Below, one piece after another: positions 1 to 64,000 of a DNA stretch of 64,000 bases; the first letter of the stretch is position 1; each line of letters begins with the position of its first letter. The position numbers and the translations under genes were made by a program. The stretch is from a virus (taxonomy: Duplodnaviria > Caudoviricetes): IMG/VR virus record IMGVR_UViG_3300035454_000688, positions 1 through 64,000 of that record; one strand, written 5' to 3'. Under the pieces are notes generated by a model that saw nothing but the letters and a program-made list of their open reading frames with translations, was not told the DNA's origin and made no database searches.

Positions 1-377
1 CTGCCAGGGTTCAGCGTAAAGTAGATCAGATCGCCTTCACGTGGTACATCTTTGCCGATATAGTTACCGATTTCTTCGTTGAAGGTTCTCTTCGCAATAG
101 AGAATGTAACTTGATCGCGGATCTGCAGACCAAACTTAGAAAGGAATACACCGTCCCCTTCATACCCATCAACAGACTTAATGTATACGTCGACTAGATA
201 TGCAGAGTTATAGATTGACAGGGAGTCTTCGCCGTAGATCTCATCCAGATCTTCGATCTCTCTTGGGCAATAGTAAACATCGTTCCCGTACATTCTGACA
301 GACTCAACTACCAGATCGTCGATCAACTGCTGTTCGTTTGATGCGCCAAAGTTATTGAAATACGGTGAAGCTACCAC
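1..377 (-). CDS. gp14: neck protein gp14 (3' part outside window)
   Basis: GTG start at 377 reads MVASPYFNNFGASNEQQLIDDLVVESVRMYG...YIKSVDGYEGDGVFLSKFGLQIRDQVTF, typical of T4-like gp14; directly downstream of gp13. Confidence 0.85.
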   Translation of the reverse strand, partial: MVASPYFNNFGASNEQQLIDDLVVESVRMYGNDVYYCPREIEDLDEIYGEDSLSIYNSAYLVDVYIKSVDGYEGDGVFLSKFGLQIRDQVTFSIAKRTFNEEIGNYIGKDVPREGDLIYFTLNPG

Positions 378-380
378 AAG

Positions 381-1124
381 TTATCCAATCATGTCAGTAA
401 CAGGAAGACTGAAGGAAGAGATCATCTCATCTTCCATCTTCTGGAGCTCGACAGTAGCATCGTCGTAAATCTTTTCGCCATTGAACTGGACGCCTCCTGG
501 AAGTTGCATTCCAGTAAACTTAGTCAGGTTCGAACCCCACTGTCTCTTGATCAAAGTAGTGGTGTAGTTCTGAAGCCATCTATCGCCCCATGCATCGGTG
601 TATGTGTTAGGATCAACAACCTGATAGGCTTCTACCAATAGATAGACTCCTATGTCAAGCGAACCCCAATCCATATCGATGTGTAGCTTGTTTGTATGGC
701 GGTTGAATCGTAGAGGCTGCTTACCAACAAGAAGCTCTGTGATAAGACCAAGATGCTCCATAACCATATAGTAAGGAACCATTGAAACAGATGTCAGAGT
801 ATAGAGATCATTGAGAGCAATCTGATAACGGATATTGAACATATCATCAGACGTCATCGAAGGATCCCCAATGGAAAACACGTTTACCGCTCCCAGAACG
901 TTCTCTGGCAGCGTGATGTACTTGTTATCTTTGTCTGTCTGAGTGACCTGATGCTTGTAGTAGATCTTCTCGGTGCCATCAAAGTGGTAGTCCCAGTAAT
1001 ACTTCAGAGCTTCATCGATACGATCTTCTACCTGATCGTCGTCGACGTTGATCTCGATTACCGGTTTACCTAGCTTACGGAGGCAATACTCTTTGAAAGC
1101 GGCTCTTGTTGTGGGCACAGCCAT
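381..1124 (-). CDS. gp13: neck protein gp13
   Basis: FKEYCLRKLGKPVIEINVDDDQVEDRIDEAL N-terminus and WGSNLTKFTGMQLPGGVQFNG C-terminus are hallmark gp13 motifs. Confidence 0.92.
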   Translation of the reverse strand: MAVPTTRAAFKEYCLRKLGKPVIEINVDDDQVEDRIDEALKYYWDYHFDGTEKIYYKHQVTQTDKDNKYITLPENVLGAVNVFSIGDPSMTSDDMFNIRYQIALNDLYTLTSVSMVPYYMVMEHLGLITELLVGKQPLRFNRHTNKLHIDMDWGSLDIGVYLLVEAYQVVDPNTYTDAWGDRWLQNYTTTLIKRQWGSNLTKFTGMQLPGGVQFNGEKIYDDATVELQKMEDEMISSFSLPVTDMIG

Positions 1125-1156
1125 AGTGTCTCATTCCTCGGTTTCTTTTTGTCTAT

Positions 1157-1726
1157 TTATCGAAACTTAGGACCTTGGATCCAAGACACCAGCGAACGGC
1201 GCTCGCCTTTGGTGACAGGAGTCACTCTGTGATTCAAGAACGAAGGGAACACGAGTACAGAGCCTTTCGCTTTGATCTGATCTGCTGGCACTTGTGCATA
1301 CTGAGAGTCGAGCTCAAAGTCTCCGCCTTCGTATTCTGAAGGATCAGATAACTGAATCACGATCGAAAGTTTACGGTCATATGCGGTAGGATTTGCCCAG
1401 AATGTGTCACAGTGCCAATCATACTTGCCTTTTTGTTCGGCAGTATACTTTGTGTACTGAATGTCTGGAAGGTAGTTGATATCAAAACCAAAAGCATTCC
1501 TATTAGCTTCGTTTGCGTAATACCATAACGTATCAGCAACGAACTTACTCTGACCGTCATTTGGATTGATCCACCTAATCTCACTCGATCTGGCATCATT
1601 GTTGAATGTGGACCCATCAAACCCAAGACCAGCATCTGCTGTGGGATATTGATCACCAATGTCGATAATACTCTGTACTTGTGCATCACTCAACGAAGCG
1701 TGCCAAAATTGCCATAACTGATTCAT
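1157..1726 (-). CDS. 2OG-Fe(II) oxygenase (PKHD/prolyl-hydroxylase-like)
   Basis: HxD (WHCD), EYEGGDFEL, distal His (LNHRVTPV) and 2OG-binding Arg (RRSLVSW). Confidence 0.88.
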   Translation of the reverse strand: MNQLWQFWHASLSDAQVQSIIDIGDQYPTADAGLGFDGSTFNNDARSSEIRWINPNDGQSKFVADTLWYYANEANRNAFGFDINYLPDIQYTKYTAEQKGKYDWHCDTFWANPTAYDRKLSIVIQLSDPSEYEGGDFELDSQYAQVPADQIKAKGSVLVFPSFLNHRVTPVTKGERRSLVSWIQGPKFR

Positions 1727-1756
1727 ATTGTTCTCACATTTAAATTACACTACATT

Positions 1757-1776
1757 TATTTATACAACTATAAATA
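1757..1776. promoter_or_regulatory. back-to-back T4-type late promoters (TATAAATA on both strands)
   Basis: TATAAATA on minus at 1764-1757 and on plus at 1769-1776, between divergent genes. Confidence 0.75.
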
Positions 1777-1805
1777 CGTTCAGAATACAATCTATAGGAG
1801 TAAGT

Positions 1806-2144
1806 ATGTCAAACTTAGTAAAAATTGACGACGTTCGTATATACTTTGGAGTTACAACACCCGAAGCGCTTCAAGCTATTTTTGACTGCAAGCAGATCTT
1901 AGACGATAACGAACTACCGTATGCTAACCTTATATACCCTGATGTCAACGTATATCCTGAAGTATTTGAAAACCTAAGCACATGGGCTTTTGGTACAGAC
2001 TTCACTCAGTATACCTTTACCGACTTTCCTATTATTACATGGAAAGAATACTACGACAACTACGAAGTATGTGATCAAGTAGCAACCTCGGTTGAAATGC
2101 TTGAAGCAAGCAGCCTGATCGAATTCAAAGAATTAGTAGAGTAA
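1806..2144 (+). CDS. hypothetical protein, possibly degenerate glutaredoxin-like fold
   Basis: ATG at 1806 preceded by AGGAG; 112 aa with FPII motif but no CxxC; ORF-track start 1728 runs over the promoters. Confidence 0.6.
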   Translation: MSNLVKIDDVRIYFGVTTPEALQAIFDCKQILDDNELPYANLIYPDVNVYPEVFENLSTWAFGTDFTQYTFTDFPIITWKEYYDNYEVCDQVATSVEMLEASSLIEFKELVE

Positions 2145-2642
2145 CTTCTTCGGCCTGTTGACAAAATCACCCAGCGTTATGAATGCTAACTTAGCATCAC
2201 CGCTGATTGTATACTCGTGATCTCTGGGGGCTATGTAGTATAGAGCTTTGACATCTGCTTCTTCGAATGTAAATGTTCCGAGTATATTATATACACCGGT
2301 ATTGGGGGGCACAATAATGTTCTCCTTTAACCTCTTATACTCTGCAACAAATGGTTGATAGCTAGAGAAACAAAGCCATACGCTATCCCCAACATAATAC
2401 TCAATTGTTGGATAGGTTAAATGGACATTCGTATTGACGTATGTCTCGCCAGTAACAACTCCCGACAGCTCGTTGTTATCAGCTCGATACTCTCTCATCT
2501 CGCCTCTATAGAGATATGTAAAGAATAAGTTCTTTTCATAATCTCCCGTGTCTGGTATCCAGTGCTTAAAATCACCATCTCTTCTGGCGCAAATGTGAAC
2601 CGTAAAGCCTGTATACTTGATTTGTAAGAGAGCTGATTTCAT
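2133..2642 (-). CDS. hypothetical protein (last gene of modification cassette)
   Basis: 169-aa ORF whose start overlaps the upstream stop (ATGA). Confidence 0.65.
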   Translation of the reverse strand: MKSALLQIKYTGFTVHICARRDGDFKHWIPDTGDYEKNLFFTYLYRGEMREYRADNNELSGVVTGETYVNTNVHLTYPTIEYYVGDSVWLCFSSYQPFVAEYKRLKENIIVPPNTGVYNILGTFTFEEADVKALYYIAPRDHEYTISGDAKLAFITLGDFVNRPKKLLY

Positions 2643-3544
2643 ATCTCAAACCTCTTTGGTCTGACCTTTGCACTCAGTACACCATCTTCTTGTGTCTGTT
2701 TGTAGTATGCAAGAGCTTCAATGGTATTGAGCGTCACATCGAACGTAGCTCTAAAAGCCTCTGATGCGGTTAGGTCTTGGATAGTGATTGTGTTTCTTTT
2801 CACAATATAATCTCTGAACTCAGTAGGTATGTTTTCCAATACCTCTGCTTCTAGCTTATCAAGAAAACTATCGGGTATGTCTTGATTGAACTCAGGTCTG
2901 CCAATCTGCTCGAATTGGTTTACCTTTTCCTTTGTGATAGATTCGACGTTTTCCATACCGAAGAATGTCAGGAGCTTATTGAACTGAGTTAGATCGAGTA
3001 TCTGATCCAATGTAGTCTCGTATATCTTACAACCAGCTTGCTTTAGAATAGGTGTGTAGTGTCTGATCCTACGTTCAGTATCCAAACACCACCAATAGCA
3101 CAGCTGGTAGTTGTGAGCTGTTTCCCATCCTTTGTATGGTAACACGCCAGGTTCATCTGGACCACTATACCAGTCTCTGATTAGATCACGACGACCTGGG
3201 ATCCACTTTAGGTTGAACATGCTGAGCGCGACTTCACGCATAGGTCTTCTTAGCACTATGATGTTGGGAACAATCCCTTGATCGAGGAAGTGCTCAATAA
3301 AGCCTTCTCCTACCATGTGGCCTGTATGGACACAATGGGTTTCGGGCTTAGAGTTGAACAGCTCAATCTTATCCTTCACAAAGGCTTGGCCTATAGAAGG
3401 ATCCTGTAGGTTGGCAACCCTTACTGTATGGAATCCAGGATCACCCTCATGCTCGGCATATACGTCTGGGACAGTTGACATAAGTGTCGCCAACTTGTTT
3501 GTACCAGAGCGTCCTGCGGACAGCATTATGGTGATTGTCTTCAT
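2639..3544 (-). CDS. sulfotransferase-family P-loop protein
   Basis: N-terminal SAGRSGTNKL 5'-PSB-like loop, EHEG strand, IIVLRRPMREVALS resembling the 3'-PB motif. Confidence 0.65.
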   Translation of the reverse strand: MKTITIMLSAGRSGTNKLATLMSTVPDVYAEHEGDPGFHTVRVANLQDPSIGQAFVKDKIELFNSKPETHCVHTGHMVGEGFIEHFLDQGIVPNIIVLRRPMREVALSMFNLKWIPGRRDLIRDWYSGPDEPGVLPYKGWETAHNYQLCYWWCLDTERRIRHYTPILKQAGCKIYETTLDQILDLTQFNKLLTFFGMENVESITKEKVNQFEQIGRPEFNQDIPDSFLDKLEAEVLENIPTEFRDYIVKRNTITIQDLTASEAFRATFDVTLNTIEALAYYKQTQEDGVLSAKVRPKRFEI

Positions 3545-4032
3545 CTTGCTCTTGCTAGAAAGTGCATATGGCTATTGTTGTATACTTCATTTCTATCGAG
3601 TGGTAGTATCTCGGTTGTCGAAGCATTATACATCATCACTTCTACTTCAGGAATAGTCTCGAGCTTTGCCCATAGCTTACCAGTGAATTTGGTATGGGTT
3701 CTATCTGAAACAAGTATCTTCTTCTCTTGGAGAATATGATACAGGTATATTTCCCGACCGATGCCTTTACCCATCAACTCATCTTTGACATGAAACTCAT
3801 GGCCACGAACCATCGACTGTTTAAAGACCATCAGCCAGTTATAGGCTACAAGGGTGTCTCCATCGAACAAACCATAGTAGGATGAGCATTTGTCATCACA
3901 TCTCTTGAGTGCGAAGCCTCGAATCTCCCCTATTGTGACAGTGTTCTCTCCGAACAGTCTTTTGCAATACTCGAAGTCTCTAAAATCATCAATCAACCAC
4001 ATATAGACACTTTCCCATTGCTCATAATCCAC
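3541..4032 (-). CDS. GNAT-family N-acetyltransferase-like protein
   Basis: FHVKDELMGKGIGREIY matches GNAT motif A (V...RGxGIG). Confidence 0.65.
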   Translation of the reverse strand: MDYEQWESVYMWLIDDFRDFEYCKRLFGENTVTIGEIRGFALKRCDDKCSSYYGLFDGDTLVAYNWLMVFKQSMVRGHEFHVKDELMGKGIGREIYLYHILQEKKILVSDRTHTKFTGKLWAKLETIPEVEVMMYNASTTEILPLDRNEVYNNSHMHFLARAR

Positions 4033-4913
4033 GCACTTGTATCCTGTGGAATACTTATGGTGACTATCTCACCCTTTACAACCTTCTTGGGGTTTAGTAT
4101 CTGGCTTGGGTGACCTGCTTTCCGAATAAGTTTATCCTTATGCATGATAGCCATATCCCACTTGATAGCCGTCAGCCATCCATCCTCAATTACTTTAAGT
4201 TGGAGGGTCTTCGGCCTTTCTTGTAGTGCATGCTCGGAAGTGTAATCGAGATAGGCAAGTCTAACAGGCTCAGTCAATGCTTCATGCACCGCAAACTCTT
4301 TGACAACATCGCCAATAGCTCTTGGCATGAGAGAGGACATCAGAAACTTTCTGTAGTAGAAGTTGTCTGGATTATGTAGATAGTTTAGAGTGATACCACT
4401 GTCTTCTTCTACAAGAGAGATGTCGTCATACAGACCCTGTGCATTGATAGCACCAAACCCACAACCAGTCCCTGTATACTCAACGTGATCAGGAACAAGG
4501 ATTGTATTCTTATGTCCGAACTTCTCTACACACTTCTTGAAGCTGGTCTGCTGTCCATCATTGAACCAGGGCTCGTGGACATAGATCATACCTAAAATAA
4601 CGTCAAACGTTTCACCGTTAAGATCCAGATCCTTGAAGTCTTGTTGGATGAACTCCACATCGACATTATTCTCTTTTGCGATCTCACGAGCTATGTTTAC
4701 GTTGCCATGGTCGACACCCACAACTCTTGTGGCACCCATCTTGGCAGCCATGATAGCAAGATTACCTAGCGCGCCAGTGCCTAGGTCCAACACAGACATG
4801 CCAGGTTTGATAATACCACTCATAATCTCTCTGAGGGATATTGTTCTGTCTCGAGTTTCTTTAAGCAGATAAAAGTGTTCGTATGGGCTGTTGCCAATTG
4901 CTTCGTCTAACAT
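3993..4913 (-). CDS. class I SAM-dependent methyltransferase, PRMT-like architecture
   Basis: VLDLGTGALGNLAIMAAKMGATRVVGVD motif I/post-I; C-terminal LTEPVRLAYLDY...GWLTAIKWDM segment resembles the PRMT beta-barrel; start refined to ATG 4913. Confidence 0.75.
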   Translation of the reverse strand: MLDEAIGNSPYEHFYLLKETRDRTISLREIMSGIIKPGMSVLDLGTGALGNLAIMAAKMGATRVVGVDHGNVNIAREIAKENNVDVEFIQQDFKDLDLNGETFDVILGMIYVHEPWFNDGQQTSFKKCVEKFGHKNTILVPDHVEYTGTGCGFGAINAQGLYDDISLVEEDSGITLNYLHNPDNFYYRKFLMSSLMPRAIGDVVKEFAVHEALTEPVRLAYLDYTSEHALQERPKTLQLKVIEDGWLTAIKWDMAIMHKDKLIRKAGHPSQILNPKKVVKGEIVTISIPQDTSAWIMSNGKVSICG

Positions 4914-4920
4914 AAAACCT

Positions 4921-5499
4921 CTATTTGAATGGGGGACCAACAAACCACATGATCAGGGCTTTTCGTTCTCCTGATATCAGTGGTGTCACTTGGTGTGGCA
5001 CATAGCCTGGGATACTATAAAACGTTCCTTTGCCTTTTGGAACCTTGCGAAGACCTTGGTCAGTCATCACTTCGATGTCACAGCCCTCATACTCTGACGG
5101 ATCCGATAGCTGTAGGACCACAACCATTTTACGAACCAGGTTAGACGCAACGCTCTTTGAATGTTCTTTTTTGTCCGTATGCCACCCAACATGGCGCCCA
5201 GGTGCATCGTACTTCGAATAGAGGACACCTTGTGGCAGCGCTGATGTTATATCCAAGCCAAAGTAGCTTTCGTTTATCCGCTTTGCGTATTCGCCAAATC
5301 TGTTGAATAGGAATTGTCTCTCAGGACTTTTTTTGATAAAGCAACAGAAACCATCATACGAAAGATTAGATACTTCCGTGTCTGTCAGGTCTGGCGCCCC
5401 ATCTATAGCAATTCGTTCTTCGCACAGCTCCGTAAGTTTCAACAGCTCGTCGGCTGTAAACATACTGTCGCCGGTGACTACATCATCGACTAGTTGCAT
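4921..5499 (-). CDS. 2OG-Fe(II) oxygenase, paralog of 1157..1726
   Basis: WHTD, RKMVVVLQLSDPSEYEG, PHQVTPLISGERKAL. Confidence 0.85.
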   Translation of the reverse strand: MQLVDDVVTGDSMFTADELLKLTELCEERIAIDGAPDLTDTEVSNLSYDGFCCFIKKSPERQFLFNRFGEYAKRINESYFGLDITSALPQGVLYSKYDAPGRHVGWHTDKKEHSKSVASNLVRKMVVVLQLSDPSEYEGCDIEVMTDQGLRKVPKGKGTFYSIPGYVPHQVTPLISGERKALIMWFVGPPFK

Positions 5500-6749
5500 A
5501 CGTTGTTCATCAATGTGGTTGCAACATCAGGGTCTCTGCAAACAACCATTCTGTTTTTAAGCAGCGCTTTTACACCACTTGCGTTGTAGTTGTAGCAGGT
5601 GAATATGACAGGCTTACCACCTTCACGAACAGCTCTTGCTAGTTCTATCGCATACAGATAGTCCTGATCAGTATCTCTTTCAACATGAATATGCATTATG
5701 ATGTTATCGACCTCATCAGACCGTTGAAGTATTTTCATAACCTCGACAGCGTCCTTTGTGAACCCTGCCGAGCTTCCTACCATGTCAATAGGATTGGCAG
5801 CAGTTGATTCTTTTGATAACACACTGGCTATTTCTGATACAAGTTGCTCAGATGGCTCGTCAATCAGCAAGCTGTTGAACTCAGCTGATGTTGACAGCAT
5901 AACTCCATACCCACCTGTATCGGTTACCAGCATTGTTCTTTTTCCAGCTGATCTAGGCTGGCAAGCATTGATGTATTGAATTACGGCCGTAAAGTCCATC
6001 ATGTTTCTTGCAACGTTCAATGCAATAGAAAGATTGGAACCTGTATGACGCTTCGCTGCTCTAATAGCCGCCGGCGTTGCCCATGGAACATATAAGACCA
6101 AAGGTTTGGATAGAGTCTGAATATACTCGAAGGGAATTTTATCCACATCTTCGTAATACATGGCGATGATCTCGGTGTGGATATCATCAACAAAACTTTG
6201 AATGATATCTTTAAGGTCTACACCGTTCTGATTACCAACAGTAATAACACGAGAGAAGCCCATACCAGTAGGCTTTAGTCTTTCTGCGAGATCAACAACA
6301 AGACCACCACTCTGTGAAATCACTCCCACACTGCCACGTGTAAACTCTCCTAGCGGGAGACAATCTATTGGGGTGTTGGCATCCCAGATGCCTGCACAGT
6401 TGGGTCCGATGAACACCGTGCCGTTGGACTTGGCTTTATCAACTATCCGTTGCTCGAGCTCACCATTACCCCTTTCACTAAAGCCTGCAGTGATGCAGAT
6501 GATAGCTTTGGTGTTTATTTCTAATAGTTGATCGACAACAGGTTCTACCTCATCGACTGCTACACATATAACAGCCAAGTCTAAAGCCTGAGGCAAGTCT
6601 TTTATGGATTTGTTCTTGTCTACAAGATACACAGATCTCTTGTCTTTGTGTTTCAAAAGACCATCAGCTATCCAATTGCCCCATTTGTCTGGGTTGTTGG
6701 ATGCTCCTATAACTGCTACAGTAGAAGGATTAAAGATAAAGTCAATCAT
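5490..6749 (-). CDS. NDP-forming acyl-CoA synthetase alpha-subunit-like (CoA-binding + ligase domains)
   Basis: FNPSTVAVIGAS CoA-binding start, IICITAGFSE, IGPNCAG, GVISQSGG, ITVGNQ, RHTGS catalytic-His-like motif, NPIDM. Confidence 0.82.
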   Translation of the reverse strand: MIDFIFNPSTVAVIGASNNPDKWGNWIADGLLKHKDKRSVYLVDKNKSIKDLPQALDLAVICVAVDEVEPVVDQLLEINTKAIICITAGFSERGNGELEQRIVDKAKSNGTVFIGPNCAGIWDANTPIDCLPLGEFTRGSVGVISQSGGLVVDLAERLKPTGMGFSRVITVGNQNGVDLKDIIQSFVDDIHTEIIAMYYEDVDKIPFEYIQTLSKPLVLYVPWATPAAIRAAKRHTGSNLSIALNVARNMMDFTAVIQYINACQPRSAGKRTMLVTDTGGYGVMLSTSAEFNSLLIDEPSEQLVSEIASVLSKESTAANPIDMVGSSAGFTKDAVEVMKILQRSDEVDNIIMHIHVERDTDQDYLYAIELARAVREGGKPVIFTCYNYNASGVKALLKNRMVVCRDPDVATTLMNNVCN

Positions 6750-6766
6750 AATATATCACCAAAAAA

Positions 6767-7540
6767 TTATGTATATGCGAAGTATATCTTCCCATCACCA
6801 CCAGCGGCACCAGCATTACCTCCGTACCCACCGTTGCCACCAGCGGATCCAGTATTATAGCTGCCACCAAGTCCAGCTCCACCAGCGGCTGAGCCAAAGG
6901 TGGTTCCAGTTTCTCCAGCATTCCCAGTTGTATTAACAACCGTTCCGCCAGATGCTGATCCACCACCTCCACCAGCGCCAGCAGAACCACCTACACCACC
7001 GCCACCGCCACCGGCGGACATAGATGTAAGCGCTATCGACCCACTTGTTACTGTAGATGCGCCACCTGCGACACCAGAAGTGTTATAAGCGCCTCCTGAT
7101 CCAGCGGCGCCTACAGTGTATGTGAACGTCCGGCCGTTTGCTTTAACTGCTATAGAGGTGCGAGCAAGCCCACCAGAGCCTCCGCCGCCACCACTATAAA
7201 GTATAGACCCACCTTTACCACCAACAAGACCACCGCCACCACCGCCCGAAGCACCAATAGCTTCAATCACAACTAACTGGGCGCCAGCTGGAATAGTCTC
7301 AGTGGCCCCAGAAGCTGCAGATGTGTAGTTTCTATTGGTTGCAACGAACTTAGTAGCTCCATAGAAGTTACTAAAGCTGATTGTACCAGATGTAGGGATT
7401 ACTACATCTGATGAGTTATATGTACCTGACGGCACATTAGAACCTCCGGAATAATATTCATTTAGTCCGATAGGGTTGCTACCGCCAAATTCAGTTTGAA
7501 TTTGAGCTAATGTAATTGCCCCGGAGGTCTGCAGAGTCAT
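6767..7540 (-). CDS. glycine-rich tail-fibre-associated protein (possible distal adhesin)
   Basis: TSGAITLAQIQTEFGGSNPIGLNEYY N-terminus, often seen after phage fibres, followed by poly-Gly tracts. Confidence 0.6.
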   Translation of the reverse strand: MTLQTSGAITLAQIQTEFGGSNPIGLNEYYSGGSNVPSGTYNSSDVVIPTSGTISFSNFYGATKFVATNRNYTSAASGATETIPAGAQLVVIEAIGASGGGGGGLVGGKGGSILYSGGGGGSGGLARTSIAVKANGRTFTYTVGAAGSGGAYNTSGVAGGASTVTSGSIALTSMSAGGGGGGVGGSAGAGGGGGSASGGTVVNTTGNAGETGTTFGSAAGGAGLGGSYNTGSAGGNGGYGGNAGAAGGDGKIYFAYT

Positions 7541-7543
7541 TTA

Positions 7544-7747
7544 TTAGCCTTGCGGTTGACCCAGCTGTGCTTGAGCCTGCTGGAAGAGTTTCTTAAGAAC
7601 AGGATCCACCACGCGGTGTGGGAGTTCCTGTAGTCCACCCATGATGATGTTCAATTCATTGACGTCCACTGTAAGGTTCACAGTAGGAGCTGGTTGAGCC
7701 TGTTGGTTTTCAACTAGCTTCGAGTCGAGTTCTGGATTAGTAGCCAT
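7544..7747 (-). CDS. small hypothetical protein in tail fibre operon
   Basis: 67-aa ORF with AGGAG upstream, abuts neighbours. Confidence 0.6.
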   Translation of the reverse strand: MATNPELDSKLVENQQAQPAPTVNLTVDVNELNIIMGGLQELPHRVVDPVLKKLFQQAQAQLGQPQG

Positions 7748-7764
7748 GATGTATTCTCCTTAGA

Positions 7765-8160
7765 TTATGTATTTGCAATTGGTGCGGTTGGAACAGTATT
7801 TGACCCTGGAGGCGCCCACGGAAGGGCATCTGCATTGACTTCGACCATCGGACGAACGATAGAGTCAATTTGCTTCTGGATCTGCTCATCGATGTGAGCC
7901 TTGTAGCCAGGATTGCCTTCGACAACAGCCTGGACCCAGCTGAGAACCTGAGCTTCTGTCAGGTCTTCGTAGGATGTGAAGTTGTCAGGGTCAACCTGAT
8001 CTGGTTCGAACGGCGTTGCGCCGTTAAACGTACCAGAGTTATCATCTTCATCTGTACCGGTGCATTCCCAGTATGTCTGAACGATAATGTCATTGAGTTC
8101 TGCAGAAGGATCATCCTGCTTCTTCAGACTCTTAATCTTCCATGTATATGTAAGTGCCAT
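7765..8160 (-). CDS. putative tail fibre assembly/accessory protein
   Basis: YTWKIKSL...WECTGTD...FTSYEDLTEAQVLSWVQ pattern typical of genes following phage fibres. Confidence 0.6.
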   Translation of the reverse strand: MALTYTWKIKSLKKQDDPSAELNDIIVQTYWECTGTDEDDNSGTFNGATPFEPDQVDPDNFTSYEDLTEAQVLSWVQAVVEGNPGYKAHIDEQIQKQIDSIVRPMVEVNADALPWAPPGSNTVPTAPIANT

Positions 8161-8161
8161 G

Positions 8162-11100
8162 TTAACCTCTAATTGAGTTGATTTGTTCTTGTAAGTTATT
8201 TATATGAGTTTGTTGCTCTTTGATTGCTTCGATCAGAAGACCTACCATGTTACCATAATCAACCGATTTAATTCCCTCAGCATCTTCGTAGATAACCTCT
8301 GGTAGAATTTCTTCTACTTCCTGGGCAATAACACCAACCTTGCGCTTTGCCTTGTCTTCTTCCTTAATGCGGTCATCTGTGCGATAGTATGTTACGCCAC
8401 GTAGAGCAAGAGTCTTTTCAAGAGCGTTCTCGATAGTATGTATGTCACGTTTAATACGAACATCTGAGTAAGCAGTGATGTTACCAGAAGCCGTGATAGC
8501 ACCATAGACGTAAAGACCACGGGATCCAGCTTCGCCGATCGCAACGTTAGTACCTGCAGCGGCTCTAATCATTGGCGCGCCTGTTGGGGTATCCCAAACT
8601 TGCCATACGCCGCTAGTTGCAACGTCAAAAGAACATTCGGCGCTAGCGGGAACAATAATGTTTACCGCATTGTTCCACGTAATATCACCGCGCCATGTCT
8701 GCGCACCTAAACTTACAGTGTTCAGATATGAAGTGCTATTGGGGTCGAGATAGAAACCAGTATCGTTATAGTCATAATAAATTGGCGTACGCATATCTGT
8801 GATAGCAATTGTCCTTGCATCAAGCTGCGCGTACATCGAACCGTTCACAATACACAATAGTCCGTGTGTTGACAGTTGCGATGCTGGACCGCCTGCAGAT
8901 GGATACGACCACCAGAGACCATAAGCACCAGATAAGCTAGTACCATCAGCATTGCCCTTATAGGCATCGCCCATTGCGTAAACGCACTGGAAGCGAGTTG
9001 ATGAATATAGACCTACAATACCATGGCCATAGTTTTGGTTAAAATAATGGAAGCCGTTCTGTTGTGATGTAGCCCAATAGGAAGTGTTATTGAGATCCAT
9101 ATAATAGCCAGTGTTATTGCTATCGTAGAAGATAGGAGCACGCCACGATGCGGCATTTTCGCCGTAGACAGTGCCATACATATAACCCGAGTCAAAAATC
9201 TTAAATTCGCCTGTACTAGTCGCATTATACAGAGACATATAATTACTATAGCGTCCAACAAAATCTAAAGCATCGCCACGAAAGCGTATACCAGACTCAG
9301 TAGCACCTGACGAAATAGTAACGTTGCTTAGCGTCGATCTAGTTGCAGCGTTGATAAAGAATGCAGTGTTATCGCTATCATAGAAGATGGGTGCGCGCAT
9401 ATCGCCGGCGGCGGTCACCACTCCACTGGAGTTAATCGTCATTGTATTGGTGCTAGAATTGTTACGGAAGTTGTGGGTGGCGTTGTTGTAGTAGTTGGCC
9501 GGATCGCCACCGCCTAGCCATAACTTTGTTGTACCGGCAGGATCGCAGAACTCCGTCCACGTGTCGCCGTTCAACCGAATTGCTGCGTTACCCGACGAGT
9601 GCTGGATTGTAGCGCCGCGGATAGTCGAAAACACCGATGTACTAGAGGGGTCAGCGAAAAACCCGGTGTTGTCATTATCATAGAAAATAGTAGCACGAAG
9701 ATTGCTGCTATAAGCATTATCGTATAGTGCGAACCTGCTCCATGCTGTAGTTCCGCTGTTGTTAACAGACCTATAGAATGGATTGTTACTAAAGAAGTCA
9801 GCAGCAATCTGCATTGAGAAGTAGTTTCCATCATTGCTGTGCGTAGCAGCAATCATGTGCATCCAACTGCCATTATATGGCCAACCTTCAGCTGTGCTAA
9901 CCGTATCATGTTCGTAGAAACCAGAGTCTACACGTGTAGTGAGATCGGCTCTGTTTGTAGCATCCCCAGCAAATGTTGTCTGCGTACCAAATGTCCCCGT
10001 AGGACCAGTAGGACCAGTTGGACCAGCAGGTCCTTGAGCACCTTGCGCCCCTTGTGGACCCTGCGGACCAGTTGGACCAGCAGGTCCTTGAGCGCCCTGA
10101 GCTCCTTGTGGACCAGGACCACCCGTTGGACCTTGCAATCCTTGTGGACCTGTAGGACCAGCAGGCCCCTGAGGACCCGTAGGACCCTGAGCACCTTGAG
10201 GACCTTGCGCCCCGACAGAACCAGTGAACCCCTTTGGCAGAGATGGAGTTATGCTATTCTCGACGGTTCCAAAAGATGTAGCAAATGTAATTGACCAACC
10301 ATCATTCCACGTATCTTCTGAATAACCACTATAGCCGGCTTGAAACTCTGTCACGAAAACTTGAGGATACGACCATGTGGTGTTTGTCTCACCGATCCAG
10401 ATACAGTTTTTAGAATTCTCGAAACCGTATCTTATAGTTCTTATTGGTTGTCCATCGCTACAGATCTGCTGAGCAAAAAGACTATACCAGCTTCCTGGAC
10501 CATAGTTGTATCCACCAATTTCCCATGTCATAGACTCATTGTCAGCGTATTCATACAGCTTGACTGTCATACGCATCATGGTGCTTGTTCTATAAGCAGG
10601 GAGCTCAATCTTAATAGCGCCGGTTACCGTAGCCGTTCCTGTAGCGTAGCTCGCGCCACCAGGATGAAGAAGTCTCAAGCCACCACCTGTGCTAGTTGAA
10701 ATGCCACCGGCCTCTGTGATGTTATAGCTATTCATATCTACATCAGCTAATGCAGATCCTCCCCACGAACCTGTAAAGCCAATCGGTCCTTGTGGGCCTA
10801 TAGGACCAGTTGCACCTTGAGGACCTTGTGGACCAGTAGCACCCTGAGGTCCTTGAGCACCCAATGACCCAGTAAAGCCGATAGGACCTTGTGGTCCCGT
10901 AGGGCCAGCAGGTCCTTGAGGACCAGTTGCCCCTTGCGGGCCTTGTGCACCAAGAGAACCTGTAAAGCCTATCGGACCCTGTGGACCGGTCGCGCCTTGA
11001 GCGCCTTGAGGCCCCTGTGCCCCTAATGATCCAGTGAAGCCGATATTACCCTGAGGACCTTGTGCTCCGAGAGAACCAGTGAAACCAATGTTCCCCTGAG

Positions 11101-13351
11101 CACCCTGTGGACCTTGAGCTCCAAGTGAACCAGTGAAGCCAGTTGTTCCCTGTGGACCTTGAGCACCTAGAGATCCTGTAAAGCCAATTGCTCCTTGTGG
11201 ACCCTGCGCACCAAGAGAACCAGTAAAGCCGATTGGGCCTTGCGCACCTAACGATCCTGTGAAACCGATCGGACCCTGAGCACCGGTCGAGCCAGTGAAT
11301 CCAGTATCACCCTTGTCACCAGTTCTCGCAAACGTGATGATGACATCTTCTTCGTTGGTAAATGATGTTGCTGTACCACTGACAAAGGAACAACCAACTT
11401 CAAAATAATCCACCTGTTCTGTTACATACGTTATTGTGAATAAGGCAAAATCGTTTGTATCGAACTTATTTGAAACTCTAAAGTGACCCTTGATTGTAGA
11501 CGTACTATCATCAATCGTTCTAAGGAACGTTTGTATGTCAAAAGGACCATCTTGCTCATCATCGATGAACATTGTGTTGGCAAGTGAAACATTTGCGTTG
11601 TTAAACTGTAATTTACCAGCACTGCCCGCACCGACGAAAGTAGATGAGTCGAACGTATAATCAAACGTGGCACCACCAAAGCTACCATCGTTACCCTTCG
11701 ATCCTGTAAAGCCAATAGGACCCTGTGGACCAGTAGCCCCCTGAGGTCCTTGCGCACCGGTCGAACCATTAAAACCAGTCGTTCCCTGTGGCCCTGTTGC
11801 ACCAGCGGAACCAGTGAAACCAATAGATCCTTGAGGTCCTGTTGCACCTTGTGCACCGACAGAACCGGTATAACCTTGAGGACCATATGCATAAAGGGCC
11901 GCAGTAAAGAATGTTCCGGCAGCAGAGCCATTAATATTCTGTGATGTTGGGTTTGCAGTATAAGCAGTTATTTCTACGTAATCGGTGGACCCATCGAAAT
12001 AAGCAATAGTCGATACTGACTGCGAGAGCCCAATAACGTTAGTAATTGTATCTTGAGTAATGGTTAACTGAGTAGAACCGTTTTTTCTGATCTGGACATT
12101 AACCTGATTATTTGTAATACTGCCGGCGTCCCACCATACAGAAGCATCAAGACTATAATATCCAGCAACCGTTGGTTGGAACTTATTAGATGCAAACCAA
12201 CCGTTAGGATCAAAATCATCAACTAATGTAACGACAGCATCTGCACCGGAGGTGACTGTTTGTCCTGAACCATTCTTAGTAGCGCGAACAACATACGAAC
12301 CTGGTGTAAGCTGGCCGCCGTCAGTGCCCTTAGATCCAGTATAACCAATATCACCCTTAGAACCAGTAAAGCCAGTATTTCCCTGTGTGCCCTGCGGACC
12401 AGTTGCACCTTGCGCGCCTTGCGATCCAGTGAAACCGATATTACCCTGAGGCCCCTGAGCACCAAGAGAACCCGTAAAGCCGATAGGACCTTGTGGACCG
12501 GTCGCTCCTTGAGCGCCTTGAGGCCCCTGCGCACCCAACGACCCCGTGAAGCCAATCGGACCCTGAGCACCCGTCGAGCCAGTGAATCCAGTATCGCCAC
12601 GATCACCGGCTACAATAAACGAAATAACAACATTAGAACCATTTGCAAGAGGAGTAGAGTTACCAGAAACATATGCTACAGGAACATCAAAATGGTTGCC
12701 GTGATCAATATGCGTACCGGTGATATTGAAAACAATAAAGTTAGCAACATTGGCTTCTTCAGTAAGTTTAATCGATCCCTTAATATCTGAAGTCGAATCG
12801 TCAATTGTCTGAATGAACGATGTAATATCAACAGCATTCCTATCAAAAATAGAAATACCCATTACTTCCGCCTGCGTAGGGTTCGTATTCGTTAATAGCA
12901 CATAGCCGTTTGCAATGTTTTCAATAAAGGTATCAGTCGACCACTGGTAGTAGAATGAAGCACCACCAAATCCGCCATCGGCTCCTTTTGAACCAGTAAA
13001 TCCAGATACGCCTTGTGATCCAGTAAAACCTTGAGAGCCAACAAACCCTTGGATACCCTGCGATCCAGTAAACCCAGGATTGTTCGACCAGTATACCGCA
13101 CTACCGTTTGATACTAGCGCTTGGCCATCCGTACCACTTGATCCATTAGCTGAAATGGATCCTACGCTCAGTGATGTAAGATTGGCCCCTACTTCGAAAG
13201 ATACCGAGCCGTTGGAAGAGAAGACTTTTTGATCAGTAAGATTGACTGCAAACTCACCAGCATCAATAAAAGCATTGTTACTTGAGTTGGTTGTGTTTGG
13301 CGTGCGACCAGATATGGTGGTGCGCTTGAACTGAATCTTGTTATTAGCCAT
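8162..13351 (-). CDS. long tail fibre with collagen-like repeats and C-terminal intramolecular chaperone (peptidase S74-like)
   Basis: Gly-X-Y tracts ([11 protein letters not shown]); YSDVRIKRDI...GVIAQEVEEILPEVI...VDYGNMVGLLIEAIKEQQ chaperone signature; GGAG favours start at MANNK 13351. Confidence 0.88.
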   Translation of the reverse strand: MANNKIQFKRTTISGRTPNTTNSSNNAFIDAGEFAVNLTDQKVFSSNGSVSFEVGANLTSLSVGSISANGSSGTDGQALVSNGSAVYWSNNPGFTGSQGIQGFVGSQGFTGSQGVSGFTGSKGADGGFGGASFYYQWSTDTFIENIANGYVLLTNTNPTQAEVMGISIFDRNAVDITSFIQTIDDSTSDIKGSIKLTEEANVANFIVFNITGTHIDHGNHFDVPVAYVSGNSTPLANGSNVVISFIVAGDRGDTGFTGSTGAQGPIGFTGSLGAQGPQGAQGATGPQGPIGFTGSLGAQGPQGNIGFTGSQGAQGATGPQGTQGNTGFTGSKGDIGYTGSKGTDGGQLTPGSYVVRATKNGSGQTVTSGADAVVTLVDDFDPNGWFASNKFQPTVAGYYSLDASVWWDAGSITNNQVNVQIRKNGSTQLTITQDTITNVIGLSQSVSTIAYFDGSTDYVEITAYTANPTSQNINGSAAGTFFTAALYAYGPQGYTGSVGAQGATGPQGSIGFTGSAGATGPQGTTGFNGSTGAQGPQGATGPQGPIGFTGSKGNDGSFGGATFDYTFDSSTFVGAGSAGKLQFNNANVSLANTMFIDDEQDGPFDIQTFLRTIDDSTSTIKGHFRVSNKFDTNDFALFTITYVTEQVDYFEVGCSFVSGTATSFTNEEDVIITFARTGDKGDTGFTGSTGAQGPIGFTGSLGAQGPIGFTGSLGAQGPQGAIGFTGSLGAQGPQGTTGFTGSLGAQGPQGAQGNIGFTGSLGAQGPQGNIGFTGSLGAQGPQGAQGATGPQGPIGFTGSLGAQGPQGATGPQGPAGPTGPQGPIGFTGSLGAQGPQGATGPQGPQGATGPIGPQGPIGFTGSWGGSALADVDMNSYNITEAGGISTSTGGGLRLLHPGGASYATGTATVTGAIKIELPAYRTSTMMRMTVKLYEYADNESMTWEIGGYNYGPGSWYSLFAQQICSDGQPIRTIRYGFENSKNCIWIGETNTTWSYPQVFVTEFQAGYSGYSEDTWNDGWSITFATSFGTVENSITPSLPKGFTGSVGAQGPQGAQGPTGPQGPAGPTGPQGLQGPTGGPGPQGAQGAQGPAGPTGPQGPQGAQGAQGPAGPTGPTGPTGTFGTQTTFAGDATNRADLTTRVDSGFYEHDTVSTAEGWPYNGSWMHMIAATHSNDGNYFSMQIAADFFSNNPFYRSVNNSGTTAWSRFALYDNAYSSNLRATIFYDNDNTGFFADPSSTSVFSTIRGATIQHSSGNAAIRLNGDTWTEFCDPAGTTKLWLGGGDPANYYNNATHNFRNNSSTNTMTINSSGVVTAAGDMRAPIFYDSDNTAFFINAATRSTLSNVTISSGATESGIRFRGDALDFVGRYSNYMSLYNATSTGEFKIFDSGYMYGTVYGENAASWRAPIFYDSNNTGYYMDLNNTSYWATSQQNGFHYFNQNYGHGIVGLYSSTRFQCVYAMGDAYKGNADGTSLSGAYGLWWSYPSAGGPASQLSTHGLLCIVNGSMYAQLDARTIAITDMRTPIYYDYNDTGFYLDPNSTSYLNTVSLGAQTWRGDITWNNAVNIIVPASAECSFDVATSGVWQVWDTPTGAPMIRAAAGTNVAIGEAGSRGLYVYGAITASGNITAYSDVRIKRDIHTIENALEKTLALRGVTYYRTDDRIKEEDKAKRKVGVIAQEVEEILPEVIYEDAEGIKSVDYGNMVGLLIEAIKEQQTHINNLQEQINSIRG
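11271..12595 (-). repeat. 38-bp near-identical direct repeats (11271-11308 and 12558-12595) inside the tail fibre
   Basis: ggaccctgagcacc(c/g)gtcgagccagtgaatccagtatc, 37/38 identical; each follows a paralogous globular module. Confidence 0.75.
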
Positions 13352-13397
13352 GTGGCTCTCCAAAGGTAGATATATATCTTACAGGCCAACTATTTAG

Positions 13398-13425
13398 TTG
13401 ACTTTATTCCAATTCTATTTATAAT
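13398..13425. promoter_or_regulatory. overlapping divergent promoters: sigma70-type (plus) and T4 late (minus)
   Basis: Plus: TTGACT(13398)-16 bp-TATAAT(13420-25). Minus: TATAAATA at 13423-13416. Confidence 0.7.
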
Positions 13426-13431
13426 GGTAAC

Positions 13432-15465
13432 ATGATGAAGATTGCTTTTATTGATACACTAGGCCTGACATATGACGGCTCCACACTCTCGAAGAGAGGT
13501 CTTGGAGGATCTGAGTCCGCCGTTATTCGTATGGCCGAAGAACTTACCAAGATTGGCTTTGATGTTACAGTCTTTAACGATTGTACATCTGATGATTCGA
13601 ATCCAGGTCGTTATGATGGCGTTAACTATTGTCCTTTGAATGAATTACATTCTGGCAGCGGATTCGATGTATGTATAGTATCACGTTCAGTAAAGCCGAT
13701 TGCAGAAGATTGGCATGTAATTCAAAAGTCGCGGCATGTCTGCCTTTGGATGCACGATACGTTCTGTGAAGGTGACGATCAGATCGAATATCTTGTTAAT
13801 ATCGGCAAGCTCCAAGAGATCTTCACACTCTCCGACTGGCACACGGGTTATGTCACCCACTGTGATCATGGATTCCGCCGTAACTTCGATGTTTTGAAGA
13901 ATCATATTTTCATGACTCGTAATGGTATCGGCAATATGAATCCTGGCTGGATTGATGTCCGTGACAAGGATCCAAACCTGTTTGTCTTCAATGCATCTGT
14001 TACAAAGGGTATGATTCCTCTTGTGAAGCAGATCTGGCCCGAAGTGAAACGTAGGATCCCTGAAGCTAGGCTGAAGATCATCGGCGGCTTCTACAAGTTC
14101 CGCGAAGCAGCTGGTCCGGACCAGCAGCAGAAGGACTGGACTGAGCTCATGCTGCAGTATGGTCGTGATATTGAATTCACTGGCGTGATCACTCAACAAG
14201 AGATCTCAGATATCCTGCGCAAAGCATCCTACATGATCTATCCTGTAGGCTTCCCAGAGACGTTCGGCATCTCGACTCTTGAAGCCCTGGCTCACAACGT
14301 TCCGTTGATCACATGTCAGTTTGGAGCTCTTGAAGAAACTGCAATTGATCTGGCATCATGGAAGATCAAGTATCCTGTCGAAAAGAACTGGGCGATGCAG
14401 TGGCTCAACGAAGAATCGCAAGTCAATCTGTTCGTCGATAAGGTCGTAGAGGCCTACAACACACCCTACCTACATCAGCAGAAGATGTATGCATGCAATC
14501 AGATCAAAGATATCTGTACATGGGATACCGTTGCCCTACAATGGAAGCAACATTTGTATAAGAAGCTCGGTGAGTATCTGCCAATCTATGAATACCGTAA
14601 GGTGACGAAGATCAACGACAAGGTTCGTAGAGTCTTCAATCGGCGCTTCATAAGCCCCGAAGAGCTACAGCCAGCAAAGATCTCAGATGAAAAATCTATA
14701 GCAGTCATTACACCTGTCTACAATGCAGAGTCATACATTGAAAAGTGTATCAGATCAGTAGCTGCACAGGAATATACCGACTATCACATGTATATTATCG
14801 ATGACTGCTCAGGAGACAATACAGTAAAGATCGCAAGGGAAACTATTGCCTCTCTTCCAGTATGGCAACGTTATCACTTTAGTGTTTTTGAAAACGAAGA
14901 GAATGTTGGAGCTGTTGCAAACCACTTCGATACGATTAAGCAGCTAATAACAGAACAAGTCGTTATACTTCTTGATGGGGATGATTCGCTTGTCAACGAT
15001 CCCAACATCTTCCATATGTACAACAACCTCTATCATGAAGGTGCAGAGTTTACATATGGATCGTGTTGGTCAATGGTTGACAACATTCCATTGATTGCAC
15101 AAGAGTATCCTCCGGAAGTCAAGGCCAACAAAACCTATCGCGACTATAAGTTCGCGTGGAATATGCCATACACACATCTGCGCACGTTCAAGTCATCGCT
15201 AGTCAAAACCCTGACAAGAGAGGATCTGCAGATCGATGGCGACTGGCCAAGAGCTGGTGGAGACACTGCGCTGTTCTACTACCTGCTTGAGAAAGCTGAT
15301 CCAGAAAAGGTTGTCTGCGTGACAGATATAGTGTACAACTATAATGACATGAACCCCCTGAACGACTACAAGGTCAACTCAGATGAGCAGACAGCAACTT
15401 CTCAGAAGATTATTGCTAAACCATCTCCATTTGCTCCAGGACAGATTGATCTGAGACCCCTATGA
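13432..15465 (+). CDS. two-domain glycosyltransferase (GT-B/GT4-like + GT-A/GT2-like)
   Basis: GLGGSESAV and ETFGISTLEALA (GT-B); VITPVYNAESYIEKCIRSV, IIDDCSGD, LLDGDD (GT2). Confidence 0.85.
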   Translation: MMKIAFIDTLGLTYDGSTLSKRGLGGSESAVIRMAEELTKIGFDVTVFNDCTSDDSNPGRYDGVNYCPLNELHSGSGFDVCIVSRSVKPIAEDWHVIQKSRHVCLWMHDTFCEGDDQIEYLVNIGKLQEIFTLSDWHTGYVTHCDHGFRRNFDVLKNHIFMTRNGIGNMNPGWIDVRDKDPNLFVFNASVTKGMIPLVKQIWPEVKRRIPEARLKIIGGFYKFREAAGPDQQQKDWTELMLQYGRDIEFTGVITQQEISDILRKASYMIYPVGFPETFGISTLEALAHNVPLITCQFGALEETAIDLASWKIKYPVEKNWAMQWLNEESQVNLFVDKVVEAYNTPYLHQQKMYACNQIKDICTWDTVALQWKQHLYKKLGEYLPIYEYRKVTKINDKVRRVFNRRFISPEELQPAKISDEKSIAVITPVYNAESYIEKCIRSVAAQEYTDYHMYIIDDCSGDNTVKIARETIASLPVWQRYHFSVFENEENVGAVANHFDTIKQLITEQVVILLDGDDSLVNDPNIFHMYNNLYHEGAEFTYGSCWSMVDNIPLIAQEYPPEVKANKTYRDYKFAWNMPYTHLRTFKSSLVKTLTREDLQIDGDWPRAGGDTALFYYLLEKADPEKVVCVTDIVYNYNDMNPLNDYKVNSDEQTATSQKIIAKPSPFAPGQIDLRPL

Positions 15466-16727
15466 AAAAGATTCTAATTGCAATCCCAACAGCCCGCTAC
15501 ATCGAGGCAGAGACCTTCAAGTCCATCTATGATCTAGAGGTTCCGGAAGGTTATGAGGTTGAGTTTCAATACTTCTATGGATATAGAGTCGACCAGGTTC
15601 GCAATCTGATTGCAGACTGGGTTGTTCGTGGCTTCGACTATCTGTTCTCTGTCGACCACGACATTACATTCCCATCAGACACACTAAAGAAACTTCTTGC
15701 TCACGACAAGGATCTTGTATCGGGAGTCTATAGACAAAGACTCGAGCCCCAGATGCTTGAGATCTATGAGCCGTTTGGCACACGTATGTCCACCGAAGAT
15801 CTTTATTCCAGAGATTGGAATCTTGTCGGAATCGGAGGCTGTGGCTTCGGTTGTGTGCTTGTCAAGAAACAAGTTCTAGTAGGTGTGGGATATCCACAAT
15901 TTGAATATCACCATGCTCTGAATCACAACGATACAATCAGCGAGGACACAGACTTCTGTAAGAAGGCTATATCCAAGGGCTTTAGTCTGTGGTGTGACCC
16001 ATCTGTACTATGTGGTCACATTGGATCCACAACGATGCATGTAGAAGTTCCAAAGGTCAATCCAGTCGAAGCAAGACTGAGAGAGTTGTCGCTCAGAGAT
16101 GATCAGCCAAAAGATCATGTGGACTATCTCAATGGCATGATGCTAGAAGGTGTTCAACCTAAAGTCATTTACGACATTGGTGCCTGTGTAATGCACTGGA
16201 CAAAGGAAGCTAGGAAGATCTGGCCAAAGGCCAAGATTGTAATGTTCGATGCAATGGATCATGCTGAGTTCTTATACAAAGAATCGGGCTTAGATTACTA
16301 TTGTGATGGTCCTGTGGGAGACTTTACGCGTTGGGTAAAATATTATGAAAACCCAATGGATCCTGCTGGCAACTCTATCTTCAAGGAAGACACACCACAC
16401 TTCACAGAAGAACATGCGGTCGACAAGAAGATGAGGTCGCTCGACGATATCGCATCTGAAAAGGGGTGGGCCAAACCTGACCTTATCAAGATCGATGCGC
16501 AAGGCGCCGAATTGTTGGTTCTAGTCGGCGCGGAAGAAACACTCTCGGAATGTCAAGACATTATCATAGAGATGCAACACCAGGAATACAATCTAGGTGC
16601 GCCACAAAAAGAAGTGGTGACTGAATACCTGAATTCTATGGGGTTTGAGCTAGTTGATCAGATCCATATCGGACAGGTCGATGGTGACTACCACTTTAGG
16701 CGTCAGAAGGCTTTGCCTTCTTCTTAA
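15462..16727 (+). CDS. GT2-like glycosyltransferase fused to FkbM-family methyltransferase
   Basis: FSVDHD DxD-like, GCGFGCVLVK, SEDTDFC; C-terminal IYDIGA...LDDI...PDLIKIDAQGAELLVLVG. Confidence 0.82.
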   Translation: MKKILIAIPTARYIEAETFKSIYDLEVPEGYEVEFQYFYGYRVDQVRNLIADWVVRGFDYLFSVDHDITFPSDTLKKLLAHDKDLVSGVYRQRLEPQMLEIYEPFGTRMSTEDLYSRDWNLVGIGGCGFGCVLVKKQVLVGVGYPQFEYHHALNHNDTISEDTDFCKKAISKGFSLWCDPSVLCGHIGSTTMHVEVPKVNPVEARLRELSLRDDQPKDHVDYLNGMMLEGVQPKVIYDIGACVMHWTKEARKIWPKAKIVMFDAMDHAEFLYKESGLDYYCDGPVGDFTRWVKYYENPMDPAGNSIFKEDTPHFTEEHAVDKKMRSLDDIASEKGWAKPDLIKIDAQGAELLVLVGAEETLSECQDIIIEMQHQEYNLGAPQKEVVTEYLNSMGFELVDQIHIGQVDGDYHFRRQKALPSS

Positions 16728-16890
16728 TACGCTCAAGTTCCTGAACAGTTTGTTCGTGTTCGGCTTGGAGGCTGGCGAGACTCTTTTCGAGTAGCGCCAG
16801 CCTCGCTTCGTGAAGAACGTTTTTACTTACGGCGTCATGGAGATTCACTGTCAGACGATTGATGTACTCATTAACAAATTCAGCTTCCAT
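16696..16890 (-). CDS. small coiled-coil hypothetical protein
   Basis: 64-aa ORF following the fibre gene in the same operon. Confidence 0.55.
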   Translation of the reverse strand: MEAEFVNEYINRLTVNLHDAVSKNVLHEARLALLEKSLASLQAEHEQTVQELERIKKKAKPSDA

Positions 16891-16892
16891 TA

Positions 16893-18383
16893 TTAAAAGG
16901 CTCCCCCATCGAGTGTTCCATACACTACCGATGTTCCGTTTGATTGTAGAACGTAGCCGTCTGTTCCGACAGCCAGGTTTGTCATTCCGTTAGTTGAGTT
17001 GCCTACAAGGATACCACCATCTGTCAATGTGGACAGCTTGATAGTGTTTGCAGAGATGGCAACGTTGATAATCGAGTTAGCAGTGATGTTGAAGTTGCTG
17101 CTATTCGAAACCAGAGCTCCTGAGTTTAGGTAAGCCTCGAGAACAGCTGTTCCGTATCCAACCCCACCAGTATCAACTGTTGTTGAAGGCTCTACTTCGA
17201 GAGCTGTAAAGAGCTTGTATATGCCGTCCGTAGCGTCACGGAACAAACCAGTATAACGCGTGCCACCATTGGTGTACATACCGTATAGACCAACGTCGAC
17301 GATGTCAGCACCGTTACCGTTAGCTAACTTGATCAGTGGATCTTCGATGGTAAGGTTGGTGGTATCGATTGTAGTTAGTGTGCCCGATACTGTCAGGTTA
17401 CCCGAAAGCGAAAGGTCTGTAATAGATAGAGCGGTGTTAACATGGATACCAGATGTGTTAACTGTGAGTGTGGATCCAGTAGTGACACCAACAGAATCTG
17501 CTGCAACGCTAATACCGTTTGCAGCTGCAACATTGAGAGTCAGATCACCAGTTGTTCCACCACCAGTAAGACCGTCACCAGCAACAACTGATGTGATGTC
17601 GGCAAGGGTGTTAGCCCAGTATACTGATGAGCCGTTCGAGTGGAGAACCTGACCAGCTACACCAACTTCACCGTTTGCGCCAAGGCCGATACCGGCGCCG
17701 ACAGTTACCTGAGTGGCGTTTGCAATGAAAGCTGTTCCGACAGACACGGCCGCTGCGTTGACAAGGCCAGTTGTGTAAACACCTGTGCCGTTAGCAATAA
17801 CAGCTGAACCAACGGTAACAGCAAGAGCATTGACAGTAGCACTTGCAAACAAGTTGGCTGTCGTGATTGTGGTACCGTTCGCTGTAGAGAAAACAGTGGT
17901 GTTACCAACAGCAAAGTCGCTGGCGTTAATCTTACCGCCAACGCCCAAGCCACCAGTGATTACAATTGCGCCCGTAGTGTTGTTGGCACTATCTATGATG
18001 CTAGTGAATGTGTGAGTGTTTGTCCACGCATAAGTTGCGTTGACGTTAATCGAGACAGCGCCCTGTGGAAGCCAGTATGTGTTACCACTTGCATCTACCG
18101 ACAGCAGATAGCCTGCGCCAGGGCTTGCGACACCGTTCGCTGTGATTGTCTGAACAACAACGTTACCAGCAATGACCTTGTCGATGCCGGAAGTAGAGTT
18201 GGCTACAAGAGCCTGGTTGGCAGTCAGCGTACCAGGGCTTCTTGCTCCGCCAATTGCTGTAACTCCACCGAAGTTACCAATGAAAAGTACGTCTGAGTTG
18301 CCAGAAAAGGCTAGTTCACCGTTAGATAATGATGTAGGAGTAGCTGTAATTTCTGACCGTTTAATCTGAATTAGATTGGCCAT
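16893..18383 (-). CDS. tail-fibre-like virion protein
   Basis: IQIKRS...GELAFS N-terminus similar to the long fibre; Thr/Gly/Ala-rich; ends LDGGAF. Confidence 0.65.
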   Translation of the reverse strand: MANLIQIKRSEITATPTSLSNGELAFSGNSDVLFIGNFGGVTAIGGARSPGTLTANQALVANSTSGIDKVIAGNVVVQTITANGVASPGAGYLLSVDASGNTYWLPQGAVSINVNATYAWTNTHTFTSIIDSANNTTGAIVITGGLGVGGKINASDFAVGNTTVFSTANGTTITTANLFASATVNALAVTVGSAVIANGTGVYTTGLVNAAAVSVGTAFIANATQVTVGAGIGLGANGEVGVAGQVLHSNGSSVYWANTLADITSVVAGDGLTGGGTTGDLTLNVAAANGISVAADSVGVTTGSTLTVNTSGIHVNTALSITDLSLSGNLTVSGTLTTIDTTNLTIEDPLIKLANGNGADIVDVGLYGMYTNGGTRYTGLFRDATDGIYKLFTALEVEPSTTVDTGGVGYGTAVLEAYLNSGALVSNSSNFNITANSIINVAISANTIKLSTLTDGGILVGNSTNGMTNLAVGTDGYVLQSNGTSVVYGTLDGGAF

Positions 18384-18393
18384 CTTCTATCCT

Positions 18394-18657
18394 TTAAAAA
18401 GTTCCTCCATCCAATCCGGATGCACCAAGGTCGATTAGTTTAACTTCATATTTATCTAAACTAGCATTGTACACTAGAGTAGCACCTTCGACCACATTGG
18501 TCTCCACAACATCAGCAATATCCTCGATAGATCTGATCTCATTAATTTGATTCTTTAATGTAACGCCAGGAGCGGCCGAGTTCAATCGACCGTCAGACTT
18601 TGCTACAGCTATGATGCTATTGCTAACTCTTCCTGTGAGTGAAGCTCTTAGTGCCAT
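18394..18657 (-). CDS. small virion-associated hypothetical protein
   Basis: DVVETNVVEGATLVYNASLDKYE motif; ends LDGGTF. Confidence 0.55.
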   Translation of the reverse strand: MALRASLTGRVSNSIIAVAKSDGRLNSAAPGVTLKNQINEIRSIEDIADVVETNVVEGATLVYNASLDKYEVKLIDLGASGLDGGTF

Positions 18658-18659
18658 TC

Positions 18660-18989
18660 TTACCTCGTTACTTGAGGAGTGATCGTCACGATACCTTCGA
18701 TCAATCGTGATACTGTGCCATCACCATCTGTGAGCTCACAGTCGTATACGTATCTACCAGGAGATATGTTGCCCGTGACAGCAGCGTTCATTGACAGGGT
18801 CACAACACCCGAAGCGTTAGCAATAGACACAGTGAAAGAATGAGCATTAGTAGATGTGTAGTGCTTACGCATTTGAGCTGCACCAGTGTAGCCAGTCAGA
18901 TCAACAGGATCGCCGGCATCATCAGTGACGTCGATAGAGGTGGAGTAGTTAGCTCCTTGATCTATTGTGATGTGTGCCTTAATTGCCAT
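18660..18989 (-). CDS. Ig/BppU-like small virion protein
   Basis: IDQGANY...DLTGYTGAAQMRK...GRYVYDCEL...RLIEGIVTITPQVT pattern common in T4-like structural clusters. Confidence 0.6.
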   Translation of the reverse strand: MAIKAHITIDQGANYSTSIDVTDDAGDPVDLTGYTGAAQMRKHYTSTNAHSFTVSIANASGVVTLSMNAAVTGNISPGRYVYDCELTDGDGTVSRLIEGIVTITPQVTR

Positions 18990-19000
18990 TTGCTATTCTC

Positions 19001-19561
19001 TTATTCTGGAACTGGGTTGCCATTTGTCGATGCGTATAGGGAAAATGTACTGGTTGCAACTGTTACCTGAGTTATTTTGTGTCGAATTGTTGCACCAAGA
19101 ATTGCAAAAACCGATGAATTGAACTCATTTGCAAAAACTCTCCAAACACGAGTAGTGGCAAGATCTAACCACGTATTAAGTGCATCACTTGTACCCTCTA
19201 AAAATTCGCCGCTTTGTTGTTCTACATAAATCTCGTACTGATTCGAATTAGCAGAGTTCACAATCCAGTCGTAGCTTGAAGTACTGCCATAGTCATCATA
19301 AAGCACAAATCCTGAAGAGTATATGGCCCAAGCCGCTTCAATGCCACCACCAAAAGTTACCGCAGTCGCACCGTCATCGCTTAATTGAACTTGATCTACG
19401 AACCCTTTCCAAGTACTTCCATTCCAAACTTTGGCATTAGTTGCCTGTATCCATGCTGATCCGTTCCAAACATTAAAAAGCGCGCCGGAATCATCGTATG
19501 GAAAACCCACCGAGTTATTCACTATTGCCCATGATGATCCGTTCCAATAGTGCATTGCCAT
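19001..19561 (-). CDS. hypothetical virion protein with WNGSxW repeats
   Basis: three YWNGSSW/VWNGSAW/VWNGSTW repeats. Confidence 0.6.
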   Translation of the reverse strand: MAMHYWNGSSWAIVNNSVGFPYDDSGALFNVWNGSAWIQATNAKVWNGSTWKGFVDQVQLSDDGATAVTFGGGIEAAWAIYSSGFVLYDDYGSTSSYDWIVNSANSNQYEIYVEQQSGEFLEGTSDALNTWLDLATTRVWRVFANEFNSSVFAILGATIRHKITQVTVATSTFSLYASTNGNPVPE

Positions 19562-20697
19562 TAGATTTGAATCCAGATATCACCAGCTGCTGAAGCGGTT
19601 GGTTGTGTAGCAGATACAAACACCTGACCACCGCCAGTGTACCCACTAGTTACGTGACGTAGAATTGGAGCTGCAGCAGCCGCTGAGCTACCTTGTGATC
19701 CAGTGAAGCCAGTCGGACCTTGTGGCCCCGTTGGACCAGTAGGACCAGCAATACCCTGAGCACCCTGAGCACCTTGGGCACCCTGAGCACCTTGCAGGCC
19801 CTGTGGACCTGTAGGTCCAGTAGATCCCGTTGGTCCAATCGGCCCCTGCGGCCCAATTGGCCCCTGCGCACCAACAGATCCTGTAAAGCCTATAGGACCT
19901 TGTGGACCTGTAGGCCCCTGAGCACCACTAGTTCCTTGTGAACCCGTGAATCCGATTACACCCTGAGCTCCTTGCGGACCCGTAGAGCCGGTAGGACCAA
20001 CTGGTCCAATTGGGCCTTGTGGTCCTGTGGCACCTAAGGATCCAGTAAAACCAATTGGGCCTTGAGGTCCTGTGTCGCCACGAGACCCGGTAAATCCTAT
20101 TGGGCCCTGTGGGCCTTGTGGTCCAACAGGACCAACAGGACCCTGGGGTCCTAACGAACCTGTAAATCCGATGATACCCTGTGGTCCTTGAGGACCTGTT
20201 GGACCAGTAGGACCTTGAGGTCCTGTAGCACCTAGCGAACCTGTAAATCCAATAGGACCTTGAGGACCTTGCGCGCCGAGTGAACCAGTAAAGCCAATAG
20301 GACCTTGAGCACCCTGAGGACCGGTCGGACCGACTACTGTGGAAGCTGAACCAGTAAAGCCAATTATACCTTGACTTCCAGTGAAACCAATAGAGCCTGT
20401 GAAGCCCCTTTCACCTTGCGCGCCGACTGGACCGACATACGTAGTCCAATAAAGACCAGCAGCGTTAGAAGCAAGAACTTGACCGACTGTTCCTAAAGAG
20501 CCGTTCGCATTGATACCACCTGCGATTACCGCATTACCCGAGATACCAATAGCTGCTGCATTGATCGTATTAGTAACAGCAAGGTTAGCCCCTACCGCTA
20601 CGTTTGCAGTCATAGAAACATCATGCCCGAAGATCGAGTTGGTGCCGGCACCGACAACAGCAATACCATTTTCTACTTTAAATCTTGTATTAGCCAT
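19561..20697 (-). CDS. collagen-like fibre protein
   Basis: long Gly-X-Y tract ([11 protein letters not shown] units); C-terminal [18 protein letters not shown]. Confidence 0.8.
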
Positions 20698-20708
20698 TTG
20701 TCCCTACT

Positions 20709-22472
20709 TTACTTAATCAGATGTGCAACGATTTTAACTGCTGAATTGCTTCTTAGCTGAGCCATCGTGATATCTACGTTAGCCCCATTAACAGCTGCAG
20801 TGAATGTTCCGAGAGGCGCTGTTGTGTTTGCTCCACCCGATGCCGGAGGAGAAGCCACGACACCATAGACAGCAACATATGCGTCTGTTCCATCGTGAGC
20901 GACGACCATCTCAGCAATCTGGTTGTTACCAGCGTTTGTCGCTTGAACCATTAGCTTACCTGTTCTGTAGGTAGCCTTGGGGAAGCTATAGATTAGTCTT
21001 GGCGAAGCTAATGTTCCGATGTTACCGTTTGCGACTACATCGATGACATAGTCTGTGTTGAATGTAGCTGCTCCAGTGATTGCAACCGCATTGGAGAATG
21101 TAGCATTGCCTGTGACAGCAACCGCATTTGAGAAAGTAGCGTTACCTGTGACAGTAAATGTATTGGATAGCGAAGCAGCTCCAACAACACCCAACGCTCC
21201 ACCTATGTTTGCAGCACCAGCGATGTTTGCTGTGCTCGAGACATTAATGAAGCCTGTTACGGTTGTGTTACCAACACTAGCTACGTTTGCTACAATCAAC
21301 TGACCGTTAGCTACCACGTTTGCTCGGAAGCTCGCCACTCCACCAACGTTAGCAGTAGTCGATACGTCAAGGAAACCGGTAATACTCGAATTGCCAACAC
21401 TTATCGTGTTCGCAACAGTTAGCTGACCGTTGGCTATGACATCCGATCGGAAAGATGCAATGCCTCCAACGTTAGCTGTCGAAGATATGTTGATGAAACC
21501 AGTAAGTGTTGAGTTGCCAACACTAATAGCATTGGATACTAGCAACTGACCGTTAGCTACCACGTTTGCTCGGAAATTGGCTACACCACCCACGTTGGCA
21601 GTAGTCGAGACGTTAATAAAACCTGTGAGCGAAGTGTTGCCACCAGCAATTGTTGTTCCTACTTGTAAGGAACCAGCAACATTAGCAGATGATGAAACGT
21701 TAATAAAACCGGTTACCGTTGTATTGCCGGTCGCAAGTGTATTGGCGATTGTTGTAGCGCCGTTAGCAATAAAGGTTCCACCCACACGAGCGTTGCCGGA
21801 GACGTTTGCTGTGCCCGCGACACCAATAGTTGCATCAGGAGTAGTTGTTCCAACCCCTAGTCTATCATTTGCTGCATCAACAAAAACAGTATTAGTATCG
21901 AAGTTGACGTTACCTGCAATGGTGTGATTAGCGCCAGAGATAACAACATTGGCCGAAATGGTTACTAGGTTACCAGCAATAGTAGTATTGGTTGATGAAG
22001 AGTTGGCAGCAATCGCAATTGCTGTGATAGATCCATTTGACTTGAACGACTGAGTGTTCGAGGTAACTGTTACCACTCTTGCGGTTGCAACGACATTTGA
22101 TGTAATGTCTAGTTGCGTTCCGTTAATAAAAACGTTCGCGCCAGTAGCTGCAATGTTTGCTGTGAATGTAGTATTAGAAGCAACATTGACTGCTGCCCCT
22201 GTGAATACGGTATTAGATGTGATGTTTAGATTAGCAGCAGTGCTAGTAGTGCCACCACGAAGAGCTGTTTCAGCGATCAGTGTGTTAGCAGCAAAGCTAC
22301 CATACAATCTTGCGTTACGCTGAGCTGCTGGCGTACCAGTGTTTGCAAACGTACTGTTGGCAGTTATAACTTCTGTCGACAAGGCGTCGAGCATCTTGTT
22401 GGATTGCTCAACCCAAATGCCGAATGTTTGTGTGGTAACGTCAACGTTTGCTAATGGTGGTATAATGGCCAT
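20709..22472 (-). CDS. repetitive Ala/Asn/Thr/Val-rich virion protein
   Basis: about 40-aa repeats ANGQL.V.N..SVGN..TGF..VS.TANVGG; exact 33-bp DNA repeat near 21297 and 21543. Confidence 0.7.
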   Translation of the reverse strand: MAIIPPLANVDVTTQTFGIWVEQSNKMLDALSTEVITANSTFANTGTPAAQRNARLYGSFAANTLIAETALRGGTTSTAANLNITSNTVFTGAAVNVASNTTFTANIAATGANVFINGTQLDITSNVVATARVVTVTSNTQSFKSNGSITAIAIAANSSSTNTTIAGNLVTISANVVISGANHTIAGNVNFDTNTVFVDAANDRLGVGTTTPDATIGVAGTANVSGNARVGGTFIANGATTIANTLATGNTTVTGFINVSSSANVAGSLQVGTTIAGGNTSLTGFINVSTTANVGGVANFRANVVANGQLLVSNAISVGNSTLTGFINISSTANVGGIASFRSDVIANGQLTVANTISVGNSSITGFLDVSTTANVGGVASFRANVVANGQLIVANVASVGNTTVTGFINVSSTANIAGAANIGGALGVVGAASLSNTFTVTGNATFSNAVAVTGNATFSNAVAITGAATFNTDYVIDVVANGNIGTLASPRLIYSFPKATYRTGKLMVQATNAGNNQIAEMVVAHDGTDAYVAVYGVVASPPASGGANTTAPLGTFTAAVNGANVDITMAQLRSNSAVKIVAHLIK

Positions 22473-22473
22473 C

Positions 22474-22656
22474 TTAATTCCTGTTAATAACTTGGGCCAA
22501 AAGGGCTTTGATTTGAGTTAGCTCATCTTTGAGGTTATTCACTTCCTCAGAAACTTCTCGAGACCTTTTGTCAGACTCACGTTGCCCAACAATAGCCTTA
22601 TAGTAGCTATCATCTGTATTTATAATAACACCCTGAGAGTCTCGAACATATGACAC
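22474..22656 (-). CDS. small coiled-coil hypothetical protein
   Basis: RDSQGVIINTD...EVNNLKDELTQIKALL; coupled to upstream gene. Confidence 0.6.
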   Translation of the reverse strand: MSYVRDSQGVIINTDDSYYKAIVGQRESDKRSREVSEEVNNLKDELTQIKALLAQVINRN

Positions 22657-24821
22657 TATGCTGACACCCCAATAACTTGAATTTGATCAATCTTTGGAGC
22701 AAGATATGTGTTGTCTGCCAGGAATACAATCTTGATCTGCATTGCATTGAACTTGTCGAATGTCATCAGAGAAGAGTTGTAGTAGCGACACACGTTGTCG
22801 TTTGTGATGTTGTTGAAAGCAGTGTTGTAGTATTTGAGCCTATCGACCTTGAAACCCGATCCGACAACATTGTTATCAGCAATAACTGTTTCTAGCTGAA
22901 TGGCCGAAGAGTTAGCAGCTGATACAACATCAATGATGTAGTCTTCAGGAATCAAAGGATTGTATAGCTTTACAACATCACCCGCAGCTACATATGAGGT
23001 TGGAGTGACACCAGCGGCTACTATACTGTTGCTGCTTAGAGTTGTAGTGAACGTGCCAGGTAGGACGTTGGCGCTATCTGCATATAGTGGTAGGCCTAGT
23101 TCATATTCTACGAAATCATTTTGATCGTCCTTCGAACTGAAGCGACCAGCGTTCTCTTTATACACAAGTGGAGTCCAAGCACGATCGTCGAACGCGTCTG
23201 GATCCGCTGAGTTGTGAACTCTCGTATAGACTTTAATATCTGTGTTGGCTGGTCTATATGCAGTCATGTACACTCGCACATCTTCGGCGAATCTATTATT
23301 AGCAAATGACACCTTAGTGGTGACGTGCTTGCTCTCTGCGTTGTAGGGACCAGCAACTTCTGAATCAATCACAACAGAGTTTGCATCCGTAGTTGTATAT
23401 GTGTTCGAGATCACGTTTGTGATGACAAACATATCTAGTTGAGCTTCGTCGATAGAAGGAGCTATGTAGAGCTCGACGTTAGATGCATTGACGGTCAATG
23501 TTGTATTTGCAACTACAGATGGTCTATTCACACGGAAGCCACCACCGTCAAGGGCATTCGCCTGAGGTAGGTTAGTGTTATCAATTTCGAGCGAACGAGA
23601 TTGGATGTAAGCATCATACTGGTTGATATTACGCAACGTACTCTCGTTAAGACTTAGCTTGACCTGGTTGTTGTAGCTGAACAGATACGAAGCACCAGAC
23701 TTGTATGCAAACGTCAGCTTCTCGTCAATCGTGCCCTTCGAAGGCAGCGTCAAGTCGGTGTTCAGCTTCACGCGGTCTGCCGAAATATTATCTACAGAGG
23801 TTATTGTACAGTTAGCGCGCGAGTCTTCTCCATAGAGAAGGTTACTATTTGCTTGGAATTTGAAATCTGTATTGGCAGCATTCGAGCCTTTGAGATATAG
23901 CTTTCTACGAGCGGAGTTGTAGTAGTGGACCTGTCCAACCGGTGCGAACATCCAATTGGTTCCTGTGTTCGAATGAACAATTGTCGACGTGGTCTCAATG
24001 TAAGAAGAGTTGACTACATTGAGAACTTCTACTACATCTCTAAAAGACGTGTTAGACCACAGCACGAGCTTGTTACCAGAAACGATACCAGCAGATGAGA
24101 AATCAGCGCCTTCCGATGCTGTAGACTGGATAACAGTCGTTCCGGAAGTAAACTGTACGTTACCGGTTGAGTTAGCTACTTGCTGGAATACGTATTCACC
24201 ACCAATGAATCTTCCATTGACATTGCCAATAGTAAAGAATTCATAGTTGTCAGGAACATACGCTTCTGTAACTGTATTATCAACATACTGAGCACACTTC
24301 AAAGCGAACTTGAGATCTGAGTCAGACTGAGGCTTATATGTTCCGGCATTGGTGGAAAGGTACAACTTACCATCCTTGACTAGGTTAGAGCCAGGAGAAG
24401 CGTTGTTGGTTCCAACCAGCTTATCGCCTAGTCTATTAGTCCATAGCTCAAAGGCTGGATCTTCAAACGTAATGATGATGCCATAGAATCTTCCTGTAGG
24501 CACCGTCAATGACTTGTTGAAGCCAAATGTTACAGAGCTCGATGCGTCACTGAACCCTGGAGAAATTTCGTTGTATGACTTGATGCCATACACTCCGGCG
24601 AACACCTTCGACAGATCAGGTTCGTTTTCTGTAAGCTCACATATACGCACGATGACGTTTGGATTCGTCTTTCCAGTCACACCGGGCACAATAAACAGAG
24701 GCTTAAAAAACAGATCGACAGATGTCAGCGTTACCGTCCCACTCTTGTTGACGATATCGGGATCTGCATAAAACGTCTGAATCATGCTAAAGTTTGTAAT
24801 AGTTTCAAATGAGTTATTCAT
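22656..24821 (-). CDS. baseplate-associated structural protein (resembles C-terminal half of DUF4815/VrlC-like proteins)
   Basis: QTFYAD...LTSVDLFF; FAEDVRVYMTAYRPANTDIKVY; FNAMQIKIVF. Confidence 0.7.
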   Translation of the reverse strand: MNNSFETITNFSMIQTFYADPDIVNKSGTVTLTSVDLFFKPLFIVPGVTGKTNPNVIVRICELTENEPDLSKVFAGVYGIKSYNEISPGFSDASSSVTFGFNKSLTVPTGRFYGIIITFEDPAFELWTNRLGDKLVGTNNASPGSNLVKDGKLYLSTNAGTYKPQSDSDLKFALKCAQYVDNTVTEAYVPDNYEFFTIGNVNGRFIGGEYVFQQVANSTGNVQFTSGTTVIQSTASEGADFSSAGIVSGNKLVLWSNTSFRDVVEVLNVVNSSYIETTSTIVHSNTGTNWMFAPVGQVHYYNSARRKLYLKGSNAANTDFKFQANSNLLYGEDSRANCTITSVDNISADRVKLNTDLTLPSKGTIDEKLTFAYKSGASYLFSYNNQVKLSLNESTLRNINQYDAYIQSRSLEIDNTNLPQANALDGGGFRVNRPSVVANTTLTVNASNVELYIAPSIDEAQLDMFVITNVISNTYTTTDANSVVIDSEVAGPYNAESKHVTTKVSFANNRFAEDVRVYMTAYRPANTDIKVYTRVHNSADPDAFDDRAWTPLVYKENAGRFSSKDDQNDFVEYELGLPLYADSANVLPGTFTTTLSSNSIVAAGVTPTSYVAAGDVVKLYNPLIPEDYIIDVVSAANSSAIQLETVIADNNVVGSGFKVDRLKYYNTAFNNITNDNVCRYYNSSLMTFDKFNAMQIKIVFLADNTYLAPKIDQIQVIGVSA

Positions 24822-24874
24822 TAGAATCCTCTGTCTTTAAATACTGTTCTTATTTATTGTGCTTTTGAATGGGC

Positions 24875-27800
24875 TCAAACCTCGTGGAAGTTATTTTGGG
24901 CTACCCAATCTCTAGCACCGCCACCGCCACCTGGTCCATTATCAATCCTATCCACAGATGGAATTGCTGCTGGTTGAGGAGGAGCATTAAACACTCTCTT
25001 AATGTAGTTCTTAACCTGGATTAGAGATTCAGAGAACGACGATCCATCAGTGTTGACAACTCTTACTGCCTTACTTGCCGCGACCATTTCTGTCGCCGCT
25101 GCTGCCTCTGAAGTAACATCAACCGATTCGATAGTTGGGTAGTAATAGTAAACGAAGACCATCTCACCGTTGCTATCGGTCTGCAGACCACCACCTAAGA
25201 TTTTACCAACTTGCTTACAAGAAGCAGTCTTGTCAGTTCCCTCAACAAAGAACTTGTGAGCTGTGTCGGGTCGTAGGCCAGTTAGTTTGACCTCGAATGC
25301 TTGCTCACCTGCAATCACTCCTGGATCGTTTGGATTGATACCTGGGCTCGCTGGGTTGAATAACGAGAAGTTAAAGTTGATAGGGGACATTGCTGGAGCT
25401 CCAATGAAGCCCCATGATCCGTTCCAGAACGACATATCGAAGCCGGTTGTTGGCGAGAAGCCATTGACGTAGCTTTGCTCGGTTTCTGTCACATCGGCAG
25501 GATAATATAGCTTGAAGCCATATGTGCCTGACTTGCCCTGACCACCATGGTTTTTGCCCTTGTACACACGGATCTTGTAGTAGCGGCCGCTAGCTGGATT
25601 GTGTGTCCAAAGTAGCTTGAGCTGATCTTCGTGCCAGATGCTTGTTCCAGTGAAGTAGTATCCCTTAGCTGTGAGAGATCCAGGGTTCTCAATCTTACGA
25701 CCGCCATTCAGTACACGGAGGCCATTAGTATCGATATCTGGTGTCGTGATAGCCTGAGCATCCGATCCAGAGTTTCTTACAACATTTGTCCATGGACCGT
25801 TTTCTGATTGGCTTTGATAGATCAGAACACCGATGTTATTATCTCGGCTGTTAATATAGAATTGAGCCGCACCACTAGATTCGCTGAATGTATAGAAGTA
25901 CTCGTCAAAGTAAACACCTGTGTCGGAATTCAGTCTATTCTTTTCGCTTTCGATAACAGCTAGTGTCTTGGTAACAACCGTGGGAGCTGTGTTTTGCTGC
26001 GTGACAGGTGTAACTGTAATCGTACCCGTTGTGATATCATTATTACCAGCAGGTGGCATTGGCGGATACACAGGTGTGACTGGTATGACAGGACCGCTTG
26101 TTGCGTCTGGTTGAGCTAAGAATGTCTTCTCGATAAACGGAAGTGTGGTTGTAGCTCCGCCACTGACAGGCACCAACGGAAGGTTGATCTCTTCTACTCT
26201 TGGCGACAGATAGCCATCGACGATAGCCGCGTTGTATTGAGGATTAGAAGTTTCCGCATAGTTATAGTCGTTGAATCCGTCAACGAAGAAGCCAAACTTA
26301 AATCTATCGATGTTAGAGTTAGCAGAGCTCGGAATCACTCTCTTTTGAGTTTGAGCCTCTACAAGAGTATAGGCAACATAGCGCTCAAGCGTCTGTAGAC
26401 GTCTGTCAAGCGCACCAATGTCAACCATTGTATATCCACGTGGTTGTTCAACAGAGCGCTGAGCATCGTTCATAGGAGCTTCTACACGGTAGGCAAGCAT
26501 TCTACGATTGCTGTATGTTTCATTCGCCATCTTGTTATTGAAGAAGTCGAGCGTTTCAGCTGACAGTTTCTTAGGATGTGATGGGTATGGTGGGATCTGT
26601 AGAATGTTGATCGTCATCGCATCCGAAGGCGCGGCTGGCGGATCAGCGGATCCTGGTGTGCCCTTCATGATGCTGAAGTCGCCCGTCTCATCAATGATTA
26701 CACGATCGGTACGACCAAGGTAGTACTCGATAATGCCGGTCAGATTCGAATCAGGGGCAGGGAACTTCTTGTCCGTTGTACCGAACTTATCAGCTTCTGC
26801 CCTTTCTTCTGGATTGATAGGAGCTGAGGCTGCTGTAGCGTTAGGTGTTGCATTTGCTACCGAGATAGGACGGAAGTCAAACTGATCACGTAGGTCGTAA
26901 TACTCACCCTTCGTTCCATACACTTCAGGAATTTCCAATGTGTTGATGGAAGATGTAGATGAAGCTAGAGCAAGAGTGTCGTTGATTGTGTATGTGCCAC
27001 CCGAGCCAGGCGCCTTGAGGCCTTCTTCAGCATAGGTGAAGTGATCAAACTTTACAAGCAAGAAGTCAGAAGTTGTGATCGCAGTATTTGCATCAGACTT
27101 TCTGTACAGATACGACATACCATAGAAGTTTTCGTTCTGGTTATGGTCGATGTAGTACTCGCTTGTAACATCTACGACACTAGTATCTCCTGGAGCGAAT
27201 GATGCATTCGAACCAAGGAACACACCCTTGACGTGGAAGATATCCGGAACCCCGAGAGCCCAAGGACCTGTATTCGTCGTGGCGTTGTTCGAAAGTTGTA
27301 GGCGAATAAACTTATCACGGTTGACAGTCTTTGCTACAGGAGCTGTTCCAGACGAACGAACGTTATATGCAACTGCAACCTTAGTGGCCACATTAACAGC
27401 CGACCCAAGATTAATCAATAGTGTGCTCGCGGTAGCGTCAACATTAGCAGATCTACCAGCGCGAAGAGAAATTGGGACATACTGTGGGAAGTACATTACG
27501 GTGTTACCGTTGGTAACTGCTGATGATGGATTAGCTGTTGTTGTCATCACTGAAGTATTAACAACAGTCGCAATCTGAACAATCGTCGAGTGCGAGGCGT
27601 TCGCAATTTTAACGAAGTCCCCCGCCTCAAAAGCTGAGGTGAAAGATGTGCTCGCGCCACCAGTAATGGTAGTGCTGCTAGCAGTACAGTTTACCGTACC
27701 AGCCGCGTTAGCCGCAAACTGAGCATTCGCCATCGGTGTGATGATTAGATCTTGCTCTTGAGCCGGCGATAGAGTGGCCCCTGCTGTGTATGGGAAAGTC

Positions 27801-29956
27801 TCGCTCCCTGTAGCAGCAATTGTGACCAATCCACCTGTAGTGATTCCGTAGCTGTTGGCTGTGTCGATAGTTCTATACACATACGAGAACGAGTTACCAG
27901 ACTTCACAGCCGGACGTCCAGCGTAGTAGAGAAGAGATGAAAGATTGCTGTCCTTCAACACTGCCTTACCATCTTCAAGCACTACATCACATACACCCTT
28001 ATAGTCACCATCGTAGAAGACTGATTGAATAAGGGAGAAGTTGCGTGCTGTGGCAAGCTGGATGTCAAACAGATACAGTCTGTATACACAGTTGCCGGAT
28101 CCAGGAACACCCGACTCCACTGTAAGTGAGCGGATGCGCGCTGTTCCTAAGGCAGTTCCAAGGCTAGTTGGGCTGCTTGTTGATGGTACGTCCCCGGCAT
28201 TTCCGCCCGAGATGAAGTTTCTAGCGGTAGGGTAAAGAGTTACTCGATCGCCTACATTGAACTTAAAGATCCCACCAAGCTCATCAACTCTGATGTAGCT
28301 ACCGTAGTTGAGAGAGATGTTAGCGTTATTAGCAATGAATGTGTCAGTGCCCTTGTCAACAGTTGCTGTATAAGCACGCACTGTTTCTAGACGATTGCCG
28401 TTGAGATATGCTACACCTGGATCGATGCTAACACGGAACGATGTAGCCTCTGCAGAAATAGACGCAGCGTTAATGGTATTGAGAATGAATGGATCGACAA
28501 CATAGTTACCCGATTCTTCTCTTGTTCTTCTTGCTATCTCTTTACCGAGAATGTTGTATTGAGTCTGCTGGATCTGCTTGTATGGGTTGCCCTCAGAGAA
28601 CTCTACGATCGAGAAGAAGTCTGAATTAGCATCTGCCTCAGCCTTTGTTTTAACAACAAGAGTTGGAGTCAGCTTAAGACGATTTGCGCCAGGAGCTGTT
28701 ACGTTAGGCTCACCAGTCGCGTTATCAAGAAGCGAAGGATCCTGATTTGAATTCAGAATAGACTCAGAAGTATCAAAACCTACGGCCTTGTTGAAGGCTG
28801 TGTTAGAATATTTCTCTACGAGCACCATATGCTCATTGACGCGAGTGAAGTATCCCTTTTGATAAATTACACCCTTACCAACTGTCACACCGTAGCCAGA
28901 TCCCACTGGTCCATCTTGCACGGATGAGTTAGCAACAGTCACCTGAGTGAGGAACGACTGAGCTCTTAGATCGGCGGTTGTAATCTGATCCGTTGTGGCT
29001 CCAATAGACTGAACCGATACGGTAGGAAGAACATAGTAGCCCGATCCTTTTTGTGTCACGGTCAGTGAGTTGACCTCACCATTGATCGACCCCGTTCTCA
29101 TTGTTACAGCAGCGCCCGAACCAACAATGCCAACGAGCTTGACAATATCAGAATTAGCTCCACCGATTTGTTGCACGTTGGTGTTTACAGAAAATGTCCA
29201 CTTTTGTGTATTGGCCGCTTTCAAATCAGCTGATAGAGGCTTAATACGAACGATAATCGCTTCGGAGTTAGATGTTGTATCAACACCAACAATCTGAACG
29301 TTCGCCAAACCGGGTCCGGCTGTCAGATACTGACCGTTTGCAATAGTGTTAGTAAGAGCCGTACCACCGCTTGAGTTTTGTACCGCAACAGCGCTCAGCA
29401 CCACAATAGAGTCGGCATTCGAGAAACCGGCCGAATCATTGAATGAGATAATCTTTTCAATTGGATTCGAAGGCTTGTATACAGTTAGCGTATCATTTGC
29501 TACGAACTGTTGGCGTTCTGTAGAGGTAGAATCAATGTTAGCATAGCCAGAGTTAAGATACTTAACATAAACCGTCTTAAGATCAGGAGATCTCGACTCA
29601 TATCCATCTACTACTGTTTGAATAGATGCAATAAGAGGAGATACGTTCGCAGTATCCTTGACGTAATATCCAACGAGCTCATTCACGTTGATTGGCGCGC
29701 CGTCTGTCTGGTTATCTTTGAGCTTTACATATTGTAGAGCTGACTGGAGTGTGATGTCACATCCATCGATGATAGTACCACGCTTGAAGATGTGATCGCC
29801 GAAACGTTCGATCTGCTTCTGAAGAATAGTCTGAAACTGATTGAGCTCGCGAGCCTGCACAGCCACTCCAGGGCGGAACAGGATCTTATAGTAGTCCTTG
29901 TTCTCATCATAGTCGTCAAAATATGGAGAGACGCTTAGATCTGTCTGAATAGGCAT
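24875..29956 (-). CDS. DUF4815/VrlC-like large baseplate protein
   Basis: SPYFDDYDENKDYYKILFRPGVAVQARELNQFQTILQKQIERFG; APGANRLK; RRTREESGNY; DRFKFGFFVDGF. Confidence 0.85.
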   Translation of the reverse strand: MPIQTDLSVSPYFDDYDENKDYYKILFRPGVAVQARELNQFQTILQKQIERFGDHIFKRGTIIDGCDITLQSALQYVKLKDNQTDGAPINVNELVGYYVKDTANVSPLIASIQTVVDGYESRSPDLKTVYVKYLNSGYANIDSTSTERQQFVANDTLTVYKPSNPIEKIISFNDSAGFSNADSIVVLSAVAVQNSSGGTALTNTIANGQYLTAGPGLANVQIVGVDTTSNSEAIIVRIKPLSADLKAANTQKWTFSVNTNVQQIGGANSDIVKLVGIVGSGAAVTMRTGSINGEVNSLTVTQKGSGYYVLPTVSVQSIGATTDQITTADLRAQSFLTQVTVANSSVQDGPVGSGYGVTVGKGVIYQKGYFTRVNEHMVLVEKYSNTAFNKAVGFDTSESILNSNQDPSLLDNATGEPNVTAPGANRLKLTPTLVVKTKAEADANSDFFSIVEFSEGNPYKQIQQTQYNILGKEIARRTREESGNYVVDPFILNTINAASISAEATSFRVSIDPGVAYLNGNRLETVRAYTATVDKGTDTFIANNANISLNYGSYIRVDELGGIFKFNVGDRVTLYPTARNFISGGNAGDVPSTSSPTSLGTALGTARIRSLTVESGVPGSGNCVYRLYLFDIQLATARNFSLIQSVFYDGDYKGVCDVVLEDGKAVLKDSNLSSLLYYAGRPAVKSGNSFSYVYRTIDTANSYGITTGGLVTIAATGSETFPYTAGATLSPAQEQDLIITPMANAQFAANAAGTVNCTASSTTITGGASTSFTSAFEAGDFVKIANASHSTIVQIATVVNTSVMTTTANPSSAVTNGNTVMYFPQYVPISLRAGRSANVDATASTLLINLGSAVNVATKVAVAYNVRSSGTAPVAKTVNRDKFIRLQLSNNATTNTGPWALGVPDIFHVKGVFLGSNASFAPGDTSVVDVTSEYYIDHNQNENFYGMSYLYRKSDANTAITTSDFLLVKFDHFTYAEEGLKAPGSGGTYTINDTLALASSTSSINTLEIPEVYGTKGEYYDLRDQFDFRPISVANATPNATAASAPINPEERAEADKFGTTDKKFPAPDSNLTGIIEYYLGRTDRVIIDETGDFSIMKGTPGSADPPAAPSDAMTINILQIPPYPSHPKKLSAETLDFFNNKMANETYSNRRMLAYRVEAPMNDAQRSVEQPRGYTMVDIGALDRRLQTLERYVAYTLVEAQTQKRVIPSSANSNIDRFKFGFFVDGFNDYNYAETSNPQYNAAIVDGYLSPRVEEINLPLVPVSGGATTTLPFIEKTFLAQPDATSGPVIPVTPVYPPMPPAGNNDITTGTITVTPVTQQNTAPTVVTKTLAVIESEKNRLNSDTGVYFDEYFYTFSESSGAAQFYINSRDNNIGVLIYQSQSENGPWTNVVRNSGSDAQAITTPDIDTNGLRVLNGGRKIENPGSLTAKGYYFTGTSIWHEDQLKLLWTHNPASGRYYKIRVYKGKNHGGQGKSGTYGFKLYYPADVTETEQSYVNGFSPTTGFDMSFWNGSWGFIGAPAMSPINFNFSLFNPASPGINPNDPGVIAGEQAFEVKLTGLRPDTAHKFFVEGTDKTASCKQVGKILGGGLQTDSNGEMVFVYYYYPTIESVDVTSEAAAATEMVAASKAVRVVNTDGSSFSESLIQVKNYIKRVFNAPPQPAAIPSVDRIDNGPGGGGGARDWVAQNNFHEV

Positions 29957-29961
29957 TTAAC

Positions 29962-32034
29962 TTAGAACTCCAGAATCAATTTGATTGTTTCAGTCTGATT
30001 GTTTGATCTTTGTATCGGCGCAAGGTTTTCAATATAGACTACCTCACCACTTCCTGGTACAAGCTCACCCTCGTATTTAGCTTCGACGGTAAACTGCGCT
30101 TCACTCGAATCGCCAGTTGCTACTTTGTTTGTGCCCCAGGTGTTCAGAACGTTGGTGACATATAAGAAGTCTGAATTGGCCACAGTCGTATCATCTACAG
30201 CTGCGTACAGTCTTGCAGAAGGTGTATCGTAAGGGGCCACAGCAGAGCTTTGAGTGACTAGCTCGTCCTGCTCGAACGTGCCCACAATCTTACCAGCAAA
30301 TTTAGTCAGCTGAGAGAATGTAGAAAAGTTGTTCGTGACTCTTACATCAGGGGTGGATCCACCACGAGAGATCTTGATTTGAGGGATACCTTCATCTGTA
30401 TCTGCGATTGTAGTACAGAAAGACTCTTCTCCAATGAACTTTAAGCTCGATGATACATTAGACACATTTACGTTTGCCACATATATCACACCAGTCGAAC
30501 TTGCGGAAATTATGCCGTAGGCCGATGCGTTGACTAATGAGATCAGACAACCTTGGCTCGTGAATGAGGCATTCGCATCGATTGTAAGGTGAGTGTTGCT
30601 TACGATAGACACCACATTGCCGTATATGTTGCTCAGACCATCGCTAACAAGCAGCCTGTCTCCCACCGATAAGCTATCTTGGAATATAGTGCCGACACCT
30701 CTGATCGTTGAATCAGAGAATGTGTTGGCTGTCCCAGCAAGACGAATGCTTGTATACTGAGATACACGCTCGTCAGGAAGAAAGTTTCCTATAGTGTTAC
30801 CAGATGAGTAGGAGATCTCGACGTTAGCGAATAGAGGATTTCTAAGAAGGCCTACCTGCCTGTAATCGTTTTCTGTTCTGAGCTCAGGATTGACTCCTTC
30901 GTTCTCGATGAACTTAACTGCAACACCAGCGTAATTTGCTCCTAACTCAGAGAAGCAATTAGCTCCGTGACCATCGGGTGGTGACATAATAGCTCTCAGC
31001 GAAGCTGCAGCTGTCACACCTACTGTATCGGCTGGTCTAATAATTGCTATAGCAGACTTGTATCCCGAGCCAGGATCCATCACTTCTACCTTGGTGATGG
31101 CGTTGCTCGATACACCGCTGACGATAGCTCTTGCAATACAATTTGCTATCTTCGTCCCACCAGTATCGAATACGTCTACAAAAGGATACACTTCAAAAGT
31201 ATCATTCACGTCGATAACACCGTCGAACGGGTCATCGACCACAGCTATCTTCTGCGCTCCGACAGTATAAGCAGTAATAACTCTATACTCATCCTTGGCA
31301 TCACCTGACGTGACTCTTAGCAGGCAGTTTTTATAAAAATCTGGAATGGTGCTAGCTGTCGAACCAAGGGCGTAGCGATACTCATCCCCGAGGACGCGAA
31401 TATCTTCTGCCTTCTCAAAGTGAGCGACTAGGTAGTTGGCATATCCCACACCACCATCTTCCACCTTGATTACTTCAATCGAACCAGGAGTAGCATTAGC
31501 TGTAACGGCCGCATTGGCAGCTACTGGCATATATTCGGTTGTAGCAAACTTACTCATAATTGTATTGTTTGCAGAATACATGTACTTCCAAAGATAGCCG
31601 TCTGACGTTTCGAAAGTGTCGTTGTCTGTTCCGGAAGGCTCAACTGTTGAAGCTGTGCTGTAGTCGTTGAACAGACACTTGTATACGTGGTACTCGGCTC
31701 CTGCGTTTACAGTAGCATAGAATTGCTTGGTATGGAGAACCGCATCCGTATCGTCGTACATAGCATAGGTAGTGCCAGCTGTCCAATCGTATCTTGGGAT
31801 CATTGGCTTGATGTCTGTATTGGCAACTCTCTTACCAAACAACATATCATTATAGATGTTAATATAGTTGTTGACAACAGCATCGTTAGGCGTAGGAATA
31901 GGTGTTTCCCCACCCTCATATGGTGTATGCTTTGCAGCAAACACATAGTAGGCCGATCCCATAGCAACATCATCGACAAAGTCGAGTGCTGTGGTTACGT
32001 TAAATCTTTTCGATACGATTTGTTTAGTGCTCAT
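29962..32034 (-). CDS. gp8: baseplate wedge protein gp8
   Basis: IPRYDWTAGTTY, YHVYKCL, DGYLWKYMY, C-terminal SGEVVYIENLAPIQRSNNQTETIKLILEF. Confidence 0.85.
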   Translation of the reverse strand: MSTKQIVSKRFNVTTALDFVDDVAMGSAYYVFAAKHTPYEGGETPIPTPNDAVVNNYINIYNDMLFGKRVANTDIKPMIPRYDWTAGTTYAMYDDTDAVLHTKQFYATVNAGAEYHVYKCLFNDYSTASTVEPSGTDNDTFETSDGYLWKYMYSANNTIMSKFATTEYMPVAANAAVTANATPGSIEVIKVEDGGVGYANYLVAHFEKAEDIRVLGDEYRYALGSTASTIPDFYKNCLLRVTSGDAKDEYRVITAYTVGAQKIAVVDDPFDGVIDVNDTFEVYPFVDVFDTGGTKIANCIARAIVSGVSSNAITKVEVMDPGSGYKSAIAIIRPADTVGVTAAASLRAIMSPPDGHGANCFSELGANYAGVAVKFIENEGVNPELRTENDYRQVGLLRNPLFANVEISYSSGNTIGNFLPDERVSQYTSIRLAGTANTFSDSTIRGVGTIFQDSLSVGDRLLVSDGLSNIYGNVVSIVSNTHLTIDANASFTSQGCLISLVNASAYGIISASSTGVIYVANVNVSNVSSSLKFIGEESFCTTIADTDEGIPQIKISRGGSTPDVRVTNNFSTFSQLTKFAGKIVGTFEQDELVTQSSAVAPYDTPSARLYAAVDDTTVANSDFLYVTNVLNTWGTNKVATGDSSEAQFTVEAKYEGELVPGSGEVVYIENLAPIQRSNNQTETIKLILEF

Positions 32035-32040
32035 AGGATA

Positions 32041-32048
32041 TATTTATG
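32041..32048 (-). promoter_or_regulatory. late promoter variant CATAAATA
   Basis: 6 nt upstream of gp8 ATG with no Shine-Dalgarno. Confidence 0.5.
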
Positions 32049-32062
32049 TCTCGTTAGAACAA

Positions 32063-35000
32063 TTACGTAATATTTATCTCGGATGCAGCATAGCTCACAT
32101 TCGCTACGATCTTATCTTCTAGTACAACACCACCGAAGAATCTTGTTCCCGCAGTATGCATGACTTTCTTAAACATGTCCGCATAGCGCGCTAATGGAAT
32201 ACGCGAAAGAACTTCGTACGAATACTCTTGGTAGTAGTCGCCATCCTGAACCTTTGCAGTCGAGCTCAGCTGACCCTTTGTGTCTTTATAATAGCCAGCT
32301 CCTGTGCCCATGCCGGATACATTCGCTACCGCTACACCAGCTCTTGTACCATCTGCAGATACGTAGGTCAATTCCTCACCGTTTCTGTATCCAAGACCTG
32401 AGTCTGATACTTCAATTCCAGTTACGGATCCGTTTGCAGTAACAGTATTAGCGATCACATTAGCATTCAGACCAATAGGAAGGACTGTATCATCTTCTCT
32501 TATACCTACGATTGTCGCAGTGGCTCCTGACAACTGACCCGTAACAGTAAGGGTTGGCTGGAATAGATTATCGAACTGAATACGCTTGACCTTAAGGTGG
32601 GTAGTATTTGAGTCCTTGATAATGCCTTTTGCTGTTGACGTTATAGCCGAGTTGGTAGATACTGAACTTATGGTTCCAGAGAAAGAACTATTAGAAGCTG
32701 ACTTGAGAGTATCTGAAGTAGCAAAAGTGCCACCTACATCTTTGACAATAATTGTATTGGCGCTCGCTTGGACGGTATCAATAATACCATTTGCAGTTGA
32801 TGTAGCCAGCGTGGATCCAACATACACTTTTTCACCCGCTGCAAGACCAGTCTCATCATCAAGTATGAGAGTAGTCTTAGACAGAAGTGTGTTGGTTTGA
32901 AGAAGGCGCTCGCCTACTATGAACGGTCGTTCGTTACCATCCGTAATCTCCATGATAAAGTCTCCTTTACCAAACCCACTGAGGTATGGTTGATCGACAA
33001 TAACATAAGGATCGACTGTATACCCAGCACCTGGGTTGATTTCTGTAATTCTTGCAATCGTACCAATGGTGAAGGCATCGAAGTTCAAACAGTCAAAGAT
33101 TACCGAAGCCGAGTTGCCAGCTGGATTCTTATCAAAACCATACTCGGCATTATTGATAGGAATAGTCATAAATGCTTGACTAACAGCATTTGTAAATGTT
33201 CCGTTACCAGCTAGTCTATCAGTATTGAGATAGATTGTTTCTGAATCAGAGATCGAGCCAACTTCGAAGTTAGCACCGGTGCCTGCAGATACAGCAACTA
33301 CGTTAGCGATTGTTCCTGTATTGCTTGTGAAGATAGGAGCGCTATACGCATTGGTAAACGTATTCGAAACACTATACAAGCCCACAGTGAGATCGATGTT
33401 GGTAATTGTAGCCTGAGCTGTAGACGAACGTACTCTCAAAGGTAACGAAGCACTGGCCTTGAACACACCCTTAAGGTTGTGCGCTTCTATTAAACCTGTT
33501 ACACCCGAGATGGATGTTGTGAGGATATCGGCGTTAGCTACTTCTACACCTTGGGCGTCTAATTGATATACCACCGCATCCTTAGCAAACGTCCCTGATA
33601 TAGCAGTCAGCGATAGGTTGGCAGAAGATGGTCGACCCATTATAGTTGCAGTGGCAGATGTATTTGTCACAGCTGCAACGTTTGCTGTCACTGCTGTATT
33701 AGATGCCAATACAATAGTGTTGGATGTCCCAAGCAATCCGTTGTTCGATACAGAGATAGTCAAGACACCGTTAGTGCTTGTACCAACTTCGTTATTGATA
33801 ATGGTTCCGAACGCAAGATTAGCAGTGCCGTTGCTGACCCAGATAGCTTCTCCAGCAACAAAGCCATTCTTGTTTACCGCTGTATCATATGCAACGTTAG
33901 CAAGTCTCTGCGTGAGTTTCTCAAAATACTTGAAGTACGATGGGTTGGCTTTTGTAGTAGCCTGAATAGAAGCTGACGAGCCAGCCGATGTAGTAATACT
34001 AACAGTCGGACTCGATGTAAAGAAGCCGGCGCCAGGATTGGTAATATTGATGTTAGTGATGACACCGCTTGCATCTGTATTGACCGTAGCTGTACAGTTT
34101 GTATATGCTGACTGCACTGTGATAATGTCGGTGTTGTCATACCCCGTACCACCGCTGGTGATTACGAAGCCTGCAATAGTGTTTGATGTCACCACATTGC
34201 TGAGAGTCAGCACCTTAGTCGACACAATAACTTGTGATCGCTTTGCTAGCTCAGATTCTGAGAAGTCTGCTGTAGGAGCAGTTACTGTATATCCCCAACC
34301 ACCCTCGAATAGTTCGAAGTCTACGACACCCGTTTTATTACTGATGCTTGATATGCGGCCAGTCGCCTCTGATCCACGAGTAGATGTGAAGGTCACGAGG
34401 TCACCCACAGAGAATAACCTCGAACCACCGGTTACAGTAAGTCCTGTTAAAGATCCTACTACCTTTGGCAGATCATAGAATACCTGATCATCTCGAAGAG
34501 GTTCGCCGTTTATAAAATCGCCTGACACATTCGAGATGTAGAGCACATAGACGAATCCGTCCTTGACTCTTCTTTTGATATACTTCTCGACGAATGCACT
34601 GGCCCCTGACTGCACACCAGTGATCTGCTTACCCACAAGGTCGATAGTTCTAGTTGAATTAGTGATCTCAATATACTGAGGCTTATACCATTGCGCGCCA
34701 GAAAGACGCATAAGGTCCTCACCTGGGTAGTAAACGGTAGCAGAGGCACCATAGATTAACTTAAAGAAAAGGTCGACAGAGCGCTCTGTGCCCTTTGATC
34801 TATACAAGTCAAACGAGTTCTTGACAAGAAGTCTTTTATTCGTGTTGGTATCAAACTCGATGTTCTTCAGATACTGTTCTTTAAAGTGAACAATAAACTG
34901 ATCCAGAGTTCTATCTACATCACGAAGATCAAATAACTTACGAGCATAATAGATCGGGTTGATCTTAAATTGCTTTTCTACAAATGTGTTACCACCAGAT

Positions 35001-35302
35001 GATGTAGAAATTGGGAGGTATTCGTCACACTGAATATTACATCTGAAGGCGTCATAGCCATTAACAGACACAAGAACATTGTTACCTTCTACAGCAACAA
35101 CGCTACCAGTTGTATTTCCTTGGCTTACAACATCACCAACTACGATGTTTGTATTAGAAGTAACCTCTAGCTGTTGGTGGTTTGATTCGAGCCATTCGTA
35201 ATACGCTTCAACAAACGTAACGAAGTCTTCCCCTTCATCCAAATAGAATGAAGGGAACATTGATTTGATAAGTGGAGAAATCTTACTTTGAACGTCTCTC
35301 AT
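32063..35302 (-). CDS. gp7: baseplate wedge initiator gp7-like
   Basis: FVTFVEAYYEW; LYRSKGTERSVDLFFKLIYG; QDGDYYQEYSYEV...KKVMHTAGTRFFG. Confidence 0.82.
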   Translation of the reverse strand: MRDVQSKISPLIKSMFPSFYLDEGEDFVTFVEAYYEWLESNHQQLEVTSNTNIVVGDVVSQGNTTGSVVAVEGNNVLVSVNGYDAFRCNIQCDEYLPISTSSGGNTFVEKQFKINPIYYARKLFDLRDVDRTLDQFIVHFKEQYLKNIEFDTNTNKRLLVKNSFDLYRSKGTERSVDLFFKLIYGASATVYYPGEDLMRLSGAQWYKPQYIEITNSTRTIDLVGKQITGVQSGASAFVEKYIKRRVKDGFVYVLYISNVSGDFINGEPLRDDQVFYDLPKVVGSLTGLTVTGGSRLFSVGDLVTFTSTRGSEATGRISSISNKTGVVDFELFEGGWGYTVTAPTADFSESELAKRSQVIVSTKVLTLSNVVTSNTIAGFVITSGGTGYDNTDIITVQSAYTNCTATVNTDASGVITNINITNPGAGFFTSSPTVSITTSAGSSASIQATTKANPSYFKYFEKLTQRLANVAYDTAVNKNGFVAGEAIWVSNGTANLAFGTIINNEVGTSTNGVLTISVSNNGLLGTSNTIVLASNTAVTANVAAVTNTSATATIMGRPSSANLSLTAISGTFAKDAVVYQLDAQGVEVANADILTTSISGVTGLIEAHNLKGVFKASASLPLRVRSSTAQATITNIDLTVGLYSVSNTFTNAYSAPIFTSNTGTIANVVAVSAGTGANFEVGSISDSETIYLNTDRLAGNGTFTNAVSQAFMTIPINNAEYGFDKNPAGNSASVIFDCLNFDAFTIGTIARITEINPGAGYTVDPYVIVDQPYLSGFGKGDFIMEITDGNERPFIVGERLLQTNTLLSKTTLILDDETGLAAGEKVYVGSTLATSTANGIIDTVQASANTIIVKDVGGTFATSDTLKSASNSSFSGTISSVSTNSAITSTAKGIIKDSNTTHLKVKRIQFDNLFQPTLTVTGQLSGATATIVGIREDDTVLPIGLNANVIANTVTANGSVTGIEVSDSGLGYRNGEELTYVSADGTRAGVAVANVSGMGTGAGYYKDTKGQLSSTAKVQDGDYYQEYSYEVLSRIPLARYADMFKKVMHTAGTRFFGGVVLEDKIVANVSYAASEINIT

Positions 35303-35305
35303 TTA

Positions 35306-37087
35306 TTATCCACTCACGCCTAGAACTGTAAGAGCAATATCATCTTCGACAATATTGATAATAACATTGTTGACCACACTGATATCTTTATTACGTGGCT
35401 CAGCCTTTACCTTGATCCCTATACCCTCGTAAGCAGAGATGTTGAAGTTGGCAAGCTGAACAAGGCCCGAATCATAATCGACCGTTCCAATGTTTGTAAT
35501 AATATTACCCGTTGTAGAAACAATATTAATAACACCAAGGCCGTCATCCTGGAGAGTTGCACGCTCTCCGTTGAATGTGAATCTTGAAGATGTGATCGAA
35601 TATCCACCCTTTGATAGCGACTGAGTGGTATCAAGAGCCGTCTGGAAGTTAATATCCAGCGTGTTATTGACACTCAGCTGAGGAGTGATGATCTTGATAA
35701 CTTTAATATTGGTTTCGTTCGACACAATAGCAACCTGTGAGTTGTCGATTGCTTCTACAACATTCGAATAACGGAACACTCTATTAAAGTTGTTCAGGTT
35801 AGCCGCGGCATACTTAGTGATGGCTGCCGATACAAGAGTTCTGATATCTTCCGAAGACAACTTCGTAACATTGACGTTATAACGTACAGTAGATGTCAGA
35901 CCAATGTATGTATACTCTGGGTTTACGAATACAGGATCGATCGATACAGGAGATCTTGGCTTAAGGAATCGGTAATACTGATCCTTCTTGGTCTCCGGGA
36001 TACCATCTACTTCCTTAAGGTCAACAGCAACGAACACCTTACCGTATTGAGGAGGATTAAGATCTTCCCCGCCGTATGCAGAAACAGCGTTGACTTCTGT
36101 AAAGTTTAGCTTTAGAAGGTTCTCATAGTCCTCTGTGGTGACAGCTCGCTCTTGAGTCGTGAAGTGACGAGGAGCATTGTACTTGATCTCTTCGATAGAC
36201 TCAGATACAGAACCCATCGCTGCTGGCGTATTAACAGTCACAAGGATGTTGGACTCGCCGTCAATTGTAGTGTCTGCTTTGAATACATTACATCCGTTAG
36301 GAAGCTGACCGTTAGAGATTCTATATTCAATAGAAACAATTGAGTTGTCTTTTGGAGGACGTCCAGTAACACCATCACCGAATACTATCTCATACGAATC
36401 ATTCTCACAAGGCTGAACAAAGAATACCTTGGAGTTCTGATCGATATTGAATAATGATGTGGCTCTTGTATATGTCTGAATAGTAGCGCCAACATCTTCA
36501 ATGACGGTAACAGCAATAGAAGAGATATCACAGTTTCTGTTTGTGATAATAAATCTCTGAGTAGCATCTGCTGTATAGGTAAATGTATCGTTTACAAAGT
36601 AGCCTTCGTATAGAGAGATACCCGAACCAAGGAACGTAATAGTATTATTGCTATTAACAGTATAATCAGATACAACAACACTCTCGTTTACAGTGAAGGT
36701 ATAAGTTCTATTGCTGAATCTTGAAGTGAATGTCGTGCCACGTGGGATCGGAATAGATCTCTTTGCCGTATCAGAAGAAGTGACGATAATGTTAACATTA
36801 GCCTCAGCTGACTTAAATGAGCGAGGGGTGTAGTTAAGTTCCTTGGCGTGAGATACAACGGAGTCGCGGATCTGAGCTGTGTCCAAGAACATTTCAGATG
36901 CCACCATGTTCAGATAGAACATATTGTGGAAAGTGTTATAAGACAGAACATCCAGAAGGACGCTCATATTGGATCCCTCGAAGTCATAGTCCTGGAAACG
37001 CGCCTGCGACTTCAGATACTGCTTAAGAGTATTCTTGTGTGTGTCAAAGTCGATGTTTGACAGAATGATTGATGAATTAGCGGCCAT
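35306..37087 (-). CDS. gp6: baseplate wedge protein gp6
   Basis: DFDTHKNTLKQYLKSQ.RFQDYDFEGSNMSVLLDVLSYNT; IKYNAPRHFTTQERAVTTEDY. Confidence 0.92.
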   Translation of the reverse strand: MAANSSIILSNIDFDTHKNTLKQYLKSQARFQDYDFEGSNMSVLLDVLSYNTFHNMFYLNMVASEMFLDTAQIRDSVVSHAKELNYTPRSFKSAEANVNIIVTSSDTAKRSIPIPRGTTFTSRFSNRTYTFTVNESVVVSDYTVNSNNTITFLGSGISLYEGYFVNDTFTYTADATQRFIITNRNCDISSIAVTVIEDVGATIQTYTRATSLFNIDQNSKVFFVQPCENDSYEIVFGDGVTGRPPKDNSIVSIEYRISNGQLPNGCNVFKADTTIDGESNILVTVNTPAAMGSVSESIEEIKYNAPRHFTTQERAVTTEDYENLLKLNFTEVNAVSAYGGEDLNPPQYGKVFVAVDLKEVDGIPETKKDQYYRFLKPRSPVSIDPVFVNPEYTYIGLTSTVRYNVNVTKLSSEDIRTLVSAAITKYAAANLNNFNRVFRYSNVVEAIDNSQVAIVSNETNIKVIKIITPQLSVNNTLDINFQTALDTTQSLSKGGYSITSSRFTFNGERATLQDDGLGVINIVSTTGNIITNIGTVDYDSGLVQLANFNISAYEGIGIKVKAEPRNKDISVVNNVIINIVEDDIALTVLGVSG

Positions 37088-37506
37088 TATCGTACTCTTT
37101 GCAGGGTGACATTAACTGAAATAGGGTCTGGTTTATTTATCAACATATAGACAATGGTAATAACATAACGGTTAGTGTCCTCATATGGAATAACCTGAAC
37201 CTGAATGATCTTCGCTCTGGGCTCGTACTTTGTTACGGCATCCTCGATAATCTTTCTCAGAGCATTGGCCGTGAACGTGGACATTGGCTCGAACAGCATC
37301 GCTCTAATATCTGAACCAATGTCGGGCTGATACAGACGCTCGCCTTTATTTGTCAGAATGATATTACGGATGGATCTAGTGACAGCTTTCTCATTTGCAA
37401 AACGCAACAGGATACCAGACACGGGATGTGGGTTGAGATTGACGAGGAAATCTGAATAGATCTCATCCTGGGTCGTTAATTCTGTGAACCTATCGGCGCG
37501 TGCCAT
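37087..37506 (-). CDS. gp25: baseplate wedge protein gp25
   Basis: YSDF...AVTRSIRNIILTNKGERLYQPDIGS...YEPRAKI. Confidence 0.9.
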   Translation of the reverse strand: MARADRFTELTTQDEIYSDFLVNLNPHPVSGILLRFANEKAVTRSIRNIILTNKGERLYQPDIGSDIRAMLFEPMSTFTANALRKIIEDAVTKYEPRAKIIQVQVIPYEDTNRYVITIVYMLINKPDPISVNVTLQRVR

Positions 37507-37516
37507 TTATTTTACC

Positions 37517-38122
37517 TTATGTTTCGTTCTTGTATACGTCTGCTGCAGCACTTATCGCCGCCTCTGCTTTATCGACCGAAGCAATAAATGCATCGGGCGA
37601 GGATGTGTCGATTTTGTCAATAGTGTTTCCAGCATCGATTATAGCTAGAAGCCCTGCTTGCGAGCCCTCGATCTCTTGTAGTGCGCTGTTCACCAAGTTG
37701 TTTACTTCACCCTTTATTTGATTAAGAGTTTCGTCTTTGATTTCAATAGCACACTGAGGGAGACTCTTTGAGGCTTCTTCGATAGCTGCAATTACATTAA
37801 GGATAGCTCCAGCAAGTTTAATTAACTTCTTGGTGTACTTAATATGAGCCTGTAGCTGAGGTGTGACCAATCCTGTAACGAACTTAGATATCCACTTAAC
37901 AATCTCGACAGGGTTAGGTCCTGGCAATTGAAGTATTGGCAATATCTTCGCAAGCAGTTCCTTTTGTTCATCTTGAATATCTTTGAATAGGTCTTGAATG
38001 CTACCAAGATGCTCTTCAATAACCAGCTTTATAACTTCACAGTCAGAGTTATAACGAATCTGATCAGCCAGTTCGTTAATATGTCTTGTGTTGATGTCTA
38101 GTTCTTTTGCTGATACTCCCAT
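37517..38122 (-). CDS. alpha-helical hypothetical protein between gp5 and gp25
   Basis: 201-aa ORF co-oriented in baseplate operon. Confidence 0.65.
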   Translation of the reverse strand: MGVSAKELDINTRHINELADQIRYNSDCEVIKLVIEEHLGSIQDLFKDIQDEQKELLAKILPILQLPGPNPVEIVKWISKFVTGLVTPQLQAHIKYTKKLIKLAGAILNVIAAIEEASKSLPQCAIEIKDETLNQIKGEVNNLVNSALQEIEGSQAGLLAIIDAGNTIDKIDTSSPDAFIASVDKAEAAISAAADVYKNET

Positions 38123-38132
38123 AATATGTTCC

Positions 38133-38939
38133 TTAAGATATGTTTACAACAACGCCATTGAGCACTTCAACGACCTTGCCTGTAGGTGTTGTGAATGTTC
38201 CCGATACACCAACTGCAGAAGAGATAGCGCCCTTGACCATTAAACTACCTTCTGTGATAGTAACGCCACCAGGAGCTCCCATCTTGATGCCTTTGCGAGC
38301 TGCAATAGTCACATTGTTTTCAGAAACAATATCAACATCGCCCTTGGCATAGACTGTCTTCACTCCACCAACAACATCAATAGAATCAGATGGAGCCTTA
38401 ATGACCATACGACCATCATTATTTATTTCAATATATGCACCAGAGCTGTGATAGATATTGATGCGGGCGTTCTCAGGAGTGTCATCCAACTCAATGACAT
38501 GACCACCCTTAGTAGTGATCGTTCTGTTATATGGATACTGAGCGGCGTATGCAGAGGCTGGTTCTGGTCCTAGTATATCTCTTGAGATTGTGTTCTTGCC
38601 TCTATGGAGCCAGGAAAGAGAGTGTCTATTATTATCATTACCAGGAATAGTAGGAAAGGATCCTAGGATCATTGGCATCTGCTTCTCGTTGCCATCCATA
38701 TAAAAGCCAACGACACGAGATCCAACAGCAAGGTTAGGAGTATCCCCTACTCCATCAACACAAGCAGAACTTGAAGGCATCATGACATGAGCCCAATCCA
38801 TGTCTCCTGTCTCTACACCCTCATCATGTTCGTTTATGATACGAACCTTGGCTCGACCAAGTAGCATAGGATCCTGAATATCTTCGACCACACCGAGCCA
38901 CCAGCGGAAGCCTTCTTCGCCCATTTGTTGCGTAGTCAT
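38133..38939 (-). CDS. gp5: baseplate spike gp5 (OB-fold N-terminus, no lysozyme domain)
   Basis: FRWWLGVVEDIQDP..LGRAKVRI; GSRVVGFYMDG..QMPMILG; YPYNRTITTKGGHVIELDDTP. Confidence 0.88.
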   Translation of the reverse strand: MTTQQMGEEGFRWWLGVVEDIQDPMLLGRAKVRIINEHDEGVETGDMDWAHVMMPSSSACVDGVGDTPNLAVGSRVVGFYMDGNEKQMPMILGSFPTIPGNDNNRHSLSWLHRGKNTISRDILGPEPASAYAAQYPYNRTITTKGGHVIELDDTPENARINIYHSSGAYIEINNDGRMVIKAPSDSIDVVGGVKTVYAKGDVDIVSENNVTIAARKGIKMGAPGGVTITEGSLMVKGAISSAVGVSGTFTTPTGKVVEVLNGVVVNIS

Positions 38940-40303
38940 GATGTAACCTCTTGCAGATCTGTTTTAATTAATTCGAGCGCCTGAGTATATTGGGGACGGT
39001 CGCTATTCAATACAATATGTCTTACCTTGGCAACCAGATAGTTACCACTGTCTAGTCTTGATTCACCAGCAGTATCCTTTGCATCCGAACCAGCGGGGAA
39101 TCTACATTCAATCATGTCTCCGATATTAATTGTAGAGTCACCATAGATATGGATCTGTACAATATTCTGAGAGAGCTTCTGTGCAAATGCTCTTACCTTA
39201 GACAGCTTCCCTGCCATATCAACTTCGGGCTTGTCCGATCTCATGGGGAAGATCTTGGCGACAGTTGTTGTTCTACCATGGTTTGAGGTGAATGAGGTCG
39301 TCTTTGAAGACGCACCAGTAGATGAAGAAGACTTAAATTTGTCTGCACCTTCGTTATCTGTATACGTAACCTTTGTGACATCGCCAGTAATCAGATCGAA
39401 TTGTTGAACCTGATTGTTTAGTCCACCAGCTTTAATCTGAGAAATAGTATCAGCGAACTGCATTTGATTGTATGCGAGGATATTTCTTGTGGTGACATTC
39501 TTTGCATCATCCTTCCTCGACGCATCAAAGAAGAAGATTTTATCAGAGTTACCTGCCTCAATAGTCTTCGCTCCCTCTTCCATTAACTGTTCGATAGTAA
39601 CGAAATGGAATCCTTTTCTATTTTCATAAAAACAGAACGAAGAAGATTCGTATCTACTAGATACAGCTCTCTGTCTAATAAAGTCAATTGCCTGTAGTGG
39701 TGCATATCTAGTTATTAATACATCCAGGATCCCACTAGTGGGAGCAATATTAATAGGCTTCTGAGAAGGAAGAAACTCCTCGAATACTCTCTTGATAATA
39801 TTATCTGCTGTGTCGCTATCTTTTACGTTGACTAATTGCTTAGAGTTGTGTATAAGCTCTGCAGAGACACATTGTAATGTATAGGTAATTTTATTAGTCG
39901 ACTCAGCAACTTTCTTATCCTTGACACTGTTGACACGGAATAGGAACGTTGCAGGCTCTCCCTTTAACTTAGGAGTGCTGAATTGCAGCTTGATATATTC
40001 TTCCCCGATGATAGGGAAAGACTGAAGCAGACCCATGCTATCAGAGATAACGATCTCTGCAAACATTACCGGGGACATAATACTTTCGTATACATCGAAC
40101 CCTACACATTGCTTCATTAGAGAATAAACACGATCTTGGTTCTCTGACATCAGAACAATATCAGTCAGCGTGACATCCCCTGGCTGATAATCTGAAGGGG
40201 TTTTGGCGTTCGCTCCGTCCAGGAACGCACCCGCCACTGCCGAAGCTATTGCTCCGAACAGAGATTTCTCTACACTTTCAAAGAGGTTTTTAATTAAGCT
40301 CAT
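38936..40303 (-). CDS. baseplate hub / tail protein (gp27-like position)
   Basis: YESIMSPVMFAEI, FYENRKGFHFVTIEQL, IYGDSTINIGDMI, SGNYLVAKVRH. Confidence 0.7.
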   Translation of the reverse strand: MSLIKNLFESVEKSLFGAIASAVAGAFLDGANAKTPSDYQPGDVTLTDIVLMSENQDRVYSLMKQCVGFDVYESIMSPVMFAEIVISDSMGLLQSFPIIGEEYIKLQFSTPKLKGEPATFLFRVNSVKDKKVAESTNKITYTLQCVSAELIHNSKQLVNVKDSDTADNIIKRVFEEFLPSQKPINIAPTSGILDVLITRYAPLQAIDFIRQRAVSSRYESSSFCFYENRKGFHFVTIEQLMEEGAKTIEAGNSDKIFFFDASRKDDAKNVTTRNILAYNQMQFADTISQIKAGGLNNQVQQFDLITGDVTKVTYTDNEGADKFKSSSSTGASSKTTSFTSNHGRTTTVAKIFPMRSDKPEVDMAGKLSKVRAFAQKLSQNIVQIHIYGDSTINIGDMIECRFPAGSDAKDTAGESRLDSGNYLVAKVRHIVLNSDRPQYTQALELIKTDLQEVTS

Positions 40304-41145
40304 CTAGTACTCATAGTTCTCTTGAGGTCATTAACTGCCTGAGAAGTATATCTAACATCAAGTAATTTAATGACCTTCTTGGCTTCATTAAGGTCTTGTT
40401 CGTATTCTAGAAACGTTACAGGAGACCAGAATGGAGCGTCCACAGCAGATATTGGTTGTGGTTCAAAAGTATATACCGAATCAACTGTTGCGGTTGCTCC
40501 GGACTCTCGACCGGTAATAGAAGTAGCAATTGTTCCCGTCACGTGTTGAATAGTAAGGCTCGTATCGCCAACATATGTAACAAATGCATAGTTAGTGCCG
40601 TTGGTCTGAACTTCTTCACCAACCTTAAATGTTCCTGCGACTGAAGAGATAGCGACCGACTGCATTTTGTTGGTAGCTATCAGATCATCATGTCTCTTAC
40701 GGACATACTTTGCAACATTCAGTACATTATCGAGTACTGGTTCATAATACTTTTGTGTGCCATTAGCAAGAGAATTAAACTGAGAAGGTGTAATTGAAAC
40801 ATCCGTATAATCATACCAGTTGTTTCTGTAGACCTTAATCTTGCGAGCAGCAAGATCGTACGACCCATACTTAGCAGTAATATGATCAATAAAGTCATCT
40901 TGGTTCAATGTCACATCGAAGTATGGATCGACGATGTCATTTGCAAGCCAGATCAACCATGTGTAGCCAGGGTTCTCATAATAGAGGTTTGAAAGAGTAT
41001 CAATTCTATCCTCTGCATCCATTGTATATGGATAGAAGGCAGTTTTATTACGCTTGACGCTATCAGAGAGACGAGACCTTGACATAAGGTTCTTGACCAG
41101 ATTATTTGCGTATGTGATTGTGGGTATCTTGTCGAAGTAGTTCAT
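40300..41145 (-). CDS. gp53: baseplate wedge protein gp53
   Basis: MNYFDKIPTITY; RIDTLSNLYY...WLIWLANDIVDPY; YEQDLNEAKKVIKLL. Confidence 0.85.
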   Translation of the reverse strand: MNYFDKIPTITYANNLVKNLMSRSRLSDSVKRNKTAFYPYTMDAEDRIDTLSNLYYENPGYTWLIWLANDIVDPYFDVTLNQDDFIDHITAKYGSYDLAARKIKVYRNNWYDYTDVSITPSQFNSLANGTQKYYEPVLDNVLNVAKYVRKRHDDLIATNKMQSVAISSVAGTFKVGEEVQTNGTNYAFVTYVGDTSLTIQHVTGTIATSITGRESGATATVDSVYTFEPQPISAVDAPFWSPVTFLEYEQDLNEAKKVIKLLDVRYTSQAVNDLKRTMSTR

Positions 41146-42107
41146 GTGTCGCTTGCTCCATCTGTAGAGCTACTGTCGCTCGATCCACCGGTGAGTCCTG
41201 TCTGAACATTTTCAATAAGGCCTCCGACGAATTCGGTCCCCTTGGCCCAAAGGTCGACAGATCCACCCCCATTCTTTCCACCGAAGTCATTCGAAAGGAA
41301 GTATTCGATTTCCTTGAAGTTAATTGAAAGCTGAACAACTACAGGCTCGTTATTGAAGCCGGAGAAGAACGCCGGCGCGCTTCCTGCTGTATAATTAACG
41401 TTGACAGAAGACATGAATGCGCGCTTCATTCTAATGATTGAGTTTTCGCTCCATCCGAAGTCACCGCCACCGCCATTGTCCCAAGGATAGAAGTTCACTT
41501 GGCAGAGATATGGATAGTTAAGAATGGCTGCAGAGTCCGTCACCTGATTGCCGGGGAGAGCTCTCATCTTTAGATGGTTAATGAGACTACGAATCTTTCT
41601 ACTGTCTGATTCGTTGGTAGGAAGCAGCGTCCACGTAAGGCTCATTTCTCTGAGCTGTGGACCCTGGAAGGCGATTGCAGGGTTGGGGTTAGGTGCAACG
41701 CCCATTGTTTGCTGAATAGCAGATGCAAAAGAATCAGCGTTCTCTGAGACAACACTTCCAGCAACGCTGGCAAGCATACCAACACCGAAGCTAGTTGCTG
41801 TGCCACCCGCTTCTGAAAGACTTGCTCCTAGCGCTTGAGGAACGGCTGCAGCAGAGCGAAGCCCCTGAGCCATTAGACCGGATCCTATATCATCATTTAG
41901 CACATCCCCAACCAGCTTCATGTCGATATTATTATATGCAACAGCAGTATCATCTCTCAATTCTGCAGGAAGTGGAAGACGGATGATCTTGTCTAGTACG
42001 AATTGGGGTTCGTCGAAAGGCTCGGGTCTGCTATACTCCATAAGACTGAGCGTGCAGTAGTACTTTGCAGTATCGAGAATTCCATATGCTTGGAGTGTTT
42101 CTGACAT
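41142..42107 (-). CDS. gp48: baseplate tail tube cap gp48
   Basis: IRLPLP; NPNPAIAFQGPQLREMSLTW; LSINFKEIE. Confidence 0.78.
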   Translation of the reverse strand: MSETLQAYGILDTAKYYCTLSLMEYSRPEPFDEPQFVLDKIIRLPLPAELRDDTAVAYNNIDMKLVGDVLNDDIGSGLMAQGLRSAAAVPQALGASLSEAGGTATSFGVGMLASVAGSVVSENADSFASAIQQTMGVAPNPNPAIAFQGPQLREMSLTWTLLPTNESDSRKIRSLINHLKMRALPGNQVTDSAAILNYPYLCQVNFYPWDNGGGGDFGWSENSIIRMKRAFMSSVNVNYTAGSAPAFFSGFNNEPVVVQLSINFKEIEYFLSNDFGGKNGGGSVDLWAKGTEFVGGLIENVQTGLTGGSSDSSSTDGASDT

Positions 42108-42502
42108 TAGATTATAGCATCCAGAATCATGCTAGCGTTTCTTTTCTTAGCAGCAATCTTGGTTGATGGGTTAATATCTGTCAGATACGTATCGACGTTC
42201 TCCAGACCTCTTCTTCTCAGCTTCTTGAGGTCAGCACCAGCTACACGAGCAGGATCCTTACCGGCAAGAGCATAGAACATATCCGAGCCCTGGTTCACAA
42301 TAGAGTCTGTCTTTTGTGAGGAGAATGCAGAGATCGAATCGAATGACGCGCCCACGTTAAAAAGCGACTGAGCTGTAGATGAGGCAGAAGAAAGCAAACT
42401 TATTGGTAGCTTTGATGTAGCTTTAGATACGATATTATCTAGTAATTTGCCTTCTACCGACTTTGCCGCCGACTTTACAAAACTGTTGACGTTAAAAGCC
42501 AT
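42107..42502 (-). CDS. hypothetical protein
   Basis: start refined to MAFNVNS (42502), downstream of the promoter region. Confidence 0.6.
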   Translation of the reverse strand: MAFNVNSFVKSAAKSVEGKLLDNIVSKATSKLPISLLSSASSTAQSLFNVGASFDSISAFSSQKTDSIVNQGSDMFYALAGKDPARVAGADLKKLRRRGLENVDTYLTDINPSTKIAAKKRNASMILDAII

Positions 42503-42522
42503 TCTGGTGTTCCTGTTTTTGT

Positions 42523-42538
42523 TATAAATATATTTATG
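42523..42538. promoter_or_regulatory. divergent late promoters
   Basis: TATAAATA on plus at 42523-42530; CATAAATA on minus at 42538-42531. Confidence 0.6.
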
Positions 42539-42991
42539 GCGCATAAAGGTACGTTCAGAGCTCAGAACCCTAAAAAGTACAAGGGGGACGCCTCAAAGAT
42601 TATTTATAGGAGTTCGTGGGAGCTCAGGCTCATGATGCATCTGGATGCACATCCAGATGTTATAGAATGGTCCTCGGAGGAAGTGGTTATACCATATGTT
42701 TCTCCGATCGATCGCAAGCGTCATAGATACTTTGTTGATTTCTTCGTGAAGAAAAAAGGAAGAGATGGTAAGCACGAAAGTGTGCTTATCGAGGTCAAGC
42801 CAAAGGCACAGACCACTCCTCCTGATGTGAAACTTACTCTGAAAGGCCAGAAGCCTACTCGGAGATATATTAACGAAGTGATGACGTGGGGAGTCAACTC
42901 AGCAAAGTGGGCTGCCGCAGAAGATTATTGTAAAGACAGAGGCTGGAAGTTTATTATTATGACCGAGCACGAGTTAGGGATCAAGTTTTAG
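42536..42991 (+). CDS. gp4: head completion protein gp4 (TnsA-like endonuclease fold)
   Basis: NPKKYKGD..IIYRSSWE; WSSEEVVIPY; HRYFVDF; NSAKWAAA...GWKFIIMTE. Confidence 0.9.
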   Translation: MAHKGTFRAQNPKKYKGDASKIIYRSSWELRLMMHLDAHPDVIEWSSEEVVIPYVSPIDRKRHRYFVDFFVKKKGRDGKHESVLIEVKPKAQTTPPDVKLTLKGQKPTRRYINEVMTWGVNSAKWAAAEDYCKDRGWKFIIMTEHELGIKF

Positions 42992-43587
42992 TGGCAACTA
43001 TTTTCGATAATATCATCACCCAGGGTGTTCGCGCAGGACAGATACCAGCGCGTACCGATCAGGCTCGTTCGTGGTATAGAGATACCGCAAAGCAGTTTGG
43101 CAGGAACATAAACGAGAAGTCTCTTCTGAACAAGGACAAGACTCGTCTCGTCAGTCAGATCAAGCCTGGCAATATGTACATGTTTATGTATGATCCAAAG
43201 TTCAAAGACACTCTTCCCTACTATGACCGCTTTCCTCTGATCTTTCCATTCAGAGTCGAGGGCGACAGGTTCTGGGCTATCAACCTCCACTATCTGCCTC
43301 ATAGAATCAGAGCTCAGCTGATGGACAGCCTCTATGATCTGGTCAATAATCAGCGTTATGATGAGTCAACAAGAATTCAAGGCACATTTGAACTGCTAAA
43401 TAGAGCTGCAAGATCTAGGTGGATTAAACCATGCGTGAAGCAGTATCTGTTCTCACAAATGAACTCAAGGTTCATGTATGTTTATCCTTCTGAGTGGGAC
43501 ATCGCCTTGTTCTTGCCGCTAGAGAGATTCTCGAAGGCGACGAAGAGTCAAGTGTGGGCCGAATCAAAAATCTCGATGGGTAAGTAA
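42991..43587 (+). CDS. gp2: DNA end protector protein gp2
   Basis: PGNMYMFMYDPKFKDTLPYYDRFPLIF; INLHYLP; CVKQYL. Confidence 0.88.
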   Translation: MATIFDNIITQGVRAGQIPARTDQARSWYRDTAKQFGRNINEKSLLNKDKTRLVSQIKPGNMYMFMYDPKFKDTLPYYDRFPLIFPFRVEGDRFWAINLHYLPHRIRAQLMDSLYDLVNNQRYDESTRIQGTFELLNRAARSRWIKPCVKQYLFSQMNSRFMYVYPSEWDIALFLPLERFSKATKSQVWAESKISMGK

Positions 43588-44289
43588 ATGTTTCAGATTT
43601 CTAATTTCCAGGCAAGTCTAGATAAGAGTGGGGTAATGAGAACCAATAGGTTCATCGCCCACTTCAATCTTCCCGACTACCTAAGAGATAACAAAGAGCT
43701 TTATGGCTACGGAGATGCTCTTGTGTCTCTTAGATGCCAGGCAGCACAGATTCCAGGCATTACGTTAAACACTATCGATCAGCCAAGAATTGGTATTGGT
43801 CCCGTAGAAAACGTTGCTAGCAACCTTACCATCGACGACATCACTCTGACGTTCCTTGTAGATGCTCAATCAAAGATCCATAATCTGTTCTATGATTGGT
43901 TCAATACAATTGTGAACTTCCAGGGATCGAAGGGTCAGTCAGCACTCTATAAGTCCTACAACCTCGGCAGACAGACATCTGCAGCATATGAGGTGGGCTA
44001 TAAGGATCAGTACACCACAGACCTTCTAATCACTGTATACGATGGTGTGACTCCGTCCGGCACTTCTGCGAGTGGTCAAGCCACTCCTACTATTGCAGAA
44101 GGCAATGTTCCTATCATGAACATCAGAGCATTCAAGGCATTTCCAAAGACATTGCCTTCTATTGATATGGACTGGAATTCGAATGATGAATTGGTGAAGA
44201 TGTCTGTTCCCTTCTCTATTACTGACTTCGAAGTATCATATCCAGCTAATAAAACACAACCTTACCGTCAATCCCAAGACTTTTTATAA
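43588..44289 (+). CDS. gp54: tail tube initiator gp54 / gp19-like protein
   Basis: RTNRFIAHF; LRCQAAQIPG; ITLTFLVD; FYDWFN; FPK...DMDW. Confidence 0.7.
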   Translation: MFQISNFQASLDKSGVMRTNRFIAHFNLPDYLRDNKELYGYGDALVSLRCQAAQIPGITLNTIDQPRIGIGPVENVASNLTIDDITLTFLVDAQSKIHNLFYDWFNTIVNFQGSKGQSALYKSYNLGRQTSAAYEVGYKDQYTTDLLITVYDGVTPSGTSASGQATPTIAEGNVPIMNIRAFKAFPKTLPSIDMDWNSNDELVKMSVPFSITDFEVSYPANKTQPYRQSQDFL

Positions 44290-44312
44290 TTACTAGATAA
44301 TTGGAGTAAACA

Positions 44313-45023
44313 ATGGCACTACCTAAAATTGATAAACCCCTTTTTGATATTGAGGTTCCTTCGCAGGGAAAGAGTATCAAATGCCGTCCGTTTGTTGTTA
44401 AGGAAGAGAAGATTCTTCTGACAGCTCAACAGGCAGGACAAGAGAAAGACATTATCCTTGCTATCAAGCAGGTGCTAGTCAACTGTATTCAGGATCCTTC
44501 GTTTGATGTGAATACTCTGACCACATTCGATCTTGAGCACATGTTCTTGAAGCTGCGTGCAAGATCGGTTAATAACATCATCGAAGTGTCTTATCGTGAC
44601 AATGAAGATGATAAGGTATATGACTTTAAGATCGATCTCGATGAAGTAGAGATGATGAAAGCCAAGGAAGTCAACAACAAAATCATGGTTACCGACGATG
44701 TTGGTATCATCATGAAGTTTCCTTCGGTCACAATGCTCGAAGGTGTTCCAGGCGACATCACTTCCACAGATCTTGTAGACTACCTTGTGCGTTCGTGTAT
44801 CGAGCAGATTTTCGATGCAGACGAAGTATATCTTGCATCCGAGTCTACTGATGCAGAGCTCAACGAGTTCATCGATAGTCTAGACGTGGAGTCGTTCAAC
44901 AAGATTCGTGAGTTCTTTGACTCACTTCCTTCGTTATATCATAAGCTAGAATACACAAACTCATTGGGCAATACAAGATCTATTGAGCTCACAACGTTAA
45001 GTGATTTTTTTACCTGGGGCTGA
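44313..45023 (+). CDS. gp26: baseplate hub assembly protein gp26
   Basis: MALPKIDKP; RPFVVKEEKILL; FDLEHMFLKLRARSV; ends LSDFFTWG. Confidence 0.88.
   Translation: MALPKIDKPLFDIEVPSQGKSIKCRPFVVKEEKILLTAQQAGQEKDIILAIKQVLVNCIQDPSFDVNTLTTFDLEHMFLKLRARSVNNIIEVSYRDNEDDKVYDFKIDLDEVEMMKAKEVNNKIMVTDDVGIIMKFPSVTMLEGVPGDITSTDLVDYLVRSCIEQIFDADEVYLASESTDAELNEFIDSLDVESFNKIREFFDSLPSLYHKLEYTNSLGNTRSIELTTLSDFFTWG
45005..45011 (+). promoter_or_regulatory. candidate -1 ribosomal frameshift heptamer T TTT TTT
   Basis: seven Ts in X XXY YYZ register relative to gp26 codons; the -1 frame is closed immediately upstream by TGA at 45002-45004. Confidence 0.7.
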
Positions 45024-45193
45024 GTCACAATACACTAGCGAATTATTACACAACAATATTCGCTATGGCTCAGCATCATAACTATTCAGTCACTGAATTG
45101 GAAGATATGATGCCCTACGAGCGTGATCTGTATGTTGATATGTTACTGAGCTTCCTTGAAAAACAAAAACAAGAGATGGAAAAGAATAAGTAA
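45005..45193 (+). CDS. gp51: gp51-like hub assembly domain in the -1 frame of gp26 (predicted frameshift extension)
   Basis: frame open 45005-45190: FFYLGLSHNTLANYYTTIFAMAQHHNYSVTELEDMMPYERDLYVDMLLSFLEKQK; absent from ORF track; first ATG only at 45065. Confidence 0.75.
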   Translation, partial: FFYLGLSHNTLANYYTTIFAMAQHHNYSVTELEDMMPYERDLYVDMLLSFLEKQKQEMEKNK

Positions 45194-45195
45194 CA

Positions 45196-47082
45196 ATGGC
45201 CGGTCTAGGTAAATTCTTCTCTAAGACAAAGACGCGTTCTCTCGCGGCCAGTCGTGCTGGCTCTAAGGTAGGTAAAGATACCACCACAAGAGCCACTGCT
45301 ACCAAGCGCATGAAGAGAATGGAACGGAAGAAGTTTGGCCGTGCAATGGCTACCGGTGCAATGCGCCGTATGGGTCTCAACGTAAGAGGCATCTCCAATA
45401 ACGCAAAGTCCCCTATAGGAAGACTGCTCCAATCACCTGCAGCACGTGCTATGTCGATGGGAACATTCGACATCACTCTTCCACCAATGGATGATGGATC
45501 GCGTGCTAGCGGCGTTAATAACCCGTCTATCAGCACTCTCAACGGCCAATTGAGTAGCATTGCTCAAACTGCTGCAAGACTGGGTGCTATCACACAGGAA
45601 CAGCAAGAAGCGCTGATCCGTCAAGCAAAGACGGCAGAGACTCAAGCAGCTCAGACTCAGCTGGAAGAACCAGATGCAACTCCAATCAGCGCTCCTGGTG
45701 CTGGTGGTGGTATCGATCCTGGTGTGAGTGCTACAGAGAAGCTCCTAGAGTCGATTGCCAAGCTCAAGGCTATTGTAGATGACAAGGTCAGAGAGCAACA
45801 GCAAAATAGCTTCGGCAATGTCTTTATCGAGTCGCTACTTGACAACCTCGGTCTAGGTGGCGTCAAGGAAGCAAGAGCCAATAGACGTAAGAGACCTCAG
45901 GTAAAAGAAGGTTTCATGTCTCGCGAAGGCAAGACTGGAACAGAATTCTATACTCAGGACGAACGTGGTAGGATCAAAGCAGCCAAGGCGGAAGATGCTC
46001 TTACTAACTTCAGGACCGTAGAGAAGACCGATAGCTTTAGACTGAACAAAGCTGCTGAGGCTCGTCAGGCTGAGGCTGTGCTCGGGAAGAAGGCTACATT
46101 CAGTGGCTCGAGTACGACAAACAAGATTGCCACATCTATCGGTAAAGGTGCAAAGAAGGCTACTGGAGCGGTCGGAACAGCGGGAGCTGCAACAGGCAAA
46201 GCCTCAAAAGCTATCATTGAGAAGGTCGCAGGACCTCTTGTAAAGAGTGCTGTGGCCAAGACGGCAATCAAGTCTATTCCTCTTGTAGGAGCGGCTGCAG
46301 GCGGCCTATTCGCTATTGGGAAGCTGTTACAAGGCGATGTGGTAGGTGCTGGTCTCGAGGCTGCATCTGGCCTTGGAGGTCCTCTCACAGCTATTCCTGC
46401 AATGGTTGCATCTCTTGCTCGCGATACCTATATGGGTGTATTTGGTATGGCTCCTGAGTCGGATCCATTCTTTGCAACGAAGATGTCACTAGTTACCGGT
46501 GTTCTCACTGGCCTTGTGACTTCCGCTCTCGCTAGACTGACTGGCGGTAGTGGCGAACAGCCTGCGGCTCAAGATGCTACAAAGGCTCCTGAGATTCCAT
46601 CAGAAGCTCCAAAGATTGCTCCTGTTCAAGCCAAGAAAGAAACTGCCCCGCCCCCATCTTCTCTTTCGGATAGTGGAGGAAGTGTAGATGCAGCATCTTC
46701 GGCTCAGGCAGATGCGGGAGGTGGCACATCAACTGCTCCTGCTCCTTCGCCCGAGCCAGCAGGATCGAGTGGAGCTGCCGCGGGTGCGCAATCACCAGCG
46801 GAACAAGCTCCTATCACAGGCCTCACTCCGGGAAGCTCCAAGCCTGTAGAACAGCCAGGAACACAATCTGGCGCTGCTATTGCGGCTGCATCAAGTGACT
46901 CATCAGCCCCTGAGTCTGCTCAGGGAGGTGGTGGTCAATCCATGCCAAGACCTTCTAATTCGCCTACAACAAAGGGCAGAGCGAAGGGTATGGGCAACGT
47001 TCCTGAGCCAACATATCTTGGTATGGGCGACATTGTTAAGCAATTATACTTCGGTGCAGTTGCGGGAGCAATGGCAGCATGA
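45196..47082 (+). CDS. tape-measure-like / hub protein (gp29 position)
   Basis: low complexity, helical; KSIPLVGAAAGGLFAIGKLLQGDVVGAGLEAASG segment; follows gp26/gp51. Confidence 0.6.
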   Translation: MAGLGKFFSKTKTRSLAASRAGSKVGKDTTTRATATKRMKRMERKKFGRAMATGAMRRMGLNVRGISNNAKSPIGRLLQSPAARAMSMGTFDITLPPMDDGSRASGVNNPSISTLNGQLSSIAQTAARLGAITQEQQEALIRQAKTAETQAAQTQLEEPDATPISAPGAGGGIDPGVSATEKLLESIAKLKAIVDDKVREQQQNSFGNVFIESLLDNLGLGGVKEARANRRKRPQVKEGFMSREGKTGTEFYTQDERGRIKAAKAEDALTNFRTVEKTDSFRLNKAAEARQAEAVLGKKATFSGSSTTNKIATSIGKGAKKATGAVGTAGAATGKASKAIIEKVAGPLVKSAVAKTAIKSIPLVGAAAGGLFAIGKLLQGDVVGAGLEAASGLGGPLTAIPAMVASLARDTYMGVFGMAPESDPFFATKMSLVTGVLTGLVTSALARLTGGSGEQPAAQDATKAPEIPSEAPKIAPVQAKKETAPPPSSLSDSGGSVDAASSAQADAGGGTSTAPAPSPEPAGSSGAAAGAQSPAEQAPITGLTPGSSKPVEQPGTQSGAAIAAASSDSSAPESAQGGGGQSMPRPSNSPTTKGRAKGMGNVPEPTYLGMGDIVKQLYFGAVAGAMAA

Positions 47083-49244
47083 GAATGGATAACGAGACAA
47101 GAGACGCTATCAAGTCGAAGTTTCTTCTAGGAGGATCTGAAGACCAGGTCATTCCGAAGCAAGATCTTGTCCAGATGTCATCTTCGCTCACGTCGATCGA
47201 GACATCGTTCAATCAGATGAAGGCCTATACGGGCAACATTCTTCGTGTTCAAGCAGCTATGCAAAAGGCTGCTATTGTTAGTATGAAAAAGGCCAAGTCT
47301 CCAATGGAGGCTCTGCAGGCTTTAGAAGGCGGCAACGAGCCATCTAATAGTGATCAGCTCACAACTGTATTCCCTCAACTCACACAGGTTATAGAACAGC
47401 TTCATAAGAGTCTCAACAAGCTAGACTTGTCGGGCGAAGCAGACGCTCCTAGTGACAAGGCAATGTCGTCTGTTGCTGGAGCTGTTCCAGCTCAACCTGT
47501 TATAGAGGATCCTCAGCAAGAAGTCAAGGCAGAACAGAAGACAAAAGCGAAGACTGCTGTAAAGAAGCAGAACGAAAGAACTGAGGCAGCTCGTAAGCCT
47601 GCTAAGCCTACTTCTGAGATCGCCAAGAAGAGTAGCGAAAAGACTACCAAGCCTCAGGCTACTAATAGGGCAAAGACCGAGACCAGAGCAGAGAAGCAAC
47701 TGACTCAAGCTGCTACGAGAGCTGCTGGACGAGGCAATGTTGGAGTCACTGCGGCATCCAAGGCTCAGCCTACTGGAAACATGGCGGGGGCTGGCTGGAC
47801 TTCTAAGCTATCTGGCTTCATTGGTAAGTCGGTAACAAACGTCAAGTCTTCGATTGCTGACTTCCTTGCTAACATAGGATCCATGCTCGGTATTGGTGGA
47901 GCTGCAGCTGTTGGCGGCGCTGCTGGTTATGCAGCTGGAAGTTTGTCTGCACCAGACGAAGGTGGATCTGCTCCTACTGGCGGCAAAGCTGGAGATATGG
48001 AAGCAGCTATCAACAAGGCTGGCATCAAAGACAACACCACCAAAGCTCAGATCATGGCGCAGACTGCGCACGAGTCTGGCAACTTCAAATACACCCAAGA
48101 GCTCGGCAACGCAAAGTATTTTGAAAAGTACAACGGCAGGAGAGATCTTGGCAACACCCAGCCAGGTGACGGTCCTAAGTATAGGGGTCGTGGCTTCCTA
48201 CAGGTCACGGGTAGAGCCAACTATGCAGAGATGTCGAAGCTGCTTGGGGTCGACTTTGTCAACAATCCAGAAGCACTTGCACAACCAAAATACGCAGCTG
48301 CATCTGCAATAGCATGGTTCCAGAAGAGATGGGGTCGATTCAAGAACTGGGGTGACACGAAGGCAGTTACAAAGGTCGTCAACGGCGGCTATAACGGTCT
48401 AGCAGACCGTTCATCAAAGTTTGCTCAATACTCTAAGCTCTATGGTAGCGGTGGCTCAGCAGGTGCTGCAAGCGCTCCTGGGGGTGGCGGTGGTGGAGGC
48501 GGCCCTGCTGGTAGGATGGCTCCTGGTGGTGCTGGTTTTAACGACAACGTAAAGGCTGTCGGTGGTAACATTAAGCAATATGCTAATCTTGGATCCAACG
48601 TCAACTACGAGGGTCTAAAGCCTACCATGAAGCGTAGGTTCACGGCAATGGCTGCTGAACACTATCAGAAGACTGGTAAGAAACTTCAGATCAACTCTGC
48701 CCTTAGATCGAGAGCTGATCAGGAAAGAATGTGGAAGAAGTATGGTCCTAAGAGAGCAGCTCCTCCAGGCAGATCCCTTCATGAATCTGGTGTGGCAATC
48801 GATGTCAACACCCCTGACGTTCAACGTCTCCAGAAGTTAGGTCTTCTCAAGAAGTACGGTTTCTGGCTTCCATACTTCCCTAAAGAGACATGGCACCTTG
48901 AGCCTGTAGAAGGTTCGAGAGTCAAGGGTCAACCCGACAACCCTTACCAGCCTGGAGCCCCTATTGCTCAGAAGGAAAAGGGTAAGGAAGTTGTTCAGGA
49001 CTCATCGGGTAAGAACAAGCAGATCACAGCTCCTAAGAAGCAGGTTGGTCCTGTAGCTACTGGTATGGCTATTCAGAGGAAGGTCGGGGACAAGACTGTG
49101 ATTCAGAACCAATCGGGACCTATTGTAGTGGGTGGTGGTAGCAATCCTATGAGCTACCTGACTGGAATGAAACCTGCAAAGGGTGCAACCCAGTATAACG
49201 TCAACACAGCTGACGATTACAAGATCTACTTCAACGCAGCATAA
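47079..49244 (+). CDS. hub/tape-measure-associated lysin with GH19 and M15 peptidase domains
   Basis: AQTAHESGNF...YRGRGFLQVTGRANY...VNGGYNGL (GH19); INSALRS...PPGRSLHESGVAIDV...ETWHLE (M15/VanY-like). Confidence 0.85.
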   Translation: MRMDNETRDAIKSKFLLGGSEDQVIPKQDLVQMSSSLTSIETSFNQMKAYTGNILRVQAAMQKAAIVSMKKAKSPMEALQALEGGNEPSNSDQLTTVFPQLTQVIEQLHKSLNKLDLSGEADAPSDKAMSSVAGAVPAQPVIEDPQQEVKAEQKTKAKTAVKKQNERTEAARKPAKPTSEIAKKSSEKTTKPQATNRAKTETRAEKQLTQAATRAAGRGNVGVTAASKAQPTGNMAGAGWTSKLSGFIGKSVTNVKSSIADFLANIGSMLGIGGAAAVGGAAGYAAGSLSAPDEGGSAPTGGKAGDMEAAINKAGIKDNTTKAQIMAQTAHESGNFKYTQELGNAKYFEKYNGRRDLGNTQPGDGPKYRGRGFLQVTGRANYAEMSKLLGVDFVNNPEALAQPKYAAASAIAWFQKRWGRFKNWGDTKAVTKVVNGGYNGLADRSSKFAQYSKLYGSGGSAGAASAPGGGGGGGGPAGRMAPGGAGFNDNVKAVGGNIKQYANLGSNVNYEGLKPTMKRRFTAMAAEHYQKTGKKLQINSALRSRADQERMWKKYGPKRAAPPGRSLHESGVAIDVNTPDVQRLQKLGLLKKYGFWLPYFPKETWHLEPVEGSRVKGQPDNPYQPGAPIAQKEKGKEVVQDSSGKNKQITAPKKQVGPVATGMAIQRKVGDKTVIQNQSGPIVVGGGSNPMSYLTGMKPAKGATQYNVNTADDYKIYFNAA

Positions 49245-49270
49245 AAAAGGGGGACCGAAGCCCCCCTTTT
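49243..49270. terminator. bidirectional intrinsic terminator with C(UUCG)G loop
   Basis: minus strand GGGGGGC-TTCG-GTCCCCC-TTTTTT between convergent genes; T4 tract on plus. Confidence 0.85.
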
Positions 49271-49272
49271 CC

Positions 49273-50178
49273 TTAGTCGTCGTCTGCTAGAGACTTGAAG
49301 AAGTCTAGCCCGATGTCGTCATCGTCATCGTCGACTGCCTGTGGCATAGGCTTCGGCTCTGCTGCCTTGAAGGGCGGAGGAGCTGCAAACCCATGATCGA
49401 GTTCTGGCTTATACGATTGCGATTCGCTAACTCCACCGACACCAAGAACCTTATTCAGACGAGCATTGAGCTCCTCATAGGTCTTGAAGTTCTTAGGATC
49501 CACGATTTCAGCAAGCGAGTACTGTGACTGCCAGATGCGCTCGAGAGCGTCATCATCGTTAAGCAGAGGTGCTGCTTCCGAGAATTCAGACTTATCGTAG
49601 TTACGATAGCCCTCGACCTTACGAATCTTGAGCTTGAAGTCAGCTCCAGTCCATAGGTCAAAAGGATTGACAGGCTTCTCGTCCTCGAACTGAGGATTCA
49701 TCATGTCGTTAATCTTGTCGAAGATCTTCTTACCGTACTTAAACAGGAAGACTTTACCTTCGTTCTCGGGGTTGGCAGGATCCTTGACAACATAGATGTT
49801 CGAGAAGAAGGTCAGCTGACGCTTCTGCTTACGAACTGTTTCCTTATCAGAATCGATGCCAGAATTCCAGAGCTTGGAATTCATCTCGCCAACGGGATCG
49901 GGCTTGCCGATTGTCGACAGAGAATTTTCGATATACCATCCACCTGGTCCTTGGAAGCCATGCGACCACATACGAACAAAGGGCATATCCTCACCAGCGC
50001 AAGCAGGAAGGAAGCGAATGACAGCATAACCATTGCCAGCCTTATCAGCTTGAATGGACCAGAGGCGGTCGTCTTTGTTAGAATTAGAGGCTGGCTTGTT
50101 GAGCTTCTCGAGCTCATTAGTAAGACGATCCAGGTTTGATCCAGCGGAACGCTTAAGGTCTGCGAATGAACTAGTCAT
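49273..50178 (-). CDS. gp32: single-stranded DNA-binding protein gp32
   Basis: DKAGNGYAVIRFLP; WSHGFQGPGGWYIENSLST; FKYGKKIFDKI; NYDKSEF; acidic tail; start MTSSF after GGAG. Confidence 0.95.
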   Translation of the reverse strand: MTSSFADLKRSAGSNLDRLTNELEKLNKPASNSNKDDRLWSIQADKAGNGYAVIRFLPACAGEDMPFVRMWSHGFQGPGGWYIENSLSTIGKPDPVGEMNSKLWNSGIDSDKETVRKQKRQLTFFSNIYVVKDPANPENEGKVFLFKYGKKIFDKINDMMNPQFEDEKPVNPFDLWTGADFKLKIRKVEGYRNYDKSEFSEAAPLLNDDDALERIWQSQYSLAEIVDPKNFKTYEELNARLNKVLGVGGVSESQSYKPELDHGFAAPPPFKAAEPKPMPQAVDDDDDDIGLDFFKSLADDD

Positions 50179-50255
50179 GTATTTCTCCATATGATTTACG
50201 TATTGTTGTGTGTTTTCTTATCCACAGTATTCATTATATACAACTACTTATATAA

Positions 50256-50483
50256 TTACAACGGTAGTTTCGCTGTCTTAGGCAGAAGATTTAGATCTTC
50301 CCCTTCGTTTTGAATAATGGCTCTGAACTTACCATTACTCTTGATAATGGCTGCGGCGGTCTCTATCTCGAGATTGTTCTTCTCGCAATAGTGGACCACC
50401 GCATCCATATAGTCAGTCCTGAGCTCACACACGAGTGCTTCAATGTCTGCATAAAAATTAAGTGGTGTTAGCTTTTGGATCAT
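50256..50483 (-). CDS. gp33: late-promoter transcription coactivator gp33
   Basis: DYMDAVVHYCEKNNLEIETAAAII...LNLLPKTAKLPL; adjacent to gp32. Confidence 0.8.
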   Translation of the reverse strand: MIQKLTPLNFYADIEALVCELRTDYMDAVVHYCEKNNLEIETAAAIIKSNGKFRAIIQNEGEDLNLLPKTAKLPL

Positions 50484-50491
50484 GATTAAGT

Positions 50492-51070
50492 TTATCCTCT
50501 GTAGAAAATATGCGCACCAATCTTTGTGGTACGATCAAAAACTCTGCCCCACGATGGACTCACATAGTCTGCGTGGTAGAACTTAGCACCCTTGGTGACA
50601 TCACCATAGTTACCTATGTATACGTTCTCTGCGATCTGCTTGGCCTTACGAAAGGCAGCTTGATCTCGAATTTGTTTTCCTCCCTCACACTTCCATGAAA
50701 ACTGGCATACGCGCTTGGTTCTCTGATTGATCACCCCACATGGTGTGCTTGGGAAACGTTTATCATTAGCACGGTTCATTACTACATTGTTCACTGCGAT
50801 CCGTCCCTTGATAGGTTCGTGACCGGCTTCAAAGTATGTATTTGTAGCCATGCATTGTATTTGTTGTTTATCGTGCTTGCTTAGATAAACTGGTTCTTTG
50901 ACAATGACTTCTTTCTCTACTACCTGTATCTGTGGAACCTTTACAATCTTAACTTCTGGTTCCTTATTAGGGGTTGCTAGTGCAACTCCCGTGACAGCAA
51001 TGCATCCAATAAGGAAGCCTTCTGCCCAGCGTAGGTAGGGAAAGTCTTTTCTGTTTATGAACAGTTTCAT
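50492..51070 (-). CDS. SleB-like cell wall hydrolase with N-terminal hydrophobic anchor
   Basis: CMATNTYFEA...GRIAVNNVVMNR...CQFSW...GAKFYHADYVSPSW...IGAHIFY. Confidence 0.88.
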   Translation of the reverse strand: MKLFINRKDFPYLRWAEGFLIGCIAVTGVALATPNKEPEVKIVKVPQIQVVEKEVIVKEPVYLSKHDKQQIQCMATNTYFEAGHEPIKGRIAVNNVVMNRANDKRFPSTPCGVINQRTKRVCQFSWKCEGGKQIRDQAAFRKAKQIAENVYIGNYGDVTKGAKFYHADYVSPSWGRVFDRTTKIGAHIFYRG

Positions 51071-51326
51071 TTGTACCTCTTAGGTCAAATGACTTTGGCA
51101 GATAGTGACAGCTTTAGAGGAGTGTCTCAACCCCAACTGTGATTATCGCTATGAGAAGATACAAAATGTAATACCGAAGGTATCTTCCATCCATCCCTCT
51201 CTTACTAGGAATGCAAAATCATTATTGTTTCGTCGGTGGTATCTGGATGATACCGCTCTCTAGCCAACTTTGACTTGAAGCTATTGTAAGAGTCAATGGA
51301 GGGTGTCAGCCTCCTCAGTAACCTAA
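51071..51326 (-). ncRNA. candidate structured RNA / long leader upstream of hydrolase
   Basis: ORF-free 256 nt with several hairpins and nested long-range complementarity, directly behind a late promoter. Confidence 0.4.
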
Positions 51327-51334
51327 TATTTATA
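51327..51334 (-). promoter_or_regulatory. T4 late promoter TATAAATA
   Basis: exact consensus at 51334-51327. Confidence 0.7.
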
Positions 51335-51384
51335 TGAATTGGTATACTGATATAATCCATTCACCGTACTATATGCACGGTTGA

Positions 51385-51722
51385 TCTTGTGGGGGATTCT
51401 GTTGCTAGGCTCCCCCAGGCCCCGAAAAATCATGCAGCTAGTGCAAGACCTTCATATGCGTTGTTATCGTTTGCATTTACGTTTTGTGGCACTTTGCCAA
51501 TCAATCAGTCTCGAACCGCCCTATTACACGTGTATCGATTCCCAGTAACACCCCCATCATAGATACACTAGATATAAACAGTGTTGGCGCACTATCGTTC
51601 GCTACCCGCCAAGGTAACCGATCCGCCTGTTGGGCTAAGACCGTCCAGTGTATCTATGGTGGAGGTGGGGGGATTCGAACCCCCGTCTACTCCGCTTTTA
51701 TTGTTGATTGTCAACAACTGAT
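51385..51722 (-). ncRNA. ssrA: permuted (two-piece) tmRNA
   Basis: acceptor piece with T-arm GGGGGTTCGAATCCCCC and CACCTCC-A-CCA end (51657) lies upstream of the coding piece starting GGGGGTG (51555); G3:U wobble; tag ANDNNAYEGLALAA-TGA at 51474-51430; outer ends approximate. Confidence 0.92.
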
Positions 51723-51726
51723 ATTC

Positions 51727-51757
51727 TATTTATAGTCTACTTTGCTTTAGAAGTCAA
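51727..51757 (-). promoter_or_regulatory. dual sigma70 + late promoter of tmRNA
   Basis: TTGACT(51757-52)-17 bp-TATAAA, with the -10 embedded in TATAAATA (51734-27). Confidence 0.75.
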
Positions 51758-51761
51758 CAGC

Positions 51762-52865
51762 TTATTCGTAGTCTCGTACAGTTTTAAATTTAGGAAAGCG
51801 GGGAATTCTATCGGGAGTGTAGTTCTGGAAGACTACTGTGCCCTTCTTTCCAATGTGCTCATCCTTGTCTGCTAGAAGCTGCTTACAATAAGCAACATTC
51901 CCGATAAGACCAGCAGAGAAGGTCCGATCTTCGCCGAGAGCGAGTACAACGCGCGCGGCCATACCAGCTCGGTTCCCATCCCCCTCTTGAATGTCGACAA
52001 TAGTGAATTCTTCATCCTGAAACTCTTTCCACTTGATCAGCGTATTCGAACGCTTGTTCTCATACTTGCCCTCAGTACGAACCATCGCACCTTCGTAACC
52101 AGCTTCAATGTACTCTGCAGCGATCTTATCAACATCTTCTGCAAAGGTATCGAGAGTTGGTGTGATAACGATGCTATTCTTTACATCAAGATCGATATCG
52201 ATCATGTTCTGCAAGACCCGTGTGCGCTGACCAAAGTCTGCACTGTGGGAAGGAAGGTCGTATACCCAATACTGCAGCTTCTCACGTGAGACAGCAAGGT
52301 CTTCTTCGGAAGGCTTCTGCTTCTTTGCAGCAGACACGATCTGGTTGAAGTCATCCTTCAGATCGTGGTTGTACAGCTCACCATCGATGATCGTGTCTGG
52401 ATACTTATCGAAGATAGGCTTGAGCAACTCAAAGATATGAGGAGCACCGTGGATCGGCTTACCTTCCCGTGACCACAGACCATCAGCCTTGGCAATGCAA
52501 CGCATACCATCGAGCTTAGGCTGCATGAAAACCCGACCAGAGACCTTGTCCTTGCGATCAGCCCACTTCGAAGCCAGCATAGGCTTGAAGCGCATAGCCT
52601 CATCAATGCGGTCTAAGGACATGTGGTAGTCACGAGCGAGCTTCTTCTCATACTCTGCTTCTACCTCGAGCGTAGCCTGCTGCTCTGCAGTCGTAGCGTT
52701 GGCACGACCTTCGTTCTTAGGCTTAGCAACAGTCCACTCGGTCGTGGTCTTCTTGCCATCCTGCTGACCAGAGGTCGTACGATAGCTATCACCATCAACC
52801 TCTGCAAACCAGATCTGGACCTTACCAGCCGAAGTGCGCTTATACAATGTAGGAAAAACAGTCAT
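51762..52865 (-). CDS. gp30: ATP-dependent DNA ligase
   Basis: motif I QPKLDGMR, IIDGELY, YWVYDL, YEGAMVR, KWKEFQDEEF, PRFPKF. Confidence 0.92.
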   Translation of the reverse strand: MTVFPTLYKRTSAGKVQIWFAEVDGDSYRTTSGQQDGKKTTTEWTVAKPKNEGRANATTAEQQATLEVEAEYEKKLARDYHMSLDRIDEAMRFKPMLASKWADRKDKVSGRVFMQPKLDGMRCIAKADGLWSREGKPIHGAPHIFELLKPIFDKYPDTIIDGELYNHDLKDDFNQIVSAAKKQKPSEEDLAVSREKLQYWVYDLPSHSADFGQRTRVLQNMIDIDLDVKNSIVITPTLDTFAEDVDKIAAEYIEAGYEGAMVRTEGKYENKRSNTLIKWKEFQDEEFTIVDIQEGDGNRAGMAARVVLALGEDRTFSAGLIGNVAYCKQLLADKDEHIGKKGTVVFQNYTPDRIPRFPKFKTVRDYE

Positions 52866-53257
52866 TAAAATTCACCAAAGATCACTTGCTTGATGGATCC
52901 GAACTTGAGGTCGAATACCCACTCAAGACGCTCGGTGCCGTAGAACTTGTAAAAGTCAAGCTCGCCTTCTGCATCGGCGATGATCTCTACAGCCCGCTGC
53001 TGATCGCAGTTGCAGAGCTCCATGGTTTCGAGAACGCGCTGGGCGAACTTTTCCATGTTTACATCTTGACGAGTCTTCTCTTCGTCGTTCTGCTCTGTGA
53101 GCTTGCCTACTAGACGCTCGAATTCAGCATCGAAGTCTTCAATAGATTCGAAGGTGACGCCCCGTGGACGGAAGCCATACACATCCTTGTGCAGGTCCGA
53201 AAAGACGTCACCATCGCGCGAGTCGGTTGCTGTGTTGATTTCTGAAAGCGTAATCAT
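52865..53257 (-). CDS. hypothetical early protein
   Basis: SDLHKDVYGFRPR motif; start refined to ATG 53257 after AAAAGGAA. Confidence 0.65.
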   Translation of the reverse strand: MITLSEINTATDSRDGDVFSDLHKDVYGFRPRGVTFESIEDFDAEFERLVGKLTEQNDEEKTRQDVNMEKFAQRVLETMELCNCDQQRAVEIIADAEGELDFYKFYGTERLEWVFDLKFGSIKQVIFGEF

Positions 53258-53289
53258 AATCAAATTCCTTTTTCTTCACTCTATATCTC

Positions 53290-53321
53290 CTTATAGAGTT
53301 ATTTTCAGAAAAAGTCAACAG
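53290..53321 (-). promoter_or_regulatory. early promoter family copy 1
   Basis: CTG-TTGACT-17-TATAAG, spacer TTTTCTGAAAA. Confidence 0.75.
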
Positions 53322-53326
53322 TTATT

Positions 53327-53764
53327 TTAGTTACACCAAGATTGTTTCGCGTCACCAAAATATGCACGTGCAAAACCATTCTTGATCAGCAGGTCCCGGA
53401 GGCTCATACCATCAAGGATCAGGTCACCGAGAACACGACCACCGAACTTATCCCAACTGTACAGGACAACCTGATGCTTCTTTGTGGCTTTGATCACGTC
53501 CTTCGTGAAAGTAGAAGCCTGTTCGCCACGTGCTTTCTCGCTGTCACACTTACCACGGAAGCTCTTCTCAGGAGTATCGACACCATAGATTCTCACTGCG
53601 ATCTCTGGCTTGAGAGGAGCAGGAAGGTATGGAGCAGCAATGACAACGGTGTCGCCGTCAGATGCTCGAACAATGGTAGCATCATATGTGACGCCTACAG
53701 GAGTCTTCTGAGCGAGTACAGGGGTTGCCATCATCATGAGGGCGAGTGCGATATAACTTTTCAT
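53327..53764 (-). CDS. thermonuclease (SNase-like) with signal peptide
   Basis: SDGDTV, VRIYGVDTPE, DKFGGRVLG, LIKNGFARAY. Confidence 0.88.
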   Translation of the reverse strand: MKSYIALALMMMATPVLAQKTPVGVTYDATIVRASDGDTVVIAAPYLPAPLKPEIAVRIYGVDTPEKSFRGKCDSEKARGEQASTFTKDVIKATKKHQVVLYSWDKFGGRVLGDLILDGMSLRDLLIKNGFARAYFGDAKQSWCN

Positions 53765-53777
53765 TTTGTTTCCTTAA

Positions 53778-54092
53778 TTAACGGCAGCGGTATTCGTAAT
53801 AGACATACTTGCGGCCATAGCGATATTCGACAGTCTGCTCTTGGAAGCAGACCTTACGTGGACGGTAGTTATCGCGATCGCGGTAACGTGGTTCGTAGTA
53901 GTCATCTTCTCTACGTTGGCGATCCCGATCAGCTGATGACACTGCCGCTCCGACAACAACACCAACGATTAGACCACCAATGAAGTTGCCTACTTTGTCA
54001 CTGCGGCGATTCTCGTCTCTGTGACGTGCCTCTGCAGCAACAGGAGTTGCAAGCATTGTAATGGCTGCTAAAGCTGTTAGAAACTTTCTCAT
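53778..54092 (-). CDS. secreted glycine-zipper small protein
   Basis: MRKFLTALAAITMLATPVAAEA signal peptide, GGLIVGVVVGAAV, Arg/Tyr-rich tail; start refined to 54092 (ATGA overlap). Confidence 0.65.
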   Translation of the reverse strand: MRKFLTALAAITMLATPVAAEARHRDENRRSDKVGNFIGGLIVGVVVGAAVSSADRDRQRREDDYYEPRYRDRDNYRPRKVCFQEQTVEYRYGRKYVYYEYRCR

Positions 54093-54268
54093 TCTTCTAC
54101 CTCCACGTCTTCGTAAGCAATTGTCACAGTTGTCTCGGAGCCAAAGATGCACTGAGCCAACCGCTTGATCTCTTTCATGTCGGTTGTATTGACCCTGATG
54201 AATCCATATTCCTCAGGAGCATGGTCGTACGTGAAAGGGATCAGATACTGACGCTTTATGTTCATCAT
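54089..54268 (-). CDS. small hypothetical protein (59 aa, below ORF-track cutoff)
   Basis: MMNIKRQYLIPFTYDH...EVEE; abuts the upstream stop and overlaps the downstream start. Confidence 0.55.
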   Translation of the reverse strand: MMNIKRQYLIPFTYDHAPEEYGFIRVNTTDMKEIKRLAQCIFGSETTVTIAYEDVEVEE

Positions 54269-54505
54269 TTATTTATCTTTAGCTGCTTCCTCGCGCTTCC
54301 TGCGCTTACGATCACCGAGCCAGAAGAGTCCGGCGAACGGTCCGACTACAATTGCTAAAGCTAGCAGAAGCGGCCAGATAAGAGATCCAATCGCAATACA
54401 CCAGAATAGATTAAGCTTTTGATCTTCGTCCCAATCGAGCATACCCACCCTATACGAACCAATTGCGATAATCAAAAGGGCAACAATCAACCATAACCAA
54501 AACAT
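54269..54505 (-). CDS. small two-TM membrane protein (paralog A)
   Basis: IWPLLLALAIVVGPFAGLFWLGDRK. Confidence 0.7.
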   Translation of the reverse strand: MFWLWLIVALLIIAIGSYRVGMLDWDEDQKLNLFWCIAIGSLIWPLLLALAIVVGPFAGLFWLGDRKRRKREEAAKDK

Positions 54506-54506
54506 A

Positions 54507-54752
54507 TTACTTCTCCCCTTTCTCGTATACTACCAAGCCATCGAACTTGTAGTTAAAAATGTCATACCATTTAAAATTGTCGTAGCTAGGATTGATAGCG
54601 GGGTATGTCACCGAGAGATCTCCTGCCACCCGCGCTTCGAAGACGCGCTCAACTTGTGCCAGCATAAACTGTCCATAGTAGTGCAAACGAATAATGTTCG
54701 CAATGCATACAGTTAAACCTAGTACATATGCACCAACCAAAAATTCAGTCAT
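54507..54752 (-). CDS. small membrane-anchored protein
   Basis: N-terminal hydrophobic helix; translationally coupled. Confidence 0.6.
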   Translation of the reverse strand: MTEFLVGAYVLGLTVCIANIIRLHYYGQFMLAQVERVFEARVAGDLSVTYPAINPSYDNFKWYDIFNYKFDGLVVYEKGEK

Positions 54753-54753
54753 A

Positions 54754-54966
54754 TTACTTCTCCTTCAACTTAGAACGTTTACCTAGATATACCATACCTG
54801 CAAATGGCGAGACGAGAATTGCAAGAGCAAGAGCAAAAGGCCAGAATGCAACACAAGCGATTAAAACCGAACCGATTTCACGCTGGGTGTATACATCCGC
54901 TTGGCCATATCGATATCCAGCATACATACCAAAAACAATAATACCAATAATCCAAATTGTGCCCAT
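54754..54966 (-). CDS. small two-TM membrane protein (paralog B)
   Basis: FWPFALALAILVSPFAGMVYLGKRS. Confidence 0.7.
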   Translation of the reverse strand: MGTIWIIGIIVFGMYAGYRYGQADVYTQREIGSVLIACVAFWPFALALAILVSPFAGMVYLGKRSKLKEK

Positions 54967-54967
54967 C

Positions 54968-55210
54968 TCACTTCTCCTTATTAAAACGTTTACCGAGTTG
55001 GAACATGCCCAACACAGGTAAAGACAAAGGCCACGTTAAAGAAAATCCGACTGTGAGGAGCATATAACCAGCAGCCTTATTTTCATCAATCTGATGACCC
55101 ACTTCACCATACTTAGGTGCACGAAAGAACAACGACTTAGAGTTCATACCAGCATAGAAAGTCCTTGCTAGAACGAATACTATAGCACCATAAAACCAAA
55201 TTGTAAACAT
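54968..55210 (-). CDS. small two-TM membrane protein (paralog C)
   Basis: TWPLSLPVLGMFQLGKRF. Confidence 0.65.
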   Translation of the reverse strand: MFTIWFYGAIVFVLARTFYAGMNSKSLFFRAPKYGEVGHQIDENKAAGYMLLTVGFSLTWPLSLPVLGMFQLGKRFNKEK

Positions 55211-55211
55211 A

Positions 55212-55547
55212 TCATTTCACCTTTACGTAACTCATTGTGTCATAACCTGCGTAACCATCCGCCCACTGATTGCGAGCTTGTTCTTTGAAACCAATTGATT
55301 GCTCATTCTGCTTGAAGTACTGCTTAGCTGCAGTGCTGACAGAGTAGTCATCCTGAGCCTGGATCTCAAAATAATCTGATAGCCAAACTTTCTTGAACTG
55401 AACCTTATAGGTCTTGAGCTTCTTGACCTTCTTGATCGGATCCTTCGTATTGCCTTTGCGGTTGTTGATGATACGATTAAACTCTGCATCACCGCACTTG
55501 GCAAGAGGACCCCAGGATTCTGGGGATCGGTTTTTAACTTCTATCAT
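55212..55547 (-). CDS. hypothetical protein
   Basis: 111-aa ORF in coupled early operon. Confidence 0.6.
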   Translation of the reverse strand: MIEVKNRSPESWGPLAKCGDAEFNRIINNRKGNTKDPIKKVKKLKTYKVQFKKVWLSDYFEIQAQDDYSVSTAAKQYFKQNEQSIGFKEQARNQWADGYAGYDTMSYVKVK

Positions 55548-56182
55548 TAGTCTGGTCCCATAAAACGAGGTGTTCCATCAGGATAAAACGAGAGGTCATT
55601 CTCGCTTGGATTATCCCAGTCGATCTGTAGAGCATTGATAGCCTTTGCTATGTTCAACAACCCTACTGGACATACAGTATACCCCCGACGAGAGTATTTG
55701 GCAACACGTTCCATAGTCTTCAACGGGAAAAACAGCTCATTAACTACTAACCGCTTGGTAGCAATGTCCTGCCAAAAGCGTTCGTGGTGTGCGAACGTCA
55801 AGCCATCATATGCACCACAGTTAATAGTGAAATCGAATGTATTGAAGATCGCTTCTTGAGACTCGGGAGAGTAACGGGAAATCACCTGAATCTTTTTACC
55901 ATCAACCCAGAAGTTTGTGAAAAACGCATGCTCAAAGGTTTTTTTGGCTCCAGCTTCCTGCAGCTTCTCTTTCAGCTTCTCGGGTGTGGGCGAGAAGATA
56001 TCATAGTCGTTAATCTTATCTCCTGCGATTGCAGCCGTGATAGCACCACCCGCAATCCAATACTTGATTGGCTTGTCAGCGTTTTCCTGACCTTCCTTCT
56101 GCCCTAGTAGTTCATTGATCTCATCAATAATCTTATTGAGAGGAGCGAGCGCAGGAATCTTTTCAATAGTTTCAATCATCAT
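55547..56182 (-). CDS. nucleotidyltransferase (CCA-adding/polyA-polymerase head-like)
   Basis: WIAGGAI...INDYDIFS (GG..DxD), FDFTINCGA (DFT/IN motif), RVAKYSRRGY. Confidence 0.75.
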   Translation of the reverse strand: MMIETIEKIPALAPLNKIIDEINELLGQKEGQENADKPIKYWIAGGAITAAIAGDKINDYDIFSPTPEKLKEKLQEAGAKKTFEHAFFTNFWVDGKKIQVISRYSPESQEAIFNTFDFTINCGAYDGLTFAHHERFWQDIATKRLVVNELFFPLKTMERVAKYSRRGYTVCPVGLLNIAKAINALQIDWDNPSENDLSFYPDGTPRFMGPD

Positions 56183-56364
56183 GGATTCACTTTATAAGTT
56201 TTACGAAGATGGTCCCGGTCTTGCATTAGCATATTGATAATCGTTCCCATAGTATCATACTCTCGTTGATACTGTTCAGATTTCCGGAGCCGGTAAAACC
56301 CTCGAAAGAGTTCTCCGACTCCGTTTTCGATGATTTCTTCGATCTCATCTTCCGGTTCACGCAT
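56179..56364 (-). CDS. small hypothetical protein
   Basis: start refined to MREPEDE at 56364, overlapping the DUF932 gene end. Confidence 0.55.
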   Translation of the reverse strand: MREPEDEIEEIIENGVGELFRGFYRLRKSEQYQREYDTMGTIINMLMQDRDHLRKTYKVNP

Positions 56365-57322
56365 CCGCCATCTCCACTGCAAGCTCGAGAGCCTTGGTCT
56401 TGAGGTTCTTATTAGCACCATACCAAGCAGAAGTCAAGCGAGAATCGACCGAACGACCGATGATGTGATCAGTCATGTAGGTTACGGTGTTGAATGCCTG
56501 CCACCAGGTTCCTTCACCGAGCTCTGCACCAGGCTGCTCCATCAGAGCTTCCTCGAGTGCATATGTAGCCGACTTCGAAAGCTCCTTACGAGGATCTGCC
56601 TTCTGAGTCAGGACAGGGAAGATACGAGCGAAGTACTCGACGATCGACTCGTCATTGAAGCGCTTCTTCGAGAGATGTTCAGCCATCTCTTTGTACTGCT
56701 CGAGCTTGTGCTTAGCAACACCAAGAGTTTCCTTGACCAGGTCACCATCGAATTCACGACGGTGCGAAACCTTGACCATGTTCTTCGACTTGGTATTGAG
56801 TGAGAGAGTCAGAGTGTTGTTGCACACGACACGGATCGGAGTGAACCGAACGTCAATCGATGCACCATACTTATGTGGGTTAGTGAAGTGCAGATACGCA
56901 TCTACCTTATCACGTCCACCGAACAATTCGAACGAATCCTGAACCTTTGCAAGAGCCCAGACGATCGAACCGTCCTTGAGCGAACCTGCAGTCTCCATCG
57001 ACATATCGCCAGCAGCAACGAAGTCATTGAAGAACTCGAATGCATCTTGGTTCTGCATAGGCTTCCAGTCGTCTGTGATCACGTCGAGAACGCGATTGTC
57101 AGAGCTACGAACGAGAGCAGAGTGACCAGTCTCGATCTGTGTGCCATTTGCAAGAGTAGCAATAGCAGGGATTGCTTCCACTGACCAATCAAGACCAGCA
57201 GCCTGGAGCATCTGCTCCGGAGTCAGGTCATTCGAGACCTGAACACCAAGGCCATGCCAAGGCACATCGCCTGCATAAGCCATCGAAGCCTGACCGTTAA
57301 CCATTTCCAATTCATGTGCCAT
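56357..57322 (-). CDS. DUF932/DUF945-family phage protein
   Basis: MAY..DVPWHGLG, AGLDWSV, ETAGSLKDG..VWALAK, TPIRVVCNNTL, GTWWQAFNTVT. Confidence 0.85.
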   Translation of the reverse strand: MAHELEMVNGQASMAYAGDVPWHGLGVQVSNDLTPEQMLQAAGLDWSVEAIPAIATLANGTQIETGHSALVRSSDNRVLDVITDDWKPMQNQDAFEFFNDFVAAGDMSMETAGSLKDGSIVWALAKVQDSFELFGGRDKVDAYLHFTNPHKYGASIDVRFTPIRVVCNNTLTLSLNTKSKNMVKVSHRREFDGDLVKETLGVAKHKLEQYKEMAEHLSKKRFNDESIVEYFARIFPVLTQKADPRKELSKSATYALEEALMEQPGAELGEGTWWQAFNTVTYMTDHIIGRSVDSRLTSAWYGANKNLKTKALELAVEMADA

Positions 57323-57356
57323 AATATAACTTTCCTTTTCGCTTTTCAATATAACC

Positions 57357-57388
57357 CTTATCGGGCATTTTCATAATAATGTCAACAG
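57357..57388 (-). promoter_or_regulatory. early promoter family copy 2
   Basis: CTG-TTGACA-17-GATAAG, spacer TTATTATGAAAA. Confidence 0.75.
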
Positions 57389-57394
57389 TTATTT

Positions 57395-57616
57395 TCAAAC
57401 TGTTTCCGAGCCAAAGTCAGCAATCAGCTGCTCTACAGCAATCTCGATGATCTTCTCAAAGTCATCATCAGGATGAAAACCAGTATCGATCGACACATCA
57501 TTGTAGAGGTCGCAACAATCATCTTGTGCATCTCGGCCATGCTGACCATTCATGCACTCGTAGAAGTATTCATATGGATCCTGATGATCCGCGATGTATT
57601 CAAATAAACTAGCCAT
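57395..57616 (-). CDS. acidic hypothetical early protein
   Basis: start refined to ATG 57616 after AAAAGGAA. Confidence 0.6.
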   Translation of the reverse strand: MASLFEYIADHQDPYEYFYECMNGQHGRDAQDDCCDLYNDVSIDTGFHPDDDFEKIIEIAVEQLIADFGSETV

Positions 57617-57641
57617 AATCAATTCCTTTTCTTTATATACC

Positions 57642-57673
57642 CTTATCCCTCTTTTTCACAAAAAGGTCAACAG
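57642..57673 (-). promoter_or_regulatory. early promoter family copy 3
   Basis: CTG-TTGACC-17-GATAAG, spacer TTTTTGTGAAAAA. Confidence 0.75.
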
Positions 57674-57900
57674 AATTCATCCTCGGGCATAACATAATCA
57701 TCCTTAACCATCAGGTCGTGAACATACTGAGCATGCTTGCACTTACCACGGATCTGACCAGCAGAGCAGTTACAGGTGAAACCGTAGTCGGTCATCGTGA
57801 CCTTGTACACCTCACCAGTACGAGCTGAAGTGATCGGCCAGACCTGATCGACCAAATGATGGCCTCTGAAGTTCATATCAGAGAAAGTCTGTGTGCGCAT
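57667..57900 (-). CDS. SWIM zinc-finger protein
   Basis: FTCNCSAGQIRGKCKHA (CxC...CKH). Confidence 0.75.
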   Translation of the reverse strand: MRTQTFSDMNFRGHHLVDQVWPITSARTGEVYKVTMTDYGFTCNCSAGQIRGKCKHAQYVHDLMVKDDYVMPEDEFC

Positions 57901-58049
57901 CAGTTATGCTCCTCATTGATAAGGCTGATTATACCAACCATAAAGATCGAAAGACCAACTAAGCCCTGGAATGCAAACCGAAGCATACTTGCGTCCTCAG
58001 GAACGCACATTACGATCAAACCGATGAACACTGCAGCATACTTAAACAT
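57900..58049 (-). CDS. small hydrophobic protein (49 aa, below cutoff)
   Basis: MFKYAAVFIGLIVMCVPED...IISLINEEHN after promoter and AAAAGGAA; stop overlaps the SWIM start. Confidence 0.55.
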   Translation of the reverse strand: MFKYAAVFIGLIVMCVPEDASMLRFAFQGLVGLSIFMVGIISLINEEHN

Positions 58050-58078
58050 TCTGTATTCCTTTTCAAACCTTATATACC

Positions 58079-58110
58079 CTTATCCCTTTATTTTCATAAA
58101 AAGACAACAG
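58079..58110 (-). promoter_or_regulatory. early promoter family copy 4
   Basis: CTG-TTGTCT-17-GATAAG, spacer TTTTATGAAAA. Confidence 0.7.
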
Positions 58111-58117
58111 AGAAATG

Positions 58118-58148
58118 AAAAAAAAGAGGCCGAAGCCCCTTCTTTTTT
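58118..58148 (-). terminator. intrinsic terminator with C(UUCG)G loop
   Basis: GGGGC-TTCG-GCCTC followed by T8 on minus. Confidence 0.8.
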
Positions 58149-58166
58149 CTACAATGTTTTCAACGG

Positions 58167-58709
58167 CTACCACTCAGTGGAGAAAAAGAACGTTTGAATC
58201 AGCCTACCATCAATGAAGTTGGATCCAAAGTAATCCACGGAAGCATGAAACAGATCCCCTCTGTAGAGTATGAGGCGGTTGTATACGTTACCAACCTGAT
58301 CAGTCACATCCCACTTTGTGTAGTCATATGATTCATATGACTCACCTTGATCAGTGGTGTGCCCTGTTTCTTTGTGCCTATACAGCGCTGTGCCGCCCGA
58401 GAGAGGTGCATCTGGTGTCAGATACAAGACGCCTGCCCAGCTGTTATTCACATCGGCGTGAATCCACGTTCTATCATCTGCTGTGCACATCTGGAAGCAG
58501 CCACTGTATTGCTCACCCCAGTCGACAATCTTACCAGCAAAGGGCATGACTATCTCTTGAATCCCCTTCATAGTATCTTCATTGAGGAACGATTCCGTTC
58601 TCGATCCGGGATAGTTTCCTTTGACAGAGAAGTCTTGCCAGAGAGCAAACTCTCTCACATCATCGGGATTGTTATAGAAGTCGTCGATAGTTAGAAGATT
58701 AACGCGCAT
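58167..58709 (-). CDS. DUF6445-like 2OG-Fe(II) oxygenase
   Basis: IDDFYNNPDDVR, NYPGSR, WIHAD...WAGVLYL, YNRLILYRGDLFH, RLIQTFF; start refined to 58709. Confidence 0.78.
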   Translation of the reverse strand: MRVNLLTIDDFYNNPDDVREFALWQDFSVKGNYPGSRTESFLNEDTMKGIQEIVMPFAGKIVDWGEQYSGCFQMCTADDRTWIHADVNNSWAGVLYLTPDAPLSGGTALYRHKETGHTTDQGESYESYDYTKWDVTDQVGNVYNRLILYRGDLFHASVDYFGSNFIDGRLIQTFFFSTEW

Positions 58710-59355
58710 GGAATTCCTGACACATTTTAGTTGCTTTCTCAATCCAGTTAGAGGCATGCTCTTCGAAGATCTGAGGACCACTATCTTCTTCGAGAGCGAT
58801 CGCTATAACCAGCTTAGGGTGATACAGACCTGTCATCTCGTAGAGCATGTAGGAGTACATTGTAGCCTGTAGGAAGTAGTTTTCGATCCACTCCTTACGC
58901 TTAGGCTTTGTCGATGTCTTAAAGTCGATGATAGCAGGCTCGCCTTTGTAGGATGCGATAAGGTCGACAGACCCCGCAATCTTGAGCTTGTGAGAGAACA
59001 GCTGTCCTTCTGACGAACGAACGTTGTCGACATTCTGTTGGAGATGCTTTGCAATCTGATTGTACATTGTACGATTCAGAGGCATCGTATCAGAGAAGTC
59101 GATCTCTTCATTGAGGACGAACTTCTCTAGAAGACTATGAACGGCAGTTCCTCTGCGCGTTGCTCTACCAGACACTCGGTTGGCTTCTTCCTCGCCTACA
59201 CGCTTGCGCCATGCTATAATAGCAGTCTTATCTGACATCTCAGATAACACCGTAGTCACAGACGGATACTTGTTGCCATCCGGTGTCTGGTAGAAACGCT
59301 GTTCGCCATCGATGCGAACGAGCTGGGGTAATTCAATTAGATCATTTATAAACAT
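58699..59355 (-). CDS. PD-(D/E)xK exonuclease
   Basis: YPSVTTVL, RGTAVHSLLE, AGSVDLI...IIDFKTS, YFLQATMY; start refined to 59355. Confidence 0.85.
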   Translation of the reverse strand: MFINDLIELPQLVRIDGEQRFYQTPDGNKYPSVTTVLSEMSDKTAIIAWRKRVGEEEANRVSGRATRRGTAVHSLLEKFVLNEEIDFSDTMPLNRTMYNQIAKHLQQNVDNVRSSEGQLFSHKLKIAGSVDLIASYKGEPAIIDFKTSTKPKRKEWIENYFLQATMYSYMLYEMTGLYHPKLVIAIALEEDSGPQIFEEHASNWIEKATKMCQEFHAR

Positions 59356-59361
59356 AATACC

Positions 59362-59392
59362 CTTATACACGCTTTTCACAAAAAGTCAACAG
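59362..59392 (-). promoter_or_regulatory. early promoter family copy 5 (leaderless start)
   Basis: CTG-TTGACT-16-TATAAG, 6 nt before ATG 59355. Confidence 0.7.
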
Positions 59393-60154
59393 TTAAATTA
59401 CATCGATCCCAAGTTTTTCTCGGGTGATGATGTATTCTTTGACCAGGGACGATCTGACGATGTCCTCGGGCTTGAAGTCGACGAAGTGGAATGATGGCAT
59501 CCGTTCAATGATTCTCATGAACTTCTTGACACCTGTCTCTTCCTTGTAGCGCTCTGATGAGAGGTCATCCTGTCTGAAGTCTCCACAGAAGATGAACCTA
59601 CAATTCTCACCAGCTCTCGTGATGATTGAGTGTAGCTCCATGTCCGACATATTCTGACACTCGTCTACAATTACAATGCAGTCAGAAAGTGTGATGCCTC
59701 TGATGAACGAGGTCGAGACGAACTCAACGATGTTCTTCTGCTTGAGGATCTCATAGGCATCCCCTCTGTCGTACAGCTCTGTTGAGATGGCGTAGTAGGG
59801 TGACTCATAGACCTTCATCTTATCCTTATGGCTACCAGGCAAGAAACCCATGTCTCTGGTAGGCACAACAGAACGGACTACGTATACTTTATTCTGATTA
59901 GATTGTTGATTGTGGAGGTTGTTGAGGGCAAGATAGAAGGCGATGAATGTCTTGCCTGTCCCCGCCGTACCATGCAGGAACAAATGTTTGTCATCATAAA
60001 AAGCATCGAACACCCTTTGTTGATTATCCGTCATCGGCTTAATACGTTTAATGTTAAACGCGGGTGCGGCTTGTAGAGAACTGGCTCCCTGCTGTCTTAG
60101 TATTCGCTTTTCACGCTTTGTGAGTCGTGGTACTGGATCTGCGATTTCTAGCAT
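59393..60154 (-). CDS. phoH: PhoH-like ATPase
   Basis: HGTAGTGKTF, GFLPG, SFIRGITL, IVDECQN, GDFRQDDL, IVRSSLVKEY. Confidence 0.92.
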   Translation of the reverse strand: MLEIADPVPRLTKREKRILRQQGASSLQAAPAFNIKRIKPMTDNQQRVFDAFYDDKHLFLHGTAGTGKTFIAFYLALNNLHNQQSNQNKVYVVRSVVPTRDMGFLPGSHKDKMKVYESPYYAISTELYDRGDAYEILKQKNIVEFVSTSFIRGITLSDCIVIVDECQNMSDMELHSIITRAGENCRFIFCGDFRQDDLSSERYKEETGVKKFMRIIERMPSFHFVDFKPEDIVRSSLVKEYIITREKLGIDVI

Positions 60155-60202
60155 AGTTGCTCTTCTTCGTTTGAGTGAATCACCGGAGCATAACTAAGGG
60201 GG

Positions 60203-60508
60203 TTATTTTCTAAGCTGTCTCTCCTGTTGGCGAACAACAGCTTCGCGAGTTTTGGTTGCCTTGATTCCTTTGTCCCCATACTTGTCTGCAAGTGGAGATG
60301 TGGGGTTGGCTTTGGCGATGCGCGACATCATGTCGGTGAAACCTGAGTCGTTCTTATGCGTAACGCCTGCGATGCCAGATATAATAGCAGGCGCTGTGAT
60401 CACTTGCTCAATGTCAGGATCCATGAGTCTTTCTTCACGGCCGGAGAAGGAAAGAAACTCTTCCCATTCTTCGCCCGTGCTTTTGTTTCGAAATTCATAG
60501 ATTGGCAT
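60203..60508 (-). CDS. FmdB-like putative regulatory protein lacking Zn cysteines
   Basis: MPIYEFRNKSTGE N-terminus. Confidence 0.6.
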   Translation of the reverse strand: MPIYEFRNKSTGEEWEEFLSFSGREERLMDPDIEQVITAPAIISGIAGVTHKNDSGFTDMMSRIAKANPTSPLADKYGDKGIKATKTREAVVRQQERQLRK

Positions 60509-60666
60509 TAGGAGTATTCATCCTCTAGGTCAGACAGCCATGATGCATCTCGTTGCTTCAAAGCTGACTGAATTTTCTTTTCGCTGATCTTTTCAAAGCG
60601 CTCAGAGCGCTGCCTGTAAGAATCATCGTACTCGTTGTATTCTTTAAACTTCTTGAACTTCTTCAT
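60508..60666 (-). CDS. small charged hypothetical protein (52 aa)
   Basis: MKKFKKFKEYNEYDDSYRQR...; stop overlaps the downstream start. Confidence 0.5.
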   Translation of the reverse strand: MKKFKKFKEYNEYDDSYRQRSERFEKISEKKIQSALKQRDASWLSDLEDEYS

Positions 60667-61078
60667 CGTCAACTAGTCCTGGAAATGCCTTGGCGATTAC
60701 CGATTTAGTCAGCCCCTTGTAGGGCAGCTTCTTCTCTTTCATTGCGATCAGGATCTTTGCATCTTCTGGATGTACAGACTCTAGCATCTCAACGAAAAGA
60801 GTTTCACGTCTAAGGTTGGTCAATGGAGGACCACCTTCGCAGAACAAATACAAACGCTTTGTCTCTCCATAGAGGAAGTTCTCTGCGTTTACTGGATCGC
60901 AGGGCTTGTATGGAGGCTCACCAGGTGGGAGGTTCCATTTGACACCATCATAGAAGGCACCTGCCAAGATAGTCTTGAGAACGTTGTTGTCCTCGTGCTG
61001 TCTTAGACTGTCGATCTTCTCCTGCTCAGTCTTCTTCTCAGAAGCCTCTTGGAGGATTTCAAAAATAGCTTTTTGCAT
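60644..61078 (-). CDS. conserved T4-like hypothetical protein
   Basis: WNLPPGEPPYKP, RRETLFVEMLESVHPEDAKILIAMKEKKL. Confidence 0.7.
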   Translation of the reverse strand: MQKAIFEILQEASEKKTEQEKIDSLRQHEDNNVLKTILAGAFYDGVKWNLPPGEPPYKPCDPVNAENFLYGETKRLYLFCEGGPPLTNLRRETLFVEMLESVHPEDAKILIAMKEKKLPYKGLTKSVIAKAFPGLVDDEEVQEV

Positions 61079-61923
61079 TAAAAGTCACCTATCGATTCAA
61101 ATAAATTCTTCAGCTTATGCTCAATGAAGTAGTTGAACAGCTTCGAGCGATCCTTACCGCTTTGCTCTTCGTACTGCCTGATTGTCTCGTGGCGGATTGC
61201 CTCTGGTGTGAATGAGAGGTCCACAAGTTGCTCATTGCGCTTCCAGTTACGCAGCATTGTATCATCACAATAGTCCGTAGGATCCATTGTAATCCACTCG
61301 TTGAGCTTCTGATTGCGGATTGGCTTCTGGCGACTACCTACAACAAAGGTATCGTCCTTGGAAAGGAAGTTAGGAACGCCGTCACCCATATCACCCTTGA
61401 TGATATGTTCTTTTACGAACTGCGAAGGGTTGTTATGCGTAAGGAAACGCTTCCGTACAGGGTCGTACTGCTTTACGTTCATATAGTTCTGCAGTTGCAC
61501 AAAGTCTTTGTCACCCGAGATAATGAGGATCGGAGCCCCATGGAAATGTTGAACGAGCGAACCAATGATGTCATCCGCCTCCGCACGTTCCACTTGGATA
61601 ACGCGGTAAGGGAAGTACTCCTTGAGTTCGTTCCTAACCTTATTTAGCGAATCAAACACCGCTGACCAGTCTAAATCAGAGCTATCCCTCGCTTTTTTTC
61701 TGTTCGCCTTGTAGTAGGGAAACACTTCCTTACGCCACGAACGAGGAGAGTCGCAAGCAATAACAAGCTCACCAAACTCTTGTGAGTGCTTCTTGTTAAT
61801 GTTGCGAATCGAGTTAAGCACCATGTGACGAAAGAGACTCTCGTCGACAGCGATGTTGGTATGGGATCCAATCTGAGCCATGTAGTTGGATATCATTACC
61901 TGGTTAAGGTCCACTATGATCAT
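61078..61923 (-). CDS. rnh: RNase H (T4 rnh, 5'-3' exonuclease)
   Basis: IIVDLNQ, LVIACDS..SWRKEVFPYYKANRK, EADDIIG, SGDKDFVQL, KGDMGDGVPN. Confidence 0.92.
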   Translation of the reverse strand: MIIVDLNQVMISNYMAQIGSHTNIAVDESLFRHMVLNSIRNINKKHSQEFGELVIACDSPRSWRKEVFPYYKANRKKARDSSDLDWSAVFDSLNKVRNELKEYFPYRVIQVERAEADDIIGSLVQHFHGAPILIISGDKDFVQLQNYMNVKQYDPVRKRFLTHNNPSQFVKEHIIKGDMGDGVPNFLSKDDTFVVGSRQKPIRNQKLNEWITMDPTDYCDDTMLRNWKRNEQLVDLSFTPEAIRHETIRQYEEQSGKDRSKLFNYFIEHKLKNLFESIGDF

Positions 61924-61929
61924 AATATT

Positions 61930-62298
61930 TTAAGAATTATCTTCTTCCTCTGTTTCGAAGTGTGTAGGCACTTTGTAGGTATACGAGAAGCCATCTTCGG
62001 TATGTTCAAACACTATCATGTGCTCTACCATACTATGGAAAGGATGATATAAAGTCAACGCTTTATATGCAGCTGCACGTATCGATTCGCAGATTAATGC
62101 ATTACACATATGCACTTCATCTCCGGTGATGTCGATTCCCTCTTTTGCGAGGGCCTCGAACAGTGCCATCATCCCCTCTGCGATAGCATGGTCTGCTAGC
62201 TCCGCACGTACGAGACTTACGTTCTCTTTGACCTCCTCAATCGATTGAGGTGGGGCATACCTGTGCGCTTTGGGAAATTGTATTACGTTATCCGTCAT
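61930..62298 (-). CDS. hypothetical protein
   Basis: MTDNVIQFP start; coupled to upstream gene. Confidence 0.65.
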   Translation of the reverse strand: MTDNVIQFPKAHRYAPPQSIEEVKENVSLVRAELADHAIAEGMMALFEALAKEGIDITGDEVHMCNALICESIRAAAYKALTLYHPFHSMVEHMIVFEHTEDGFSYTYKVPTHFETEEEDNS

Positions 62299-62996
62299 AC
62301 CTGGAAAGTTTTCAAAAGAAGAGTCTCCGTATTGATCCTGCCACTCGGGACCGAGGTCTTGGCTTTGATCTTATTGAACTCTGACCACAGAGTGGTCGTT
62401 GATGCACTGAGAAGTTTCTCGAGCTGCTTCTTCGGATCGCGTAGAGTCTTTTGTACAGACTTCTGTGGGTTGTATTGAGTAATAGAAGACCTAGATACAC
62501 CTAGTGTGAAGGGAACGGTGTCTAGAGCCTGGAAGATAGTGAACTTCCTTGTCTTTGTGTTGTATGTGCAGAGAGTCTGTGACCTTGGGATCTGCACAGC
62601 TTCTATACTGACGAGATCGAGCTCTGGGAACTCTTTCATGTAGTTGAGCTTTGCAACGATCTGTTCAACAGGCTTCTCCCTAGGAACACGAGTTTGTTTC
62701 TTCACCTTCTGCTTAGTATTTAGATACCGTTGGCAGTCGTCAATGACCATCTCGAGAAATAATTTCTCACGTTCATGCTCAGAGTCTTTGATCTTTGCAT
62801 AGAAGGCATGCAGCTTCTGAACACTAAACGCGCTCGCCTTACGCTCTTTGAGGACAGCCATAGGAGAAAACTTGGCCCGCTTGTTGGAGATAAAGATATC
62901 AAGATTGTACTCGAACAGAGTGATAAGGTCTGAAGCCTTGCGCTCTGCGTAGTATTGAATCGACCGCTTGGGTTTAGTTTCTTCTAATGGCTGCAT
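62295..62996 (-). CDS. conserved hypothetical protein
   Basis: start refined to MQPLEE (62996) behind promoter and AGAGGA; YNTKTRK...KTLRDP motif. Confidence 0.65.
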   Translation of the reverse strand: MQPLEETKPKRSIQYYAERKASDLITLFEYNLDIFISNKRAKFSPMAVLKERKASAFSVQKLHAFYAKIKDSEHEREKLFLEMVIDDCQRYLNTKQKVKKQTRVPREKPVEQIVAKLNYMKEFPELDLVSIEAVQIPRSQTLCTYNTKTRKFTIFQALDTVPFTLGVSRSSITQYNPQKSVQKTLRDPKKQLEKLLSASTTTLWSEFNKIKAKTSVPSGRINTETLLLKTFQV

Positions 62997-63020
62997 AGTT
63001 TCCTCTTTAATGTATAATCC

Positions 63021-63049
63021 CTTATACATCTTTTTGACAAAAAGGTCAA
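63021..63049 (-). promoter_or_regulatory. early promoter family copy 6
   Basis: TTGACC-17-TATAAG, spacer TTTTTGTCAAAAA. Confidence 0.75.
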
Positions 63050-64000
63050 CCCACTTTATATGAGAACATCGGACCTTCGTCCTTCGGAAGCTCCCGTGGT
63101 TCATTCAGCAACGACCTCAGTAGGGCTTCCCATTGCTGCTTGCGGATGTCCCAGTTGTAGAACACATCTGCATAACTCTTTTGTGAAGCAATGCGTGATT
63201 GGATAGCATCGTTGTCGATATACTCAATCGCGTCTTCAAGATACTTATAGAAGTACGCGGCGTGCTCGTTAGGTTCCTCAAGGAACTGATACATTGAGGT
63301 CCAGTTAGCGGCCGTCTCATATAGAGCACCAAGGTTCGGGTGAACACAAAGCATACCCGCAGACATCGCTTCCTGCAGAACGAGACACGAAGTCTCTACC
63401 CATGTCGATGGGTATGCAAGAATGTGATTCTTCTTAAGTTCTTCGCGAAGCTCGTCGTTTGGCAGCGTTCCAAAGTAATTGATCTTTGGATGAGCCTCAC
63501 ATGCCTCAAACAAGGGCTTGAACGGCTCATCCCGCTCTGCCCAGCCATAGAGGTTGAACGACGAGTAAACATTCAGCTCGATGTTGTCAAACTTCTCACA
63601 GAGCTTCTGGAACACAGGAACCAGAATATTCAGTCCACGGTGGGGCGTCGACCAATAGGCAAGGGAGATCTTGTCCTTCGGCTTCTCGTGAGGCTCGATA
63701 GGTGTGATAGCATTATGCATGACAACACACTTAGAGTATGGAATGTCATACTTTGCGATGTATGCCTGCATCTGCCAGTTAGATACGAACACAAGGCGAT
63801 GAAACTTCTTCCATCCACCATCTGCCAGGTGAGCAGACTCGGGATCATCGGGAAGGTCATGGAGCCAAAGGATCCTTACCTTAGTCTCATCAAGGTCTCG
63901 AACCCTCGAACGGATGATCTGGAAGTTGGAAAGGAGGTCTGGGTCGATAGACGACTCCAGACGTGCTCCCATCAATTCGGTTCCGCCCATTGCTTTGGCG
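63046..64000 (-). CDS. GT4-like glycosyltransferase (5' end probably beyond window)
   Basis: GGTEL, LWLHDLP, YWSTPHRGL, ETSCLVLQEAMSAG; frame stays open to the window edge. Confidence 0.82.
   Translation of the reverse strand, partial: AKAMGGTELMGARLESSIDPDLLSNFQIIRSRVRDLDETKVRILWLHDLPDDPESAHLADGGWKKFHRLVFVSNWQMQAYIAKYDIPYSKCVVMHNAITPIEPHEKPKDKISLAYWSTPHRGLNILVPVFQKLCEKFDNIELNVYSSFNLYGWAERDEPFKPLFEACEAHPKINYFGTLPNDELREELKKNHILAYPSTWVETSCLVLQEAMSAGMLCVHPNLGALYETAANWTSMYQFLEEPNEHAAYFYKYLEDAIEYIDNDAIQSRIASQKSYADVFYNWDIRKQQWEALLRSLLNEPRELPKDEGPMFSYKVG

Follow-up and report, generated by a model that had tools for sequence, protein, structure and literature searches.

A T4-like tail chaperone gene that probably yields gp26-like and gp51-like products by a -1 slip on a conserved T run in an uncultured phage

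The question posed by this locus is whether a gp26-like gene and the short gp51-like reading frame that overlaps its end belong to two genes or to one. The locus lies in a stretch of 64,000 nucleotides (hereafter the window), which makes up positions 1 to 64,000 of the IMG/VR virus record IMGVR_UViG_3300035454_000688 (Duplodnaviria; Caudoviricetes), a record of 76.5 kb that is estimated to be 41% complete. An earlier note on this DNA, made from the letters alone, had suggested that a programmed -1 frameshift joins the two frames. Here we compare both frames with their homologs in T4, with a set of related loci and with the tail assembly chaperones (TACs) of other phages. We conclude that one chaperone gene probably makes a 236-residue and a 293-residue form, as a TAC pair, by a -1 ribosomal slip on a conserved run of T residues.

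One gene, two frames and their homologs in T4

The gp26-like gene occupies 44313..45023 on the plus strand, with GGAG 8 nt 5' of its ATG, and its product is the 236-aa short form (TAC-N). Read as an ORF, it ends in AGT GAT TTT TTT ACC TGG GGC TGA. The T7 run within this end forms the slippery heptamer T_TTT_TTT (45005..45011, plus strand), which is in phase with the gp26 frame in the canonical X_XXY_YYZ arrangement, and the 0-frame stop (TGA, 45021..45023, plus strand) lies 9 nt 3' of it. Directly 5' of the heptamer a TGA (45002..45004, plus strand) shuts the -1 frame, which in the window is open only from 45005 and runs to a TAA at 45191-45193; the translation of this open frame (45005..45193) starts FFYLGLSHNTLANYY. 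A slip on the heptamer is predicted to join 233 residues of the gp26 frame to the 60 codons of the -1 frame extension (45011..45193 including the TAA, plus strand), a gp51-like C-terminal domain, giving a long form of 293 aa. The first ATG, GTG or TTG of the -1 frame is the internal ATG at 45065..45067 (plus strand), which gene callers take as the start of a 42-aa 'gp51'. On re-reading the sequence, every coordinate and residue that the earlier note gave for the gp26 end and the -1 frame was correct, including the opening of that frame exactly at the T7 run behind a TGA, and its statement that no ATG precedes 45065 extends to GTG and TTG.

In a Pfam scan the 236-aa product matches PF12322 (T4_baseplate) over residues 12-233 with 181.9 bits, against a cut-off of 24.5, and in a PHROG profile search it matches phrog_150 with E 3.3e-57. 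At E <= 0.01 the Pfam scan returned PF12322 alone, with no lambda-G-like TAC family, and no sequence similarity to lambda G was detected. The 62-aa -1 peptide from 45005 matches phrog_634 (gp51, 'baseplate hub assembly catalyst') along profile positions 56-115 (E 1.8e-23); when the peptide begins at ATG 45065, its 42 aa cover positions 75-115 only (E 6.5e-15). By BLASTP the -1 peptide also matches the C-terminus of T4 gp51 (residues 223-249, E 2e-4).

The T4 genes 26 (208 aa) and 51 (249 aa) are adjoining and divergently transcribed. Both products match PF12322 over their full length, with 215.6 bits for gp26 and 177.5 bits for gp51, and are therefore paralogs. On phrog_150 (282 positions) the 0-frame product of the window covers 5-233 and its -1 peptide 231-280, and the corresponding values are 14-235 for T4 gp26 and 13-280 for T4 gp51. 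When aligned, T4 gp51 is colinear with the window's 0-frame and -1-frame product across the junction (YSLNSISKMIPAER) and shares with it a ...YS....MIP.ER motif, while the short forms end alike, the window in ...LSDFF plus 3 aa and T4 gp26 in ...GLKEFFELL. Thus gp26 is the T4 counterpart of the short form, and gp51 that of the frameshift product. Judged by its sequence, T4 gp51 (249 aa) is a gp26 paralog with a C-terminal tail, i.e. itself the long form. The earlier note had rightly described 26 and 51 as separate genes in T4 but had overlooked this nature of T4 gp51. Its suggestion that the short 'gp51' annotations of T4-like phages are frameshift extensions is borne out by the colinearity. 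The 76.5-kb record, at its estimated completeness of 41%, contains a single PF12322 match and no two-gene arrangement as in T4, and the long form in the window can be reached by recoding only.

The surroundings of the gene are also of T4 type, with morphogenesis genes on either side. Those on the minus strand encode baseplate wedge proteins, a gp25-like protein, a short gp5-like protein and the gp48 tail tube cap; those on the plus strand encode a tube-fold protein, gp2 (DNA end protector) and gp4 (head completion). The gene order is the tube-fold gene, the chaperone gene, a gene for a 628-aa Ala/Gly-rich protein and a gene for a 721-aa protein with GH19 and VanY domains. The tail-tube-fold protein (43588..44289, plus strand; gp54/gp19-like), whose gene adjoins the chaperone gene on the 5' side, matches the tail tube family phrog_45 (E 2.7e-32) and PF23849 (Phage_TTP_2). 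Likewise phiM12, S-SRM01, D482 and AS-sw each have a tube-like gene in this place, and RB16 has gp54.

The 628-aa protein (45196..47082, plus strand) is a putative tape measure protein by position, and its only PHROG match is to phrog_23178 (E 7.7e-7). The earlier note had called this gene tape-measure-like. The label is plausible because the proteins that D482, phiM12, Melnitz and S-WAM2 have in this place match tape-measure PHROGs, if weakly (E 2.5e-10 to 7e-4), and because the S-WAM2 protein shares the weak family phrog_23178; the position and composition of the 628-aa protein point the same way. It finds no backing, however, in direct comparison, since searches against T4 gp29, the phiM12 candidate and the PHROGs (E <= 10) gave no tape-measure homology. 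In the ESM Atlas the only lead for the 628-aa protein (0.87) was to a Gly-zipper cluster.

The AlphaFold2 model of the short form, built on a 48-sequence alignment, has a pLDDT of 86.5 and a pTM of 0.77. An exhaustive VIA-align search of 48,161 chains gave 3fgx_B (Z 8.2, rmsd 3.4, 86 residues aligned), 3klu_A (Z 6.6) and 2ob9_B (Z 6.5) as the top three matches, with Z-scores that are middling and with all three on model residues 1-95; 2ob9_B is the HK97 tail assembly chaperone (gp13). The entries 3fgx, 3klu and 2ob9 are the three solved TAC structures (PMC9603447). For the modelled N-terminal domain the best match is thus the TAC-like ('spiral') fold. A Foldseek search of the PDB with the short-form model gave nothing at E <= 0.001, and PDB sequences searched with profiles of gp26 and the extension yielded chance hits only. 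Residues 87-230 make up a second domain with weak matches to Hsp40 C-terminal domains (Z 3.3-4.0). The gp26 part and the 62-aa extension were folded separately, and the predicted structure of the extension is helical throughout (pLDDT 83).

Conservation of the T run and of the -1 frame

A blastn search of phage genomes with the locus gave no match. We assembled a comparative set of 88 loci at the protein level, 80 of them IMG/VR loci found with a gp26 profile (35-57% identity) and the other eight from GenBank phages: the cyanophages S-WAM2, S-SRM01 and metaG-MbCM1, Sinorhizobium phage phiM12, Methylophilales phage Melnitz, the KVP40-like Vibrio phage D482, Aeromonas phage AS-sw and Ralstonia phage RSP15. 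All 88 loci have an in-phase T_TTT_TTY near the gp26 stop, which is TTTTTTT in 46 and TTTTTTC in 42, and all 88 continue in the -1 frame with the pattern FF(Y/R)..L.H..L..YY...F.L.QHHKYS..E.E..P.ER..Y. The 0-frame stop lies 0-9 nt 3' of the heptamer in 87 of them, and in 18 the heptamer is, as in the window, the very point at which the -1 frame opens. The earlier note had named conservation of a slippery heptamer and a -1 overlap across T4-like genomes as one check on its proposal, and both are kept throughout the set (88/88).

The run also stands out at the level of single bases. Among 64 representatives that share less than 70% identity, the codon ahead of the two Phe codons always has T at its wobble position (64/64, against a background of 0.69), and the first Phe codon always ends in T as well (TTT in 64/64, background 0.67). 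The run is T6 in 42 of the 88 loci, T7 in 41 and T8 in five, is never longer than T8, and always starts at the same codon position.

As a negative control we took seven Straboviridae with separate genes 26 and 51, namely T4, VR7, an Acinetobacter phage, the RB49-like KFS-EC, 44RR, Pm5461 and RB16. In none of the seven does gene 26 end with a T6 in phase; at the position of the run T4 gene 26 reads GAG TTC TTT. The run, kept in 88 of 88 loci of the first kind and absent from 7 of 7 phages with two genes, thus persists only where the long form needs it, and constraint on the protein does not by itself account for it. Identity of the window's protein to its IMG/VR relatives does not exceed 57%, and to the cyanophages it is about 42%.

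How the long form may be made

We propose that most ribosomes would terminate at the TGA at 45021 and release the 236-aa short form, which corresponds to T4 gp26 and lambda gpG. Some would slip back by one base while decoding UUU-UUU on U_UUU_UUU (45005-45011), and these would read on through 60 codons of the -1 frame to give the 293-aa long form, the counterpart of T4 gp51 and lambda gpGT. By analogy with lambda G/GT (PMC5009743), the N-terminal domain would coat the tape measure protein, and the helical C-terminal domain would recruit a tube or hub partner. The earlier note had arrived at the same two products, a 236-aa gp26 and a 293-aa fusion, and they are supported by the conservation in 88 of 88 relatives, the gp51 homology and the TAC-like fold.

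The long form could also be real and yet arise by transcriptional slippage, with RNA polymerase adding an extra U so that the fusion is encoded in a subset of the mRNAs. We regard this as unlikely, though it is the most serious rival to a ribosomal slip. The junction is a T7 homopolymer and 46 of the 88 relatives have T7 or T8, and the comparative evidence fits this route equally well because the protein outcome is the same. However, a T6 run is short for efficient polymerase slippage, and T6 is all that 42 of the 88 loci possess. The run also never leaves the X_XXY_YYZ phase and never grows beyond T8. Two further features speak against transcriptional slippage, both confounded by coding constraints: a stable stem 3' of the heptamer at canonical frameshift spacing, and GAGG or AGGA 10-12 nt upstream of it in 32 of the 64 representatives. 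The phase-locked heptamer and the 3' structure are sequence features that favour ribosomal -1 frameshifting, and a ribosomal slip is what we infer.

Structure 3' of a slip site is the type of stimulator expected for ribosomal frameshifting. In the window the candidate is a stem-loop at 45019..45074 (plus strand), in which an outer helix pairs 45019-45027 with 45066-45074 and an inner helix pairs 45036-45043 with 45058-45065. The fold of 45005-45085 has an MFE of -22.8 kcal/mol (z -5.56), and none of 200 shuffles was as stable. The outer helix, of 9 bp, begins 7 nt 3' of the heptamer, a position from which it would stimulate the slip. Among 28 clade members this helix, which was derived from the window's own fold and has both arms in conserved codons, is paired in 90.5% of cells, with changes on both sides in 7 of 9 pairs; such pairing and changes were reached by none of 500 shuffles, and slid controls gave 22-37%. 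Since RNAalifold predicted no consensus structure on two clade alignments, the support for the helix comes from the fold of a single sequence and from counting pairs in a structure that we had named ourselves.

The outer helix is absent from the cyanophage-type clade. A local hairpin in S-WAM2-type cyanophages (z about -3.6, mononucleotide shuffles) was considered and dropped, as its register was not conserved in the alignment. The Shine-Dalgarno-like GAGG/AGGA, which is confounded by a conserved Glu-Gly, resembles the upstream stimulator of the dnaX frameshift. A tentative picture, possible but doubtful at present, is that of one ancient slip site with lineage-specific tuning, in which the clade of the window would use a 3' stem-loop that also hides the ATG, the cyanophage-type clade would use the upstream GAGG/AGGA, and in the T-even phages gene duplication would have replaced recoding.

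If instead there were no fusion, gp51 would be a free peptide that starts at ATG 45065 (42 aa) or at a non-canonical codon such as CTG 45020. Such a reading has in its favour that ATG 45065 is present and is reported by ORF finders, and that the GenBank relatives carry annotated 'gp51' genes of 47-59 aa. The ATG is, however, poorly placed for initiation. No GGAG, GAGG or AGGA occurs in the 20 nt 5' of it, it is base-paired within the predicted stem-loop, inside the structure of -22.8 kcal/mol, and at its position 48 of 63 relatives have Leu. An ATG within nine codons of the heptamer is found in 10 of the 64 representatives, in none of the 10 behind a Shine-Dalgarno sequence, and no start codon ahead of the Met is conserved in the -1 frame among the representatives.

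The coding signal tells equally against a free peptide, as both the gp51 homology and strong conservation reach 20 residues 5' of the Met, up to the heptamer. In 63 representatives these 20 residues of the -1 frame have a mean pairwise identity of 0.48, which compares with 0.295 for the 25 residues that end the gp26 part and 0.56 for the core after the Met. A free peptide would also leave unexplained why the synonymous T's are frozen and why they are lost in phages with a full-length gp51 gene. We consider it very improbable, and independent initiation, which the earlier note had listed as evidence that would count against its own proposal, is unlikely given that there is no conserved start, no Shine-Dalgarno sequence and an ATG held in a stem.

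Finally, homopolymers are error-prone and the source is a metagenomic contig, but a miscalled T8 (which would make the locus a plain 293-aa ORF) or a decaying pseudogene can be dismissed with near certainty, as the two-frame layout recurs in 88 of 88 independent assemblies, finished genomes of cultured phages included, and the frame relation is always -1 while the run varies among T6, T7 and T8.

Relation to known tail assembly chaperones

The TAC genes of T4-like phages have been identified as gp26 (TAC-N) and gp51 (TAC-NC) by Vladimirov, Gautam and Davidson (Virology 2022;566:9-15, PMID 34826709), as cited in PMC10885494 and PMC12846349. According to PMC10885494, that study describes some T4-like phages with a short gene and a long fusion gene and no frameshifting; according to PMC12846349, it describes poly-T -1 slip signals in the TAC-N genes of T4-like phages. 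Our comparisons reproduce both statements independently, the two-gene solution as well as the poly-T slip sites. As these two accounts present it, then, the phenomenon is already known and was published in 2022. The window adds a new, uncultured and unannotated lineage to it, with the same PF12322 and phrog_150/634 family and the same pair of short and long forms. The earlier note had seen in the locus a link between the T4 hub chaperones and the G/GT paradigm of lambda; the TAC-like fold of the N-terminal domain agrees with this link, but the novelty that the note implied does not hold, the link having been published in 2022.

The -1 frameshift of tail assembly chaperone genes, as in lambda gpG/gpGT, is conserved (Levin 1993; Xu, Hendrix and Duda 2004; summarised in PMC5009743). 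The window gene resembles lambda G/GT and P2 E/E+E' in that its second ORF has no start of its own and in that it lies between a tube-fold gene and a long putative tape measure gene. It further resembles lambda G/GT in the predicted TAC fold of its N-terminal domain, as judged from the model and its match to HK97 gp13 (2ob9, Z 6.5). The protein differs from lambda G in its length, which is about double, and in an additional domain at residues ~87-230. In contrast to lambda G/GT, the extension is only 60 aa long and the T4 homologs have been described as hub assembly factors; gp26 and gp51 are listed as hub assembly chaperones by Leiman et al. (2010, PMC3004832). The difference from T4 lies in gene number, as T4 has two paralogous genes and has lost the T run, whereas the window has one gene and recoding.

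The gp51 of cyanophages and marine vibriophages has been reported to have about 20% of the length of other gp51 proteins, with the first ~200 residues missing, and no frameshift was proposed for it (Sullivan et al. 2010, PMC3037559). These short 'gp51' ORFs are of the same kind as the one in the window, and a frameshift explains the missing ~200 residues. None of the eight GenBank records of frameshift-type relatives contains a joined CDS; they show a 'gp51' of 47-59 aa or nothing. One GenBank record names its gp51 homolog 'tape measure protein assembly chaperone'.

Because the biology was published in 2022, the practical value of the locus lies in annotation, where such entries can be corrected, with further value in the mechanism and its stimulators. 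For the phage of the window, one gene read in two frames resolves the old puzzle of a 'gp51' of ~20% length in cyanophages and marine vibriophages (PMC3037559). T4-like phages would thereby follow the general rule of long-tailed phages, by which a tail chaperone comes in a short and a long form.

Sequence context of the frameshift site and its annotation

A Shine-Dalgarno-like motif (GAGG, GGAGG or AGGA) lies 10–12 nt 5' of the T_TTT_TTC heptamer in frameshift-type relatives of the cyanophage-type clade, and is found in half of the representatives (32 of 64). Its carriers, in which it is placed 10–15 nt 5' of the heptamer, include loci L002, L004, L041, L044, L046, L058 and L064–L067 of the comparative set, among others, and it is absent from the window's own clade. 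The stimulator of the dnaX −1 frameshift has the same spacing. The motif may be incidental, because a conserved Glu-Gly is encoded there.

We inspected eight GenBank records of frameshift-type phages (KU686211, NC_070963, KF381361, MZ577098, OZ195769, NC_048674, NC_019443 and LC121084). A joined, frameshifted CDS is annotated in none of the eight, and gp51 appears either as an ORF of 47–59 aa starting from an internal Met or is unannotated.

Possible muralytic domains in the baseplate and tail genes

Directly 3' of the putative tape measure gene, with start and stop codons overlapping as ATGA, is a gene for a 721-aa protein (47079–49244, + strand) that may be a tail-associated muralytic protein. 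A low-complexity N-terminus of approximately 300 aa is followed by a GH19 chitinase-like lysozyme domain at residues ~306–457 (phrog_181, E 1e-46) and a VanY D-Ala-D-Ala carboxypeptidase domain at residues 513–596. The homolog of gp5, the baseplate hub and tail lysozyme (38133–38939, − strand), matches gp5 families in two separate stretches, an N-terminal and a later part, and is only 267 aa long, so that the lysozyme domain of T4 gp5 is probably absent. Muralytic activity may have moved from the gp5-like protein to the 721-aa protein. Two further ORFs within the baseplate/tail block, of 200 aa (37517–38122, − strand) and 144 aa (42107–42544, − strand), match none of the PHROGs at E ≤ 0.001.

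The gp26-like second domain and the order of genes 26 and 51

Residues ~87–230 of the modelled gp26-like protein (44313–45020, + strand) give weak structural matches to Hsp40/DnaJ C-terminal domains, which are peptide-binding or dimerisation domains (2q2g, 7zhs, 3agz and 1nlt; Z 3.2–4.0, 46–49 residues aligned). This likeness is too weak to interpret, though curious in a chaperone.

In Escherichia phage RB16 (L103, 1201–2494) the order is 48, 54, 51, 26, 25, all on the same strand, with gene 26 immediately following gene 51. The two genes point away from each other in T4. The RB16 arrangement looks like that of a tandem duplicate, and could be nearer to the duplication event.
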